Assembly (NCBI GenBank): GCA_951804945.1 | Contig: OX638150.1 | Location: forward strand, 74,896,001-74,960,000 | Source of the DNA: Podarcis cretensis | Lineage: Eukaryota | DNA length: 64,000 bases | Reading direction: 5' to 3' | In this document: piece by piece, positions 1-64,000 of the stretch | Numbering within the stretch: position 1 is the stretch's first letter | Layout of the letters: the number at the start of each line of letters is the position of its first letter | The notes under the pieces: model-generated | Database searches by the model: none | Seen by the model: only the letters and a program-made list of their open reading frames with translations | What the model was told of the DNA's origin: nothing | Made by a program: the position numbers and the translations under genes

Positions 1-2119
1 CAATATAACCCCCTGCATGTGATTGAAACACAACCTCCTTAAGCATTTAATCCCACTTATACCCTGATCCTTTGTTAGTGACCACAGGGACTCGTTCAGA
101 ACTAGCTTAGTTTGGACGTTTCTACAGTGAAGTCAATGGTGTAACAGCAGTGGGAGTCCATTTGGAATCTGGATCTATTGCTCATACAATCCTAGTAGTT
201 ATTTTTGCCCTGCCAGGGAATCCTGTTACGGCAAAGTCCGCTCTGTAGATTACTGTAGGCATTTTACAGCCCCTTTCAGATTTCTGCTATAAAGCAGTAG
301 GGCTGAATTTTTGAGGTGGAAAGGGTGGGTGTTTCACAGGAGGAGAAGGAACCTGAGGAGTCCTGCCTTATCTCTTGAGGGATGCAGGTTGGATAAAATT
401 TCAAAAAGGACATTAGAGAAAACTATGAAAGCATTGCTATTGAATTCTGGGGGAATGGTAATAAATAAACAGTCTTTTCTTTTTTTTCAAGGGATACATG
501 GCAACCCCAAGACCTCCACCCTATGAAGTTCACAGTCCATGCCTCTGTAAATATCACAAATAAAAAATCCTGAACCGAAATCACCTGTGAGTTATCTGAC
601 TCCGTCCAAAATCCCAAGCCTAAGGCTACAATCCTAAACATACTTACTGACTAAGGAGTAAATCCGATTGAGCCCACTGAGATCTACTTCTGGGTAAGCA
701 TGCTTAGGATTGTGCTGCACAAATGAAAAAGTGGCCTGATTTGGCTTTCGTTTTGATGCTTAGTTGCCCTTTAAAACGACTTTTCCCACCCCTTGAAAAT
801 TAGGGCAAAGGATGGTAAGCGCAGCAAACTAGATGGGAAATCCCAGCTCTGGCTGTTGCTGGGTTCTCAGAGGACGAGGAGAGCAAAGATGATACGGATT
901 GTATGAGCAACTGGCAGCTTGAAAAGGGAGCAGATGGCATGAGTGACAATATCTGCCAATGGAAGGGATCATCAGCCCACGCCTCTTATTAGTGCCTGAT
1001 CCATTGACAGCACTTCGGCTCCCAGGGCTCAGTGCAGCTCTCCATCAAAGCACCCAGATTACTTGGCAGAGGCTAGGAAGCATGAGGAGAGGGCTATATT
1101 TTATCCAGCTGAAGAAACAAGCAGGACATACTGTGTACCCTTCCCCCAAAGCCCCCATTGAGCATGCTGAAGCCTTGGGCCAGAAGCCACAAGGAACAGC
1201 TCCTGTTCACCATCATAAAGACACTAAACTCTTCTAGTCAATGTTTTTCTGCTTCACACATTACTGGTTGAGTGTTTGCAGGCGCAGGGGTCATTTCCAG
1301 ACTGTTGCTATTTTCGGATGGGATTCCGTCATGGAAATTCAGGTTGCACAATTAGAACTGATTTGGTGCTCTTGCGCAACACACATGTTACTTGCACCCC
1401 ACCCAAAAAATCAGTCTTTTGTGATAGGGAATGTGATGGGGGGAAATGCATCAGAAAATATGGGATAACAATTGCTTCATGCAACATTATATTATGTCCC
1501 CGGCAAATAAATCAGAATGAATGCTCAGTAAATAGCTGACATGGTACAATCTCCCCACAAACTGTGCAAACAAATCAGGACGAATGCTTACAAAAAAAAA
1601 AAGCAGTCATGGAAGACCAGTGTGATCATCCATCATATATACAGTATACCATAAAGAAATGCAATGCAACGCACACACACATTTACTCCATAAAGTATGG
1701 AGCAGTCCTTAGATATTCCTATGAGCTGATATAAAGCTAGAGTGACTAGAATACCCCCAAAGGAGTGACAGACTAGGATCCAAGCAATTCTTGCAGTATC
1801 ACCAAATATTAGGGTAATTACTGTTCAGATAGTAGCAGTATGCAGTGACATAGTACCATTTGTGTTACATTCACAGGAAGAATCCATAAGCACTGAATCA
1901 CAAAGGGATAGGGTGCAGATTCCTATATGTTGAAGGGAGCAATACCCTTTCAGATCACCACCATCATATGGACCCTTCTTTTGAGGCCAAACACTGCAAG
2001 ACTAGACACATTGAGGCCTACAGGAGATGGATGCACACATGCCACATTAATCCTAGCCTCGAAATCCAATATATCTAGCCCTCTTCCTTCATGGAGCTAT
2101 ACGGAAACCCTACAAGACT

Positions 2120-2240
2120 CTACCCAATACCTGCTAGATAGGGCTGGGAGACAACCCAGTCTAAAAGCCTGCCAGTCTGCGTGGACAATACTGAGCTAAG
2201 TGGAGCAATGGCCGGGCTTGGTACAAGGCAGCTTCTACTC
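2120..2240 (+). mobile_element. Degenerate SINE/LINE 3' fragment with CR1-type tail
   Basis: ctgccagtctgcgtggacaatactgagctaagtggagcaatgg...aaggcagcttc resembles the common squamate CR1-tailed repeat end. Confidence 0.45.
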
Positions 2241-2829
2241 CAAAGTCCTGCCCTGAATGTACCTCTGCCCTGTGAGAGAAAAGAGTGAGGTTCAAGGAGG
2301 GGAGAGGTGTATCCCTTTTATTTCTCAACCTCAAGTTGCTTTCAGATTGGGGTGCTGCTCATGCAGATGTTTTTCACAGCATCCGCACAACTCTATCATC
2401 ATCATCAAAACACCACCCTGTAGTTTTTAAACATTTGATTTGTATTTTCAGTAAGTAAAAAGAGCCTATTCTATACCCACTGCCTCTGCTGATGCAGAAA
2501 CTTAATAGTGCATTTCGGGGGTGGGTAGTTTTTGTCACGCATGTGCATTGATATTTGCATCTCCATCTCACACCTCTACTCTGCTTCATCCTCATCTAGG
2601 GCACAAGCTGGGCATTTTGTTTCCAGCATCCCAAACAATACAGGCATGCCTATTTCCTATTTCATGCTGAAGGCACGTACAAATTTTACAACCTAGGTCC
2701 AGAGGGACTCTTCTTTCAAGATCTCCACACTGTACATGCAGGGGTTTGCCTTGGAGAATGTAGTTGCAGGATATACCAATCAGGCTTTTAAAAAGACCTC
2801 TTTGTCACTCTTCTACAAGACAGGCAAAT

Positions 2830-3660
2830 TTACGAAATTAAATTTACACCCTACTCTTTCTCAGGGAGGCTTAAAGCATGAAAGTAAGACCAAGAGGGGT
2901 AAAACTTAAAATATTTAAAAACTGCAACTTTCACAGCCAGGTTTAAAATAGGAGCAGTTAAATTCCACAGTGCAACAAAGGTCTGACCAAATAAATGTTT
3001 TGGTCTTCTACAGTATCTAAAAATGGGGCAGAGGGCTAATTCTGCCTGGGAGTTTCATACATGGGGTTCTGCCACAGAAACGCCTTGTCCGGTGTCACTA
3101 CTCTTTGCCACCTTAGCCAACGGGACCTCCTGATCATAGCATGTAGCCAGCAGGCATTGAAAAAGGTGTTTCGTAAAGAACTTAGTTCCCAGACCACTTA
3201 GAACTTTGTACACATGTTCTGACCACTTGAGTTGGGACAGGTAGCTCATAGACAACCAGTAGTAGTAGTAGTTTGGATTTGATATCCCACTTTATCACTA
3301 CCTGAAGGAGTCTCAAAGCGGCTAACAATCTCCTTTCCCTTCCTCCCCCACAACAAACACTCTGAGTGAGGTGAGTGAGGCTGAGAGACTTCAAGAAGTG
3401 TGACTAGCCCAAGGTCTCTGAGCAGCTGCATGTGGAGGAGCGGAAACGCGAACCCGGTTCACCAGATTACGAGTCTACCACTCTTAACCACTACACCACA
3501 CTGGCTCACACACAGTGCAGTGCCTTGAGGATCAGAGTGATATGAACCCCTCTCACTGCTCCAAATAACAAACAGGAAGCAGCATTCTGGACTGGATGCA
3601 GCTTCTGGGTCATCTTCAAAGTGGCTGCATGTAATGCACATTACCGTGATCTATACAGGG
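2830..3660 (-). mobile_element. Old L2 LINE 3' fragment interrupted by a SINE
   Basis: Degenerate L2 3' motifs (gggagtttcatacatggggttctgccacagaaacgcc; gcagcattctggactggatgcagcttc) on both sides of the 3258..3507 SINE. Confidence 0.5.
3258..3507 (-). mobile_element. tRNA-derived SINE (Squam3-like)
   Basis: Reverse complement has A/B-box head (TGGTGTAGTGGTT...GGTTCGCG), a body shared with 17828..18082, and an (ACT)n tail. Confidence 0.85.
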
Positions 3661-4265
3661 TTACTCTACCATGTCTCACTCTAGAGCAAGACCCCCAGCG
3701 TATTAACCTATAAAATTATCAACTTCAAGTTTTGGCGGGGGGGGGGGGTTGCCCTTCCTGAAACATAATAAGGCAGCAAAAGATCATTTAAAATACAGCT
3801 TCTGAGCCAATTCTACCTCTAAGCCCTATTAAGGCCTTGGGCTGAAAATGCTGAGCCCAACACTTTCTATCCATAATCCTTCAAGTAAGAGAAACCTCTG
3901 AATAAAACAGCTGTCTTCTCAAAAGCTCACACTGAGCGTTTTGTAAGAGTTATAAATGTTGGCTTTTATAACTAATGCTGAAAGTCAAAAGGATACCAGC
4001 TCTCTCTTGTCCTGGTGCTCCCTTCTAAATGGATTCTGGAGGAAGAAAACGAAGCCCCCTTTGTAATCTGATATCTGAAGCAAGTGGTTCATTCATGTGG
4101 TTTTGTGGTAAAGAGGAGTCTGCAGTACGGCTAGACTGGATCTTGGTATACTGCAACTTCATTTGTTATTTCATTCTGCAACCCTGAGAAAACTCCTCCC
4201 AGTTTCACTACATCATCCACCTTTGACTAGGGGTGCATGGGGTGTTAGGGGAGGGGTAATATGGT

Positions 4266-4960
4266 GGGGGACACGTTGTGCTCCTTCTGGAGTAGTTTGT
4301 CCACCTTTGGTCCCCACACCCTGCACTCAGCTCTCACCTGTGACTCCTGGAAGCTGTCAGCATGAGACAGTGGCCACACCCTGGGAATGGCTCCGACTGA
4401 CTGGCTAAACCAGATGAGGGTATCTGACAGCTCTCAAACCCTCAGTGAGTTAGGGGCTTTCTCTGAATGTGAATACAGGCTCCAGAAGATGAAGTGGACA
4501 AGACTAATAGTGGATCCAACAGTCAAGAAGGTGGTATCTGCATATGTGGTAGAGGGAAGTGAGGGGCAGGTGGCGCTTGTCTACCTGGGAAGGTGGCCCA
4601 TCTAGGAGAAGGAAAACTCTGCTGCATTGTGGGATATCTTCAGGAGAAGTAAAGGCTAAGGAGTAAACCGTACACGTATCCTCAAGACAGTTGGATGGCA
4701 CCTTGCACGCCTCCTTCCAGCAACTCCTGCAGCCAAGCTGATGCCAAAAGTATTGCTTTCCTTTCCTTTGGACCACATCAGTGAGGCCGAGGTGGGGGGT
4801 GGAGGTGGCCTTGTTGTCTGGACAGCCCAGGACCTCCACACATACTTCCCAGGCTGTGCCATGGGTAGGTCACTTTGGTGCTGCCAACGCAGTGGTTTGG
4901 CTTTGCCCCCGGAAGAACAATCCATTGTCTCTCGAGACAGATGGATGCCAGTAACAACCG
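4266..4960 (+). mobile_element. ~700-bp interspersed repeat, RTE-clade LINE 5'-region-like (copy 1)
   Basis: Colinear with 35480..36148 over its whole length; contains ggaaggtggcccatctaggagaaggaaaactct, recalled from RTE 5' regions. Confidence 0.55.
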
Positions 4961-5693
4961 CTAATGCGTATATCTATCTTCAAAGTGCCACCACACATTC
5001 AGCTAACTGTAAGGACCTTCTTCTCCATTGTACAGAAGGAGAAACTGAAACACAGAGGTGAAACCGTTGGGTGGTCTATTATCATGGCGGAAGAACCGTG
5101 ATTAACATTTAGCAGCATGTTACCCCCAGCCAATCCTTTGCTATTTTAAAAGACATTTTGCAGCAAAATCCTGTGCATGTGCGCTCAGGAAGAAGTCCCT
5201 CTGCTTTCAGTGAGTGAGGTCATAGGACTGCAGTCTTACAAAAGCTTTCAGCCCTAAAGGGGGACTCAAACATGAATCCAGTCACCCATTGGAAGGAATT
5301 AAAAATAGAACTCTTTAGGGCTGCAGTAGCTTACCACTCTGAAAATAGATATCAGCAGCTCGACTTTTTAATTTTTCTTTTATCACATGGTAATGGCGGC
5401 TATAGATCTTTGGATTTAGTTTTATTCCCACCATGGGATAAAAAGACAATAAATCTCAAAGCGCTTGGTGCCTTATGTCATCTCCTCAATAATGCATGTA
5501 TGGTTCCCCCCTCCCTCTTGAGGTGTCTATGTTACGGACGGTATCTTAGCTTTGTACAAAGCCACTCTAAGATCTCTCCTTCCATCTCTTACAATCGCAT
5601 CCAGAGTGCACAAAGAATAACATAGTTTTAATAAGCCTCCAGTGGAAGCTTGCTTGCGTGGGTAGCTTTCTCATTAATCCTCCCTCAACTCAC

Positions 5694-5750
5694 CCCCTCG
5701 CATGAGAGGGATCTCTTACTGGAGCATAAGAACAATTCCTGGTGTGTTCC
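5694..5750 (-). other. Candidate 57-nt internal 5'UTR exon of the leftward gene
   Basis: Polypyrimidine acceptor ctctcctcctcttcaccattcag| and donor GGG|GTGAGT bracket 57 nt on the minus strand. Confidence 0.35.
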
Positions 5751-7499
5751 CTGAATGGTGAAGAGGAGGAGAGTGGAAGCCCTTAGAAAGATGACCTCAT
5801 AGCTGCTCTGAATATTGATGCGTAGCTCCCAAACTGAATGAGCAGGGCAGAGTTGGAGGATGTGTGGACTTAAAAGGACAAAGGGGCAAATGTCTGAGGA
5901 CAAACAGGGAATTTGGATAATTCAGATGGAGCTGTAAAAGCACCAGAGCAGGAGGAGGATTTCCTTGGAACAGGGCTGTTACTGTAGAGAATGCCCTGCA
6001 GCTTTCCCTAAGAGAAGCCCATATGGAAGAGGCTGTTGGTCACGTGACGAAGAGGGCTGCCTGGAAAGTTTTCTCCTGAATTAGGAGGCAGAATGAAGGA
6101 AGCTGCTCTATTCCCAAAAGACAGGGTTCCTAATTAAAAATAACATTTCAGCAGTTCATCAACTGCTGTAGAAGATCTGCTGGGCAATTCTGCTTTTAAA
6201 TTAAGGATACGCCTTTGGGGGAAATCATTCCTGTTAGGAAGAAGGTTTCGCTTTGCAACATGGTGGTGGAGTTGATGGAGGCATCATTATATGCTTTCTC
6301 TGTTGCCTGGAGAAGGCCCATTCTAGCATAAAGTGACAGGGTTATGGTAGATCTATTCCTTCTGAACAGCCAGGAATAATATTTTACCTCCATCACCTCC
6401 TTCTGGCCCTGCTTTTTAGGGTCCTTCAGCTGGACAAAGGCAAAAACAACAGGCCATTTTGGCCCCACAGCTCTATTAGCTTCTCTTGCACCTTAAAACG
6501 TATCTAGGTTAGGATGACTTACACAATGATTCTTAACATGTTTACTTGGAAGTAAGCCCTGTATGCAGACTGAATATCCTTAGAACCTTAAAATTCTTCT
6601 GTGGCAGCCACATACATTCCCCCACATACAGATGGAGCAATTACAGTATTGCACCGCAAAACTTGCCCCAAAAGAGCCTAGTACTGCCACAGCAGTCATG
6701 TGCAGACCATTTCACCAAGTAAGAAAAAGTGTTCTGCATAGCCAGAGATGGAATGAGTAAATGTTGGCCAGCTGAGACAACATCCCTCGCCCTTGACTGC
6801 CCCGGGGCCATCTTTTGTCATTATTTTTGAATATTGTACCTACGTGAGGTTCTGGTCTGTATAAAGTGGCCAGAAATGACTGGGAGGGGACTGGCATTCG
6901 GTAGAGGTTGGGAACAAAAGGATGTGCATTGTAAAGAACGAATGCAATCTGCTGCCAAACTCAGGGGCGGTCTGGGGGGCGGGCAGGTGCTGGAAATGGA
7001 GGCTGTGTCACAAATGGAATGAGCTGGGCAGAGATTCATCACCCAACACGTCCCCAGGGATCTTACCACAATAGTAAGCTGAGCTCAGAAGTAGGCCATG
7101 CCAGTTTGGAGATGCAAGGGGGTGGGGGGATGAATGGGGTACAATAGGAACAGAGGGTGGCGGGTGATCAGAGAGAGAGACGCAGAAAGAAGTGTGGAGA
7201 GCCAGAACTGGGGAAAGGTGTGTTAAGTTGGCTTGAGGGCGCGCTTAGATTCGCTACTAGAAGGGTGCGTGGGGGGGGGGTGCAGGGAAGACGCATAAGA
7301 TCAGAAGGTTTGGAACGAACAAACACCTGAATTTTTAAAGGAATGCATACAGGAGAAACAAATGGCACGAGGCAGGTGCTAAAGGTCAGAATAGAGCTGA
7401 GAAGAAGCGGCATGAGGAGGATCGCGGGGGGGGGCAGGGGTGCCCAGTAAGTGCTTGAGGCCGTTTGTAGGGTCTGGAGCTGGGAACGAAGTTTAGGGG

Positions 7500-8950
7500 G
7501 AGGGGGAACAAGCGTGCCCGATCTCCTCTTCGTCGTCAGCAAGGACACGCTGCTTCTTCTATCCTCGGGAGTTGCAATACATCCCCCTTCCTCCGCTGTC
7601 CCCTCAATAACTTGTCTTCAACCGCGAGAGGCAACCGCAGGATCGCTCTCAGCCGCAGAAAGCGAGCGCCGAAGTTCAGGAGAGGCCTCGGGTGTCAAAT
7701 TATGCCCGCCTGGTGGGTTTACAAATCTTCGCGGTTCCGGGAAGAAATGAACTCTCCCCGGCCCAGAGGCGGCTTTGGCTTTTTGGCCACGCGGGGCTTG
7801 GAGTGCGCGGGACTGGCGAGGCATCCCGAGGCGGCGCGCAAGCTCCCAGGAGGCATCGCCAGCGCTTTCCCTCGGCGCGCCTGCTCTGCGCTCCGCGGCA
7901 GCATCCCTTGCTCGTCGCTCCTTCGGCAAGTCGCTTTCGCGGAGGCGCATGGTCCAAATAGACGGCGGGCAAAACTTCGCTCCGCTCCCTTGCCCGGGAT
8001 TCCCGCCGCTGACGGAGCGGCGCGCTCCCCCCCCCCCCCCGCCGGTTGCCAGCCTCGCGGCGCATCTTGCTGCAAAGTTGATCTCGGCTTGTAGGGAATT
8101 TGGGGCGGGTGGGAAGGTGCTCTATGGAGTCCCTGATGCCCTCCCCGTGGCGGGGAGTCCTTCAGCGACCGTCCCCGCGCAACTCCCCCAAAGTTGGGTA
8201 CTGGGCCAGACCCGCGCGAGCGTTCACACGCCTCGATTCCGCCTTTTTACTTACCTTCGGGGTCTGTCCAGGGGGGTCCTTGCCGTGCCTCCTCCTAGTC
8301 CCACATTGTCACCCGGAGAAGCGTCTGTGACAACTGGGAGTGACATCAGCCCGGAACAATGAAATCAAAGGCTTGACAGGCGAGGGAGGCCGAAGCCTCG
8401 GGACTCTTTTGCCTCCCCCTGCAATCCCGCCCAGCCTCCCTCGGCCCCTCCTTTGCTCGCCGGCTCCCTCCAGGATCCAATTACAGCGGATAAAGGAGAC
8501 ACTAAAGGAACAATGCACACTGGGTAAGACCATCTGCCAAGGACAGGGACATTCCACGCCCCCCCCTCCCGGCAACGCAGATCGCTCGCCCTCTTTTGTA
8601 TTTGGCATTCATTTCCCGGAAAGCGACCCGCCGCGGGCCCGGGCCGCCTGGGGTCCCGCCATCGAGGGCAGGGTGGAGCTGGAGGCTGGCCTCCTCGGTT
8701 CGGGCTGCAGGACTTGCACTGCTTCGTTTCACGCTGCTTTGCGCTCGCCTTCCCTTGATTTGTTTACTCGAAATCCAGGTGGCCGCCTTTGCCTGCTTGT
8801 TGTCTGCCCAGAAGCCTGCCTGATTTCTTTTGATCATGCACTTTGAGTGGTTCAGAGATCTTGCCCCTGCTGCCCCACTCAGTGGGCTCTCTCTCAGGTC
8901 ACTGGGCGCTTGCTGCGAATTAATTGTGGGCGCCGCGCAATTCTTTTAAC
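7500..8950. promoter_or_regulatory. CpG island; probable promoter of a leftward gene (PCBP4 by synteny)
   Basis: Dense CpG/GC-rich tract in otherwise CpG-depleted DNA. In amniotes PCBP4 lies immediately downstream of ABHD14B on the same (-) strand; the gene identity is an inference from synteny only. Confidence 0.75.
8255..8500 (-). other. PCBP4: Putative non-coding first exon (likely PCBP4); 5' boundary approximate
   Basis: Consensus minus-strand donor GAAG|GTAAGT (plus 'acttaccttc', GT at 8254-8253) inside the CpG island. No PCBP4 KH-domain coding exon was seen in 1..8250, so the CDS is presumably left of the window. Confidence 0.45.
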
Positions 8951-9982
8951 TCAAGAGGAGGCCAATTGTTGGAAAGTGAAAGAGCCCCTGGTTATCCACG
9001 GGTCACTCTCAGTGCATTTAAACTTACGTAGTTCATTCATTGGATTTCCTCACTGATTGAGTACACAGTTCTGAGGCTGGCGGAGACTGAAATAATTTGC
9101 AAAGAAAACCCTATGTTTTCCCCAGGGATTCGGGTTATTGCAATGAGCCTCTCCTTTCCCCAGTTCCGTTGCATCAACTTCATTAAAGCTGAGCACAATA
9201 ACTTGTCATTAATGTCAGCAGAGAGGAGAAACGCCCTGGTGCATCTGCAGCAGCACAACTGGACACCTTGATTTGCCCCAACTGCAACAAGACACATCTC
9301 CCACATTGGTCTCTACAGCCACAGCAGACGCTGCAACCTTCCAACAGCTTGACCTCACCCCCAAAGGCACATTCCTTCACCTACTCTGAGACAGACAGGT
9401 GCCAACAACATTATTATTTGGGTACTCTTGATATCTGTGTTCTATGCACACAGTATCTTCCCCCATCATGGTTCAGGAGGATTTGAGGTACTTGATTATT
9501 ACAGTAACAGGGACCCTTTCTTAGCTAAATTTGTCATTGTCCAGCCAGCAGAGTGGGCCTTGTAATTCAACTACCTGTTTGCAACAGAGAATAGGAGAGG
9601 ACTGAGAATTTACAATGGAAATAAGGAAGTGAACTCATTAGCCTCCCATAACAGCATCCTGCTTGCCATCCTGTAGTCATGCAGCTACTGTTTAAGTGTA
9701 TGTGTCCAGTTTAGCTTAATATAGAGTTGTTGGTGTCAGAAAAATAAAGGCATATAGAGCTGATTCGCATGTGCAGGTTAATCAGCTGGTGGCTGCAGTG
9801 TCATCATGATGACACCCATGTGTGAATGAACCATCCATCGTGGTCTTCCAAGCACCACAAGCATGTCAGTGATCAGTCCCAAGCCCTATACAAGGCAAGT
9901 TGTTGGTGTTAATGTGTATGGCTCCCATTTACTCATGCAAATAAATCTGTGAATGTGTGCATGCATGCACACACACAGGCAC

Positions 9983-10360
9983 TAAGGTAAAAGATAAAGG
10001 ACCCCTGGATGGTTAAGTCCAGCCAAAGGTGACTATGGGATGCTGTGCTCATCTTGCTTCAGGCTGAGAGAGCCACTGTTTGTCCACAGAAAGCTTTCCG
10101 GGTCATGTGGCCAGCATGACTAAACCACTACTGGCGCAACAGGACACTGTGATGGAAGCCAGAGCGCACGGAAACGCCGTTTACCTTTCCGCCACAGTGG
10201 TACCTATTTATCTACTTGCACTGGTACACTTTTGAACTGCTAGGTTAGCAGAAGATGGGGCAGAACAACGGGAGCTTACCCTGCTGTGCAGATTCAAACC
10301 GCCGACCTTATGACCGGCAAGCCCAAGAGGCTCAGTGGTTTAGAACACAGTGCTACCCAT
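9983..10360 (-). mobile_element. Sauria SINE, older diverged copy
   Basis: Reverse complement shows the tRNA-like head, the ggaaacgccgtttacc...tatttatctacttgca core and a degenerate (ACCTTT)n tail. Confidence 0.85.
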
Positions 10361-11270
10361 ACTGAACCTTTGCAATCTATACAACATTGTCCTATAAGAA
10401 AAGAGAAGGTACGTTGCAGAAAGGGACTTTCAGAGCACCTAGGTTTACTCACTGAAGCACATCTTTCAAGAGGGGAAAGACAATACCCAAGAGGGTCAGT
10501 TCCCAGTCTGACTTGGACAAAAATTCTTTCTCACCCCATATACTGGAGCCAGAAATAGGGAGTGTAAGTGTAGAAAGAAAGAAAAGAAACCATATCTCTA
10601 TGATGCCACCCAACACACTTGAATTCTCACCTTATGGAAATACTTGATGACCGAAGGACTGTAGTTGGGTGGAAGAGAACTGCTACAAATTCAAAAGGGG
10701 AGGGGAAAACCCCTCCCTGGCCCTATTTGTCCACAACAGAATAGAAACTGAAGCATGGGATGAAGAATGCCGTTTCTATCATCTAACAATTGCCAGCATA
10801 GCCTTGGCAGAGGAATGTGACACTCGTGTGGGATGAGAGAGAAAAGCTGCACAGTAATGTGATCTGCTGCTGCTGGCTACCCAAAGAGAGGAGTTGGGTG
10901 CAACTAACCACACAACAGGTTGTGTGTGCACTTCACCACAACTGCTTCAGAGATGGTGGGGTGGGGAGAGTGAGCCTGTCGTTGTACACCCCATGACAAC
11001 ATTTAAGGCTTAGTGCCAAGCATCTATCTGTCAGGAGTAGAAATGTGCCAGCCCTGAACCTACTGTAAGGTAGGACTGTGGATTACGGAAGCATTGCCTT
11101 GTGTTGATGATGGAGCCAAGCCAGCATTGCACAGAGACACCCCGTGCTTGTGGACAGGGCATAGATGGATGGGTAAGTAACAGGAGCTTCTTGGAAGCTG
11201 AGAAGGGAAGGGAGAAAGTGTGGGCCTAGGGCCATGGATGGGAAAGGCAGATTTATTAACATTCTCTCTA

Positions 11271-11635
11271 AAGGTAAAGGTACCCCTGCCCATACGGGCC
11301 AGTCTTGACAGACTCTGGGGTTGTGCGCCCATCTCACTCAAGAGGCCAGGGGCCAGCGCTGTCCGGAGACACTTCCGGGTCACGTGGCCAGCGTGACATC
11401 GCTGCTCTGGCCAGAGCCAGAGCCAGAGCCGCACACGGAAACGCCGTTTACCTTCCCGCTGGTAAGCGGTCCCTATTTATCTACTTGCACCCGGAGGTGC
11501 TTTCGAACTGCTAGCTTGGCAGGCGCTGGGACCGAGCAGCGGGAGCGCACCCCGCCGCAGGGATTCGAACCGCCGACCTTTCGATTGGCAAGTCCTAGGC
11601 GCTGAGGCTTTAACCCACAGCGCCACCTGCGTCCC
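11271..11635 (-). mobile_element. Sauria SINE, young subfamily
   Basis: Full length with (ACCTTT)n tail; near-identical to the copies at 19346, 26968 and 60597; TSD cattctctcta (11260-11270 / 11635-11645). Confidence 0.95.
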
Positions 11636-14593
11636 ATTCTCTCTAGCAGTCCCATTCTCTCTAGCAGTCTGCTAATGGCGTGGTCAATGTGACTACTTCT
11701 GGGGCAACTCTATGGCTGTGAAATGTGGGGAGATGGTTTGCCAGTCTCTTGATTGGCACCTAGATGGTTGTCATTCACGGGACTTCAAAATTCCTGAGCA
11801 TAGGTCTGTTCCTAAAGAAGGGAAGTGTTAGCTGCTATGAGAAAATGAAAGGGAATGGCGCTCTTTTTTTGCACAATAGATACTTGTTGGGTGGCTTTTA
11901 TTTCTAGTTCTATTGATTTTACGATCATGTGTGGACATCCTGATGTTTCTCACCTCAGCTTCAAAGCAATGCAGCTACCAGTGTCAGTGAAAAACAATAA
12001 GAGGCTACTCTGCCAAAGAGCTTTCCCCTTTCTAAAGCTACTGCAGAGTTGACTTTTCCCTTCTCAATTTCTAGCTGCCTTGAAAATCAGGTCTACCAAA
12101 GGTATGTAACTGCCTCTCCAAACTTATTTCTTTACTTATGCATACTCCATGTTTCCTTATGAAATAAGCTCAAAAGCAGCTTACCTGCCCCCAAAAGCTA
12201 CTAAAATACATAAAGCCCTGAGGAAAAAATCCACATGACTAAATACATTTTGTATAATAAAACAGATTCAGCATAAAAACGAGATGGGATTTTAACCCAT
12301 GCTAAAAGCTCAGCAAAATTAAAATGTCTTAACAGCTCACCTGAAGCTTAAACAGAGAGGCTGTACAGTACTGGTGCAACAGTGATCTCAAATGGAAAGC
12401 GGGGGGAGCAAAAACTACATGGGGGGGGAGATGAGAAAGAGGACAGGGCTCCAGCTCCTTTAATAGTGGAGTAGAAGAAGGTATTTCAGTTGTAGTTTGT
12501 TGGAAAGGGGTGCCACCAGGAAGTGGGGGGGGGGGTCCTTTCCCCAGAGGGATCTTTGTCCACAGCCCACTCAAACTGACACCATGCTTGCCTGCTCCTC
12601 CTTTACTCTGATATTTGGCCTTCAGCCAGTCAATGACTTCTGCAGCCTCAGCACAGGAAGCTGCGCCTCAGGCCCCTTTGTTCAAACTGGATTGCAGTTG
12701 TAGCTAGCTAGGCTCCAGGCCTGACACTAAGGTGGTCACACCTAGATGAATGGCTACCAAGGCTGTGTGAACTGTGATTTGCAGGAAGGACTCGTGTTTT
12801 GAAGTAGAATAGCAAAAATTAATTGAGCTTCTGTTCTGCTCATATTCATTTTCAAAGTTCTGTGGACAATCCAGACTGGACGAGATTTTCTTCAGACATT
12901 TTAGTCTTGTTGAATGCCAGCATGAATAGTTAGAGAAAATGGATTTTTTTTTTCTAGAAATAAGACACACAGCTAGTATCTCTTGGCCTGAAAATGCATT
13001 GAAGGTCACGTCACCTTGGCAGATTATATTCTTAGCCAATATAGCTGTTGCTGATCCTTGAGATTTGGATATCGCCCCATAAGAGATACTTATTTCACAC
13101 CGATGGTATTCCACATATGGCTCCACTCCACATTCCATTTACTTTGATGTGTTTTCGTGCCACAAAATTTCAGTAGCGAGCAACCCAACTTCACTGACAT
13201 GCCAGAGCAGAGCACTCTCCCTTCCTTTGAGGTGCAGTCAATCCCAGTGCTTTAGATCCTAGCTATAGATGGAAGTTGCTGACTGTGTGGGAATCAGACT
13301 CCCGGACTTGCCAGCCCCCTGCCAGCAAATCCTATGCCTAATAGGATAAAGTTTGGTTTTTGACAGCCATCACAGCCTTCAGCCAGTCAGGGTGCCATGT
13401 GACGATTAGAGTCCACCTCCCTACTTCTTACTGCTGGCTCCATCTGTCTGGTCTCCATCTGTGGAAAATGAGCACAAAGGAACAAGGCCAGGTGGCTCTG
13501 GAATAGCCGTGCGGCTGACTTTAACCTGTCTCCCATCTGTTCACCTTGGCCATTAGTTTGGTAATCCCCTGGGCATTTAAAGGAATCCATTTGTGCTGTT
13601 ACTCCAGGGGCTGGCAAGCATTTTCTCTTAAGCTGTAGAAAGCTAGAGCATCTAATTCCATCTCATGTGGATAATAGGAAGAGACAGTGCACTGATGATA
13701 CAGGAAAGGTGGCAATGAAAGGGACTATATCTCAGTGGTAGAGTGCATGTTGTGTGTTGGCCAGCCAGAACAAACCATGTGAGTCTAGATTGATAATAGC
13801 TTCCTGTGTGTTCTGCAGCAGTTTTGCTAGTAAGGCATTCCAGCACCTCCCATGATTTGCCTAGTTATATTTCCTATGAATCTCTCCTTCCCATACATTG
13901 CTAATTATTCCTGTGCATGGGCATGCTTAGCTAGGCCGATTAGTATGTCTATCATTTCAAATCCCTATTACCCAAGGCTACACATAATTTTGAAGACTGC
14001 TAAGGTTTGAGGACCCAAGACCAATATTGTTTATGCTATAGCCGTGCATCATGAAATCTGAGTAAGTGCACATTTACTAAAACTAGTAATCTTTCAGTAG
14101 CCCTAAAGGAAATTTTAAAAAAACATTATTAGTTCAGATTTTGTCTTTTCCTTACAACTAGATTCATCATAATTTGATCTTGACACAACTCCCAAGACAG
14201 TGCTATTTTCCAGTGTTAGGTTCAAAACCCAGGTTTTGTGTTCTAAATGGTAGACTGAGCTTTCTGGATTATAATCACAATGTGTTCCCCATGTCTATAA
14301 GACAACATGGAAGACTAGTTCAACTAATAGCAAACATTCTCCCCAACATTCCCACATTCTCCAAAAACCTCCAAACTACAGTGTCAAATGTAATTGTGGA
14401 GATAAGATGATTCACAAATGTGTGGTTGAGCTACATTAGAAAAGAATGCATCAACAAAATAAGCCGATGTATAAATCAATATTTTAATTGATTAAAAAAA
14501 ATAGTTTTGACAAAATGTATTATTCAGCAGAAACTCACCAGAAAACCAGGTAGACCCTGCACAGCTGATTTAATTCATTTTCTTTATCCAACT

Positions 14594-14599
14594 TTTATT
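14594..14599 (-). terminator. Candidate ABHD14B polyadenylation signal (AATAAA)
   Basis: Minus-strand AATAAA about 1.45 kb downstream of the stop codon; usage unverified. Confidence 0.35.
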
Positions 14600-16040
14600 A
14601 TTGGAAGTCTGCACTCTTTGCTAACTTGATAGTCCCTTTGATTCCAAGCAAGATAAAATTGTTCAGATATAGAGTAGCAGTGGTGAGTGATGCTTCCTCC
14701 CTCAGAGCACCCCAACTCTTCCAAGGTGCATAGCAGAGATGAGGAACATGTGGCTCTTCAGAGGTAGTTGGACTCCAACTTCCATCCCCCCCTGCAAGCA
14801 TGGCAAGTAGAGAAGGATGATGGGAGTTGTGGTCCCAACATAAGGAGAGCAACAAGTTTCCCAACAATAGTGTTCAGTGCCATTGGCATTGCATTTCTTC
14901 CTTCTACTATTGCAACCTTAGACAAACAATACTCTGACATATCCCATATGTTAAACTTCTAAGAAGAGTCCCAGAACCATCTAATAATTTAATCACCAAT
15001 GAGAGTGATAACCATAGAGCATGAGGATGTTTCAAAATAGGTAGCCACATGTTCTTGCTGAGCTCAGTCAGAAGAGGTGATAGTATTTAACATACGCACA
15101 TTGTTGATGAGCTGCAGTCCTATGCAGATTTCCCTGGGGGTAACTTAATGGGACTTCTGAGCAGACATGGGTACCAGATTGCACTTTTAGAAAGGGGAAG
15201 CCCTGGAGATGCTAAAGGTTTTGTCATACAAAATGATCCTCCGTAAAATTACTGAGTCAGCCTTAGTCCTGCCCTCTAATAATTGCTCACCACAAAGCAG
15301 CTGGCTGCCACCATGCACGTCAAGAATACATAGTCTTGCCAACCCAAAGCAGGAAGAAACAGATTCTGACAAAGAGATAGTGTGTACACCACAGCAGTGA
15401 CATAGCAAAAGGTTCTGAAATAAAGACAGATGTCCCCTGGCAAAGATGTCAAGGGCAAAGATAGCTACAAGTTCCACAGAGCAAGGCGGACAGTCTCTGA
15501 ACAGACTGTTTGGTTGGGGAAACGTACATTGCCCCACCTTCATGACATCTGTTTCAGCTAACTCAGCATGCTGGCTTGTTGCTTTTTGTGTTCATTTAAC
15601 TAAAAAGAGGGGGAAATTTCACAATCATGGGTGAGTGATGAGGAAGAGGTGGATTTCACGCCAGATCATGAAATGGCAAATTTACACTGAGGTGCCAATG
15701 TGCCTGTGTAACAGATCTATATTTATATATTAGGGTGACCCAATGAATCCCATGGCCAAGGGAGGGGAAATGGGGGGGGGTGTCATTCTTAATATGCAAT
15801 TAATTGAATGCGATTCTATGATTCTATTAAGCAATGAGCATGTTTTGGATGCAGCATGATCCATCTGCTAAGTATTTTAGTTCTATAATTATTGGGTAGT
15901 CCCCAAAGGACTTGGCTCCTGTTTGATTGCCGACTGAATTGCAGAAAGAGAACCCAGCACCCAGGAAGCAAACACCAGACATTTGTGGAAGCCACTGATC
16001 ATTGTGGGTGGGTTGGGAGCAGGCCGGGCCAGTTTGCTCT

Positions 16041-16223
16041 TCACTCTATGCTCTTCAGGAAGTCTAGAAGCCCATGGTGCCACTCATCTGGCTTGTCAAG
16101 GTAACAGGCATGGCCTGCCCCTTTCATCAGCATCACCTTGTGATTAGGTAAGTTCTTCAGGTTGTTCAGGCTCACTTCCCCCAGCTGGGCGTCCTGGTCC
16201 CCATATACGATGAGCGCTGGTGT
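16041..16223 (-). CDS. ABHD14B: ABHD14B last coding exon ([11 protein letters not shown]...[26 protein letters not shown])
   Basis: Acceptor ttctcccatacttag|ACA, 61 codons to TGA at 16043-16041; carries the catalytic Asp and His motifs. Not in the ORF track; translated by hand. Confidence 0.96.
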
Positions 16224-17413
16224 CTAAGTATGGGAGAAAAGAAGTCAAGTGTGGTCAAGTCAACAAACAAGGAACTTCCCCCTTCTTGGGTGCTTTCAAC
16301 AAATATCTCAAGTGAAATACAGGTTTGAGGTTGGAAATAACTCTATGCACATATAAACTATTGTGTACAAGCTCAGGAACTCTGCAAAAAGAGTCCTCAA
16401 TCGTACCCACGTAGGGTCACTTTTGTGCATGTGCTGGTGACAGAGCTCACCACCCCAATCCTCTCCCCCCACCCCGCTCCACCTAGATGTTCAATTTACC
16501 TATACTAAATGTGCAAAGACAGCTTGTGTCTGCCTTCTTCACTGTAATTGGCTTGATCAGTGCCAAACAAAAAGTTCAGGAAGCTAATATGTGCCTGCTG
16601 TCTCTTTGATCTCTGTGTTATTCAGTGTTTAAACCTTTATTAATGATATTACTGCCAGTAGAATTATCCTTTCCTGGTTGCAGTACCTTCTCCTAGCAAG
16701 GAAAACAAACCTCTCCCACATTTTAAATAGCTCAGAATCTTTGCGGTAGAGATGTTCAGGATTCACAGAAGTACAGAGAATTCCCACTGCTGTCGAAGCT
16801 ATTGTCTTACAGGGTTACCAGGGCTAAAAAAAGGTCACATTTGCAAGGGGAGATTTTTGCATTTGCCAGCCACATTTGCCTGGGCAAAGGCACACCCCAG
16901 AGATTAATAGGAGGAGCTTAAAATATTAAAAAGTGAGGAATTTGGATAACAGTTAGATCAAATGCTCTGCGTTTGCAAGAGACATTACAAAGCTACACTT
17001 AGAGGTTAAGGAACGCTCAGAGATTTACAGCAGTTACAATCTAATCCCTCTTGCTTCTAATGATGCATTTTCTCTTCTGAGTGTAGAAACAGACTTACTT
17101 TCCTTGCTCATGTAAAAGATCACACTTACTCCATCAACCCAGTAATGGGGAGAAGGCTATCACAGCAGTTCTTTTTCTCATAATGGTGAAATGATCCCTG
17201 CATCACACTATCCTTGGAGCAGTCCTTATGAGATGATAGGCAGTCATTGCAGAAAGAAAAAGTGAACAAGCTTCCCTGTTTGTGTTTGTAGGCCTGATTA
17301 TAGGCCTGCTTTGCATCTTTGAAAGCGGTTTTGTGCCTGAGAACGAAGCAGTAGGCACTGCCCTCTAGTGATTAGCTCAGGAACCCTTTCCCTGTTGTAT
17401 GCAATTGCTGATA

Positions 17414-17664
17414 CAGACATACCTTGGAAGTTGAACGGAATCCGCTCCGGAAGTCCATTTGACTTTCAAAATGTTCGACTTCCAAGGCACAGCTTCCAAT
17501 TGGCTGCAGGAAACTCCTGCAGCAAATCGGAAGCCGCGGAAGCCGCCTCGGACGTTCTGCTTCCATAAGAACGTTTGGAAACTGGAACAATCACTTCCGG
17601 TTTTCGATCGTCCGGGAGCCAAAACGTTCAGCAACTAAGCTGTTTGAATTCCAAGGTACGATTG
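17414..17664. mobile_element. Tc1/mariner (Tigger-like) MITE
   Basis: TA-flanked; imperfect TIRs CAGACATACCTTGG / CCAAGGTACGATTG. Confidence 0.75.
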
Positions 17665-17827
17665 TACTGCTGTTCTCTGTATTCCCCTCAATTATTTTTC
17701 AATGCCTTTTAATTTCCAGGGCTGGTGTCAGAAATCTGCACTGCATGACATTGACTGAGGCCCATACCCCTGCATAGTCATTTGCCCTCTCCAGGAGTAT
17801 CAGCAGTGGCAAGACTAAGGAAGAGGA

Positions 17828-18082
17828 GCTGCAGTGTGGTGTAGTGGTTAAGAGCGGTAGACTCGTAATCTGGGGAACCGGGTTCGCGTCTCCGCTCCTC
17901 CACATGCAGCTGCTGGGTGACCTTGGGCTAGTCACACTTCTCTGAAGTCTCTCAGCCCCACTCACCTCACAGAGTGCTTGTTGTGGGGGAGGAAGGGAAA
18001 GCAGATTGTTAGCCGTTTTGAGACTCTTTAGGGTAGTGATAAAGCAGGATATCAAATCCAAACTCTTCTTATTATTATTATT
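17828..18082 (+). mobile_element. tRNA-derived SINE (Squam3-like)
   Basis: A/B-box head, same body as 3258..3507, (TCT/TTA)n tail. Confidence 0.85.
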
Positions 18083-18308
18083 CTGGTCAGCAGTGCCAAT
18101 TGGGCATGGACAAAGAGGGCTCTGAATAAGCAGTAGTGACAGTAGCCAGGAGATGGGCCCATCCAGTTAATTTTGGCCTTGGCGCACCCCCCGCCCACAC
18201 ACATCTGCAGCTGACACTGTTAAGTGTCATTGGCTGAAACAAGACCTGCCCCAGTTTTAACCTCAGAATCCCCTCCCCTCTGCATGCCTAGCCGCCAGGC
18301 GGACGTAC

Positions 18309-18550
18309 TTTGACACCGGCATATTGTGTGGCTGAGAACTTCTCTGTGCAGATGGGTGCCACTGGGACATAGGCTTTAAGCATCTCACTGTGCTGGAAGA
18401 GGAACGGAAGCGAATACATCCCGCTGAGAGATGGGCTGATCACCACCGCCTGGTCTAGCTTCAGGGCCTCGAAGACAGACTTCAAGAAATTGGCTGGTGC
18501 TGGCTCTCCGACAGGAGCTGGGGCAGTAGCCTCTTTGGAACGACCTAATC
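18309..18550 (-). CDS. ABHD14B: ABHD14B middle coding exon with nucleophile motif [12 protein letters not shown]
   Basis: Acceptor gtccag|GA, donor AAA|GTACGT, 242 nt, phase 1 to phase 0; SxSxS motif diagnostic of ABHD14. Confidence 0.97.
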
Positions 18551-19345
18551 CTGGACCGCAAGAAACAAGACACTGCACGTCACACATGTGGGAAGGATGA
18601 ATCCTGATTAAATTGGGTGGAGGAATGAGTACAGGGTGGCATTTCAGTGTTAACAAAGCAATGTGGATGCTGGGGGACGGACGGACGCACCCTTGCATGA
18701 ACAAGCAGCACCAATCCAACAATGAACATGCACCTGGAAGCTCCCATTATGCTCTTTCACATTAGGCCTGGTATTACACCAGCTTACAAACTGTGATTTG
18801 AGGGGGACTGCCAAACCCGGGTCTCAAAGCACGCTTTGAGGCTGGTTTTGAAACCACGATTGTAACTAACTGTGATTTGCTACTGCTGCCATTTATTTAT
18901 TTATCATCACTCGTGTGCATGGTGCTTTATAGGGTCCAAAGAGCTTTCAATTTAAAATCTGAAATTGGAGAAACAGAGGGAGAGAAAGCAGGGGGTGAAC
19001 AGGAAAGCCAATATTTGGTTTTTCCAGTTATACGTGTTTAGGCTTAGCCACAGGCTAGTGGGGCATGGGAATTAGGACAGGGATGGGGTTGCTGGACTTT
19101 GGAAGTAAATACATGCTCATCCTGGATCCAGCTGTTATGTCTGAGTTCAGGTAACATTGATAAATCACAGTTATGGCCATTGCTGAGACTTCAGAGGACT
19201 GGAGAGGATGCTGCTGCAGTATGGAGATGAAGCTCACCATTGAAAAACAAAAGCAGGTGAGCAGCCCTAAACCTTGGTTTGCCTGTTATACCCAACTAAG
19301 CCCAGGCATAGTTTAGGATATTTATCTTTGGTTATGACATCCATA

Positions 19346-19706
19346 GGGACGCAGGTGGCGCTGTGGGTTAAAGCCTCAGCGCCTAGGGCTTGCCGATCGA
19401 AAGGTCGGCGGTTCGAATCCCTGCGGCGGGGTGCGCTCCCGCTGCTCGGTCCCAGCGCCTGCCAACCTAGCAGTTCGAAAGCACCTCCGGGTGCAAGTAG
19501 ATAAATAGGGACCGCTTACCAGCGGGAAGGTAAACGGCGTTTCCGTGTGCGGCTCTGGCTCTGGCCAGAGCAGTGATGTCACGCTGGCCACGTGACCCGG
19601 AAGTGTCTCCGGACAGCGCTGGCCCCTGGCCTCTTAAGTGAGATGGGCGCACAACCCCAGAGTCTGTCAAGACTGGCCTGTACGGGCAGGGGTACCTTTA
19701 CCTTTT
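19346..19706 (+). mobile_element. Sauria SINE, young subfamily
   Basis: GGGACGCAGGTGGCGCTG head to (ACCTTT)n tail; 13-bp TSD TTATGACATCCAT (19332-19344 / 19707-19719). Confidence 0.95.
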
Positions 19707-19988
19707 TTATGACATCCATGGCTTGGCAAGATATCGGAACTGAGCCAAATGTGTATGATCAGAACCCAAAGGCGCACACACCTGAATGACAATTTTGCAC
19801 ATGTTCTTCCATACATGAGTGAGACTTACCACATTGTTAAAAAGCAAAACAAGAACGAGGGCCTGGATGTCAGCATCAGTTTTTTGACCTTGAGGAAGGG
19901 CCAGGTTCTTACATTTCAAATTATAACTGCACTGGAGTCGCCCACAGGTGTGGAAGTGATCCCTTCACCTGTCGAGATCCAGACATAC

Positions 19989-20202
19989 CTGGCAGGTCAA
20001 CAGCCACAGCGCGGTATCCGGCTTCTCCCAACTTAGACAGAGTCTGCAGGTTTAGCCACGTCTCTGAAGAGAAACGGATGCCATGAAGCAGCAAGACAGA
20101 GAACCGGGGGCTCTGCTGAGCAGGCTGGACCTGCCGGTAGAACAGCGTTTGCCCACCCGCCGTGATGGTGCTCTCGGTCAGTTGCGTGGCGGTAGCAGCC
20201 AT
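19989..20202 (-). CDS. ABHD14B: ABHD14B first coding exon ([11 protein letters not shown]...[12 protein letters not shown]...AVDLPG)
   Basis: ATG at 20202, donor CCAG|GTATGT; exon acceptor ttttcag| at 20230 gives 28 nt of 5'UTR. Joined CDS 214+242+183 nt = 212 aa alpha/beta hydrolase. Confidence 0.97.
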
Positions 20203-20364
20203 CACTGCCAAAGAGGGTATTCTGGGAAGCCTGAAAATGAGAGCACCAAACAAAAAGAAGAAAATGGAACAAATAAATCATGGTTTGTTTTAAGAGGGAG
20301 GAAACGACACTACTTTAGTTTCTGACTGACAAAGCTGGCACAACATGGTGTGTGCAGAAGTGCT

Positions 20365-20625
20365 TACATTTAAAGTGTTTAAAGCCCTAAATGACTCAGG
20401 CCACAAATATCTGAAAGGCTGCCTCCTCCTTTGCAAGTCCCTCGGGTGCTAAAATCGGTGGAGGGAGTCCTCTTGGTTGTCCACTTCCCATAAAAGCTCA
20501 CGGTGGCGGCAGCCAAGGAGAGGGCATTCTTTGTGGTGGCCCCTAAGTCATGGAACTCCCTCTCACAGAAGTGAATCTTGCATCTTCATTATACAGCTTT
20601 AGGTGAATGCTTATCCTGGCTTTTG
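20365..20625 (+). mobile_element. Old L2 LINE 3' fragment
   Basis: tttaaagccctaaatg...agggcattctttgtggtggcccct...tggaactccct, homologous to the L2 at 22850..23261. Confidence 0.65.
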
Positions 20626-21780
20626 ATACCTGAGGCAAGGGATCGTTCATTAGTATTGTAGGAACTGCAGGAGGAAATGCTGGCGGGGCTTTGCCTCCTC
20701 TTGCTGCTAAGCCTTTTCTGGTTGAAAATCACCTTCTCAATGTAAAGGCAATATAAAGTTAAGAAATGCATAAGAAGTGGTTAAAACGGTGGATCATCAG
20801 AGGTGCTGATGGAAGTCTAAAAAGGTTGTATAAGTGATAAGTTTTGTGGTACATTTTATAATTTATATGTTAAAATCAATAAAACCACCTTCTTGATGCT
20901 TCTTTCCTCAAACTGGCCACAGGTTTGCAAATGGGGGGGCAATAAAATGTTGAGCCACACGTGCAGATAGGTGACAGCTGTATGTGTACTGTGAACCACT
21001 GAAAAGCATTGTGTGTAGATGGAGTGGAAGAACTTTCAGATCTGTGATGGCCCAATTCACATGTGCAAATTGTCATCTGAGCAAGGTTTGCAGAAGCCTG
21101 CTCACAAGACCTCATTTGTACAGTTCTTCTCCCTTCAAATCTGGGCCTATTCTAGTGTGCTCTGCAGTCCAGTTAACAATCTCCTAGCTCATGATCTGAC
21201 AGTTGTGTGAATTCAGAGAAATGCCAACAGCACCCTTTTATGAGCCAATGCTGCCATTTCATCTCCTTACAAACTCAGAAAGCAAACAATGCTTTCACCA
21301 CCTCACCTAGTCCAGCCCACTTCCTCTGGGGGTTCAAAGTATCCTGAGCTTGTGTGTGGAGCCAAGGGGGTAGAAAGGTGGTGCGTGTGTTTGTGTGTAT
21401 GGATATAATCAAGCACACAGGAATAATGTGTAGAGAAATCAAGTGATGTGAATCGTGCTATCCTGTTTGACCCACCAGCACTTATCTTACTGCAGTGCAA
21501 ATACTGTGAGAGCTGGGGTGTAATCTGCAGTCATATATAACTGTAAAATAATGCAAGAGGTCGGGACACCAAAGTGATTTGAGGCACTGGCAGGACTAAA
21601 CTATGCAGCCCATTTTCACCATCAGTATTTATCCAGGGGACATTTTAAATAGTGAGAAAGAGAACAAACACCTTAGAGTATCTGCAGATCATGTTCCTCA
21701 CCTGGGATTAGGGAAGTGGGCGTAGCTGCCAAGCAGCCTTAGCTTCACACACTGATTTAGTGTTTCATCCAGATGTTATT

Positions 21781-22025
21781 TCCTGCCAACCTAGCAGTTC
21801 AAAAGCACATCAAAGTGCAAGCAGATAAATAGGTACCGCTCCGGCGGGAAGGTAAACGGTGTTTCCGTGCGCTGCTCTGGCTCGCCAGAAGCAGCTTAAG
21901 TCATGCTGGCCACGTGACCTGGAAGCTGTACGCCAGCTCCCTTGGCCAGTAAAACGAGATGAGCGCTGCAACCCCAGAGTCGTCCGCGACTGGACCTAAT
22001 GGTCAGGGGTCCCTTTGCCTTTACC
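21781..22025 (+). mobile_element. Sauria SINE, 5'-truncated older subfamily
   Basis: Matches the 3' two-thirds of 26213..26569, ending in cctttgcctttacc. Confidence 0.85.
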
Positions 22026-22399
22026 AGGTGTTATTAACTCATGTGTGATTATATACACAAAGGGCATTCACATGGTACATTCAAAGAGTGTACACTCTCA
22101 TCGCCCACACAGATAGTTGAGCTGTATATAACTCAAGAAGTGCACACTTGGTTCCACAGAGAGGTAACTTTTGAACAAGTCTATAGGGTGGGGGAGAATT
22201 TAAGCGGCCAGGATTTATTTTATGCAATCACATTCTGTGTGACTTGCAAGCCGCTTGGGACCCCAGCAAGAAGCCAAGTGCTCTGCTTCTTAAACTCGCC
22301 CTGCCTGGGGCTTTCCTGCACCTTCTTATGCGTGCATGGCGGGGCGGGAAGAGACAACTTCTGAACTTTGTCCCGTTTCCTGGCAGCTGCAATGGAATG

Positions 22400-22840
22400 G
22401 CCACGTTACCAGCTCAGAACGGAGGAAGAGCTCTTTGAGACGGCGAGGGGACAGGCAGGCAGAAAAGCGAACCCACCACCTTACCCTCAAGTTGCTCCCT
22501 TTCCGAAACAAAGACACTGGAAGCTTCAGGAATGCGCCACTGTCCGTCGTGTCCGATCGCCGAAAGAGTTGATGCTCCCCTCGACTTCCGGATCCAAAGG
22601 TACCGTCGGAAACCCGACGAAAGAGAGCAACGGGGGCGGAGGCTGGAGGGGAGGGACAAAATGTGGAAATATACAGCATTTCTAAGCAAAGGTTCGCGCG
22701 AACACTAGCGGCACCTAATGGACATCAGCAAACTCATCTTGACAAGTAATGGCACTACAAGCGATCTTAGACGAGCAGCCTAAACACCGGGAGGTACGCA
22801 ACATCTGGGCGTCCATGCGCACGTGGGCTGCACTGCACAG
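22400..22840 (-). promoter_or_regulatory. CpG-rich promoter and candidate non-coding exon 1 of ABHD14B
   Basis: CpG cluster with ETS-like CGGAA/TTCCG sites and an NRF1/E-box-like catgcgcacgtg; minus-strand donor GAGG|GTAAGG with exon end at 22485. Confidence 0.6.
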
Positions 22841-22849
22841 ATCCAATTT

Positions 22850-23261
22850 TAATAATAATAATAATAATAATAATTTATTATTTATACCCCGCCCATCTGG
22901 CTGAGTTTCCCCAGCCACTCTGGGCGGCTCCCAATCAGTGTTAAAAACAATACAGCGTTACATATTAAAAACTTCCCTGAACAGGGCTGCCTTAAGATGT
23001 CTTCTGAATGTCAGATAATTCTTTATCTCTTTGACATCTGATGGGAGGGCGTTCCACAGGTCGGGCGCCACTACCGAGAAGGCCCTCTGCCTGGTTCCCT
23101 GTAGCCTCACTTCTCGCAATGAGGGAACCGCCAGAAGGCCCTCGGCGCTGGATCTCAGTGTCCGGGCTGAACGATGGGGGTGGAGATGCTCCTTCAGGTA
23201 TACAGGACCGAGGCCGTTTAGGGCTTTAAAGGTCAGCACCAACACTTTGAATCGTGCTCGG
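22850..23261 (-). mobile_element. Young 5'-truncated L2 LINE
   Basis: Open ORF2 C-terminus ARFKVLVLTFKALNGLGP...RAFSVVAPDLWNALP...FRRHLKAALF, short 3'UTR and (TTA)n tail. Confidence 0.92.
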
Positions 23262-24436
23262 AAAATTTTGTCCCCCTGCGTGCGCTCTCGCGCACTTTCG
23301 TCCACATATGCGCGCTTTCCGTTTAGATTTGTCTCTGTGTTTCCCACCCACTTTTGTAAGCCGTGCGTGATGGGCTATACTGGCCTTGTGTGGTGTCCCC
23401 TTCTCTAAGTTAGTACAGTACTGGGTGCATGCAGGTGTTTTCCTGCACGGGGACACTTCTTCTTCCTTATAATTTATCTGGGACAGTGCAACAACAAACT
23501 CCCACCAAAGCCAACATTTCAAGCATGCTCCAAGTAGGCAAAACGGCCAATTTTAAAAAAAGAAATAAATAAAAGTGCAAGAGTAGTTTCAAAATTTAAA
23601 ACAAATGCATGTGTATGTCATGCACGGCCGCTACATAGTGAGTGAGTGACCCATTGCCAGTGCAAGGAGCAGCCAAGCAGGTGCAGACACAGGCAGCTCA
23701 GATCTTACCTTTTTCTTCCTTTCTCCTTTTACCTGCAAGGGCTTTGTTTTTGCTTGCAATGCAGCTCTTTCGAACAAACGCTGTTCTACATGAGATAGTT
23801 GTTGCTGCTGTCTTTAAAATACTGGGAGTGTGCCTTTGGCAGCAGCCTGTAGAAGTAGGTGCACTGCATCTTTTCCCTTGGGCTGGTGGAAACAAGATGG
23901 CTAGGTTGCGTTCAGGACTGAGGAGACAAGAAGATAATTTAAAGTACTTTGGGATTTGTTTTTAAAAAGCACAAGCCCAGACAAATTTGTTGGTTTAAAA
24001 CATGACTGTGCAGGGAGTGTATGCCAGTGGTGGGAAAAGCTGACACTGAGTGGTGCCAGAGACAAATGCTCTGGATTACCTAACCCATAATAAAGACATC
24101 CATTCATTTTTACAGCCCTTTCCGGTTGTTCTGTAACTACCTAAGGGAGGGGGAACACTCTAATTAAAAAGCCAGGTACAATAAAAGGGAAATTAACAGG
24201 GAGGAAGAAACTCTCATGGGAAGTGTAAGTTCAGGAAGTGTAAATTGCCACATAAAATGAAGTCACCCACATGCGGTTTGAAACAATTAAAGATTTGAAG
24301 TGCTAAACTGAAATCAATTCCTCCCCTCCTTTAAAAAACCACCACCACCACCACCACAACAACAACAAGTACAATATGTTGTGGAGGTGGGGGGGGGATG
24401 ATTAATAAAATCAACCCTCCTGGCAAACTGGAAATA

Positions 24437-24662
24437 CAGTGGTACCTCGGGTTACATACACTTCAGGTTACAGACTTCGCTAACCCAGAAATAGTGCTTC
24501 AGGTTAAGAACTTTGCTTCAGGATGAGAACAGAAATCGTGCTGCGGCGGCACAGTGGCAGCAGGAGGCCCCATTAGCTAAAGTGGTGCTTCAGGTTAAGA
24601 ACAGTTTCAGGTTAAGAACAGACCTCCAGAATGAATTAAGTACTTAACCCGAGGTACCACTG
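24437..24662 (+). mobile_element. Tc1/mariner MITE (CAGTGGTACCTCGGGTTA family)
   Basis: TIRs CAGTGGTACCTCGGGTTA / TAACCCGAGGTACCACTG with TA TSD. Confidence 0.92.
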
Positions 24663-24814
24663 TATCCCCTCATTCACCCAAGTTTAGGATATTCCACCAT
24701 TCTTCAGCAGTGATTCTTTTTCTATGATAAAAATGAGCGGCTCACATAAATGTAAACCAAGTTTTAATAATAAAGAAAACTAACAAAATAACACGATGAG
24801 AGAAACTTAAATGC

Positions 24815-25011
24815 TTAAGGAATGGAACTAGGTAAGATAGGGGGAATTGGAAATGCGAGGAAATTATGTAAGGAAGATAGAAAGTCGGTTGGGGGGGGGA
24901 TGAAGGGGAGTTCGAGACTCGAAGGAGTCAAATTATAGGTGATGAAAAGATATGTTCTAAATGTTTGGTTGAAAAATGAAAACTTAATAAATATTATCAT
25001 AAAAAAGAGAA
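24815..25011 (+). mobile_element. L1-type 3'UTR fragment
   Basis: G-rich tract, AATAAA and A-rich tail; 12-bp TSD AAACTTAAATGC (24803-24814 / 25012-25023). Confidence 0.7.
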
Positions 25012-26212
25012 AAACTTAAATGCAACATGAGGCAAGTCTGAGGCAAGAAACAAGAAGACGCAGTTGGTCCCTCTTAACTGAACAGAACAGAGCTCACACT
25101 GCAAGAAGAGGCTGATTCGGAGCATAACACACAAGCCCCGCCCACCAGATACCAAACATTCTACCATTCAAATTAGGCCCCCGTGTTTTTCTTACACAAT
25201 ATGCTTCAGCATCATTTCCAAGCTTTTCTCTGAAACCACAGAGACTAGGAACTTGGTTGTTCTCACATGGGTTTTCAATACAAACCAGTTAAAGTATAAT
25301 AATATCACACACCGTGCATGTATGCATGTGATTTGCTGCAAAAGGGTTGAAATGTGAGAAATACAATACTGTGAGAAAACAATACATTTTTTCATGCGAG
25401 TGTAATTTGTAACTGGATCCATGGAAAGCTTGGCAGATTTCGGAACACACATGTTTGAAAAGGAAGGCAGAAATGGTGGCTCTGCAATATTTAAGTTGAA
25501 ATACGGGAACAGCATGGGCAGAGGAAGGACTGAAAAGGTTGGTGGCTTGTCTACTATCCTCTGCTTGTAAATTAGAAGGCTATTGTATCATACGTAAGAG
25601 TGAATTCATGAAAAATTACCATACACATCATACATCACTGTTGGTGAATGTTTACATAATTATAGAGTTCTGTAAAACTGCATTCAACATGTTACATGAA
25701 CTTTAAATGCTAAAGGTTTTCTCATTATGCTTCTATCTCCTCAAAGTGATGGAAGTATTATATAATTGAGATTTTTCTCCCTTTCTAGTTTGTTTTTCCC
25801 CCTGGCAAGTTTTTTTGTACCTTTCACAGCTACAGGTGGAAAATCAACAAATGCAAACCTGCACTGCTTCCGTTGTCAATGAACCTGGCATTCCAATCAC
25901 AAATTGGAGTCTGATATTCACTACAATGGAAGAGAATCATTCCGGGGACGGAGAAATGTACTTTTGTGCTTTGATTGAATGAGTCGTGTACACTTTTAAT
26001 GCTTATTAATGTGTTCATTCATGTACTGTATAAGAAAAGCTGGTTTGTTTGTTTGTTTTTGATAACCAGGGCAGGGGATCAGACTTCAGAGATAGCATTG
26101 TAAGTTTAGGAGGGGTTAGAAAGGAGAGAGCCTGAATGAGTGCAAATGTTTCTTATTTTCAACAGGCCATGTTGTGAAATACATCCTTTATTAGGGAAAC
26201 TACAGGTAGATG

Positions 26213-26569
26213 GGGACGCGGATGGCACTGTAGGTTAAACCACAGAGCCTAGGGCTTGCCGATCAGAAGGTCGGTAGTTTGAATCCCCGCGACTGGGTGA
26301 TCTCCCGTTGCTCGGTCCCTGCTCCTGCCAACCTAGCAGTTCCAAAGCACGTCAAAGTGCAAGTAGATAAATAGGTACTGCTCTGGCGGGAAGGTAAACG
26401 GTGTTTCCGTGCACTGCTCTGGTTCGCCAGAAGCGGCTTAGTCATGCTGGCCACATGACCCGGAAGCTGTGCGCCGGCTCCCTCGGCCAATAAAGTGTGA
26501 TGAGTGCTGCAACCCCAGAGTCGGTCACAACTGGACCTAATGGTCAGGGGTCCCTTTACCTTTTACCTT
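26213..26569 (+). mobile_element. Sauria SINE, full-length older subfamily
   Basis: tRNA-like head, ACCTTT tail, TSD TACAGGTAGATG (26201-26212 / 26570-26581). Confidence 0.93.
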
Positions 26570-26967
26570 TACAGGTAGATGACTTGAGACCAGAGTGAGC
26601 GTTTGGAGATGATTCATCCCTATTGACACCCACCCCTTGCCAGGGAGACCAGGCAACCTGACTGTGGATGGAGAACCACAGACTGCAGTTTGAGTGAACG
26701 GAAAAGAGACATCCAGAATTGAGCTTTGGGATTTGCACACCAACAGCACTTGGGAGGGAGGGTCTGGTTCTCTTTCTCCCTCCTGAGATCTGATATGGAA
26801 GCAGCAAATTTTAGAGTAGGTTTGCTGGAGATTATCTTAATGGCTAGATAATGTATGTTTTTTTTTGAGGGGTGGGAGCAGATTAGTTTACACAAAGGCT
26901 AAAGAACACTGTACATTTAAAGCATATTACTTCCCACCAAAGAATCCTGGGAACGTTTAAGATTATA

Positions 26968-27338
26968 AAAGGTAAGGTAAAGGTACCCCTGCCCGTACTG
27001 GCCAGTCTTGACAGACTCTGGGGTTGTGCGCCCATCTCACTTAAGAGGCCAGGGGCCAGCGCTGTCCGGAGACACTTCCGGGTCACGTGGCTAGCGTGAC
27101 ATCGCTGCTCTGGCCAGAGCCAGAGCCAGAGCCGCACACGGAAACGCCGTTTACCTTCCCGCTGGTAAGCGGTCCCTATTTATCTACTTGCACCCGGAGG
27201 TGCTTTCGAACTGCTAGGTTGGCAGGCGCTGGGACCGAGCAGCGGGAGCGCACCCCGCCGCAGGGATTCGAACCGCCGATTTTTCGATCGGCAAGCCCTA
27301 GGCGCTGAGGCTTTAACCCACAGCGCCACCTGCGTCCC
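26968..27338 (-). mobile_element. Sauria SINE, young subfamily
   Basis: Near-identical to the other young copies; TSD GATTATA (26961-26967 / 27339-27345). Confidence 0.95.
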
Positions 27339-27990
27339 GATTATACAACCTTCTAAAATTAGATTATACAACCTTCTAAAATTAGTGTATAATCTTATTC
27401 CATAATTATACAATAATAATTTAACAATGCATGGGCAAGTGATTTTGAGTGTTCCAATGTCTTCTTTCTGGGTGACTTAAGCTGTTTCTTCTTGATGTCC
27501 CATTGCAAGTTAACAGAGATTGCACACCATTTCCCAGAAACTGAAGCATCTTATAATTCCAGGGTTCTTAAATGCTGAGCTTTGGAGCACACAGAACTGC
27601 CCCTCCTTGGTGTTCTTCCTGCACGCCTTCTTCAGAAAGACCTTAGGAGCCAATCCTCAGTGGCCAATTCACCTCCTTTCACTCTGATTAGCTTCTCAAT
27701 TGCTAAAAAGCTAAAAAGCACCCCTTTCTTGCTCATTGGGTGGCTTGCTGATGCCGGATGCAGGCACCCTGCTGCAGAAATAATAGCAGATCTTGAACCC
27801 CAGCATCACAACTGGACCTCAGGTTGTAAGTCGCTTTTACTTTTTGTAAAAAGTACTAACGAATAAGTGCAATTAATAATAAGTCACATTTGACAGTGTC
27901 TTTGCACCCAAGGCAGATTTGGGCTGGGGGGACACATTCACTTGGAGGTTTGGATGCGTGAGTTGGCACAGCCCAAAGCTACTGTGGGGT

Positions 27991-27992
<2 letters not shown>

Positions 27993-28020
<28 letters not shown>
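27993..28020. repeat. (CA)n microsatellite
   Basis: Perfect AC dinucleotide run. Confidence 0.95.
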
Positions 28021-28024
<4 letters not shown>

Positions 28025-28049
28025 GTCCTAATTTTCAATCGCGATCATC

Positions 28050-28730
28050 GTGTATTCATGAGCCGCCATGCATATGAATATGCATAAGGCAAGCAGGGGA
28101 TCTCCCTCCCTCCTTAGCTGACCAGGCCCCGACCCCGCCTTCTGCGTCGCTCCTGCCCGAGACGCTGCGTAGTCCCTCCTCCGGCCGCTAGGTGTAGCCT
28201 TCCGCCTGGAGAAGAGCAAGGCGAGCAGGCCGGCGGCTTCTTCTTCTGCTAGGCCCCGTGGAAGCGGGGCGGGGAGGCTTCGCCGTGGCGCCATTCGCTC
28301 CGAGCCAGCCGGGTCGAAGTGTGTCGCAGGGGGCGGGGGAGGAGGCAGGACGCAGCTGCCGCGGAGGCTGCTAAGTGAAGGTACAGTCACGGGCCGGCCG
28401 GGCTGTCCTCTGGGCGGGGGAGCGCAGCGCTTGCCGGGCTCGCTCGCTCGCTCGCTGGCTGCGTGCAAAGCCCGTGGCTGGCGGAGGAGAAGCCGCCGCC
28501 GCCGCCGCCGCGCGCAGGGGCGGGAGATGGGCGCGGCGCCGTTGGTTGGGGGGGGGCGCTCCCTGTAGGGGTTGGGGAGCTCGGACGTGGGGGAGACCAG
28601 CCGGCCAGACCCGCCAGGTGGGGAGTAGGGAGAGAGATGTGGGGGTCAGAGTTGGCTAAGAGACTCTATGCAAGGTTTTGCATCGAAGGAAGCGAGAAGC
28701 CGAGCTCGGTTGTTGCTAAGCGCCGCGCAA
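28050..28730 (+). promoter_or_regulatory. CpG island; ABHD14A promoter and non-coding exon 1
   Basis: Very high CpG density, GC boxes (GGGGCGGGG), candidate donor GAAG|GTACAG at 28380/28381. Confidence 0.8.
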
Positions 28731-29030
28731 ACCCTTCTTTGTTTACTTCAGGAATTTTTATTCCTTTTCGTTTTAACTCAGCAGCGGCTTCACCTTAAAC
28801 GGCAAAAAGCACACTCTTCCATGGCAAAGAACGCCCTCCCTTCTTCCCCAGTTCTGCTATACTGTATTTAGTTTCTTAGGCCCCCAAGACCATTGAAAAT
28901 GTATACCTATTTGTTATATCTGAGGGAGTTTTCCAAGAGGGATAGAGCAGGTGACATTTTGGGGCTCCCTGGTTTTGTTTCCTTCTTCCTTTTTAAATCT
29001 ATGAGCACCTGTGGCTGCAACTACATGGGA

Positions 29031-29161
29031 CAGTGGCGTAGCGTGGGTTGTCAGCACCCGGGGCAAGGCAAGTAATTTGTGCCCCCTAACCCGTGGATTT
29101 GCGCCCCTAACCCCCAGATGTTGCGCCCGGCCCCCCCTGTACCCCCCACGCTACGCCACTG
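29031..29161. mobile_element. hAT-type MITE
   Basis: 17-bp TIR CAGTGGCGTAGCGTGGG; perfect 8-bp TSD ACATGGGA on both sides. Confidence 0.92.
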
Positions 29162-29539
29162 ACATGGGAGATTAGTTTGCTGAGTAGAACATGTGGGGGT
29201 TCTGGGATGTGGATGTTTCATGTATATAATAATATGATTGCCATAACAACTGACAACTCAGTTTTACATCTCTCTGCCTTCAGCAAAGTGTCCAGCAAGG
29301 GTTTCCTCATCAGCAGTGCCCGCTTTATGCTCCTTTTTGTGTCACTGAAGGAATTGAAGGAGGGGGAAAAGGGAAGGTGTGTATGCAAGTGGGAGGTTAA
29401 AAAAAAAAGGCTTGTAAACAAGGGTGTGTCTTGCTATACTTAACCAGGCAGGAGCAGTGGGAAGCTGTGTGCTTGTCCCGGCAGGAATGGTCTCTGCTTT
29501 GTCTTGAGGTTGTTAATGTTTCCTCTTTGCTGAGGGGGA

Positions 29540-30367
29540 ATGGCTGGGGCTCAGAGGCACCCAAGAGATAGTAGCGCTAAGCTCCTGAAAGACGGTGGAA
29601 GAATCCATCGGGTGCACCTCTCTTCGTCTGTGGCAAATTTGATTCAAGAGCTGTTGGAGCAGATAATATCTGAGCGGGATGCTTTAGGTCAAGCCCTGTC
29701 TTCTCTCTCGGCTGGACTGGCCAGACTGGAGAAGCACCTGGAAGAGACGGACCGTCGGGTAGAAGCTCTGGAAACAAAGGTGGTGTCCACGCAAAGCTGT
29801 GTTGTCAAACACTCCACTCTGATGAGGGAACTGGCAGTAGGGCGCCTGGTGGCCGACCGCAGGCTGGAGAGCCTAGAGAACAGAGTGCGAGCTCGGAACT
29901 TAAGGGTCACTGGTGTCCCAGCAGCTGTTGGAGATGTCAACCTCATTCCGTACCTAGAAAATCTGATGCCAGCTGCCTTGGATTTAAATGGGAAGGAGGT
30001 TCCCATCTGCATTGAAAGTGCATACCGTCTCCCAGCAAAGCATGCCCACGATGGTAGTGGCAGTACAGTGCTAATAACTCTCTCAGATGTACGCCATCGG
30101 GAGAGGATACTGAACGCACCGTGGGCTTCCCAGACAACAAAGTTCAACGGACACAAGGTATCCTTCTTTCCTGACCTCAGCCCTGCCACGTACGCCAGGC
30201 GGAAGCATTTCGTTGCACTCAAGCAACAGTTCCTGAAGGCAGGAGCTCGGGCTTACGTCTTGAGCCCTGCAAAGTTAAAGGTGGTGCACCAGGGAAAAAC
30301 CTACATCTTCAAGGACAGCAAATCTGCAGCCCAGCTGCTGGATAAAATCCAACAAGGTAGCTGGTGA
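29540..30367 (+). CDS. Intact LINE-1 ORF1p-derived protein (Transposase_22 / L1TD1-like: coiled coil + RRM + CTD), candidate domesticated gene or ABHD14A exon
   Basis: 275-aa open frame with strong Kozak (GGAATGG). Heptad coiled coil, then LENRVRARNLRVTGVP, IESAYR, RERIL, FNGHKVSFFPDLSPATYARRKHF and PAKLKV..GKTYIF, the conserved ORF1p motifs in the expected order. Confidence 0.85.
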   Translation: MAGAQRHPRDSSAKLLKDGGRIHRVHLSSSVANLIQELLEQIISERDALGQALSSLSAGLARLEKHLEETDRRVEALETKVVSTQSCVVKHSTLMRELAVGRLVADRRLESLENRVRARNLRVTGVPAAVGDVNLIPYLENLMPAALDLNGKEVPICIESAYRLPAKHAHDGSGSTVLITLSDVRHRERILNAPWASQTTKFNGHKVSFFPDLSPATYARRKHFVALKQQFLKAGARAYVLSPAKLKVVHQGKTYIFKDSKSAAQLLDKIQQGSW

Positions 30368-30604
30368 AAGGTTATGGTGAATAAGGATAAATTGAAATCT
30401 GAGCCAGGAAGCCATGGCCCTTCTTTCTTATGATTGTGAATTTCACACTAGTGTGCAGCTTTGTTTTGGCTATCTCTGTCCCTTCTTTATTTTGAGTAAA
30501 AAGTAGTTAGTAACGGATACAAAGGAATGAAAACTAGCTAAGATTTACCATCACTGCAAGCCTTGTGAGGTATGCAATATCTTGGGATAGCTTCTGTGAA
30601 AGTT

Positions 30605-30985
30605 GTTTATTCCTGTGAAGAAAGGTTGCAGCGTTTGGGACTCTTTAGTTTAGAGAAAAGGCGAGTAGGAGGTGGCATTATAGAAGTATGCATAGCATGG
30701 AAAAACCGGATAGAGAAAAGTTTTCCTCCCTTTCTCATGACACTAGAACTTGTGGAGATCCAGTGAAGCTGGATGTTGAAAGATTCAGGACAGATAAAAG
30801 AAAGCACTTCTTCATGCAGTGCATAGTTAAACTACAGAAGTGGTGATGCGTACCAACTTGGATGACTTTGAAAGAGGATTAGACAAATTCATGGAGAAGT
30901 ATAGCAGTGGCTACTTTCTATGGTGACTGTGCTGTGCCTCCACACTTGGAGGCTGTACTGCTTCTGAATACCAGTTGCTGAAAAT
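30605..30985 (+). mobile_element. CR1 LINE 3' fragment
   Basis: Degenerate EERLQRLGLFSLEKRR ORF2 end and typical CR1 3' sequence (agattcaggacagataaaagaaag...gaggattagacaaattcatggag). Confidence 0.85.
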
Positions 30986-33042
30986 CAGCAGCACGTTTTG
31001 AAACATCTTTGGAATCTGGGGTCCCTTCCCTCTTTTGCCTCCCCCTTATCAAGGTGTGTTCTGCCTCACAAAATGTTACTGCAGTTTTCGTCATCCCTGA
31101 CTGTTGGTCATTCTGGTTGGGGCTCATGGGAACAGGAATCCCACCCCTCCCTGCCCACTGTTGAGTGAGCTGCACAGGACCTCTTGACCAGGGCTGGGGA
31201 ACTGAGGGCCCACCAAATGTTAGATTCCTGCACCTATGCTGTTTTACCAGAGCATATTGATATGACGGTTCACTCACTGACAGCTGCAATATTAGCTGTA
31301 ACTACTAAATAGAACAAATATCAGTCTGCCTTCCCTGGAGAAAAGGCTCCTAAGAGTGTAGGATATCGTTTATGGTTGAATTAGCTATTATTGTTAGAAT
31401 TAAGGAACGGGAGATTTAAGAGGCAATGCATTTACTTAAAAAATGAGCCTTTTCAATGTCTACTGGAATGCTAGGAGTTTAGGATGATGTACAGCCTTAG
31501 GCACTATAAGGCGAAGCATAAGGATAACTTTGTTTCCTATGGGAACATGTTTCCTATGGGAATAACAGCCTAGTGATAAACAAGCCAACGAAAGAGAGTC
31601 CGTTTAGTGATACCAGCTATTCCATTTGGCTGGGAAGTTTGTATTATTTGTTACATTAGGTATATTGCATTATGCTTGTTGAACATGTGTGTTGTGAGTC
31701 AGCAAAATAAATTTTGAAAAAACCTGGGGGGATTTGGAAAAGGTATTGGGAAGAGGCAACAGAGGGACACCTAGCAGGCTCCCTCTGGATGGGTATGAGA
31801 ATGGTGGGTTGCAAATGGGGAGAGAGAAAAGAGGATTGAGTTGTCACCTTTTCACTAACAGATCTCCTGTGCATTAATAACTGTGTGAGTCGCTGCTGAA
31901 TTTCTGCATTCATTAGCATAGAAATCCAGTAAACTGGGGAGTGAAACGCATTTCTGAATTTTTGCCAGTTGTGTGGCTGATGAAAACATGATAGGCCAGC
32001 CTTCTAGACGGACCTTGACCACTGTGCTGGGGAAGAGACATGGTGCAATATACATTCTTTTTATTAATGGCAAGTTGTCAGTGCCAGTTGCAGGTTTTGG
32101 AGAGCTCTCAGTCAAGTTATCATTAGTCCCCTGCCTCTTAGTACAGGCCCAACCTTCTCATTGTTTCAAGCTGCTGCTGTACTTCCTTTCATTGTTACTA
32201 TGTTCTCATCTGCCATGGCATGAGCAAGCAGGCAGTGGTTTGCCCTGCCCTCTGTAGGTGAGGAGCACAAGTGCAGAACTCTTGGTTGGGGCCCATTAAA
32301 AGTGTGGCCCTTGTGGCCCATGCCAGCCCACCTTTTTTCTTTGCCTGGTTTAAAATCAGAGGGGCGGCTCTTCTGAGTGCCTGGGCAAACAGTGAGGGAG
32401 TGCCATTGTGCTCATGCCCAGGTTGTGGGCTTACCAGTGGCATCTAGATGGCCACTGCAGCAAATGGGACCTAGCAGAGCTGTTCCTGGAGGATGTACTG
32501 AAAATGTGTAGAAGCAGGCTTGAAGCATTAGTAGAACTTAATTGTTCCTAAGCTGCTTGGGCAATTGCAACTTTTGGCCTCAGCCTACCCAGCTCCAGCA
32601 GGTATCGTAAAAACTTGGAGAATATCACTGATGCAGAGACAAACTTGAAGTAGCTAATGTTGAGCAAGATGAGTTGGGGCATCTTGGGTTCTCTGAACCT
32701 CTCAGCAAAAGGACTAGGTTTCTGTGGTACAAAATCAGAAGAGGTTTTGGGGATATATGGTTCCTACACTGAACCTGGGTCAAAGCACCACTACCCAGTG
32801 CGATCATTTTATTATTTATTTGGAGTATGCATGCTGTTACAGAGAAGGCCACATGCCCAAAGAGAGGCTACTCTGGACACAGCCTCCTTAATCTTTCCTG
32901 AGTCTTTCCTGCAATTTGTAATCCTTGTAATCCTGCAATTTGAGTTGCTGTATAGAATTCACCTGTTTCCTTGCCTGTGTTCAAATTCTCTGATCCTAGT
33001 GGTTCTCTTCCTTCCTTTCTGTCTCAAACTCTTTCAGAAAAG

Positions 33043-33314
33043 ATGACTATGACTTTGATCCGCAACAGGCTGGGGCTGCTGGTCTTAGGAGTCCTTGTCA
33101 CCTTCGTCCTCTACCTGTTGCTGCCGGCAATCCAGCATGAGAGATTCACATCCTCGGTAGACATCCCCAAGCCAAGGGCTATGGAGGAAGAAATGAATAA
33201 GGGTCAAGGCACAGGCAACATCACCATCTTGACAGGGACAGTTCTGCAAAATCCCTCTGTTTTCTTTAGAGAAGCTGTACAGGTACAGAAAGATGGGCCA
33301 CCCTTCACTGAAAG
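33043..33314 (+). CDS. ABHD14A: ABHD14A first canonical coding exon (MTMTLIRNRLGLLVLGVLVTFVLYLLLP..., signal anchor)
   Basis: Acceptor ctctttcag| at 33037/33038, ATG 33043, donor GAAAG|GTAAGC; N-terminal TM helix, NIT sequon, VFFRE motif. Confidence 0.92.
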
Positions 33315-34037
33315 GTAAGCCCCGCCCCCGAACTCTGACTGTAATGAGATAAAATGGCCCTTGTCACCTTAAATAATAAACCAGTTCCATGGCAGCCTGT
33401 CCATACTGACAGTTTGCAACTGCATCAGCTTAGGTTATGATTCTAGTAGTGTGTCCTCATGCAATAATCAGACTACTAGAGACAAAACAAATTTTGACAA
33501 ATTGTTCTTCCTTTGATCCAGCAGTGCATTCTGTGCCTCTGCAGATACGCAAGTGCTTGTTGACTAAACCAAGATGGCTGTTATCTAAAGCATCTTTGAA
33601 TTAAAACTATCCTGGTAGCTGCACTTCTGCTGCTAAAAATGATCCTTCAGCACTTGGGAGAATAAATACATTTTGGCGTTTCAGTTACTTTTCCACTCAG
33701 AGGTGCCAAAAGATGACTGTTACAATGGTGAAGTATCCAGATCTAGACTTTACCTCTGGATCAGCTGTTTCACAGATCTTTTTGTTTCTTTCCAGCAAAG
33801 TGCAGAAATGTTCAACATAGCAATAGCCTGCTGAGTCTTGCTGATGCTGAAGTTTTCCTCCTATGTTTGTTGTGCTAACCTATTGGACTTTTCAGGTGGT
33901 AGCTTTATTGTGCAAGTCCTATGTTATTGCAGAAGATCCAAACACCTTTTTCCTCAGCTAGCACATTTGTTGTAAAGAATCTCATTTTCCTAGCTGTCAA
34001 GCACAATATTTCAGCACTAAAGAGACAGACAGACAGA

Positions 34038-34385
34038 TACTGTATATACTTGAGCATATGCCAACTTTTTCAGCACATTTTTTATGCTGAAAAAGCCCCC
34101 CATGGCTTATACTCGAGTGAGGCAGGTAGCAGTGGCAAAGGGAGGAGTGGCCCGAAAAGAGCCCTTTCTCGCCGCTGGTCCCACTGCTGCCACCCACCTC
34201 TCGCAAGGGCATCACAGTGCCTCTCCCAGCTGTGGTTGGGAGAGGCACTGTGCTGTGCTGCGCCTCTCCCCACTGCAGCTCCTATGCCTGCTCTTGCGAG
34301 TGGCAGAGGCAGCAGCAGAGGGACAAGCAGCCCGAAAGGAGCCCTTTCTTGCCACTGGCCCCGCCGCCGCCGCCCTTGTCACACC
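34038..34385 (+). mobile_element. Partial Tc1/mariner(pogo)-like non-autonomous element with internal direct repeat
   Basis: Degenerate terminus tactgtatatacttgagcatatgcc...ggcttatactcgagt; two diverged copies of a gcccgaaa-gagccctttct-gcc-ctgg unit. Confidence 0.55.
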
Positions 34386-34915
34386 CAAAGCAACTAGATA
34401 ATTTTATGTAAAACTGCCGGTTCCCAAAGTTTTGTAAACTATTACCTCAGATGAGGAAATTCATTCTTTCTCCAATATTTCACTAACAAATCCTTGCTGT
34501 TAGTCATATAATGAAATAATTTCTCACTTTCTTTGACATGAGTTCTTATTGGTGAGCGCTGGTGACATCAGTGGTGACGATCTGCAATCCTCATTCTCAA
34601 TACCCACACCTATAAAATATTTTACTTTCATTTTTCTGTGTTGGAGAACCTGAGTACTGTTTACTATGCCACTGTATCTTAAATGTGTGTATATCCTTTG
34701 CTGCAGTCCTGTGTTACTGTGTGAAGTGTGAACTCTCTTCCTCATTTACATTTAATTCTAGGCTGTGTGCAGCTCACAAGTGCTGGAGTGTGTATATACC
34801 CTCCCCTTCAGAAAATCTACTGCTTTCCCACCCCCATCCAGGCTATCATTACTTCTGTATTTGTTGTTTGTTTCTTCATTTGCAAATAGACTATACACTG
34901 TGTTTTCTTTTCCAG

Positions 34916-35031
34916 GTTGGCAGTGATCTTCCTGCATGGTCAGTCCTTCAATTCCAAAAAATGGGAAGAATTGGGGACACTAGCTTTACTTTCTGAGAAT
35001 GGATATCGTGCAATAGCCATTGATTTGCCTG
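34916..35031 (+). CDS. ABHD14A: ABHD14A coding exon ([22 protein letters not shown]...AIDLPG)
   Basis: ttttccag| ... CCTG|GTGAGA, 116 nt, phases match the neighbouring exons. Confidence 0.97.
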
Positions 35032-35255
35032 GTGAGAATAAGCTGCAGACTTACCCATGTTGGAGCTTTATGTGCTCTTACAGTTCATCAGGGAGAAATA
35101 ACATAAAAATGTGTGTATCTAACTTCATCACTGGCACTTTAGTTGACAGTGAGCAAAGGTATAAGAAAAAGCACCACTTACTGTGTTCACTAAACTACTC
35201 CCACATAACTGGGGCAGGGGTAAAGGTTTGGCATGTATGGGTGTTAGAGGTAGTA

Positions 35256-35468
35256 CAGTGGTACCTCGGGTTACAAACGCTTCGGATTACAAACTCCGCT
35301 AACTCGGAAGTAGTACCTCAGGTTGCAAACTTTGCCCCAGATGAGAACAGAAATTGCGCACTGCCAACAGGAGGCCTCATTAGCAAAATCACACCTCATG
35401 TTAAGAACGGTTTCGTGTTAAGAACGGACCTCCAGATTGAATTAAGTTCGTAACCCGAGGTACCACTG
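35256..35468 (+). mobile_element. Tc1/mariner MITE (CAGTGGTACCTCGG family)
   Basis: TIRs and TA TSD. Confidence 0.9.
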
Positions 35469-35479
35469 TACCTCATGGC

Positions 35480-36148
35480 AGGGACGTGTCATGCTTCTCC
35501 TGGGGTAGTTTGTCTATCTTTGGTCCCCACCCCCTACTCAGCTCTCAGCTGAGGCTCCTAGAAGCTGTCAGCATGCAACAGCAGCCACAGCCCAGGAGCA
35601 GCTTTGACTGGCCTTCTAACCATGTGAGGGTAGCTGATGGGTCTCAAACCCTCAGTGAGTTTGGGGCTTTCCCTCCATACAAAGACAAGCTTTGGCGGAT
35701 TGAGCAGATGAAACCAATAGTGGGTCCAACAGTCAAGAAGGCCGTTTCTGCTCATGATGTAGAGGAAGTGAGGGGCAGACTGGGCTAGTCAGTCTGGGAA
35801 GGTAGCCCTTCTTGGACAAGGAAAACTCTGGTCCTAAACCTTTTCTGTTTTGTGGGATATCTTCTGGAGAAGAAAAGGCTAAGGAGTAAATCCCTAATGG
35901 CGTCTTGTGCGCCTCATTCCGGCAACTCCTGCAGCCAGGCTGGTGCCAGATGTAGTGTTGTGCTGTCCTTTGGACCACCTCAGTGAGGCCAAGAGGAGGG
36001 TCTTCTTGTCTGGGCAGCCCAAGACCTCCACACACACTTCCCAGGCTTGCACCCTGGGGAGGTTACTTTGGTGCTGCTAACGCAGCGGTTTGACTTCACC
36101 CTAGAGGGCAGATGGATGCCCTCTAAGCAGATGGATGCCAACAGCAAC
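35480..36148 (+). mobile_element. ~700-bp interspersed repeat, RTE-like (copy 2)
   Basis: Colinear with 4266..4960 with similar start and end points. Confidence 0.55.
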
Positions 36149-36156
36149 TGGTAAAG

Positions 36157-36292
36157 CAGTGGTGGCCAAACATGGCTCTCTAGCTGTTTTTGGACTACTA
36201 CTCCCATCATCCCTAGCTAACAGGACCAGTGGCCAGGGATGATGGAAATTGTAGTCCCAAAACAGCTGGCGGGCCAAGTTTGGCCACCACTG
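36157..36292. mobile_element. hAT-type palindromic MITE
   Basis: TIR CAGTGGTGGCCAAAC; perfect 8-bp TSD TGGTAAAG. Confidence 0.9.
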
Positions 36293-37665
36293 TGGTAAAG
36301 GGATCCTTAACTCCTTCCCAACATGAATGCCACAGAAATAAAGGACCTGCCAATATCCCTGTCCATCAATCACATTGGGGGAAAAGTGACTGAAGTACTG
36401 TACAAAGTCAGGCAGTTTTCTTGAGTTCCCCAGCTGTTAAACTATAACTCACATCATTCCCAGACAGCTTAGTCCAATGACCATGAATAAGCCAGTTATA
36501 CTGCTGACTGGCAAATGGCCGCCTAGAAGATCTTCCATGAGGCCACCAGATTCCAATGATGCTTTCAGTGTTCTCTGATCTTAGGACCCTAGATGCTGTT
36601 GGACTACAGCACCCATCATTTCAGGGTGCTGTGAAGTCTGTGACGAGTGAGATAAGGGGAAACGGCCTACCCATCTTTCTTGGATATATTCTTCTTTCAG
36701 GCAACACCGTTCACTAGAGGGCAATGCTTGGTCCCTGCTCTGGGATTCTTTGTCATAGTTACTCATTGCCTTGGAGATGTGACAGAACTAGCCTAGATAA
36801 GTTTGGCTTGCATTAGAGCACAAGGTGGCTGCTAATTAGCAGTAAGCAGTGACCTATGAGTTGAAGGTACTTTTTGCTTAGTGGTGTAAATTTTAGACGG
36901 ATCGCTGCATCTTCTCCAAAGGAAGTCAGAAGTAATCGCTAGTAAGTTCAGGTTGAAAATTAGTTGGTTTAGCAGCAAAGCCATGTAGTTATCTCTCCTT
37001 GAATGTTCAGCTTCCTTGAGTCTTTGTTTCATAGGAGCTAACTCAGCTCTGCATTTTGCAGCAAACCTCAGTGTTAGTGGAGTGATTTCTCCCCCCACCC
37101 CCACTCCACACACTTAATGCTGGTGCAGGTTCTTTAAATGACAATGATGCTTAGCATTCATAATCACTGCATTTTTGAGAGAAGGAATCAAATATGTTGG
37201 TAATTCCTACAATAGCACTGTAAGGTAATTCAATAATATTGCTCCCATAATACTGAGAGGCTGCGACTTGCAGGAGACCACCTTATAGATTACTTGGTTG
37301 ATTTGAAATGGGAGGCGCTTGGCTCATGGCTCACCCTCTTAACCACTAAGTAACTAAAGAAACCACCACTGGCAAAGATCAATTAACTCTGTCTCTGCAA
37401 CCTTCCTAAGACCCTGATTGTCCACAGGATTGGACAGAGGAAAACCATGCTATCGAGGAAAGAACCTAGATCTGTGTGCTTAACAAAGTGACAACAGTGG
37501 CCTGAGCTTGTGCAAGGCATAGTTTTCTTCACTTTGGGCAATGGGGATTGGTTGGTAAAGTTAGTAGCTGGAATCAGTCTCATGTTTTTCCACCAGTGCA
37601 TGTTGATTGTTGCCTCTGTGTGTCCTGGCTGTCTAATTACCCCAGTTCCTTCTGTTTCTCAACAG

Positions 37666-37901
37666 GCTATGGGGAGTCCCCAAGCTCCAGCACTGTTGAG
37701 ACAGCACAAGGCCGTGTTGCTTTCCTGCAGCAAGTCTTCAAGGAGTTGGGACTCCAGCAGCCTGTTTTGATAAGCTCTTCCATGTGTGGTCGCTATTCTA
37801 TTCCGTTCCTTCTGGCTAGTGGGGAGCAGCTGAAGGGCTTTGTGCCCATTGCACCTGTAGGCACCAAGGACTTCACTACTCAGCAGTATCAGCAGGTCAA
37901 G
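37666..37901 (+). CDS. ABHD14A: ABHD14A coding exon with nucleophile elbow (PVLISSSMCGRYS)
   Basis: ttctcaacag| ... AAG|GTAAGA, 236 nt. Confidence 0.97.
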
Positions 37902-38500
37902 GTAAGAGAGAGGGAGCTGTGTCGTGGTGTCCCTTCTAATGTTGTGGCCTGGAGCTCATTTGATAAAGATATCATGGGGGCAAGTCTTAGCACACGATTC
38001 TAGTGGTGGAGCGGAAAAAGTGAATGTCAGCCTAGTCTTCGTTCACAAGTGCATCTCTCATGCTTTGAAGGGAACCTGTGTAAAACCAATAATGTGAACA
38101 CACAGCAGGTACAGAATTTGGCATAACATCTGGCATCCCAGGGAAGTTGACCTTCATTGTTTAGAAGGAAGCTTTAGGCCTGCTTGACTTTTTTTGCGGG
38201 GGGTGGGGAGGGAATACATACTGGATTAAGGATAAGAAATTTCAGGAAAATAACAGAGTTCAGTAATTTTGAACAGTTTCCAGGCTTTTCTGCCTCTTTG
38301 GGTTTTAGTTAACCATTTTTACTCAGAGTAGATCCATTAAAATCAATGCTTATGACTGAAATTGTTTATTATTTTTAAAGGTTCTACTCTGAGTAAAAGT
38401 TAGTTTAATACAGCCTCTTGTCTCTGTTCCTGGTTAGTCATCTTTCCTACCATTCCATTCTTTCTCTGCCTTTTGCTGCCTCGGTATTAACTCTTCTGTA

Positions 38501-38742
38501 GAGTAGTATCTCGGGTTAAGAACGTAATTCGTTCCGGAGGTCCGTTCTTAACCTGAAACTGTTCTTAACCTGAAGCACCACTTTAGCTAATGGGGCCTCC
38601 CGCTGCTGCTGCGCCGCCGGAGCACAATTTCTGTTCTCATCCTGAAGCAAAGTTCTTAACCCGAGGTAATATTTCTGAGTTAGCAGAGTCTGTAACCTGA
38701 AGCGTATGTAACCTGAAGTGTATGTAACCCGAGGTACCACTG
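38501..38742 (-). mobile_element. Tc1/mariner MITE (CAGTGGTACCTCGG family), reverse orientation
   Basis: Reverse complement of the 24437 family; TA-flanked, left TIR degenerate. Confidence 0.9.
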
Positions 38743-39401
38743 TATATGGAAACAGTTTCTCTAGGTATGGAAATGTATGCTCTCTTGTTTCATCCGCCTA
38801 ATTCTGGGTACAACGCTTCTGCAGAGCAGCAGGTGCACAGGACTCCACCCAGATTACAATGAGAACAGGCTTCTTCTCTCAGTTGCACTGGCCTACCTAC
38901 TCCTTACAGCAAGAGGCAGCCACTGTGGTTCCCATCGGGTGTTGCAGACAACATTCCTGACTACTGGCCATGCTGACGAGCTTATGGGAGATGTCGTCCA
39001 CAGCATCTGGAGGGCACCTCATTTGCTACTCTTGTACATCTTTCTTCTGTGCCAGCATGTTTTGTACATTTAGTCCCTTTAGTCAGTTACGAAAAAAGCC
39101 TTTTACAAAACAAGTCGCTCCTCACATGATCGTGCAGTCATGTAAGTTTGTAATAATGTATTCCTTCGGGAGATACTTGGTTCCCAACATCCTCTTCTGC
39201 CTGAAGGTCTCTAGGTAGACTTACTTCTTTGCATCTTGGCAACAGGCACACTTGTTGAATCAGATTTATTTGGTGTACATTGAAATGCATAATTAGGAAG
39301 GAGATGTGGAGCTTTGCAAAAGTGAAGTGATGATGAGTGTTGCTAGGCATAGCAATCACCCTGGCTTCATAATCACAAAAGAAAGAAGCTGGTGGAAATA
39401 A

Positions 39402-39484
39402 GCCAATCATCAGCTTGGTAGGAAGTTTGAGATAGGGATTTACAATTGCAGATGTACTATTCCCCCTCGATTCTCACCTGATGA

Positions 39485-39515
<31 letters not shown>

Positions 39516-39749
39516 TTATTATTTATACCCCATCCATCTGACTGGGTTTCCATAAAGCAGCAGCTCATACAATATTCCAGTCATTTGGCCATTGTGTTAG
39601 TCCAGATGATGTGTACAGCATAGTATGTAGCTGACCATATGGGACAGTAGTGCATCAAACACTGGCTGTCCTATCTCAAGTAACTTTTTCCATATCTGAA
39701 TATTGTATGAGCTGCTGCTTTATGGAAACCCAGTCAGATGGATGGGGTA

Positions 39750-39815
<66 letters not shown>

Positions 39816-39901
39816 TCCTCGTCAGGTGAGAATCGAGGAGGAATAGTACATCTGCAATTGTAAATCCCAATCTCAAACTTCCTACCAAGCTGATGATTGG
39901 C
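39402..39901. repeat. Inverted duplication (arms 39402-39577 and 39698-39901, 120-bp spacer)
   Basis: Arms are reverse complements apart from a few substitutions, a 3-nt indel and microsatellite length. Confidence 0.95.
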
Positions 39902-40224
39902 CCCTATAACCTTTACACTTTCAGCTAAAATGTATATTATAAGGGTGCATAGCCTTATAGTTGTTTTCAATCTGTTGCTTTTTAATGTTCTGATTTATGT
40001 GTGCTTTTGTATGTCATCTTGAGCACTTGCTTTGGCTGGAAAGGAAGCCCAGAAATGTTACCAATACATTTCCAGCAGAGCTTTCAAAGAAGCGCCCACA
40101 AGTGCCCATACATAAAAGTATGGCATTTCTTCATCCCCAGCGCTCCAGGGATTGTACTTCCCATGCTGACTTCCACCAGGCCCTTTGGAACATTACTGAC
40201 GTGTTAATGTTTTGATCTTTCTAG

Positions 40225-40407
40225 ATTCCAACGTTGATTATCTATGGAGAGCGTGATACTGGCTTGGGCACTCAGTCTCTTCAGAGCCTTCAACAGATTC
40301 CCAAATCCAGAGTTGTCATGCTCATTGGAGCTGGCCATGCCTGTTACCTTGATAAGCCTCAGGAGTTCCACAAAGCACTCCTGAACTTCCTTGGTGAGCT
40401 GAAGTGA
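40225..40407 (+). CDS. ABHD14A: ABHD14A last coding exon (IPTLIIYGERD...[26 protein letters not shown])
   Basis: tctttctag|ATT, 61 codons to TGA. Joined CDS 272+116+236+183 nt = 268 aa. Confidence 0.97.
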   Translation: MPTLIIYGERDTGLGTQSLQSLQQIPKSRVVMLIGAGHACYLDKPQEFHKALLNFLGELK

Positions 40408-41459
40408 TTGTGGTACTCTGTATATCTGCCCTGCCCTGCCCATCTCTTCCTGGGAAAGAATTAAGGCTGAACCTTTGCCATGTCGCTGGGGTGCTGTGTG
40501 TTTGAATCTGTTTCTCCATATTTAAAAGGGCTGTAGGACTTGCTGACTGTTGACAGGGAATTGCTTCTCCCTGCTTGCTCTTGAGGCTGCTTTTGTTACG
40601 ACTGCTCCAGGCTTGACTGTCTGAATCCTGCAGAAATAATGGAACAAGGCTACATGGAGCAGAGTGACACCGTTTTCAAGCTATTTGTTGTGACTATGCC
40701 TGGAGAACTTGATCTGCACATCACTGTCAGCCTCTTGCCCCATTTTTAAGAACTGATCCCTCTGGACAATGATGCAACTTCAGCACCAGTTTCTTCTTTC
40801 AGGAGCACAAGCAGCCCATAGTTACATCGAGGCCGCACTTCTCCATCATCAGCTGACTACTTCAACTGGTGTGTACACTCCTGTTTTAAGGATTGAGTGT
40901 TTTCTACGTGTATGTTGTTTTACTGCTCTCCTCTTTCTTGGAAGGGATCTCCTCAAACTTGCCCATCGGTGGAAGGCAACTAAGTGGGCTGCCGTGCTGA
41001 ATTGTGGCACCCCAATAAGATGAAGAGAGTGTGTGTCCTTGTTTGGAAGATCTGAACAGGAACAAACCACAGCAAACACTAATATATATGAAATTGGCCA
41101 GGAGGCCTTTGAGGGACTTGGGGGAATTCTTTTTCTTTCTTTCTTTCTTTCTTTTCTTCTTTTCTTTTCTTTGGAAAAAGCACTATGTTTAAATGTCTGT
41201 TCCATTTAACTTTTGGTGATAATTGTGATGCCTTGGGAACCCAGCTGTAACAAGTTGGCTGGTTGTAGGTGATTTTGTTTTGTTAGTGTTACATAGATGA
41301 TCACCCAAGAAAGAGGAGGTGCGGGATAGAGGGAAAATGATGCTACAAGGTTTTCAGGGAATGTAGCCCATATGTTAGGGTTGTGGCTGATTGCTTCTAT
41401 TTGGTGTCATAAGCTGTTTAGGGATACTTTTTTTTAGTGTTGCACAACTGCTAAGGGTC

Positions 41460-41465
41460 AATAAA
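41460..41465 (+). terminator. Candidate ABHD14A polyadenylation signal
   Basis: AATAAA about 1.05 kb after the stop, followed by a GT-rich tract (tcttgttgggtgtatgtgt). Confidence 0.6.
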
Positions 41466-41557
41466 TAATTTGTACAGATCTTGTTGGGTGTATGTGTACA
41501 CACACATGCTAGGTAGAGACTGGGTGGAGTAGGAAAGCCTTGCCTTGAAGTAGCATA

Positions 41558-41790
41558 CAGTCATACCTTGGGTTGTGAACGTGATCTGTGCAGGAGGCAT
41601 GTTCACAACCCGCAGTGCCACGTCTGCGCACGCGTGTGACGCGCTTCAGTGCTTCTGCGCATGACGTCATTTTGTGTTTCTGCGCAAGCGCCAAAACCCG
41701 GGAGTAACCCGTTCTGGTACTTCCGGGTTCGGTGCAGTCCACAACCCGAAAACGCACAACACGCAGCGTTCGCAACCCGATGTATGACTG
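41558..41790. mobile_element. Tc1/mariner (Tigger-like) MITE
   Basis: TA-CAGTCATAC ... GTATGACTG-TA; CpG-rich interior. Confidence 0.85.
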
Positions 41791-41838
41791 TACATGCTTA
41801 TTTACTAGTTGTCATAGAAGATGGAAATTTCCCCTATA

Positions 41839-42064
41839 CAGCGGTACCTCGGGTTAGATACGCTTCAGGTTACAGACTCCGCTAACCCAGAAATAGTGCT
41901 TCAGGTTAAGAACTTTGCTTCAGGATGGGAACAGAAATCGTGCTCCGGCGGCACGGCAGCAGCAGGAGGCCCCATTAGCTAAAGTGGTGCTTCAGGTTAA
42001 GAACAGTTTCAGGTTAAGTACGGACCTCCAGAACGAATTAAGTACTTAACCCGAGGTACTACTG
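41839..42064 (+). mobile_element. Tc1/mariner MITE (CAGTGGTACCTCGG family)
   Basis: Near-identical to 24437..24662, TA-flanked. Confidence 0.92.
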
Positions 42065-45000
42065 TACATTCCTGTGTGTTGGGGTCAGCTTACTCTCTGC
42101 TCATCCATGTGAGCAAATGTAGCTTGATCTATTCTTAGCGGATAACAGGATCCCTCCCCCTCCAACTCAGAGGATGCTCAACCTCTGAAGACTTTTCCAA
42201 ATTAAGACTGAGAGACCTCGCTGTTGCCAAAGACTTCAAAGCACCTACTACAAAGGAGCCACTGCCTTTGGCTTTATGATGCCTCACAAATTAAAAGCCT
42301 GATAACAGCTCTTGGGCATATTTGTGATACTACTACAACACAACTACTAAGCATGCCCCCCCCCCACTCTAAGAAGACTTCACATGCCTTTTTAAAGCAA
42401 CATCCCACCTCAAGTATTGTAAACTTGCACTAAACATTAATAAATCCCCCTTAAAATATGTTCAGGTGATTGCCATCCTAATTCCTTTGCACACCGAACT
42501 GTTCAGGTTGAATTTATTTTAACTGCTGAGATGAATGAAATAAAAGCTTCTCCTTTGAGATTAAAGCAATTTAGTTGCCTACTAAGACACAGCAAATGTA
42601 TGTTCAGACATCTGTGAGTAGAATATCCTCAGTGGGGTCTTAGAGTTTTGTGGATGACGTGTCACGGTGCAGACTGTGAGTGGTTTGAAAGCTAACAAAG
42701 TAGTAGGTAGCTGTTCTTTATAGAGCAAAGGATAGATCTGTCTGGTGAGTTTCTGCTTTGAAAACTAAATTCCATTGCTGAGCCCCTGCGAAGTAGGGAC
42801 ACTACAGAGATAGTTCTTGCTAACTTTCAGGTCTTAAGTACTGGTGTTAGTTTAGCATGGTGTCTATCCTATCCTAGTTCTTTAAGAGCCAATGGCCTGT
42901 CTTTGGGTCTCTCATTCATCTAGCACCTTCATGCGTTTCCAGCTGACTCCTACTCACCTTTTATGGGTGACTATTTCTGGTTGTGGTACAAGTACTCATA
43001 CTTGAAAAGAGATACTGATGGAGTGAATGTGCTGCACATTAGGATTGGATATGCCTCACTGGAAGTGGTGTGCTCTTTGAGGGATGTGAAATTATAATTT
43101 ACTGTGAGTAAAATGGACTGTTATTTAATGGCTCTAGGACTTCTTATTCGCAAAATGACATGGATGGGAATTGTCTTCTGCACTTTGGCTCTTACTCATA
43201 GAGACAGCCTAGAACTGGAAAGAATGCCAAGATTCAAAGGAGCACGGAGCAGGGCAGGGTTAAATGGCACCAGATGCTCAAGATAATTATTAAAATGCTA
43301 GTTAGGCAACAGTGCACAGGATACAAAGTCCAACACTTCATTTTCTTTCCTGCACATTTGATCACTATTTTACCAAGCCAGATTCCAGTTAGGAACATGG
43401 AATGCTAGGAGCAAAATAATGGATAGAGTTCCTGCTTTGGACATTACATGACAATATGTTTGCTGTATAAAATCAGTGCTTTTAAATGATGGCGTGTATT
43501 TGACAACATACAATGGATGCAAACTGTAGCCAGTTACAGCTCATTGTCATGACATGTGTCTACTTCATGCTTTTCTATGTTTACTGCTGCAAGCACAATA
43601 AAATCTGGAGCCGGAAGCACATCCTGGTGGATGTGCAGTATGAATACACATGCTGACCAGCTCCACTGGCCAATTCTGTATCTCCTGCACACATGCAAGT
43701 CTGTATATCTGCTACAAAAATATGATATGGTCCTTAAAAACATGACCCTTTTAGTACGTAACAGAAGTATAAATAGCTGAAGAGTATACAAGAGGTGTAA
43801 ATGTACCCCTTCCTACCTCCCTTTTAAGCTTCATTTTATAACTTAATTTTTTTAGAAACTTAGAACACAACCCTTGCATAAATGGGGAGATTCCTGTAAT
43901 AAATGACATTCCTAGGATTCTTTAGGAGAAGCCACAACAGTTCACTGTTATAAAACCAACAAATACATTTCAAGAATAGTCCTAAAAGTGATTAGCATCC
44001 AATCTGGTTTTCAGAGTAATTCTCTTCTACTCTCAAGCTTTAAGCCATTCTTCCTACTTTGAGTTATTGGCCAGGAGTAAAATAAGAGCTAAAATCCAGA
44101 TGATATTTCCAGGGAAGGATTCTCACTCAGAAGTGGGGTTGTTGGTAGAGAAGGCTCCAACATGCTCCTTGAAAGAGAGTCCTTAGCCAGCCTGCTGCTG
44201 CAGCTTTTCGTCATTCACCTAGATGGAAAATGCTTCAGGCTGCCCCCTGGATCTTCTGAGTAAGTATCCTAAGTGAACTGCACACCTACAAAAGGCAGCA
44301 GCAAAGCCTTGCTGGAGGAAGGGGGTGGCTAGTCCTGAGAGTCCCAAACAGTGTTACAAGATTCCTGCCTCTGGCTCTCAGGAACCCTAAATAGGAGCAC
44401 TCCCGTTAGGGGCTGGGGATATGTATTATTATAGTTTACTGACTCGACTGGAACGGTCATCACATTGATAGATCAAGCATCTTCACTAGGCAGATGGTTT
44501 GCATATACTAACATTGATTTTAGGAACCAACTGAAACTCTTAACTTTAAACAACTGCTTTCATAAATTGGGATAGAAGCTTAGTGTTACTTCTGCCATCC
44601 TGCCTATGTCAGGTTCAATAATATGCAGAGACTTCAATGCCTGCAAATGGGACATGAGCCCATATTCTCTGTGATTAACATACGGAACAAACATCTCTGT
44701 TATTTTGGCAACCAACAAAAGTTGGAAAGAGATGGCCCTGCCTAAAACTATTTTATACTTGTTATAGTCCTCTGCTTTGCGTTGCCACTTCCTCCTCTTC
44801 AGGGCATTGCTCTTAACTAGTTCAGCATGTAACAAAGAGGAGCTGCTGGAGAGAAACTTATTCAGCAGCTTACAATAGTGCAATGTGTAAAAATGAAATA
44901 GGAGTAATTGCTCAAGAGAGCGTTGACCCTGAGCAGGGAAGATAATGGTGGTGTATTTGAATCTGAATGACAAGCCTTGAGTAAGGTTTTTAACATTTGT

Positions 45001-45989
45001 GGTGTTACTCTTCTCAGTGGAAATCTGATAGACGATAATACTACACATAAAAGGAGCACGTTGACCCTCAGAGGAATGAAAAACATAGTGTCACATTGCA
45101 TACAACCTGGCTATTGAATCTGTAAATGGCTAGTTAAGAGCTAGTTAAGTGGGATCACCATTTTTATTCAGGCTTCTGAAAGAACTGTATATGCTTGCAA
45201 TCAGTGGGAAACACCTGCCTTTTCTACACTTAGTAGCTTGCAGTGCCGGCATAGATGTGCTACATAGGATGGGTGAGAATCTATTTCTTTATCAACAGAT
45301 AAAATGCTATCTTTGTTCTTGCTATGCCTGCTGCACCCAGCACTAAAAATCGTATGCTCTGTGGATATGCAATATTTGTCAGATTGGATTTGCTACATAT
45401 TCTTTGTTCTACCTGGTGTTTCAAGCATCCTGAACAACATGAAATGAATGAGAATTGCAAGTAGCTGTACCCTTCCAGAGAAATAGAACTTTTAAGAGGC
45501 CTGCGCAGACCCACCCAAAGGAACTGGAAATTGGGCGCTGTGTGAACATGACTCTTTAGAACAAACACTCAGTCTTGCACACAGCGAGTATGGGATGACA
45601 CTTGAAATTCAGAGCATGGCACAGCAAGTGCTGCAGTACTGAGTGAGGACAGTGACCTCAAGAGGTTCTGGGAAACACAACATGCAACCATAATGAATTT
45701 GGGAAGCTGCCTGAAACTTAGGGTAATAGGATATGCACTGTCATAGCTATAGTGCCATCAAAGGACTTTGGCTGTGCAACATTCATTTGAAGATCTACTG
45801 AAGATCTGCAAGGACCTCTGCCCTTCCTGGCTGATTAAAGCCATGGTGTGGAAAGTCAGGTCCAGGGTATTACAAATGCATCATTGCATAATGTGGTGGG
45901 GCCAACCCCGCTTAAAGAGGCAGTGTTGCAGCCACTTTAAAAGTCATCCTGGAGCCAGTGATGTGTGATGACTACTAGCCAATTGCCAA

Positions 45990-46710
45990 AAACCTTTTTG
46001 AGGGGAAGGTGGTGGCAGAGCAACCACAAGTGTTGCCGGATGAAACTGGTTATCTAGATCAACTTAAATCCGAGTTTAGATCTGGTTTCGGGACTGCGTA
46101 GGCCTTGATCACCCCAATGGATGATCTGATTAGGAGGGGGGACAGGAAGTACAACCTTCTCAGTAGCTTTCGATACCACTGACAATTGTATCCTCTGATT
46201 GTGGGATGCATATCGGAGGTACTGTTCTACAGTGGTTCTATTCCTACCTGCAGTCGAGTGCAGACAGTACCATTTGGAGAGTGCTCTTCAGCTCCCTGAC
46301 ACCTGTGCTATGGTATTCCACAAGCACTGTGTTGTCCCCAGGACTGCTTAACATCTATTTGAAGCTGTTAGAAGTGGTCATTTACAATTTTGGAGCACAG
46401 TGCCATAGGGATGCTGATGACATGCAGCTCTATTTGTCCATAACATCTGAATCAGGAGAGGCTGTGCAAGCCCTGGACCAGTGTCTTAATGCAGTGGTGG
46501 ACTGGATGAGGACCCTGAGAAGACATAGGCTATATGGGGAGGTAGTTCCTATGTCCAGAAGATAGGCCAGCTGTCTATTCTGGATGGGGTTGCATCCTCC
46601 CCCAAAGGAGCAGATGTATATCTTGGAGGTACTCATAGATACATTCAAGTGACCTCTGTGGCTAGGAGTGCATTTTGCCAGCTTCATCTGCTACACCAGG
46701 TGCAGCCATA
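45990..46710 (+). mobile_element. Degenerate L2 reverse-transcriptase fragment
   Basis: Remnant motifs GTVLQWFYSYL, LSPGLLNIY and (Y)ADDMQLY with frameshifts. Confidence 0.85.
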
Positions 46711-48999
46711 TGAGAAACATGAGAACATGAGAAAATCCAGACTGAGGGAGAGGAAAGTGTGGAAAGGAAGTGTTTTAGAGAAAAACGTTATATGGACAAC
46801 CCATAATTAATGAAGGTATAGGAAACTTAACTATCCATGTTAAACAACAGTATGGATGAGACTCTGGTCTAGGCACCAATATTCCCTTCCTGCTGATTAT
46901 CTCTATGGTACAGGCAATGGTTGAAAGAACAAGGAGTACAGGAGAGCTTGCAGATTGACTGGGGTAACTGAAAGGAAGATGTGTCTAGTGCAGACATTTT
47001 GGCCGTTTTAAGTGCACCAATCTCTGCTTCATAAAGTTCAATTTATAAATAATTTAGGAGAGAGAGTTGAAGTGTCACAAGGAATTACATCTCAAAGGGT
47101 TATGTACTGTGAAAACCATTATGCATTAAATATATGCAGTAGGAGTTTATTGTGGGTTGTTGTACTCAATAAGGGTTTCGACCTGCCTTCCAGGGATATA
47201 AGAATTGCATCTGGAAATGTATGCAGCAATACTTTTCTTTTTGTGAAGTGTTACTAGTGTAAAATTGGCTATACACAGATGAGAAGGTGGTTGATGTAGT
47301 GGCTAAAAATGTGGGCTGTGAGCCAGGAAGTTCTCAATTAAAATGTAGCATCAACCATGAGTTGGCTAGATTTTATTACATTTGGCAAGCCAGTTAATAG
47401 CCCCTCAACCTTCATTTGCAATCAGGCAAAGTATGCTCTGAAGGAGGTGGATTTGGACAAGAAAGAGGTTTGAGGGGACCAGTTTGACTGCTTGAAGTCC
47501 CTTAATGATCAATGACCACCCACACCTTTTTAAAGGGGAAATTACAGGTAAAACGTTTGGAAAAGCTATGAAATAGCTGAAGATGATGGTTTATTTTTAA
47601 GCCACCATCCTCTTTCCCAGCAAGGATGGGGTCTCTGTGTGTAAAGCAACAAAGAACCCAGTTTGAATCTGAGAGCATAGGACACCTAGTCATGTATTTA
47701 AACAAGCATGCCTACTGTCTCCACACCATTTTAACCCCCCCCCAATCATGGGAACTGTAGTTTATCCCTCACAGAGCTATGGTTCACAGCACCCTTAACA
47801 AAAACTATTCAGGAGAGAAAGCAGCACGGGCCCCCTTCTGGAATAGAGTTTTGTATCAGTTTTTGTGTGTGTGCTGAAAACTGCTACTTCCTGGCTGCTT
47901 AACTCCAAAAGTTCTGTTTATTGCAAACAATAGAAATGGGGCAAATAGAAATGGATGCTTTTCAGTAGAAAACCATGAGCCTGGGGCTGCTGCTACCTCA
48001 ACTAGTTATGTTTATTTAAACATATGTCACGTGTAGCTTGGATTGAGACAGAAAGGAGAGTTGTAGTTTAGAGCTCTGGAAGGTACTGTTTGGGGATGCT
48101 CTTTGGGTAGTGATGTAAGAGCATGACTGGCTGGGGCATCCCAGCCAGATAGGCAGGTTATAAATAATAAAATTATTATTATTGTTTAGTAAGACAATAT
48201 CTGCCTTCTATCTGCCTTCACCCATCTTTAGCTTGCTAATGAACTCACATGTGACAAAAATGCTGTAGGTTTCCAGTGATTTCTCCTTCCAAAGAAATCC
48301 AGGTTCAGGTGAGTGCTGCCCTTGGAACTACTTGCCACTTGGTGCCAAACAATACTAATTTATAGGCATCTGTAAGGTTTTACAACAAAGGTAACGTGTG
48401 AAGCACTTTGAATGCTCTGAAGTACTAACATGCTAAGCATTAATTTCAGGATAATGGCTTAATTTCATTATCACTACACCCTTTGTCGGACCCTGCGTTT
48501 CTGAGCCTTAATTTTAAACTCCACATTTCTACATATTACTAATCAATCTACATATTAAAAACTCAATATAGGATATTCAGTAAACAGGCTGAGAGCCATG
48601 GCAGGTGAAGTGAGTAAAAAATATGCTGCTGTGTCGGTATTCTGCCTCCTGGTTAAGCCTAAGCTTGAACCCTGCCGCTTTTCTTTTTGGAAGGGGCAGG
48701 AGTTCAATATAGCAGAAAGAAAGTGATTAACTGAAACTTCTACATATTTATGCAGAAGTAAGTCCCGCTGGCTTTTAACAGAACTTACTTCCCCCAAAGG
48801 ACTTGCGCCCTTAGTCACGAGCTAGAACTTTTCTCAGCAAAAGTTATCCAAAGGTCTGGTGGGAGTAATCCAATATCCTTTCTTCTGCATTTTAGGAGCC
48901 CTCAGATTGTAGGAAGTTTTCTGAAAAGGACAATAGATTGATGGGCTCCCAAAGATTCGTAGGAGCCAAATAAAATGAGAGGAGTAGGGACCCCAAAGT

Positions 49000-50300
49000 T
49001 AATGGGCGATACCTTTCAAACAGTGTGTGTGAACCGCGTCATGTGATCGATTCTGCGGGGCGGGGCTTACCTGCCCCTCCCCTCCAATATTGTATTCAAG
49101 TTGGTGGGAGCTAACTTACTTTCCCCTGCCCCAATATCTTCCACCGGGGCACCCACCCACTATGCCGATTAATACCCAAACCTACCTCACAGGGCTGTGG
49201 CAAAAAATCGCAAGGCGATGTATGTGGAGCGTTTGAAGGCGCTCTCAAAAAGGGGCTGGGGCGACTTGAGAGTTTGGAGTTTCTTAGCTGGGCTGCGAGT
49301 TTCCGCTGCCGGCTCCCGCTGTCACCCTCTAAGCAGCCTGCGCAAGAGAAGAGCCGGCGCTGGGGAGCAGGAAGTGCTCCCTGTAGAAGGGCCCTGGACG
49401 TGCCCAAGCCTGCCGTTTAAAACCTGGCCTTTGGGCGCGCGCTCGCTCTCTCTCTGGTTGGCAACCAGGATTAATTCACTCGGGCCCGGGCGACGGGAAA
49501 GGGGTGTTAAACCCCGGAACTTGGCGCCAAGGCCAGCCCTGAAGGCGAGAAGACAGGCGGGACCCCGCTGCAAAGGTGCATTGGCGCGCTCGGCTCTCCC
49601 TCCCCTCCCTCCGCAGTAACCCTAACCAGCTCCCTCCCTCCCTCTCAGGAAGTCCTGAACCAGAGGCGTCTTCTGCCTCTTTCCGAAAGCTCCCCCCCCC
49701 CAGCTCGGCCACGTGCGCCCGAGCCCCCTCCTTCCACTCGCTCGGCTTGGGACGGAGGCAAGGCTGCCCCCCGTGGGATTGGCCCCGCCTGAGGCCGGCG
49801 GGCGGGCGGGCTGGAGGCAGGACTGTCCCCGCGCCCAGCCTTCCTCCGCCGCCGCTGCCGCGAGTGCAGCAGAACCCGGCAGCAGGAGGAGGGCTGGAGG
49901 CAGGCAGTGGCTTCTGCGGCGACCGGAGAGGTGGGTGAGCGGGGCAGGGCGGGACCCGGGGAGGCTGCCCGAGAAGCTCCCCCTTGGGCGGCGCGGGCGC
50001 GGCAGCGGCAGCGCCTGGCACCGCCGGCCCTTGCGCCTGCAGGGAGGAGGGAGAGAGGTTCCTGCGGAACTACTTGTTTACTTAGCAGCCGGGGCGGGAA
50101 GGCGCGTCCTGAGGGGGCTGGGGAGGGGCGAGCTGGCTCGGCGCCCCTCGGACGCCCACACTCCTGACCGCTATCCTCACAAACGCGCCTCGTTCTTCTC
50201 CACGTTCAGCTCTGCTATAGGACGACCCCCCTCTTCGGAATCGACTGCGGCTTCCCAGTCCCGCTGCCTGCGTTGTATGGCCGGCCTTTCCCCCTGTCAG
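49000..50300 (+). promoter_or_regulatory. CpG island; ACY1 promoter and non-coding exon 1
   Basis: CpG/GC-rich region with GC boxes, CACGTG and ATTGG about 2 kb upstream of the first ACY1 coding exon; candidate donors GAG|GTGGGT (49931) or GG|GTGAGC (49935). Confidence 0.8.
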
Positions 50301-51208
50301 GTGGAGCCTGCTTCCACAAACGCATTCTCTTCTCCCCTGCCCTCAAATGCTTCATTTAAAAAAGAAACGAGAAACGAAAGCAGCAGCATTTTCCAGCACT
50401 GTCAATGCCCCAAACTTCCCCTGGCCAAATCTGCCTCTGCTCGTTTTCTAAAAGTTTCCCTCTCGATGCCCGCTGCCTTAATATCTTGCTGTCTCCCAGC
50501 GCCCTGTGCCTGTTTAACACGAATCTAGCTTTGCAAAGCAAGTCCACCGAAGTTACAACCTCTGGCCAACTTTTTTGCTCGCCTACTGTACCTGCCTATG
50601 CCTGCCTATTTGAAGCGCCTGGTTGCACTGACTGTGGTAGATAAGCGACTCTACAAGCCTTCCTTCTTGCCACACAGCAGTGTATTGTGGACTCAGTGCT
50701 GCTGATACATTCAGGTTTTTTTGGTGTGTTTTTAAAAAATGAATAGCATCAATGCTGCCCACATGAAACTGCCACCCCATGTTATTTTCCTGACTAATCA
50801 ACTATGATGTGTGGATGTTATGAAATATTTCCATGCTTGAGCAGCACCTTCTTCACAATAAATTCTGCTGGGCAGAAGTGTCTGCAGTCTTTCTTCTCAT
50901 ACCTTTTCTTTTAAAACAAAACAAAACAAACGCCCCCCCAAAAACCCTACTTCCCATACTTGCTCTTCTCCACTTAATGCTCTCTCTCCCAATTCTATGC
51001 TCACCAGTTTCCTTAACACCTAATCACCAGAAATTTCTCCTGTGCTATTAATTTTACCCACCTCCCTTCTATTCTAGTCACTGCCATGATGTCTAAAAAA
51101 ACCCAATATTGAGTCTTCAATATCCTACAGCATTATTGTCTTATTAAAAGGAGAGCACAAACTCTTGACCTTTATATCATAGAGTTCCCTCAATACGGGT
51201 CTTGAACC

Positions 51209-51357
51209 CAGTGCTTTTTTTTCTTTAAAAAAAAAGCTTAGTGGTACTCTCATTTTCCTACTTGTATTGAAATACTGCCCCTCAATGGGGCCAAACTTAG
51301 ATTCACAAAATGTTTCGGGGTATGCATACCCCTGCGTCCCCCCAGAAAAAAGCACTG
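51209..51357. mobile_element. hAT-type MITE
   Basis: TIR CAGTGCTTTTTT / AAAAAAGCACTG; perfect 8-bp TSD CTTGAACC. Confidence 0.9.
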
Positions 51358-52224
51358 CTTGAACCCATCTGTTAGGAGCAGCTACACATTGATAATGCAA
51401 GTTGTACCTATTTACAGCTGTCTGACTGGCAGTAATTCAATGGATGCAGCTTTCTTCACACCTGTAGGGCATGGCTATCTATACCTGTGGAGTTTCTGTG
51501 GTGAATGCGGGACACAGTCAGCAGGGGGTGTGTGGAGGTGGCAACGCTACTCCCAATTTGTAGGTCAGTTTCGCAGCCTTCTGTGTTTCCAGCACCTTTT
51601 GCTAAGCTGCCTGTTTGAATGCTTCCATGTAGGTGTTAAGAGAACACATCACCCGTTACTCTTGCCATTACTGTACAGTCATTTCTCGTTTCCAGCAAAA
51701 GTTGCCTTGTGCTCTAGCCCAAGAGCTCTATACTAGACACATTACCCAGAAGAAGCTGTTGTAGAAAGTGCACATGGCCATGCTCATTTTCAGATTAAAC
51801 CTTGTGACCTTCATAGTAGTAGGTGTAATTGAGTTGAAAGAAAGCCTTGATTGGGATTTTTCCCCCACTTGGGTGCAATGATGATTTCCCTCAAGTGCTG
51901 AGCTCAGCTTTCATAGCTTTGGATGTGTGTTTTTTGAACCATTACAATTTTGGGAGCGAATCCATTTTGGGGAAGTTTTTAAATTACCAGTCAATTATTG
52001 GTGCCATCTGGCAATTTCCTCCTGTTGCTGCAGCCTCGGGAAAGCGAGAGAAGGCACAGCAGGAATTAAATGTGGTTATACAAGTTAGTACCTGTAGCAG
52101 TGCAATTCCACTCTGAACAGTAAATAAGGGAGAATGATATTCTTGCTCTTACTCTCTGCATTTCCTATGTATTCACTTCTTAATTTCACAGAGGACTCTA
52201 ATATCCTGTGTCCAGAAGGCTAAC

Positions 52225-52342
52225 ATGCTGCCAGAGAAAGACCCTAAAAGGCAAGGGGAGAAGGACCCCCAAGAAGATCCATCAGTCACCCTCTTCCGGG
52301 AATATCTGAGAATCAAGACTGTCCAGCCAGAGCCTGATTATG
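52225..52342 (+). CDS. ACY1: Aminoacylase-1 first coding exon (MLPEK...[21 protein letters not shown])
   Basis: Recognisable ACY1 N-terminus; acceptor tttcacag| at 52191/52192, donor TATG|GTACGG, phase 1. Confidence 0.96.
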
Positions 52343-55014
52343 GTACGGAGGGTGTTTTCTTTTTCCTCTTTCATTTTAAAAAGGCGAAGTTCTGCTGCTG
52401 TCTACTTGACTGGTGTCACTGCTGGAGCTTTGCAGAAACATTACATAATCAGCAACCAATGGGAGTCCATTCGGAGGCTGGTTACTTTAGCAGCTGGAGG
52501 TAATGTTCCTGCATCATTTGCCAGAGTGAACAAAACAAATTGATTTCTAGAGTTCATTTGAAATGGTTTTATCTCACCTGTTCTGGCTAAGATGCACTGA
52601 ATGCATTTGCAACATACAGCATAATTTAAAGAGGAAAAACCATCTAGTTGGAATTATGCATCCCTGGATATATTTACATAGACCTATGATTATCTGTGCT
52701 GTGATCATTTGGTCCATATGAATTATTCTGAGTACAGCTTGTAAGTATCTATCTAGCACCACCACCCCATGTTTCATATGTATTATTTTCAATATTTAGC
52801 CTTTATAATCACATAGATAAGCCTGACTTCCATTTCCCCTCAGCACTTAAACTGTGCTATAAAGAGTGAGGGGAAATATCTTTCCTCTCACTTTATAACA
52901 TGCATTTCATTGCTTTCTTTTTTAAAACAACATCCCATCAGAGTTTGCCAGGACCTAATTGGTCTGCTTCTATGCCACTGTTTCTCTGGGAAGCTCAGTA
53001 CAACATTTTAGCCTTATTAAACACACACAAACACAACTGTGAGCAGAGATATTTTTGGGACAATTTTTATTAAATTGTTAATTAAAATATCCAGATAAGA
53101 TATGTAAAATTGACAAGAAAATTAACCGTTATAATACAATCTAGTACATTTGCCATCTTTTCAATGCATCATTGCATTTTCTACTTCAGAGTCAGAACAT
53201 TTCTCTAGCCTCCTTTTCCAACTCAATCAAATCATAACATAAAAATACTTTCAGACAGGGTATCTTGCAACAATGGTAACGTGTCCCATGACATTTCCCC
53301 GTGGTTTGGTTTGCTGCCCATAGAAGACTAGAATGTAAAGAAAGTGGTTGTGCTAGAACCCTTTCCGCTGACAAAAAGTTTTATATGTGCGAGCAACATT
53401 TTTATATGCTGAAATGTTCAGCCATGTTAGCCTGCCACCATCTTCAGTCTGAGTGATTCAGACCAGACACAAACTTACTATTTCTGTAAAAGTTCCTGAG
53501 GACTAGATGCACAAAATTCCTTACTATGCTGAAGAACCAACATAACTTGATTGGAGACATTCTCAACATTAGGAAAATAGGGAAGCCACAACTGATATGG
53601 AGTAGGCCGATGAAAACACAATTCAACACAGTTAAATAAGGCGACAGACAGCCCTATACTCACTTCTGTGAGAGTAAGTCCCACTGAGCCCAATGGGGCC
53701 TGTTTCACAGTGGAAGGATTCACATAGGATTGAACTATTAACCGCTTAACAGGTTTATGCATGAGTCTCTCTTTGTTGGATTATAGCCTTCTGCCAAAAT
53801 CCAGAGAACAATTTTAGAAGAACACAAGGTCTTGAATGTGCCCAGTCGGACTTCTGCCCTTTCCCACTTTGAACAGCAAATCACCATACTGTAGAACAAA
53901 CATCTTTTGACACTTTCTTGAGTTTCGGAAATACTTGGCAGGAACTTTTGAAAGCTACTACTGGAGAAATGCACATCAATAACCCCAGTGGTCCTCAGTA
54001 GGCAGAGGAGCAGAAGAAACTTGCTAGACCAGAATGGAATGTTTCATAAAATGCAAGTCACATGGAAGCTCCAGTTTCAGGGTGTGTGTGTGGGGGGGGG
54101 GGTTTGTTTGTTTGTTTAAAATTTCTGTTCCTTGCATGATTCAGTCAATTCCTCAAAAGATTCAAGTCACATTTCCAACCCATGTACGTTGTTTCAGCAG
54201 ACTTAACCTTCCTACCTTCACCTTCCTAACCATGATTCCTTCCCAGTGCGGATGAACACAGTATAGGCCAGGGATGAGGAACCTGTGACCCTCCCAGAGA
54301 TTTTTTTGACTCCAGCTCACATCAGCCCCAGCCAGCAAGGGATTGTGGGAGTTGTAATATCTGGATGACCCTAGTTTCCCCACTACTGATATAGAGTGCA
54401 GGTTGTGCCTCAGAGGACATCAGATAGGGATGTGATATCCCTTTCTCTTCCTCCACTCCCACTCATGCTTGGTGGACAAATCCCTACATACGGCTTTTTG
54501 AGTCGCCATTTGAAAGAAATAATGTGTTCCATAGGCTGTCAGATCAGAAAGTAATTTGGAGGGGTTTAATGGTGATATTTTGCACCCAAAGCTACTCAGA
54601 AGTGTGAAACAGCAGATGTTAATAGCTTATCTAAGAAACACTTTGCTGCTTTTCGAACTTTGGTGCTGAGTGAAGTCCACATTCCAGAGCTTACTTCAGA
54701 CAAGTATTGCCCCTCTGTTATCCTGAAGTATTAATGAGTCACAAAGTGAGGGGATTTAAGCCTTGTTTTCATGGCAACAGGAGTAAATCTGTATGCACTG
54801 AGCACTCAAGTGAGTTAAGCTGGAAGAGAATTTTTTGTCTGTCGTATACATTGGCTCTCATCCACTTCGTTCAGGCAGACACTGAGTTGCAGTCATGTGA
54901 ACCCTTGTCCTCAGTATACTCAGCCTAAAGTTGGCAAAGTTAGCCTTTCTAAGTCACCTTGTAACTCAGGCTCCTGTTCCCATATCACATAGTTTGAAGT
55001 AAGGCCACTGAAGC

Positions 55015-55244
55015 CAGCACCTCTGGTTACAAACTTAATTTGTTCCGGAGGTCCGTTCTTAACCTGAAACCGTTCTTAACCTGAGGTACCACTTTAGCTA
55101 ATGGGGTCTGCCGTGCTGCCACTGCACAATTTCTGTTCTCATCCTGAGGTAAAGTTCTTAACCTGAGGTACTACTTCCGGGTTAGCGGAGTCTGTAACCT
55201 GAAGTGTTTGTAACCCAAGGTGTTTGTAACCCGAGGTACCACTG
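55015..55244 (-). mobile_element. Tc1/mariner MITE (CAGTGGTACCTCGG family)
   Basis: Right TIR CCGAGGTACCACTG-TA intact, left TIR degenerate. Confidence 0.85.
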
Positions 55245-56003
55245 TACCCTGGAATGAGTGGCTTAAAGGCTGCAGTCCTAGCCTGCCTGGTGCATCTGAA
55301 TTGCATTACATTGGCCTTTTTGAGCTAGGGTCAAAATTCATATGAGAAGTGAGATTGTGTATTTTAATTGTGTTTATTTTAATTGTATGGGTGGCACCCT
55401 TGCATGTCCACCTACTGCATGGCGGCCATTGGAAAGTTGTTGAAAAGAAAGCCTCTGTGTGGTAGCCCCCTTGCCACCCAAGAGCTGGCCTTATGTACCT
55501 GCCACATGCTTGCAGCGTGTGCTGGATATACCAGAGGGAGAAATGGCTCTTGTGCAATGCACACTGAAAATCAAATCCCAGGCATGGCAGAGGGTACACA
55601 TGACAGGATTGCTATGGGCAACCTCATTCAGTCTTTTGTTTACACTGTCACCAACTGTGTGTCTGGCTGGTTCTGTGAATAGTCTAAAGAAAAATGGCCA
55701 AGTCATTTTGGGGAAAAATAAAACCAAAAAAACCAATTTTATTATTACAAACCTGCACTGGATTACTATTTGCATTTTACTTATGTCAACTTGCTTCAGT
55801 TCAAGCAAAGCAATGGCTTACTGCTCCGCTGCTTTGCCAGAAAGAACACTTACAAGAACTTTTGTAACTAAGAATTATTGCCTTAGGAGGCAATCCCCCC
55901 TCCCATCTTCTGCATGCGGTGATGGTGGGGGCGGAGGGGATTGTATAGATCATTTTTCAAAACAGCTCCTATGGCCTTTAGCCTGGCCTGGGATCCACTT
56001 GAT

Positions 56004-56139
56004 CAGGCATAGGCAAACTCCGGCCCTCCAGATGTTTGGGACTACAATTCCCATCATCCTTGACCACTGGTCCTGTTAGCTAGGGATGATGGGAATTGTA
56101 GTCCCAAACATCTGGAGGGCCGGAGTTTGCCTATGCCTG
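56004..56139. mobile_element. hAT-type MITE forming a near-perfect hairpin
   Basis: 56-bp perfect inverted arms, 24-nt loop; 8-bp TSD CACTTGAT / CACTAGAT. Confidence 0.93.
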
Positions 56140-57669
56140 CACTAGATCCTGAGCTACCCACCCACCCACTGCCATCACTTGGTGGCATTAGACTTCTGCT
56201 GCCGCCTGGCTGGGATTAGGATTGCTCTCGCGAGTTTGCCTTTTTCCTCCTCCTTAGCAATTCATTTTCCTTCCATTTTGTGTATTTTAAATTATAAACC
56301 TGAGGGTAGGGTCCATCTTATTACAGGCTGTTGTAAGCTGGTCTAGGAGCCTTTTCCAGCCGAAGAATAGACTGAAAAATACTTTAGGTAAAATGTTACA
56401 ATCCTATTTAGCTGTATAGGATATGCAGGCTGGGATGCATCCCACTTGTGAATGTTAGTGGGAGAAAGAAAAGTGCAAGAGAGCCATAATTAGCTGTTGT
56501 GCGTTTTTCACTTACAGAAGCAGGAGAAGCCCATTTAAGTGTTGCTTGTGAAAAAGTCTCAGTGGAGAAAGTCTTGGCTTGGGTCCATGAAGAGGGCATC
56601 ACCTCTTCAATGATGAAACCATTAGGTTCTTACTGGACTATCATTGTTGCACACTTTTGAGCTAGGCAGAAGGAAACTGTATGGATTGTTTCCCGTGCCC
56701 AAGGAGAGAAGGGCAATAGGAGGACTGCGCCAGGAAACTCCAGCACAAAGCGTTTGCAGGGAGAAAAGATTTGTTGTTGAATTCCACCCCCCCACACACA
56801 CCCTCCCCTGTTTTGCTGGAGGGGCCCTGCAGGGAGAAGAATCCATCAAAGGGGACTTAATAAGGTCTGTTTCCTGTTTGCTTGGCCAAGTAAACTCCTG
56901 AGAGGAACCACAGAATGAAAGCAAAAGATTTTTACCCCCCCCCCTCCGTTTGTTTTGCCCTACTGGGTCAAGGAGGCCCACATAGAAGGTTCTGAAATAG
57001 AGAGGGGCTGCCAGAAGGAGAGGGCTAGTTTTGCAAAAAAACAACACTTAATGCTCTCTGGACACAGTCAGTAGTATGCAGTTGACCATGTAGTCCTTGC
57101 AGAAATTGATTTAATCTACAAGGAAAATAAGGCAACGCTGCTCCATGCAGGCCTACCATCTTTAGAAAGCTTTAACTTCTCATCATGCCTTGGCTGGTCA
57201 AACTGGCTAGTCAACTGGGGGGGGGGGCGGCGCAGGGAGAATGGATGGATAGAAAGTGTGCAATGGGAAGCATTGGAAATTAGCAGCACTGACAAGACTT
57301 GAGAACCTTTCCAGATTAAATGACAAAATATGTCAAAATAATCCTCAGAGCAATATTCAGGCAGAAGAATAGCGGAAGGGGAGGGCAAGACAGGCCTTTT
57401 CTTTACTTGACACACTGGGCTTCAGAGGAAAAAAAATGAAAAAATGCAAACTGCTCTTGTTGCTTCCCCCTTGCCCAACAATTGTGTCCATCTGCAAAAA
57501 CCAGTGTGGAGTGAGAGATCAGCCTCTGTCCTGAAGCCTCATCTTCTGCCAATTTCAGGGTTGCATTATTGCCACTGCAATATAAGAGAGCTTTCCATAT
57601 AAGCAAATGCTGGAATGACACCCAAAAATTCTGCACTTTTTTGGGAAATATTCGTTGTACATAGAAATA

Positions 57670-58020
57670 TTAGAGGTTTGAACACCCCTTCCCAGTGATG
57701 GGAGAGCATTCCAGCGTGTTATCAGAAGGCAAAACGGGTTCACAATTTTGGACAAGAAAAAGGAGACTAACTATGATCCAGCTGGCAGAGTGCTGGGTGG
57801 ACTTCGGAGAACCAGTGTGGCCCCATATTTACCAGATGATTTTATGCTTTCGGCTGCGTGTCTTTCCGAATACCTCTTTCTACATCTCTTTACCCTGCCT
57901 TTTGACATGAGGTGTATGTTTTTAGGACCATCCTTATGTCTGTAATTATAAGTTTTAATATTGTGCTATGCTGTGTTTTAATGTAACCCACCTTGGGATG
58001 AAGAGCAAGTAATAAATAAG
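57670..58020 (+). mobile_element. Old L2 3' fragment
   Basis: gtgtggccccatatttaccagatg...aatacctctttc...aatgtaacccaccttggg with an (AAT)-like tail. Confidence 0.5.
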
Positions 58021-58376
58021 AATATAATACAGTAATGCTTGCTATCATTCAAAACGTTCAATCGAAAATACTTAAGACAAAGAACTGCTTTAGGTAATAT
58101 GAAACAGAGGGCTCAAACAAGAGGCCTTTGCGACATTTTGCAAAGAAACATGCAAAAGCCAGGGTATGCAAACAAGATGTATTCCCAAAAATATTTTAAA
58201 ACCTTGTCTGATGCTTCAACTCCATTTGCTGTCCATCTCTGGGGAAAATTCTACTGCTCATACTGCATTGGGTACAATGGATGTGCAACTTTTTGTAGAG
58301 GCTACACTGATAATTTGAGTAAGTTTTATTGAATTGCTTCATGTTGTATGCTGCCTTGGTAATTTATGGTTTTATG

Positions 58377-58602
58377 TATTTATTATTGCATTTCTATGTT
58401 GCCTTTCCTCCAAGGAGCTTGAGGTGGTGTGCATGTTTCCTCTTCCTCCCCATTTTATCCTTACAGCAACCCTGTGAGGTAGGCTAGGCTGAGAGTGAGT
58501 GATTGGCACAAGGTCACCCAGTGAGCTTCATGGCTAAGTGAGGATTTGAACCCTGGTCTCCCATTCTCAGTCCAACACTCTAGCCACTACACCACACTGG
58601 CT
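58377..58602 (-). mobile_element. MIR/CORE-type tRNA SINE, older copy
   Basis: Reverse complement has a tRNA head and CORE-like body (cattttatccttacagcaaccctgtgaggtagg). Confidence 0.8.
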
Positions 58603-58736
58603 GTCTCTTAAGGCCAATCCATAAATGCTTTTAGTAAATTCATAAGTAAAATAAATGTCATTGACTGAAAGGTGGTTAAAGCGATGTATTTCATTGATAT
58701 GTGGTTTTTACAGCTGCTTCTCCTCTCTCCTTCCAG

Positions 58737-58801
58737 ACACAGCAGTGAAATTCTTGGAGAGGATAGGCTCTGAACTTGGCCTACAGTGTCAGAAAGTGGA
58801 G
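58737..58801 (+). CDS. ACY1: ACY1 second coding exon (DTAVKFLERIGSELGLQCQKVE)
   Basis: ccttccag| ... GAG|GTAATT, 65 nt, phase 1 to phase 0. Confidence 0.95.
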
Positions 58802-59964
58802 GTAATTAATGAGAAAGCCATTGCCCCGTCTCAGTTCTGTCAGGATGTCTGATCACCCATCTCCAATTTACTGCTACGTAGTCTCTCAAAGCTTATGACT
58901 TGGTAAAGGAGGTGCCATTAATCTCCTGTCATACAGGAAGCTTTGGGCTAAAGTAAATGGTTACTGGCTCTCAAGAACATTGTTCTGTTTGTTCCTTTAA
59001 AGTACTTCTAGGCCTCCCTTGACCAAGACACATTTCAGAGCTGGGTACAATGAGCATGAATAAAACTATTCATACCAGATGCAAAAACAACAAAACATCA
59101 GTATTAATAACGAGCTAGCAAAATGAGAGGCATAAATAAAACTGTAAAACTATACTGCCTAAAGAATTATAACGCGGAGCTCTAGTTCCACCACCACAGA
59201 CTCAAATTTGATAATCACAATGGTACATGTCTTTTAAATTCCGTCTCATCTGCTTATTCTCTTAACCTCTGCAAGAGGGATATTTCTTAACATTCTTGGA
59301 TTGTTGTCACTGTCAAACTTCCATGTGTTTTAAGTACCAGGAATAAGAAGATGGCGTTGGATTCACATGAGCAAAGTGTCCACAAAGCTCCTGTTAGTCA
59401 TGGGTGAAATGTAGACCACAATTTTAGATTCCGTAGTTGGAATCACTGCATTAAGTTTACAACCCCTTATTATTTCCTTGTGGCCACAGAAATGTGCTCT
59501 TTAACACTTCTCCAGAGAAGACTTATTATTGACAGTTTGGGCCTGAGATACAGATAATCAGTCAATCCTAGTGGTGAAATAATGTTGGCATTCCTTATTT
59601 GTTAATCGTGTAAATCCTCTCTGCTGCTGGTGATAATGTTTTACACAAATGATCACCGGTTCTATTACAATACTGGTGTCCAATACCAGCACCTGGTACG
59701 GAGGCTGGAGTGAGAGCCGCAAATTAATGACCTCAAAATAGTGCCTAGCAGAGGTTCCAAAGAGACTGAGGGCCATATTCTCCTAATGAGAATTTCCACT
59801 TGCACAATGGGACTCCCCCCACTTCCCTCCTTGTGTGTGCCCTGAACCCTCCCCCAAATCTTTTCCAAAGGGTTGGGGGAACCCCTAGAACAGATTTAGG
59901 GGGTGTGCAGGGGAAAAAAACATTCTGTTGTACAAAGAGAAATCCAGAGTCTTCCCCTCCTATC

Positions 59965-60100
59965 CAGAGTCAGAGGCACTAATGCTTCTGAATATCAGTT
60001 GCTGGAAACCATAGGAAGCTCTTGTGCTTGGGTCCTCCTTGCAGGTTTCTCACAGGCATCTGGTTGGCCACTGTGAGAGCAGGATGCTAGATTAGATGCT
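59965..60100 (+). mobile_element. CR1 3'UTR fragment
   Basis: gcttctgaatatcagttgctgg...ggcatctggttggccactgtgag, partly shared with 30960..30980. Confidence 0.65.
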
Positions 60101-60596
60101 AGACAAGGAGGCCATGGGGAAGAAGAATTGAGGATCAAGGGAGGACTTGGGATGGAGCCAAATGGGTTTTTTTGGTGGGGAAGAGAGAGGAATTCCCGAG
60201 ATAGAGCTCTTCAGGACCACATGTGTTGGCCTGACTTGAAGGGTGGAATAGAAACATAATAAATAAATGGTTTCATAGGCAGTCTTGAACAAGTTTTGAT
60301 TAATTATGCCCCCTTGATTTGTGTGGTTCAAGGTAGTGGTGGTGAGGAATGTCTTCAGATTTATTCTCAGGCAACCTTCTGATTAAGCCACGCTGCAGGA
60401 AGCATTCTGATAATGCTGGTGCTCATATTGGCTGTTTTATAATTTGTTGCAGCCCTCGTGCAGCCTATAATCTCTTCATGAGCTGGCTATCCCATTAATC
60501 TCTTATTACCATGTTCTCAGGCTATTCTTGAACAGATCCAGCCTGACCTTTCCTGCATTAGGGCCTGTATTTAGACTGATTATTGTTACAAATTAA

Positions 60597-60958
60597 AGGT
60601 AAAGGTAAAGGTACCCCTGCCCGTACGGGCCAGTCTTGACAGACTCTGGGGTTGTGCGCCCATCTCACTTAAGAGGCCAGGGGCCAGCGCTGTCCGGAGA
60701 CACTTCCGGGTCACGTGGCCAGCGTGACATCGCTGCTCTGGCGAGCCAGAGCCGCACACGGAAACGCCGTTTACCTTCCCGCTGGTAAGCGGTCCCTATT
60801 TATCTACTTGCACCCGGAGGTGCTTTCGAACTGCTAGGTTGGCAGGCGCTGGGACCGAGCAGCGGGAGCGCACCCCGCCGCAGGGATTCGAACCGCCGAC
60901 CTTTCGATCGGCAAGTCCTAGGCGCTGAGGCTTTAACCCACAGCGCCACCTGCGTCCC
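60597..60958 (-). mobile_element. Sauria SINE, young subfamily
   Basis: Full length; 15-bp TSD ATTGTTACAAATTAA (60582-60596 / 60959-60973). Confidence 0.95.
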
Positions 60959-61407
60959 ATTGTTACAAATTAATGCCATGCAAAAACGAAAACTTTTTTT
61001 TTTTTTTTAAAGGAGTGATTTGTGTTCTTTTCTCTATTCCTATGTATAGTTAAAGGCTAATTCTCCCCCAAAATGTTAAAATTTAAATGGGTCAGTTTCA
61101 AATATTGGAGTTTGCCTCTACCTCAGTCTTTATCATAATAGTCAAGGGTACTTTAAAAGGACTAGCAACCATAAGCCTATATGAATTTCCCAGAGTCCTG
61201 TATCTGTTCCGGACTCCGTCCAGTGATCTCTGGAACTTCTCTGTGTTGGAAAGTACTGCATTTTGTTATGCCGTTGGAGGACTGCAGGTATGGACCTGGA
61301 CCCTCAGAAGCAGATTGGGGCTGCCTGATTTTGCCATAAGGAGACACTGTGTTTGCCTGAATTCCGAAGCTCATTTTGATTCAGCCTGTGGCACGGTATC
61401 TCACACC

Positions 61408-61408
<1 letters not shown>

Positions 61409-61443
<35 letters not shown>

Positions 61444-62670
61444 TTTTTTAAATGATATTTTATTGAATTTTAACAATAAAAAGTTATAAAACAAACAGTA
61501 AAGAAAACACAAGAAAAAATACAAAAACACAAAAATACAAAATACAAAAAATACAATTAACATAAAAACAAAAAAAAACAGAAAAACAAAAGTCCCTCTT
61601 TTTTATCTTCTCCTCTTTAGTTAACTTATTTTCCTGACTTCCTCACGCCTCCCTTTTTTGTATTCCACTTAAAATTTAATTCAGCAAATTCATTAACTTC
61701 AAGCTTTCAACTACCATCAGTCCATTCTTACATAGTCTTTTACCTTGTTACTAGAACCCCTTCATTTCATTTCAATGTCATCAACATTCAAAAATTTTAC
61801 AATGTTTCTGTAAATAGATTTTAAATTTCCTCCAATCTTCTTCCACCAACTCTTCTCCCTGGTCTCGGATTCTGCCAGTCATTTCCGCCATTTCCATATA
61901 GTCCATTACTTGCATCTGCCATTCTTCCAGGGTGGGTAGATCTTGTGTCTTCCAATGCTTTGCGATGAGTATTCTTGCTGCTGCTGTAGCGTACATAAAG
62001 AAAGTTCTATCCTTCTTTGGCACCAATTGGCCGACTATGCCCAGGAGAAAGGCCTCTGGTTTCTTCAGGAAAGTATACTTAAATACCTTTTTCATTTCAT
62101 TATAGATCATCTCCCAGAAAGCCTTAATCCTTGGGCACGTCCACCAAAGGTGAAAGAATGTACCTTCAGTCTCTTTACATTTCCAACATTTATTATCGGG
62201 CAAATGATATATTTTTGCGAGCTTGACTGGTGTCATGTACCACCTGTACATCATTTTCATAATATTCTCTCTTAAGGCATTACATGCCGTAAATTTAACC
62301 CCAGTGGTCCACAACTGCTCCCAATCAGCAAACATGATGTTATGTCCTATATCTTGTGCCCATTTAATCATAGCAGATTTTACCATTTCTTCCTCAGTAT
62401 TCCATTTCAACAGCAAATTGTACATTCTTGATAGTGTCTTAGCATTGGGTTCTAACAGTTCAGTTTCTAATTTTGATTTTTCCACCTGAAAAACGATCTT
62501 TTTATCCAGATTATATGCCTCTCTTATTTGAAAGTAATGTAACCAGTCTCGCACCTTATCTTTGAGCTTCTCATAACTCTGTAATTTCAATTTGTCACCC
62601 TCCTGTTTCAAAATTTTCCAGTATTTTGGCCATTTGGCCTCCTTATTAAGTTTTTTCAAGGCTTTCGCTT
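61409..62670 (-). mobile_element. Young 5'-truncated L1 LINE (ORF2 C-terminus 61781..62659, 3'UTR, A-rich tail)
   Basis: 292-aa open frame with the CCHC zinc knuckle CWKC...FFHLWWTC, followed by 3'UTR, AATAAA and an A/(GAAA)n tail. Confidence 0.93.
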
Positions 62671-62689
62671 CTTTAACTCACAATGAACA

Positions 62690-62810
62690 GGGTTGTATCC
62701 AATGCCGGTCCTACTTAGAGTAGATCCGTTGACATTAATGGACCTGAATGGCTCGGATTTATTAATTCCAGTAGGTCTACTCTGAGTAGAACTTGGTTGG
62801 AATACAACCC
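62690..62810. mobile_element. Palindromic MITE remnant
   Basis: gggttgtatccaa...ttggaatacaaccc ends with internal ctacttagagtaga / tctactctgagtag; related remnant at about 38325..38410. Confidence 0.6.
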
Positions 62811-63320
62811 ACACTATGCTCAGCCTTGCAAACAAGTCTACAGAAACTACTCACCTATAATGCTTCCCTCGCTACCCATTTGCCCCACAAGTGGCAGTTT
62901 TAAAACGTTTTTACTGCCTCGTCACCTCGTGCTTATTTTCCCACAAGTGGCTACTGCAGAAACCTGAATTGAGACAAAGCCACCTTAAGGCTCCAGTGCG
63001 CTTGCTGTCCATCAGATTCTCGCTTAATTTAATGGAACAATTTGCAGAGAAGAAAATAAGACCCTATGGAAACTCAAAAATGACTATAAAGTCCAAGCCA
63101 CAATAAGGTAGAAGAGTGTGAGCCAGAACAGGGTGCTTCTCTCTCATCATCATCATCATCCATCAGCCCCTCTTGCTGCCTCTCTGGATTGCACACAGAG
63201 AGGTTAGTACCTTTAGAAAAACCGTTTCCAAGTACTTGGGAACCATCTGTGGAGCTTTTTGTCCATACTGATCTAGTGACAGGATGAGCAACCCACAACT
63301 GACTTGGTGTTCTGTTGCAG

Positions 63321-63425
63321 GTCTGCCCTGGCCGTGTGATCACCATCCTGACCTGGAAAGGCACAAACCCTCATCTCCGCTCCATACTGCTGAATTCCCA
63401 TACAGACGTCGTGCCGGTGTTTGAG
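63321..63425 (+). CDS. ACY1: ACY1 third coding exon (VCPGRV...[15 protein letters not shown]); gene continues beyond the window
   Basis: M20 peptidase zinc-binding motif LNSHTDVVP; ttgcag| ... GAG|GTTAGA, 105 nt. Confidence 0.97.
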
Positions 63426-63842
63426 GTTAGAAGGGAATTCAGGTCTCTGCATCTTGCATGTGATGTTGCTGTTCAGAAAGGGTGTTGGTGGTACAAATGT
63501 GCCCCCTCCTTCAGAATGTTTTGAAAGACCCAGGGAAGTGTGATAATCCTTGCTTGCTTCTTGTTTTGAATATATAGAGGACACAGGTTACGGTGCTCAT
63601 ATTGGTGCGATGCGTTTTCATTCACATCAACACCTGTGTCATCCTGGGGGATTAGTAATACATACCGTTAACACTTCCTAGGATTACAACAGTTGAGGGA
63701 TGAGATGCAAGATATAGCCCTATAATCTAAACTCAAGGAAACTTTGCCCTCTTCGTTATTCTAGTCCCCAGCTTTATACCAGCAGAGTGCCACCTACAGG
63801 GAGAAATAAAGAGCTGTAGGCATTTAGATGGTTTCTTTAATA

Positions 63843-64000
63843 GAGTGGTACCTTGGTTCTCAAACTTAATCTGTTCCAGAAGTCTGTTCCAAAATAAAGC
63901 GTTCCAAAACCAAGGTGCGCATTCCCATATAAAGTAATGCAAAATGGATTAATCCGTTCCAGACTTTAAAAAACAACCCCTAAAACAGCAATTTAACATG
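63843..64000 (+). mobile_element. Tigger-like MITE, truncated by the window end
   Basis: TA-GAGTGGTACCTTGGTT terminus resembling the CAGTGGTACCTCGG TIR. Confidence 0.65.

What the first reader, a model, noticed from the sequence alone, without database searches (positions are those of the whole stretch)
29540..30367. Orphan, intact LINE-1 ORF1p gene inside ABHD14A intron 1: candidate independent L1TD1-like domestication in lizards
Seen: an uninterrupted 275-codon ORF with strong Kozak context, in the sense orientation about 0.8 kb downstream of the ABHD14A CpG island. It encodes the full ORF1p architecture (coiled coil, RRM, CTD, with the RNA-binding RR pair kept in YARRKH). No L1 ORF2, L1 3'UTR, poly(A) tail or TSD accompanies it; the next repeat is an unrelated CR1. 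It is GC-rich with host-like codons, unlike the A-rich young L1 at 61409-62670. Several near-invariant ORF1p motifs have drifted (RRNN to RARN, ERAHR to ESAYR, YPAKL to SPAKL), yet there is no stop or frameshift. Established: L1 copies are normally 5'-truncated and lose ORF1 first, and eutherian L1TD1 is a known co-opted ORF1p at a different locus. Inference: an old, diverged but still open solo ORF1 suggests purifying selection and a host function such as RNA binding or retroelement control. A possible acceptor lies at 29447/29448 (ctatacttaaccag|) and an AATAAA at 31706 could end a stand-alone isoform.
Basis: partly seen in the sequence, partly recalled or inferred. Interest (0 to 1): 0.92.

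Follow-up and report, generated by a model that had tools for sequence, protein, structure and literature searches.

The report
L1 ORF1p exon fused to ABHD14A
An ancient LINE-1 ORF1 coding sequence sits in the lizard ABHD14A gene as an alternative first coding exon that is spliced in frame onto the hydrolase; lizards, snakes and turtles share it, so it is an old, apparently undescribed case of a transposon protein recruited into a host protein.

Summary
The 275-codon ORF at 29540-30367 is real. It is a very diverged LINE-1 ORF1p with a coiled coil, RRM and CTD. Its AlphaFold model matches the human ORF1p trimer (Foldseek E 2e-9) and its profile matches the same PDB entry (E 9e-9), but Pfam gives no hit.

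It is neither an orphan gene nor lizard-specific. A GT donor 9 nt before the stop (30356|30357) is spliced in frame to the first coding exon of ABHD14A (33038). Three stranded RNA-seq runs of a ~98% identical relative give 17 reads for this junction and 28 for the canonical exon1-exon2 junction.

The same ORF1p-ABHD14A fusion (520-545 aa) appears in protein models of lacertid, anguid, skink, python, boa, elapid, and chelydrid and emydid turtles (geckos: partial models with the same junction). The ORF1 parts form one clade (100/100), one per species, sister to coelacanth L1 ORF1ps. They evolve only ~1.7x faster than the ABHD14A part.

So an L1 ORF1 was exonised before turtles and squamates split (~280 My) and has been kept under constraint. 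This is the kind of event described for MYL4 "Lyosin" (Kitao 2025), a paper that does not list ABHD14A. The function is unknown. Codon-level dN/dS could not be run.

The parts
28210..28380 (+). ABHD14A non-coding exon 1 in the CpG island. Its donor is AAG|GTACAG at 28380/28381. The 5' end is approximate.
   Evidence: RNA depth is 10-17 in bin 28210-28389. The joint to 33038 has 7+8+13 reads. Splice context; GC 0.70-0.76.
29364..29431 (+). Conserved non-coding element just upstream of where RNA cover of the ORF1 exon begins. It is a candidate promoter or 5' leader element of the fusion isoform (inference).
   Evidence: Translated, 29405-29431 is identical (9/9 codons) to the stretch just upstream of the start in the Caretta model P0011. 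29364-29405 is 64% identical to the Varanus model P0004. This is weak statistically (E 0.05-0.07) but collinear in both cases.
29448..30356 (+). L1 ORF1-derived alternative first coding exon of ABHD14A. The 5' end is unresolved (29448-29490). It ends at the donor AACAAG|GTAGCT.
   Evidence: Stranded RNA depth is 2.5-9.6 across 29470-30369 and about 0 in 29290-29469. The joint 30356|33038 is GT..AG with 6+3+8 reads. Splice context.
29540..30367 (+). 275-codon ORF as read without splicing; the TGA is at 30365-30367. After splicing, codons 1-272 continue into ABHD14A.
29624..29890 (+). Coiled-coil region (codons 29-117) with two RhxxhE motifs (codons 73-78 and 108-113).
   Evidence: AF2 helix 29-117. 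The trimer model gives in-register contacts with 3-4 spacing over 31-116, score 0.66 against best control 0.00. Motifs.
29891..30139 (+). RRM-like domain (codons 118-200).
   Evidence: AF2 secondary structure. Foldseek matches 2w7a and 2ykp. Profile alignment to 2ykp.
30140..30355 (+). ORF1p C-terminal domain (codons 201-272), with FFPDLSP, the ARR pair (R220, R221) and SPAKLKV.
   Evidence: Foldseek match to mouse ORF1p CTD 2jrb, TM 0.74, rmsd 2.0. Profile hit to 2jrb E 6.5e-7. Invariant columns.
30357..33037 (+). Intron removed in the fusion isoform. It holds unrelated repeats and no L1 ORF2 remnant was detected.
33038..33315 (+). ABHD14A exon 2. The acceptor is TCTTTCAG|AAAAG and the canonical ATG is at 33043. 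It encodes the signal-anchor helix and an NIT sequon.
   Evidence: RNA depth 43-55.
34914..35033 (+). ABHD14A exon 3 (limits from tblastn, approximate).
   Evidence: The loose end at 33316 reads on into this exon's sequence.
37665..37901 (+). ABHD14A exon 4 (limits approximate).
40228..40404 (+). ABHD14A last coding exon (limits approximate).

Best explanation
An L1 ORF1 sequence that inserted between the non-coding exon 1 and the first coding exon of ABHD14A became an alternative first coding exon.

How it works:
- Transcripts of the + strand cover the exon from about 29450-29490. Translation starts at ATG 29540.
- A GT donor inside the third-last codon (30356|30357) joins the acceptor of exon 2 (33038).
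- The reading frame then runs ...KIQQ-E-K-MTMTLIRNRLG... into the whole ABHD14A protein.
- The product, about 542 aa, has three parts: an N-terminal ORF1p module (basic N-terminus, trimer-type coiled coil, RRM, CTD), the ABHD14A signal-anchor helix, and the alpha/beta-hydrolase domain.

Shown here: the ORF, its ORF1p fold, sense transcription, the in-frame junction, the canonical isoform alongside it, the same junction in squamate and turtle protein models, a single vertically inherited clade, and slow protein evolution.

Inferred:
- The origin predates the squamate-turtle split (about 280 My).
- Selection acts on the fusion protein.
- By the positive-inside rule, the ORF1p module faces the cytosol and the hydrolase faces the lumen or outside. 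The module would then trimerise the membrane-anchored enzyme and may bind RNA at the membrane.
For: - Fold and homology.
- Junction: 30356|33038, GT..AG, 6+3+8 reads from 6+3+7 start points. All reads have the first mate on the minus strand, as do the ABHD14A exon 2 reads. The canonical junction 28380|33038 has 7+8+13 reads.
- Frame: the sequence itself shows the frame is kept.
- Identity of the relative: the reads carry five of the six residue differences that separate the window ORF from the Podarcis muralis RefSeq fusion protein P0188 (542 aa, 98% identical).
- Full-length fusions: Lerista 545 aa, Elgaria 542, Liasis 529, Candoia 525, Pseudonaja 520, Chelydra and Macrochelys 537, Malaclemys 534, Chrysemys 537/661. 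All 11 examined have the same E-[KR]-[ML]-T junction.
- Donor conservation: every unspliced translation keeps G-S after the last Q/K, which is the G|GTAG donor; G273 and S274 are invariant. The position of the stop after the donor varies from +2 to +40 codons.
- Locus specificity: three searches of 5.8e9 proteins found only squamate and turtle hits. Nearly all hits with a source name carry the ABHD14A part or name; the Varanus stand-alone model and a partial Caretta model do not. Each is on one contig.
- Tree: the clade has 100/100 support, one sequence per species, and groupings that follow taxonomy. Its sister is the Latimeria L1 ORF1ps, 97/93.
- Rate: the ORF1 part has a median 1.68x the protein distance of the ABHD14A part over 53 species pairs, with 53-59% identity between turtles and squamates.
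- Window versus its relative: 6 non-synonymous and at least 5 synonymous differences, so pN/pS <= 0.39.
- Trimer model: 0.66 against best control 0.00. That mark was reached by 21 of 30 proteins solved as pairs of one chain and 0 of 23 solved as single chains. Runs agree in >=90% of contacts and the partner's pLDDT is >=78.
Against: - The one pairwise estimate is not significant (binomial P 0.11).
- The RNA evidence comes from a close relative, not the window's own species. Tissues are unknown and the read counts are small.
- The 5' end of the exon is unresolved.
- Contigs of run X1 run unspliced across the donor (29492-30794), so a stand-alone 275-aa product may also be made.
- Some turtle models (Mauremys mutica, Natator, Caretta, Lepidochelys) are partial or differ over part of the exon, so the exon may be decaying in some lineages.
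- The fusion protein itself has never been detected. Its AF2 model is poor (pLDDT 54.5).
- The trimer pass may reflect memory of solved ORF1p trimers.
- RNA binding and membrane topology are untested.
Confidence: 0.8

Rival explanations
1. The selected product is a stand-alone 275-aa ORF1p-like protein, an L1TD1-like gene that merely shares the ABHD14A locus. On this view the fusion transcript is a by-product.
For: A TGA follows the donor by 9 nt. Contigs of run X1 are colinear with the genome across the donor, and from 30862 through exon 2 before splicing to exon 3, so unspliced RNA exists. Several database proteins are stand-alone models of 257-322 aa.
Against: The donor GT is invariant while the stop behind it moves from +2 to +40 codons. 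The phase of the junction is kept in all 11 fusion models from geckos to turtles. In three RNA runs, junction reads are comparable in number to canonical ones, and intron depth is well below exon depth. The stand-alone 'proteins' are ORF calls on short contigs, not evidence of a separate mRNA.
Confidence: 0.12
2. The exon acts at the RNA level only, as a long translated leader or uORF, or an NMD switch, that tunes ABHD14A output. Its amino-acid sequence does not matter.
For: It lies between the 5' UTR exon and the start-codon exon. Two tiny uORFs precede the ATG. An intron-retaining form exists.
Against: Protein-level conservation is domain-structured: 85 invariant columns among 10 sequences, with the fold elements kept. 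The rate is only 1.7x that of ABHD14A itself over about 280 My. A leader that only needs to be open would not keep an ORF1p fold.
Confidence: 0.05
3. It is a decaying L1 relic that is open by chance, and the gene models are annotation artefacts.
For: Pfam does not recognise it. Some turtle models look disrupted.
Against: The frame is open and alignable in at least 15 species of squamates and turtles. It is single copy per genome and always at ABHD14A. The splice is confirmed by reads. The flanking intron shows no comparable conservation.
Confidence: 0.03

Closest known systems
Lyosin: L1 ORF1p-MYL4 fusion isoform of Sauropsida (Kitao, Ichiyanagi, Nakagawa 2025, PMC12129022)
   Same: An L1 ORF1-derived alternative first coding exon ends at a canonical GT and is spliced in frame to a host coding exon. 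It coexists with the canonical isoform, dates to at least ~280 My, is no longer recognisable as a repeat, and has sporadic lineage losses.
   Different: The host gene differs (ABHD14A, a membrane-anchored hydrolase). Here the whole ORF1p (coiled coil + RRM + CTD) is kept, whereas Lyosin has the NTD, coiled coil and a partial RRM. This one is intact in snakes, where Lyosin is lost. It was found here only in squamates and turtles, while Lyosin is also in crocodilians and palaeognath birds. The main text of that paper does not name ABHD14A. Its screen needed E<1e-10 to Dfam ORF1ps, which this diverged sequence would probably fail.
L1-RFX5 (catfish), NUP42-L1 (Afrotheria), USP4-L1 (Carnivora) (PMC12129022)
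   Same: ORF1p-like first or last coding exons joined to a host gene by alternative splicing. NUP42-L1 also keeps an almost complete CTD.
   Different: They are much younger and restricted to other lineages. NUP42-L1 and USP4-L1 are C-terminal fusions and still overlap annotated L1 repeats.
L1TD1 (eutherian domesticated ORF1p gene)
   Same: A host gene derived from L1 ORF1 without ORF2, and an RNA-binding protein ancestry.
   Different: [quoted passage not shown] It is eutherian and at another locus.
LINE-1 ORF1p (PDB 2ykp/2yko/2ykq, 2w7a, 2jrb, 2ldy)
   Same: The same three-part fold, a trimer-type coiled coil, the ARR pair and the (Y)PAKL motif.
   Different: Sequence identity is only 18-20%. 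There is no Pfam hit, no ORF2, and one copy per genome at one locus. The closest mobile relatives found are coelacanth L1 ORF1ps.

Membership tests
L1 ORF1p fold family (Transposase_22-type ORF1p) | Coiled coil followed by an RRM and a CTD | tested here: met
   AF2 model. Foldseek top 10 are all the human ORF1p trimer, E 2e-9 to 3e-7; CTD against 2jrb TM 0.74. Profile against 2ykp E 9e-9.
L1 ORF1p fold family (Transposase_22-type ORF1p) | Match to Pfam PF02994 / PF17490 above threshold | tested here: not met
   No hit at E<=1 for the window protein or for 9 relatives. Homology therefore rests on PDB sequence, profile and fold matches.
L1 ORF1p fold family (Transposase_22-type ORF1p) | Homotrimer through a parallel coiled coil | tested here: inconclusive
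   The model supports it: 0.66 against best control 0.00, with contacts at 3-4 spacing over 31-116, and two RhxxhE motifs. The pass may come from memory of solved ORF1p trimers. No experiment.
Active or recently active L1 element | ORF2 (EN/RT) downstream, a poly(A) tail, many dispersed copies | tested here: not met
   No RT/EN signal in 30368-33037. No second copy in the window. One locus per species in the protein databases.
L1 ORF1p-host gene fusion isoforms (Kitao et al. 2025) | ORF1-derived alternative coding exon with a canonical splice site, joined in frame to a host coding exon | tested here: met
   GT..AG joint 30356|33038 with 17 reads. The frame was checked on the sequence.
L1 ORF1p-host gene fusion isoforms (Kitao et al. 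2025) | A canonical isoform without the ORF1 exon coexists | tested here: met
   Joint 28380|33038 with 28 reads. Canonical 264-aa ABHD14A proteins exist in turtles.
L1 ORF1p-host gene fusion isoforms (Kitao et al. 2025) | Orthologous exon at the same locus in several genera | tested here: met
   11 fusion proteins from 6 squamate and 2 turtle families share the same junction. Monophyly is 100/100. Synteny is inferred from the fused ABHD14A part, not from DNA.
L1 ORF1p-host gene fusion isoforms (Kitao et al. 2025) | Purifying selection on the ORF1-derived exon (dN/dS < 1) | tested here: inconclusive
   Indirect only: 1.68x the ABHD14A protein rate, and pN/pS <= 0.39 from 11 differences, P 0.11.
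L1TD1-like stand-alone domesticated ORF1p gene | An independent gene whose product is not fused to a host protein | tested here: not met
   The in-frame splice to ABHD14A is observed and conserved. An additional unspliced product is not excluded.

The most novel reading that the evidence does not exclude
This is an undescribed fifth L1 ORF1p exonisation. A complete ORF1p (coiled coil, RRM, CTD) has been kept for about 280 My as the cytosolic N-terminal module of a membrane-anchored hydrolase in squamates (snakes included) and turtles. It would give reptiles a trimerising, possibly RNA-binding, ABHD14A isoform that mammals lack. It also shows that homology screens against repeat libraries miss the oldest ORF1p co-options.
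Probability: 0.7. Interest if true: 0.7.

Novelty: new member of a known kind. Interest (0 to 1): 0.62.

Why it matters
Co-option of LINE-1 proteins is rare. The known cases are L1TD1 and the four fusion isoforms reported in 2025. This locus adds one that is as old as Lyosin but keeps the entire ORF1p, survives in snakes, and is attached to a membrane enzyme of unknown substrate.

It offers a natural experiment on what an ORF1p module (trimerisation, RNA binding or chaperoning) can do for a host protein. It also gives a lead on the function of ABHD14A. Finally, it warns that screens using strict similarity to Dfam or Pfam ORF1p models miss very old domestications, while automatic annotations file the product as 'uncharacterized protein' or 'ABHD14A isoform X1'.

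Tried and rejected
- Pfam on the ORF and on 9 relatives gave only spurious coiled-coil hits.
No orthologue DNA, synteny at the DNA level or codeml-type analysis was therefore possible.
- Pfam on the 10 longest ORFs around and downstream of the exon, and tblastn with an L1 RT part and with the window's own L1 ORF2 fragment, found no ORF2 remnant next to the ORF.
- tblastn and blastn of the ORF against the window found no other copy.
- The search of earlier findings returned nothing for this place or these words.
- The AF2 model of the whole fusion (P0188 with 8 relatives) was too poor to use (pLDDT 54.5). It only suggests that the last CTD helix runs on into the membrane helix.
- Three protein searches and the HMM search of 1.84e9 representatives found no crocodilian, bird, tuatara, mammal or amphibian orthologue. 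This covers predicted proteins only and does not prove loss.
The RefSeq protein P0188 of the close relative served as a proxy.

Full report
**Observation**

The window holds an uninterrupted ORF at 29540-30367 (+), 275 codons. An in-frame TGA lies 9 nt upstream, and the start context is GGGGGAATGG.

Pfam does not recognise the protein: no Transposase_22 or Tnp_22_dsRBD hit at E<=1, either for it or for nine relatives. It is nevertheless an L1 ORF1p homologue.
- phmmer against PDB sequences gives human L1 ORF1p (2ykp) at E 1e-4 over residues 68-261.
- A profile of ten relatives raises this to E 9e-9, and also hits the mouse CTD 2jrb at E 6.5e-7.
- An AlphaFold2 model (pLDDT 72.7) shows one long helix (29-117), an RRM-like domain (120-197) and a CTD (205-271).
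- The ten best Foldseek matches in the PDB are all chains of the human ORF1p trimer, E 2e-9 to 3e-7.

No second copy exists in the window. No RT or endonuclease remnant follows the ORF. Its GC3 (0.56) is like that of the ABHD14A exons (0.40-0.60).

**Setting**

The ABHD14A coding exons lie at 33038-33315, 34914-35033, 37665-37901 and 40228-40404 (+). ABHD14B lies head-to-head on the minus strand. The canonical ABHD14A start codon is at 33043, five bases into exon 2, behind the acceptor TCTTTCAG|.

The third-last codon of the ORF contains a splice donor, AACAAG|GTAGCT (30356|30357), 9 nt before the TGA. Joining it to the exon 2 acceptor keeps the frame...KIQQ-E-K-MTMTLIRNRLG...

**RNA evidence**

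One reads call was allowed, so I laid three stranded raw RNA-seq runs and one set of RNA contigs on 28030-33400. All come from an organism whose sequence is about 97-98% identical to the window.
- The joint 30356|33038 (GT..AG) is seen in 6, 3 and 8 reads, from 6, 3 and 7 start points.
- The canonical joint 28380|33038 is seen in 7, 8 and 13 reads.
- All of these reads have the first mate on the minus strand, as do the reads on exon 2. The RNA is therefore of the + strand.
- Depth over the ORF exon is 2.5-9.6, and about zero in 29290-29469. The exon thus begins near 29450-29490.
- No joint from exon 1 into 29448 was listed, so the exon probably has its own start site. This is unresolved.
- Contigs of run X1 are colinear with the genome from 29492 to 30794, and from 30862 through exon 2, then splice to exon 3. 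They do not cover exon 1. An unspliced RNA that would end the ORF at the TGA therefore exists as well.

The reads carry five of the six amino-acid differences that separate the window ORF from the Podarcis muralis RefSeq protein P0188. This is consistent with the runs being of that species and the window being from a close lacertid relative.

**Relatives**

Three searches of 5.8 billion proteins returned only squamate and turtle proteins. Nearly all hits with a source name carry an ABHD14A part or name; the Varanus stand-alone model and a partial Caretta model do not.

Full-length fusions of 520-545 aa exist in these species:
- Squamates: Podarcis muralis (542 aa, 98% identical in the ORF1 part), Elgaria, Lerista, Liasis, Candoia, Pseudonaja.
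- Turtles: Chelydra, Macrochelys, Malaclemys, Chrysemys.
- Partial fusion models: Heteronotia, Sphaerodactylus, Phrynosoma and Thamnophis.

All 11 fusions examined have the same junction, E-[KR]-[ML]-T.

In every unspliced translation the residues after the last Q/K are G-S, which is the G|GTAG donor (G273 and S274 are invariant). The stop behind it lies anywhere from +2 to +40 codons. What is conserved is the donor and its phase, not the stand-alone stop.

An HMM search of 1.84 billion cluster representatives shows a large gap. The orthologue cluster scores 525 bits. The next non-orthologous hits score 165-122 bits and are L1 ORF1p copies of the coelacanth.

A maximum-likelihood tree unites the ABHD14A-linked sequences with 100/100 support on a long stem. 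There is one sequence per species, and the turtle, gecko, skink, snake, anguimorph and lacertid groups are recovered. The coelacanth ORF1ps are the sister group, 97/93.

This pattern indicates a single insertion inherited vertically. By the accepted phylogeny, in which turtles group with archosaurs, the insertion predates the squamate-turtle split, about 280 My (the date used in PMC12129022). No crocodilian, bird, tuatara, mammal or amphibian orthologue was found among predicted proteins. That suggests loss but does not prove it.

**Constraint**

No codon-based dN/dS was therefore possible. The indirect evidence is as follows.
- The frame is open and alignable in at least 15 species. Among ten sequences, 85 columns are invariant.
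- In 53 species pairs of fusion proteins, the ORF1 part has a median 1.68 times the protein distance of the ABHD14A part of the same molecules. Turtle-squamate identity is 53-59% for the ORF1 part against 66-72% for the ABHD14A part.
- Between the window and its close relative there are 6 non-synonymous and at least 5 synonymous differences on 615 and 201 sites. This gives pN/pS <= 0.39, which is not significant alone (P 0.11).

Some turtle models look partial or differ over part of the exon: Mauremys mutica, Natator, Caretta and Lepidochelys. There may be lineage-specific decay, as reported for Lyosin.

**Mechanism**

The ORF1 part is basic overall (pI 9.96), and its CTD has pI 10.4. It keeps the ARR pair (R220, R221; the second is Q in P. 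muralis) and (Y/S)PAKLKV. It has two RhxxhE motifs in the coiled coil.

A three-copy model of residues 28-272 gives a parallel, in-register bundle with contacts at 3-4 spacing from 31 to 116.
- Score: 0.66 against a best control of 0.00.
- Calibration: that mark was reached by 21 of 30 proteins solved as pairs of one chain and by 0 of 23 solved as single chains.
- The runs agree in >=90% of contacts, and the partner's pLDDT is >=78.
- The pass may reflect memory of the solved ORF1p trimers.

Behind the junction come R-N-R, a 21-residue hydrophobic helix, and then an NIT sequon. By the positive-inside rule (established knowledge), the ORF1p module would face the cytosol and the hydrolase domain the lumen or outside. 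A review lists human ABHD14A as vesicular with no known substrate (PMC13625376).

My reading is that the fusion isoform is a trimerising, possibly RNA-binding, N-terminal extension of a membrane-anchored hydrolase. Everything beyond the existence, conservation and fold of the isoform is inference.

**Comparison with what is known**

Kitao, Ichiyanagi and Nakagawa (Genome Res 2025, PMC12129022) described exactly this kind of event. Their main case is Lyosin, in which an L1 ORF1-derived first coding exon is spliced to MYL4. [quoted passage not shown] They also describe L1-RFX5, NUP42-L1 and USP4-L1.

ABHD14A does not occur in the main text of that paper; its supplements were not available. No paper in the searchable library combines ABHD14A with ORF1p, and nothing relevant turned up for ABHD14A with LINE-1, other transposon terms, or Lyosin follow-ups. 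Their screen required E<1e-10 to Dfam ORF1ps, which this sequence, invisible even to Pfam, would probably fail.

The differences from Lyosin are these:
- a complete ORF1p, where Lyosin has the NTD, coiled coil and a partial RRM;
- retention in snakes;
- a membrane-enzyme host;
- no archosaur copy found.

It is not L1TD1-like, because L1TD1 is a stand-alone gene and not a fusion isoform.

**Verdict**

It is wrong on two points. The object is not an orphan gene but an alternative first coding exon of ABHD14A, and it is not lizard-specific.

It is a new member of a recently defined kind. Automatic annotation already models the protein, as 'uncharacterized protein' or 'ABHD14A isoform X1', but it appears undescribed in the literature.

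**Limits**

- Only one reads call was allowed, and it used a relative's RNA.
- I did not build or search a joined spliced model of the window itself. The RefSeq protein P0188 stood in for it.

Noticed in passing
window 37785-37787: ABHD14A exon 4 reads TGT (Cys) in the motif SSSM-C-GRY. All nine aligned fusion proteins, including the 98% identical P. muralis protein, have an invariant Ser there (SSSMSGRY, the nucleophile-elbow region). This may be a real substitution or an assembly error. It is not necessarily the nucleophile itself.
   Followed up: partly
window 29030-29160: A very high-copy short repeat lies between exon 1 and the ORF1 exon. Summed contig depth in run X1 is 21109, and hundreds of RNA reads have unrelated flanks and internal 'goes back' joints. 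It is probably a SINE-like element with a tandem CTAACCC-type motif.
   Followed up: no
window 30560-30960: A repeat fragment lies just downstream of the ORF; its ORF translation contains LGLFSLEKRRVGG, which I take from memory to be CR1-like (not tested). Reads and contigs show variant joints here (30899-30959 is replaced by 18 other letters), so the relative differs at this spot or reads from other copies map to it.
   Followed up: no
window 61781-62659 (-): An open 292-aa ORF that I take, untested, to be the C-terminal cysteine-rich part of an L1 ORF2. It holds no ORF1 and has no similarity to the ABHD14A-linked ORF1.
   Followed up: partly
window 16044-20148 (-): ABHD14B-like exons (42-52% identical to the ABHD14A part) lie head-to-head with ABHD14A across the CpG island at about 28100-28700.
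   Followed up: no
window 30862-33037 (run X1): In the contigs of run X1, the intron upstream of exon 2 is continuous with exon 2 and then spliced to exon 3, at mean depth 44.7, while exon 1 is not covered. This points to an intron-retaining or alternative-start ABHD14A transcript in that sample.
   Followed up: no
proteins P0187, P0021, P0193, P0032 (other species): The Thamnophis sirtalis model (858 aa) contains the ORF1-ABHD14A module twice, which is either a tandem duplication or an assembly artefact. The Trachemys isoform X2 and the Natator and Mauremys mutica models carry a different, Gly/Pro/Arg-rich sequence over part of the ORF1 exon. That looks like another reading frame or an alternative internal donor, but it could not be checked without DNA.
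   Followed up: no
window 27983-28021: A (CA)n microsatellite sits at the upstream edge of the CpG island.
   Followed up: no

What the first reader, a model, noticed from the sequence alone, without database searches (positions are those of the whole stretch)
30356..33042. ORF1p exon can splice in frame into ABHD14A, predicting a 542-aa ORF1p-TM-hydrolase chimera
Seen: three codons before the ORF1 stop there is a donor-like site CAAG|GTAGCT (exon end 30356, phase 1), just after the end of the CTD. The ABHD14A acceptor at 33038 starts AA AAG ATG, so the junction reads ...ATC CAA CAA G|AA AAG ATG ACT ATG (IQQEKMTM...) with no stop: 274 codons plus the 268-aa ABHD14A gives 542 aa. Inference: ABHD14A has a type II signal anchor (basic RNR before the TM helix, NIT sequon after it), so a trimer-forming RNA-binding ORF1p domain would face the cytosol, tethered to a luminal serine hydrolase. 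Skipping the exon (28380 to 33038) would give normal ABHD14A. Caveats: the donor is non-consensus at +4/+5 and frame compatibility has a 1-in-3 chance probability.
Basis: partly seen in the sequence, partly recalled or inferred. Interest (0 to 1): 0.88.

Follow-up and report, generated by a model that had tools for sequence, protein, structure and literature searches.

The report
L1 ORF1p exon spliced onto ABHD14A
A lizard gene for a membrane-anchored hydrolase (ABHD14A) has kept an ancient LINE-1 ORF1 as an alternative first coding exon; RNA reads show it spliced in frame as predicted, and lizards, snakes and turtles share the same fusion, so it is a real, old and apparently undescribed case of a retrotransposon protein turned into part of a host protein.

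Summary
An intact ORF (29540-30367) encodes a diverged L1 ORF1p with coiled coil, RRM and CTD. A donor AAG|GTAGCT ends the exon at 30356 in phase 1. The ABHD14A acceptor sits at 33038. Exon arithmetic gives 542 codons.

Stranded RNA-seq of a very close relative holds the exact junction 30356|33038 in 9 reads from 9 start points in two runs. The canonical exon 1 to exon 2 junction (28380|33038) has 15 reads.

The same junction appears in 19 database protein models, from lacertids, an anguid, geckos, three snake families and several turtle families. One is a 542-aa RefSeq model of Podarcis muralis that is 98% identical over the ORF1 exon.

The ORF1p parts form one clade whose branching follows the species tree, on short branches. 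The capture therefore predates the lizard-turtle split (about 280 My) and the exon has been kept.

The kind is known: Kitao et al. 2025 described L1 ORF1p fusion isoforms of MYL4, RFX5, NUP42 and USP4. ABHD14A is not among them, and no paper found links ABHD14A to L1, so this is a new member of a known kind.

Still unproven: the 5' end of the chimeric mRNA, the protein itself, its topology, RNA binding and function.

The parts
28200..28380 (+). Non-coding exon 1 of ABHD14A in a CpG-rich promoter region. The donor is GTGAAG|GTACAG at 28380/28381. The 5' end was not determined and may lie upstream of 28200.
   Evidence: RNA depth is 15-18x on the + strand RNA. Joint 28377->33036 with one letter between equals 28380|33038 with one substitution in the relative; 7 + 8 reads. 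GC is 0.67 at 28000-28499.
29284..29431 (+). Conserved non-coding sequence upstream of the ORF1 exon, a candidate promoter or 5' UTR of the ORF1-containing transcript. The core 29405-29431 holds a GTAAACA forkhead-like motif.
   Evidence: The mis-annotated N-terminal extensions of the Varanus (P0004) and Caretta (P0011) models match here collinearly, 9 of 9 residues for the turtle. The forkhead reading comes from my own knowledge and was not tested.
29540..30356 (+). L1 ORF1-derived alternative first coding exon: 272 codons plus 1 nt. The ATG at 29540 has an in-frame stop 2 codons upstream, G at -3 and G at +4.
   Evidence: RNA depth is 1-8x against 0-2.5x in the downstream intron.
29624..29887 (+). 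Coiled-coil domain (aa 29-116), the predicted parallel trimer interface.
   Evidence: AF2 gives a single helix 29-116 at pLDDT 88-98. The three-copy model scores 0.66 against a best control of 0.00, with a/d-type contacts at 38, 42, 45, 49 ... 116.
29897..30145 (+). RRM domain (aa 120-202).
   Evidence: [quoted passage not shown] Foldseek hits 2ykp and 2w7a.
30152..30352 (+). ORF1p C-terminal domain (aa 205-271). The family-wide conserved residues D212, R221 and P243 are kept, in the FFPDLS, ARR and PAKLKV motifs.
   Evidence: phmmer hits the ORF1p CTD structures 2jrb and 2ldy. AF2. Near-invariant columns of the 110-sequence alignment.
30357..30367 (+). Donor GTAGCT and, if unspliced, the three extra codons G-S-W plus stop TGA (30365-30367).
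   Evidence: All 8 unspliced ORF models of other species read G-S after the junction, as GGT AGY would give, but they stop at different distances.
30357..33037 (+). Intron removed in the chimeric mRNA. It holds a CR1-like LINE fragment and no L1 ORF2.
   Evidence: Joint GT..AG skipping 2681 nt. ORF list.
33038..33314 (+). ABHD14A exon 2. The canonical ATG is at 33043. The basic RNR precedes a 21-residue hydrophobic anchor (33070-33132), and the N-I-T sequon lies at 33217-33225.
   Evidence: RNA depth is 43-54x. The anchor and sequon are conserved in all models.
34916..35031 (+). ABHD14A exon 3.
   Evidence: tblastn of P0016 and splice contexts. The exon 2 to exon 3 splice is seen as a loose end in contigs of the window's own species (X18).
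37666..37901 (+). ABHD14A exon 4, holding the nucleophile motif.
40225..40407 (+). ABHD14A exon 5, holding the catalytic Asp and His; stop TGA at 40405-40407.

Best explanation
An L1 element landed in intron 1 of ABHD14A before lepidosaurs and turtles diverged. Its ORF2 was lost. Its ORF1 was kept as an alternative first coding exon.

Transcripts that contain this exon use the donor at 30356 and the ordinary exon 2 acceptor at 33038. Translation from the ATG at 29540 therefore gives a 542-aa protein made of a full ORF1p module (disordered N-terminus, trimer-type coiled coil, RRM, CTD), an 11-residue linker, the ABHD14A membrane anchor and the ABHD14A serine hydrolase domain. Transcripts that start at exon 1 skip the ORF1 exon and give the ordinary 268-aa enzyme.

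Shown here: the splice, its share of junction reads in one relative, the fold of the ORF1p part, conservation of junction and frame, and monophyly with slow evolution.

Inferred: the N-terminal ORF1p module stays in the cytosol because it is folded and the anchor has basic residues on its N side. It trimerises and may still bind RNA. It thereby clusters three hydrolase domains on the luminal or outer side, or tethers RNA or RNP to that membrane. What the fusion is used for is unknown.
For: RNA: junction 30356|33038 in 6 + 3 reads with 9 start points, in two stranded RNA-seq runs of a close relative whose reads carry the amino-acid differences of the P. muralis model. The canonical junction has 7 + 8 reads. 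Depth drops after the donor.

Database models: 19 spliced protein models share the junction [Q/K]|E-[K/R]-[M/L]-T. They cover lacertids, Elgaria, Heteronotia, Candoia, Liasis, Pseudonaja, Thamnophis, Chelydra, Dermochelys, Chrysemys, Mauremys, Natator, Lepidochelys and Chelonia.

Phylogeny: the 16 ABHD14A-linked ORF1p sequences form one clade (SH-aLRT 100) with species-like topology and short inner branches. The nearest relatives are coelacanth L1 ORF1p at 35% identity or less.

Conservation: lizard-turtle identity is 55-59% in the ORF1 exon against 74-75% in the hydrolase domain.

Fold: AF2 pLDDT 89; top Foldseek hits are human ORF1p. Trimer model 0.66 against best control 0.00.

Full-length model: in the full-length model of the P. 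muralis protein, the last CTD helix runs on into the anchor helix (260-305, pLDDT 83-95 up to residue 300).

Hydrolase: the catalytic Ser, Asp and His align to S111, D162 and H188 of ABHD14B, PDB 1imj. The triad and the N-terminal membrane anchor of ABHD14A are described in 10.1101/2023.07.30.551196.

Precedent for the mechanism: PMC12129022.
Against: The RNA evidence comes from a sister species, not the window's own. Contigs of the window's species show only the unspliced ORF1 region, though contigs drop rare forms.

The ORF1 exon depth is only about 5-15% of exon 2. The 5' end of the chimeric mRNA is unknown. No protein evidence exists.

Database models are predictions that require an open frame, so species with a broken frame would be missed. 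Some turtle models (Mauremys, Natator, Lepidochelys, Chelonia) hold only part of the ORF1p or a frame-shifted stretch.

dN/dS could not be computed. The only codon data are 6 non-synonymous against at least 5 synonymous differences to the close relative, from an incomplete list.

The donor is weak at +4 and +5.
Confidence: 0.72

Rival explanations
1. The ORF1 is an independent, L1TD1-like domesticated gene nested in ABHD14A intron 1. Its working product is the unspliced 275-aa ORF1p-only protein. Splicing into ABHD14A exon 2 is a tolerated by-product of lying inside that gene.
For: A stop follows the donor after three codons, so unspliced RNA gives a complete ORF1p. The conserved sequence just upstream could be an own promoter. 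ORF-only models and unspliced contigs exist.
Against: The position of the stop after the donor is not conserved: 2, 3, 16 or more than 30 codons. The G-S that mirrors the donor is invariant, and the frame into exon 2 is kept in all 19 spliced models from lizards to turtles. RNA depth falls right after the donor, and 9 reads use it.
Confidence: 0.15
2. The chimeric transcript is real but is not used as a protein. Inclusion of the ORF1 exon is a regulatory or noise isoform (an alternative 5' leader, translational control or decay of ABHD14A mRNA), and the open frame persists for other reasons.
For: The exon has low depth relative to exon 2. There is no protein evidence. Some annotated isoforms are frame-shifted or truncated.
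Against: A 272-codon frame would not stay open with 55-59% amino-acid identity between lizards and turtles unless the protein were under selection. Conservation is concentrated in the RRM and CTD, and family-wide conserved residues are kept.
Confidence: 0.1
3. It is a recent L1 insertion or an annotation artefact with a chance frame match.
For: Frame compatibility alone has a 1-in-3 chance. The donor is non-consensus at +4 and +5.
Against: Orthologues at the same junction occur in turtles and all major squamate groups. They form a single clade on a long stem, far from any TE copy (35% identity or less). There is no ORF2 downstream. Junction reads exist.
Confidence: 0.02

Closest known systems
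Lyosin, the L1 ORF1p-MYL4 fusion isoform of Sauropsida (Kitao, Ichiyanagi, Nakagawa, Genome Res 2025, PMC12129022)
   Same: An L1 ORF1-derived alternative first coding exon is spliced in frame to a host gene. The origin lies about 280 My ago in the reptile stem. There is no recognisable repeat around it, and it decays in some lineages.
   Different: The host gene is ABHD14A, not MYL4. This exon keeps the whole ORF1p (coiled coil, complete RRM and CTD), whereas Lyosin has the NTD, coiled coil and a partial RRM. The partner is a membrane-anchored enzyme, so the ORF1p module would be tethered to a membrane. It was found here in squamates and turtles only. It is kept in snakes, where Lyosin is lost.
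L1-RFX5 (catfish), NUP42-L1 (Afrotheria), USP4-L1 (Carnivora), same paper
   Same: All are ORF1p-like exons used as the first or last coding exon of a host gene.
   Different: They are younger and lineage-restricted, with soluble nuclear or cytosolic partners. ABHD14A was not detected by that screen (E < 1e-10 to Dfam ORF1p, proteins labelled 'isoform'). The likely reasons are that this ORF1p is too diverged and that many models are named LOC... without isoforms.
L1TD1 (mammalian stand-alone gene derived from L1 ORF1)
   Same: A domesticated ORF1p with RRM and CTD, kept by the host.
   Different: L1TD1 is a free-standing gene with duplicated domains, found in mammals only. Here the ORF1p is one exon of another gene and is joined to a transmembrane hydrolase.
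Canonical L1 ORF1p (human, PDB 2ykp)
   Same: Same three-domain architecture and fold. The ARR and (Y)PAKL motifs align. A trimer-type coiled coil is predicted.
   Different: Identity is about 20%. No Pfam Transposase_22 hit. No ORF2 follows. It is single-copy and syntenic across species. The arginine of the human REKG motif is W, Q or L in squamates (motif names are from my knowledge of the L1 literature).

Membership tests
L1 ORF1p (type II ORF1p: coiled coil + RRM + CTD) | N-terminal coiled coil able to form a parallel trimer | tested here: met
   AF2 helix 29-116. The three-copy model scores 0.66 against a best control of 0.00, with heptad contacts. This is a model only and may draw on the solved human trimer.
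L1 ORF1p (type II ORF1p: coiled coil + RRM + CTD) | Central RRM fold followed by the ORF1p-specific CTD fold | tested here: met
   phmmer against 2ykp gives E = 1e-4, against the CTD 2jrb 1.5e-3. Foldseek top 10 are human ORF1p, E = 5e-11, TM 0.67.
L1 ORF1p (type II ORF1p: coiled coil + RRM + CTD) | Match to the Pfam ORF1p models (Transposase_22 and related) | tested here: not met
   No family at E <= 0.01, and only coiled-coil noise at E <= 10. The coelacanth L1 ORF1p relatives fail as well, so the models seem too mammal-centred to decide.
L1 ORF1p (type II ORF1p: coiled coil + RRM + CTD) | Part of an L1 element: ORF2 (endonuclease and reverse transcriptase) downstream, multi-copy | tested here: not met
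   No ORF2-like ORF lies in 30367-33037. Read depth on the exon is unique-copy. The nearest non-orthologous proteins are 35% identical or less. It is a derived exon, not an element.
L1 ORF1p (type II ORF1p: coiled coil + RRM + CTD) | Binds single-stranded nucleic acid and has chaperone activity | not testable with these tools
   Only the retention of family-wide conserved residues (E113, R117, N120, R163, D212, R221, P243) could be checked.
L1 ORF1p fusion isoforms of host genes (Kitao et al. 2025) | The ORF1p-like exon is spliced in frame to host coding exons, and a canonical isoform without it coexists | tested here: met
   Joints 30356|33038 (9 reads) and 28380|33038 (15 reads) occur in the same runs.
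L1 ORF1p fusion isoforms of host genes (Kitao et al. 2025) | Orthologous fusion present in two or more genera | tested here: met
   More than 14 genera of squamates and turtles share the same junction. They form one clade.
L1 ORF1p fusion isoforms of host genes (Kitao et al. 2025) | Purifying selection on the ORF1-derived exon (dN/dS < 1) | tested here: inconclusive
Protein-level evidence: 55-59% identity between lizard and turtle, an open frame, and short branches. Against the close relative there are 6 non-synonymous and at least 5 synonymous changes, from an incomplete list.
ABHD14A | Ser-Asp-His triad within an alpha/beta hydrolase fold and the SxSxS nucleophile motif | tested here: met
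   P0016 against 1imj gives E = 3e-50 with S111, D162 and H188 aligned to Ser, Asp and His. The window's exons 4 and 5 keep them, but the motif reads S-S-S-M-C, that is SxSxC. The motif definition is from 10.1101/2023.07.30.551196.
ABHD14A | N-terminal membrane-anchoring helix, and a neighbouring ABHD14B paralogue | tested here: met
   A 21-residue hydrophobic stretch follows RNR in exon 2. It is helical in the full-length model. ABHD14B-like exons lie on the minus strand at 16056-20148.

The most novel reading that the evidence does not exclude
Reptiles make a membrane-anchored L1 ORF1p. A complete, trimer-forming RNA-binding chaperone module has been held for about 280 My on the cytosolic face of a secretory-pathway or plasma membrane by the ABHD14A signal anchor, with three serine-hydrolase domains on the other side. 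This would be the fifth ORF1p exonisation and structurally the most complete one. It would be the first to join ORF1p to a transmembrane enzyme, with a function (RNA or RNP tethering, control of retroelements, or oligomerisation of the enzyme) unlike that of any known ORF1p derivative. No paper in the searchable library reports it.
Probability: 0.5. Interest if true: 0.75.

Novelty: new member of a known kind. Interest (0 to 1): 0.62.

Why it matters
Very few host proteins are known to derive from L1 ORF1p: L1TD1 and the four fusion isoforms described in 2025. This case adds one that keeps all three ORF1p domains, is as old as Lyosin, survives in snakes, and is attached to a membrane enzyme of unknown function.

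It gives a natural experiment on what an ORF1p module can do outside retrotransposition. It also gives a handle on ABHD14A biology. Finally, it shows that screens based on Dfam similarity and on 'isoform' labels miss diverged cases, so more probably remain in existing annotations.

Tried and rejected
- Pfam scans of the ORF1 exon found nothing usable. The same was true for coelacanth relatives.
No orthologue DNA could be fetched, so there was no dN/dS, no direct look at donors in other genomes, and no check of crocodilian, tuatara or bird introns.
- Three word-index protein searches and one full HMMER scan gave no archosaur, tuatara, mammal or amphibian orthologue. This is weak evidence of absence, because unannotated exons are invisible to protein searches. 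The ABHD14 survey lists ABHD14A in mammals, fish and six reptiles but names no birds, which would fit loss of the host gene in birds.
- The full-length AF2 model was confident only up to residue 300. The hydrolase half scored pLDDT below 50 because the alignment was shallow, so nothing is claimed from it beyond the continuous helix 260-305.
- The sigma-70 promoter and terminator scan does not apply to a vertebrate and was ignored.
- A words search of earlier scan notes found nothing.
- I did not build, translate as one piece or search a joined spliced model of the window. Frame and length were checked by arithmetic and exon-by-exon translation, and natural RefSeq proteins stood in for the joined product.
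The RNA junction reads make it moot.
Full report
What is in the sequence

The window holds a reptile ABHD14A gene on the + strand. Its parts are:
- a non-coding exon 1 that ends at 28380 (donor GTGAAG|GTACAG) in a GC-rich promoter region;
- coding exon 2 at 33038-33314, with the canonical ATG at 33043;
- exons 3 to 5 at 34916-35031, 37666-37901 and 40225-40407.

Inside intron 1 lies an intact 275-codon ORF, 29540-30367. Its ATG has an in-frame stop two codons upstream and a good start context.

That is 817 nt after the A of the ATG, so the exon ends in phase 1. The acceptor CTCTTTCAG|AAAAGATG starts exon 2 at 33038. The split codon G|AA reads E, the next codon K, and then the normal ABHD14A start. 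Summing the exons gives 1626 nt, or 542 codons; the canonical protein has 268. I checked this by arithmetic and by translating each exon separately.

Is the ORF an ORF1p?

Pfam finds nothing. Against solved structures, phmmer matches human L1 ORF1p (2ykp, E = 1e-4, residues 68-261) and the isolated ORF1p CTD and RRM-CTD structures.

A HMMER scan of 1.84 billion cluster representatives gives 979 relatives. With 110 of them as alignment, AlphaFold2 returns a confident model with mean pLDDT 89:
- a disordered N-terminus;
- one long helix, 29-116;
- an RRM, 120-202;
- a CTD, 205-271.

The ten best Foldseek matches in the PDB are all chains of the human ORF1p trimer (E = 5e-11, TM 0.67). The positions that are at least 90% conserved across the whole family (E113, R117, N120, R163, D212, R221, P243) are all kept. 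The human ARR and YPAKL motifs align to ARR and SPAKL (the motif names are from my knowledge of the L1 literature).

A three-copy complex model gives a parallel, in-register coiled coil. It scores 0.66 against a best control of 0.00. The runs agree in at least 90% of contacts, and partner pLDDT is at least 77. In the tool's calibration, 21 of 30 solved homo-pairs reached the mark and 0 of 23 single chains did. Because the human trimer is solved, the pass shows likeness rather than proof.

No ORF2 follows the ORF, and the downstream intron holds unrelated repeats. So this is a diverged but complete ORF1p module without its element.

Is the splice real?

Both reads tools were used once.

The ORF1 exon is held completely by runs of one organism, presumably the source species. 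About 65% of its sampled words are held by runs of a second organism. The reads of that second organism carry five of the six amino-acid differences that separate the window from the RefSeq Podarcis muralis protein.

I laid two stranded bulk RNA-seq runs of that relative on 28200-33400. The joint 30354->33036 'GT..AG (cut +2)' equals 30356|33038. It has 6 and 3 reads, each from a different start point, with at least 62 nt on the shorter side. The reads have the same orientation as all other ABHD14A reads.

The canonical joint has 7 and 8 reads. It is reported as 28377->33036 with one letter between, which is 28380|33038 with one substitution in the relative.

About 12% of each run was read. 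Depth was:
- 1-8x on the ORF1 exon;
- 0-2.5x on the intron behind it;
- 15-18x on exon 1;
- 43-54x on exon 2.

The chimeric form is therefore a substantial minority at the exon 2 acceptor in that sample, 9 of 24 junction reads.

Contigs of the window's own species show the exon 2 to exon 3 splice but only the unspliced ORF1 region. Contigs drop rare forms, so this is not evidence against the splice.

No joint into the 5' side of the ORF1 exon was listed. A possible acceptor (polypyrimidine tract, then AG at 29533-29534) and an own start site are both compatible with the depth profile. The 5' structure stays open.

Is it conserved?

Protein searches returned the same fusion from many reptiles.

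| Species | Accession or locus name | Length (aa) |
|---|---|---|
| Podarcis muralis | XP_028574569.2 | 542 |
| Lacerta agilis | XP_032996546.1 | 542 |
| Elgaria multicarinata | XP_062977194.1 | 542 |
| Candoia aspera | XP_063147991.1 ('ABHD14A isoform X1') | 525 |
| Liasis olivaceus | PHA67_006993 | 529 |
| Pseudonaja textilis | ABHD14A-like | 520 |
| Thamnophis sirtalis | LOC106546883 | 858 |
| Heteronotia binoei | XP_060095961.1 | 461 |
| Chelydra serpentina | KAG6938137.1 | 537 |
| Dermochelys coriacea | XP_043374920.1 | 537 |
| Chrysemys picta | XP_065407444.1 | 537 |

The Podarcis muralis model is 98% identical to the window over the ORF1 exon. The 858-aa Thamnophis model contains the chimera sequence twice, which looks like an assembly duplication. 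Partial models come from Mauremys, Natator, Lepidochelys and Chelonia.

All 19 spliced models have the junction at the same residue, [Q/K]|E-[K/R]-[M/L]-T-M...LIRNRL. All 8 unspliced ORF models read G-S after it, as a conserved G|GT AGY donor would give. Their stops fall 2, 3, 16 or more than 30 codons later. The donor and the frame are therefore conserved, but the unspliced stop is not.

In a maximum-likelihood tree with 39 other ORF1p relatives, the 16 ABHD14A-linked sequences form one clade (SH-aLRT 100) on a long stem. Turtles sit opposite squamates. Lacertids, anguimorphs, snakes and geckos are each grouped. End branches are far shorter than those of the transposon-type relatives. The nearest outside sequences are coelacanth L1 ORF1p-like proteins at 35% identity or less.

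Lizard-turtle identity is 55-59% over the ORF1 exon. It is highest in the coiled coil, RRM and CTD and lowest in the first 35 residues. The hydrolase domain is 74-75% identical.

An open 272-codon frame with this identity after a split that Kitao et al. place at about 280 My (PMC12129022) implies purifying selection.

No archosaur, tuatara, mammal or amphibian orthologue appeared. That is weak evidence, since unannotated exons cannot be seen this way. A survey of ABHD14 enzymes lists ABHD14A from mammals, fish and only six reptiles, and names no birds (10.1101/2023.07.30.551196).

How it probably works

Shown: two mRNA forms share exon 2 onward. One starts in exon 1 and gives the 268-aa enzyme. 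The other contains the ORF1 exon and encodes the 542-aa chimera.

Inferred: the ABHD14A part begins with R-N-R and a 21-residue hydrophobic helix. An N-[I/V]-T sequon conserved in all species lies 29 residues after the helix. ABHD14A is described as anchored by this N-terminal helix. With a folded 272-residue domain and the basic residues on its N side, the anchor should insert with the ORF1p module in the cytosol and the hydrolase on the luminal or outer side.

Only 11 residues separate the last CTD helix from the anchor. In the full-length model they form one continuous helix, 260-305 (the hydrolase half of that model is unreliable). In a parallel trimer all three C-termini point the same way. 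A trimer standing on the membrane, with the RRM-CTD ring next to the bilayer, is therefore geometrically plausible.

The hydrolase keeps the Ser-Asp-His triad aligned to ABHD14B.

Three possible uses cannot be told apart here:
- tethering of RNA or RNP to a membrane;
- interference with retroelement RNPs;
- simple trimerisation of the enzyme.

Comparison with what is known

Kitao, Ichiyanagi and Nakagawa (Genome Res 2025, PMC12129022) defined exactly this kind of event. They describe Lyosin (L1 ORF1p-MYL4, Sauropsida, about 280 My, testis-specific), L1-RFX5, NUP42-L1 and USP4-L1. ABHD14A is not mentioned in that paper.

Their screen required E < 1e-10 to Dfam ORF1p and the word 'isoform' in the protein name. 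This diverged exon and the 'LOC...' names would fail both criteria.

Searches for ABHD14A together with ORF1, retrotransposon, LINE-1 or L1TD1 found no report.

The case is therefore a new member of a known kind. It has three distinguishing points: a complete ORF1p, a transmembrane enzyme partner, and retention in snakes. It is already present, unrecognised, in RefSeq predictions.

Verdict

Confidence that this is a conserved, spliced ORF1p-ABHD14A fusion isoform is about 0.7. The topology, trimer, RNA binding and function are inferences. Interest is moderate to high for transposon domestication and for the orphan enzyme ABHD14A.

Noticed in passing
window 29023-29169: A 131-bp element (29031-29161) has perfect 17-bp terminal inverted repeats (CAGTGGCGTAGCGTGGG) and an 8-bp target duplication (ACATGGGA). 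It is very high-copy in all runs. The close relative has the empty site (joint 29022->29162 in RNA reads and a contig), so this is a recent hAT-type MITE insertion in the window's lineage.
   Followed up: yes
window about 30560-30985: A multi-copy repeat lies in the intron behind the ORF1 exon (depth up to 640 in contigs, many loose ends). ORF 30572-30766 reads like the C-terminal end of a CR1-type LINE ORF2 (LGLFSLEKRR...). It is not an L1 ORF2. The CR1 assignment is from my own knowledge only.
   Followed up: no
window 37785-37787 (exon 4): The nucleophile motif reads S-S-S-M-C-G (SxSxC) in the window. P. muralis and all other models have S-S-S-M-S-G (SxSxS). The aligned catalytic serine itself is kept. 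This could be a species difference, a polymorphism or an assembly error.
   Followed up: partly
window 16056-20148, minus strand: Exons of an ABHD14B-like paralogue (44-55% identical to the ABHD14A hydrolase part) lie head to head with ABHD14A, the arrangement I recall for the human locus.
   Followed up: partly
P0016 (Podarcis muralis XP_028574569.2), residue 221: The RefSeq P. muralis protein has Q at the second arginine of the ARR motif. This position is R in the window, in all other orthologues, and in over 90% of 110 ORF1p relatives.
   Followed up: no
P0009 (Chrysemys), P0010 (Sphaerodactylus), P0023 (Lepidochelys): Several annotated isoforms carry the ORF1p part and the anchor but then run into the same out-of-frame reading of exons 4-5 (for example by skipping the 116-nt exon 3). 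That would give a hydrolase-less, membrane-anchored ORF1p. It is unclear whether this is a real isoform or a model artefact.
   Followed up: no
P0020 (Mauremys), P0168 (Natator), P0169/P0174/P0175 (sea turtles): Some turtle models contain a frame-shifted stretch in the RRM region or start inside the RRM or CTD. This hints at partial decay of the ORF1 exon in some turtle lineages, as reported for Lyosin. It cannot be separated from annotation or assembly error without DNA.
   Followed up: no
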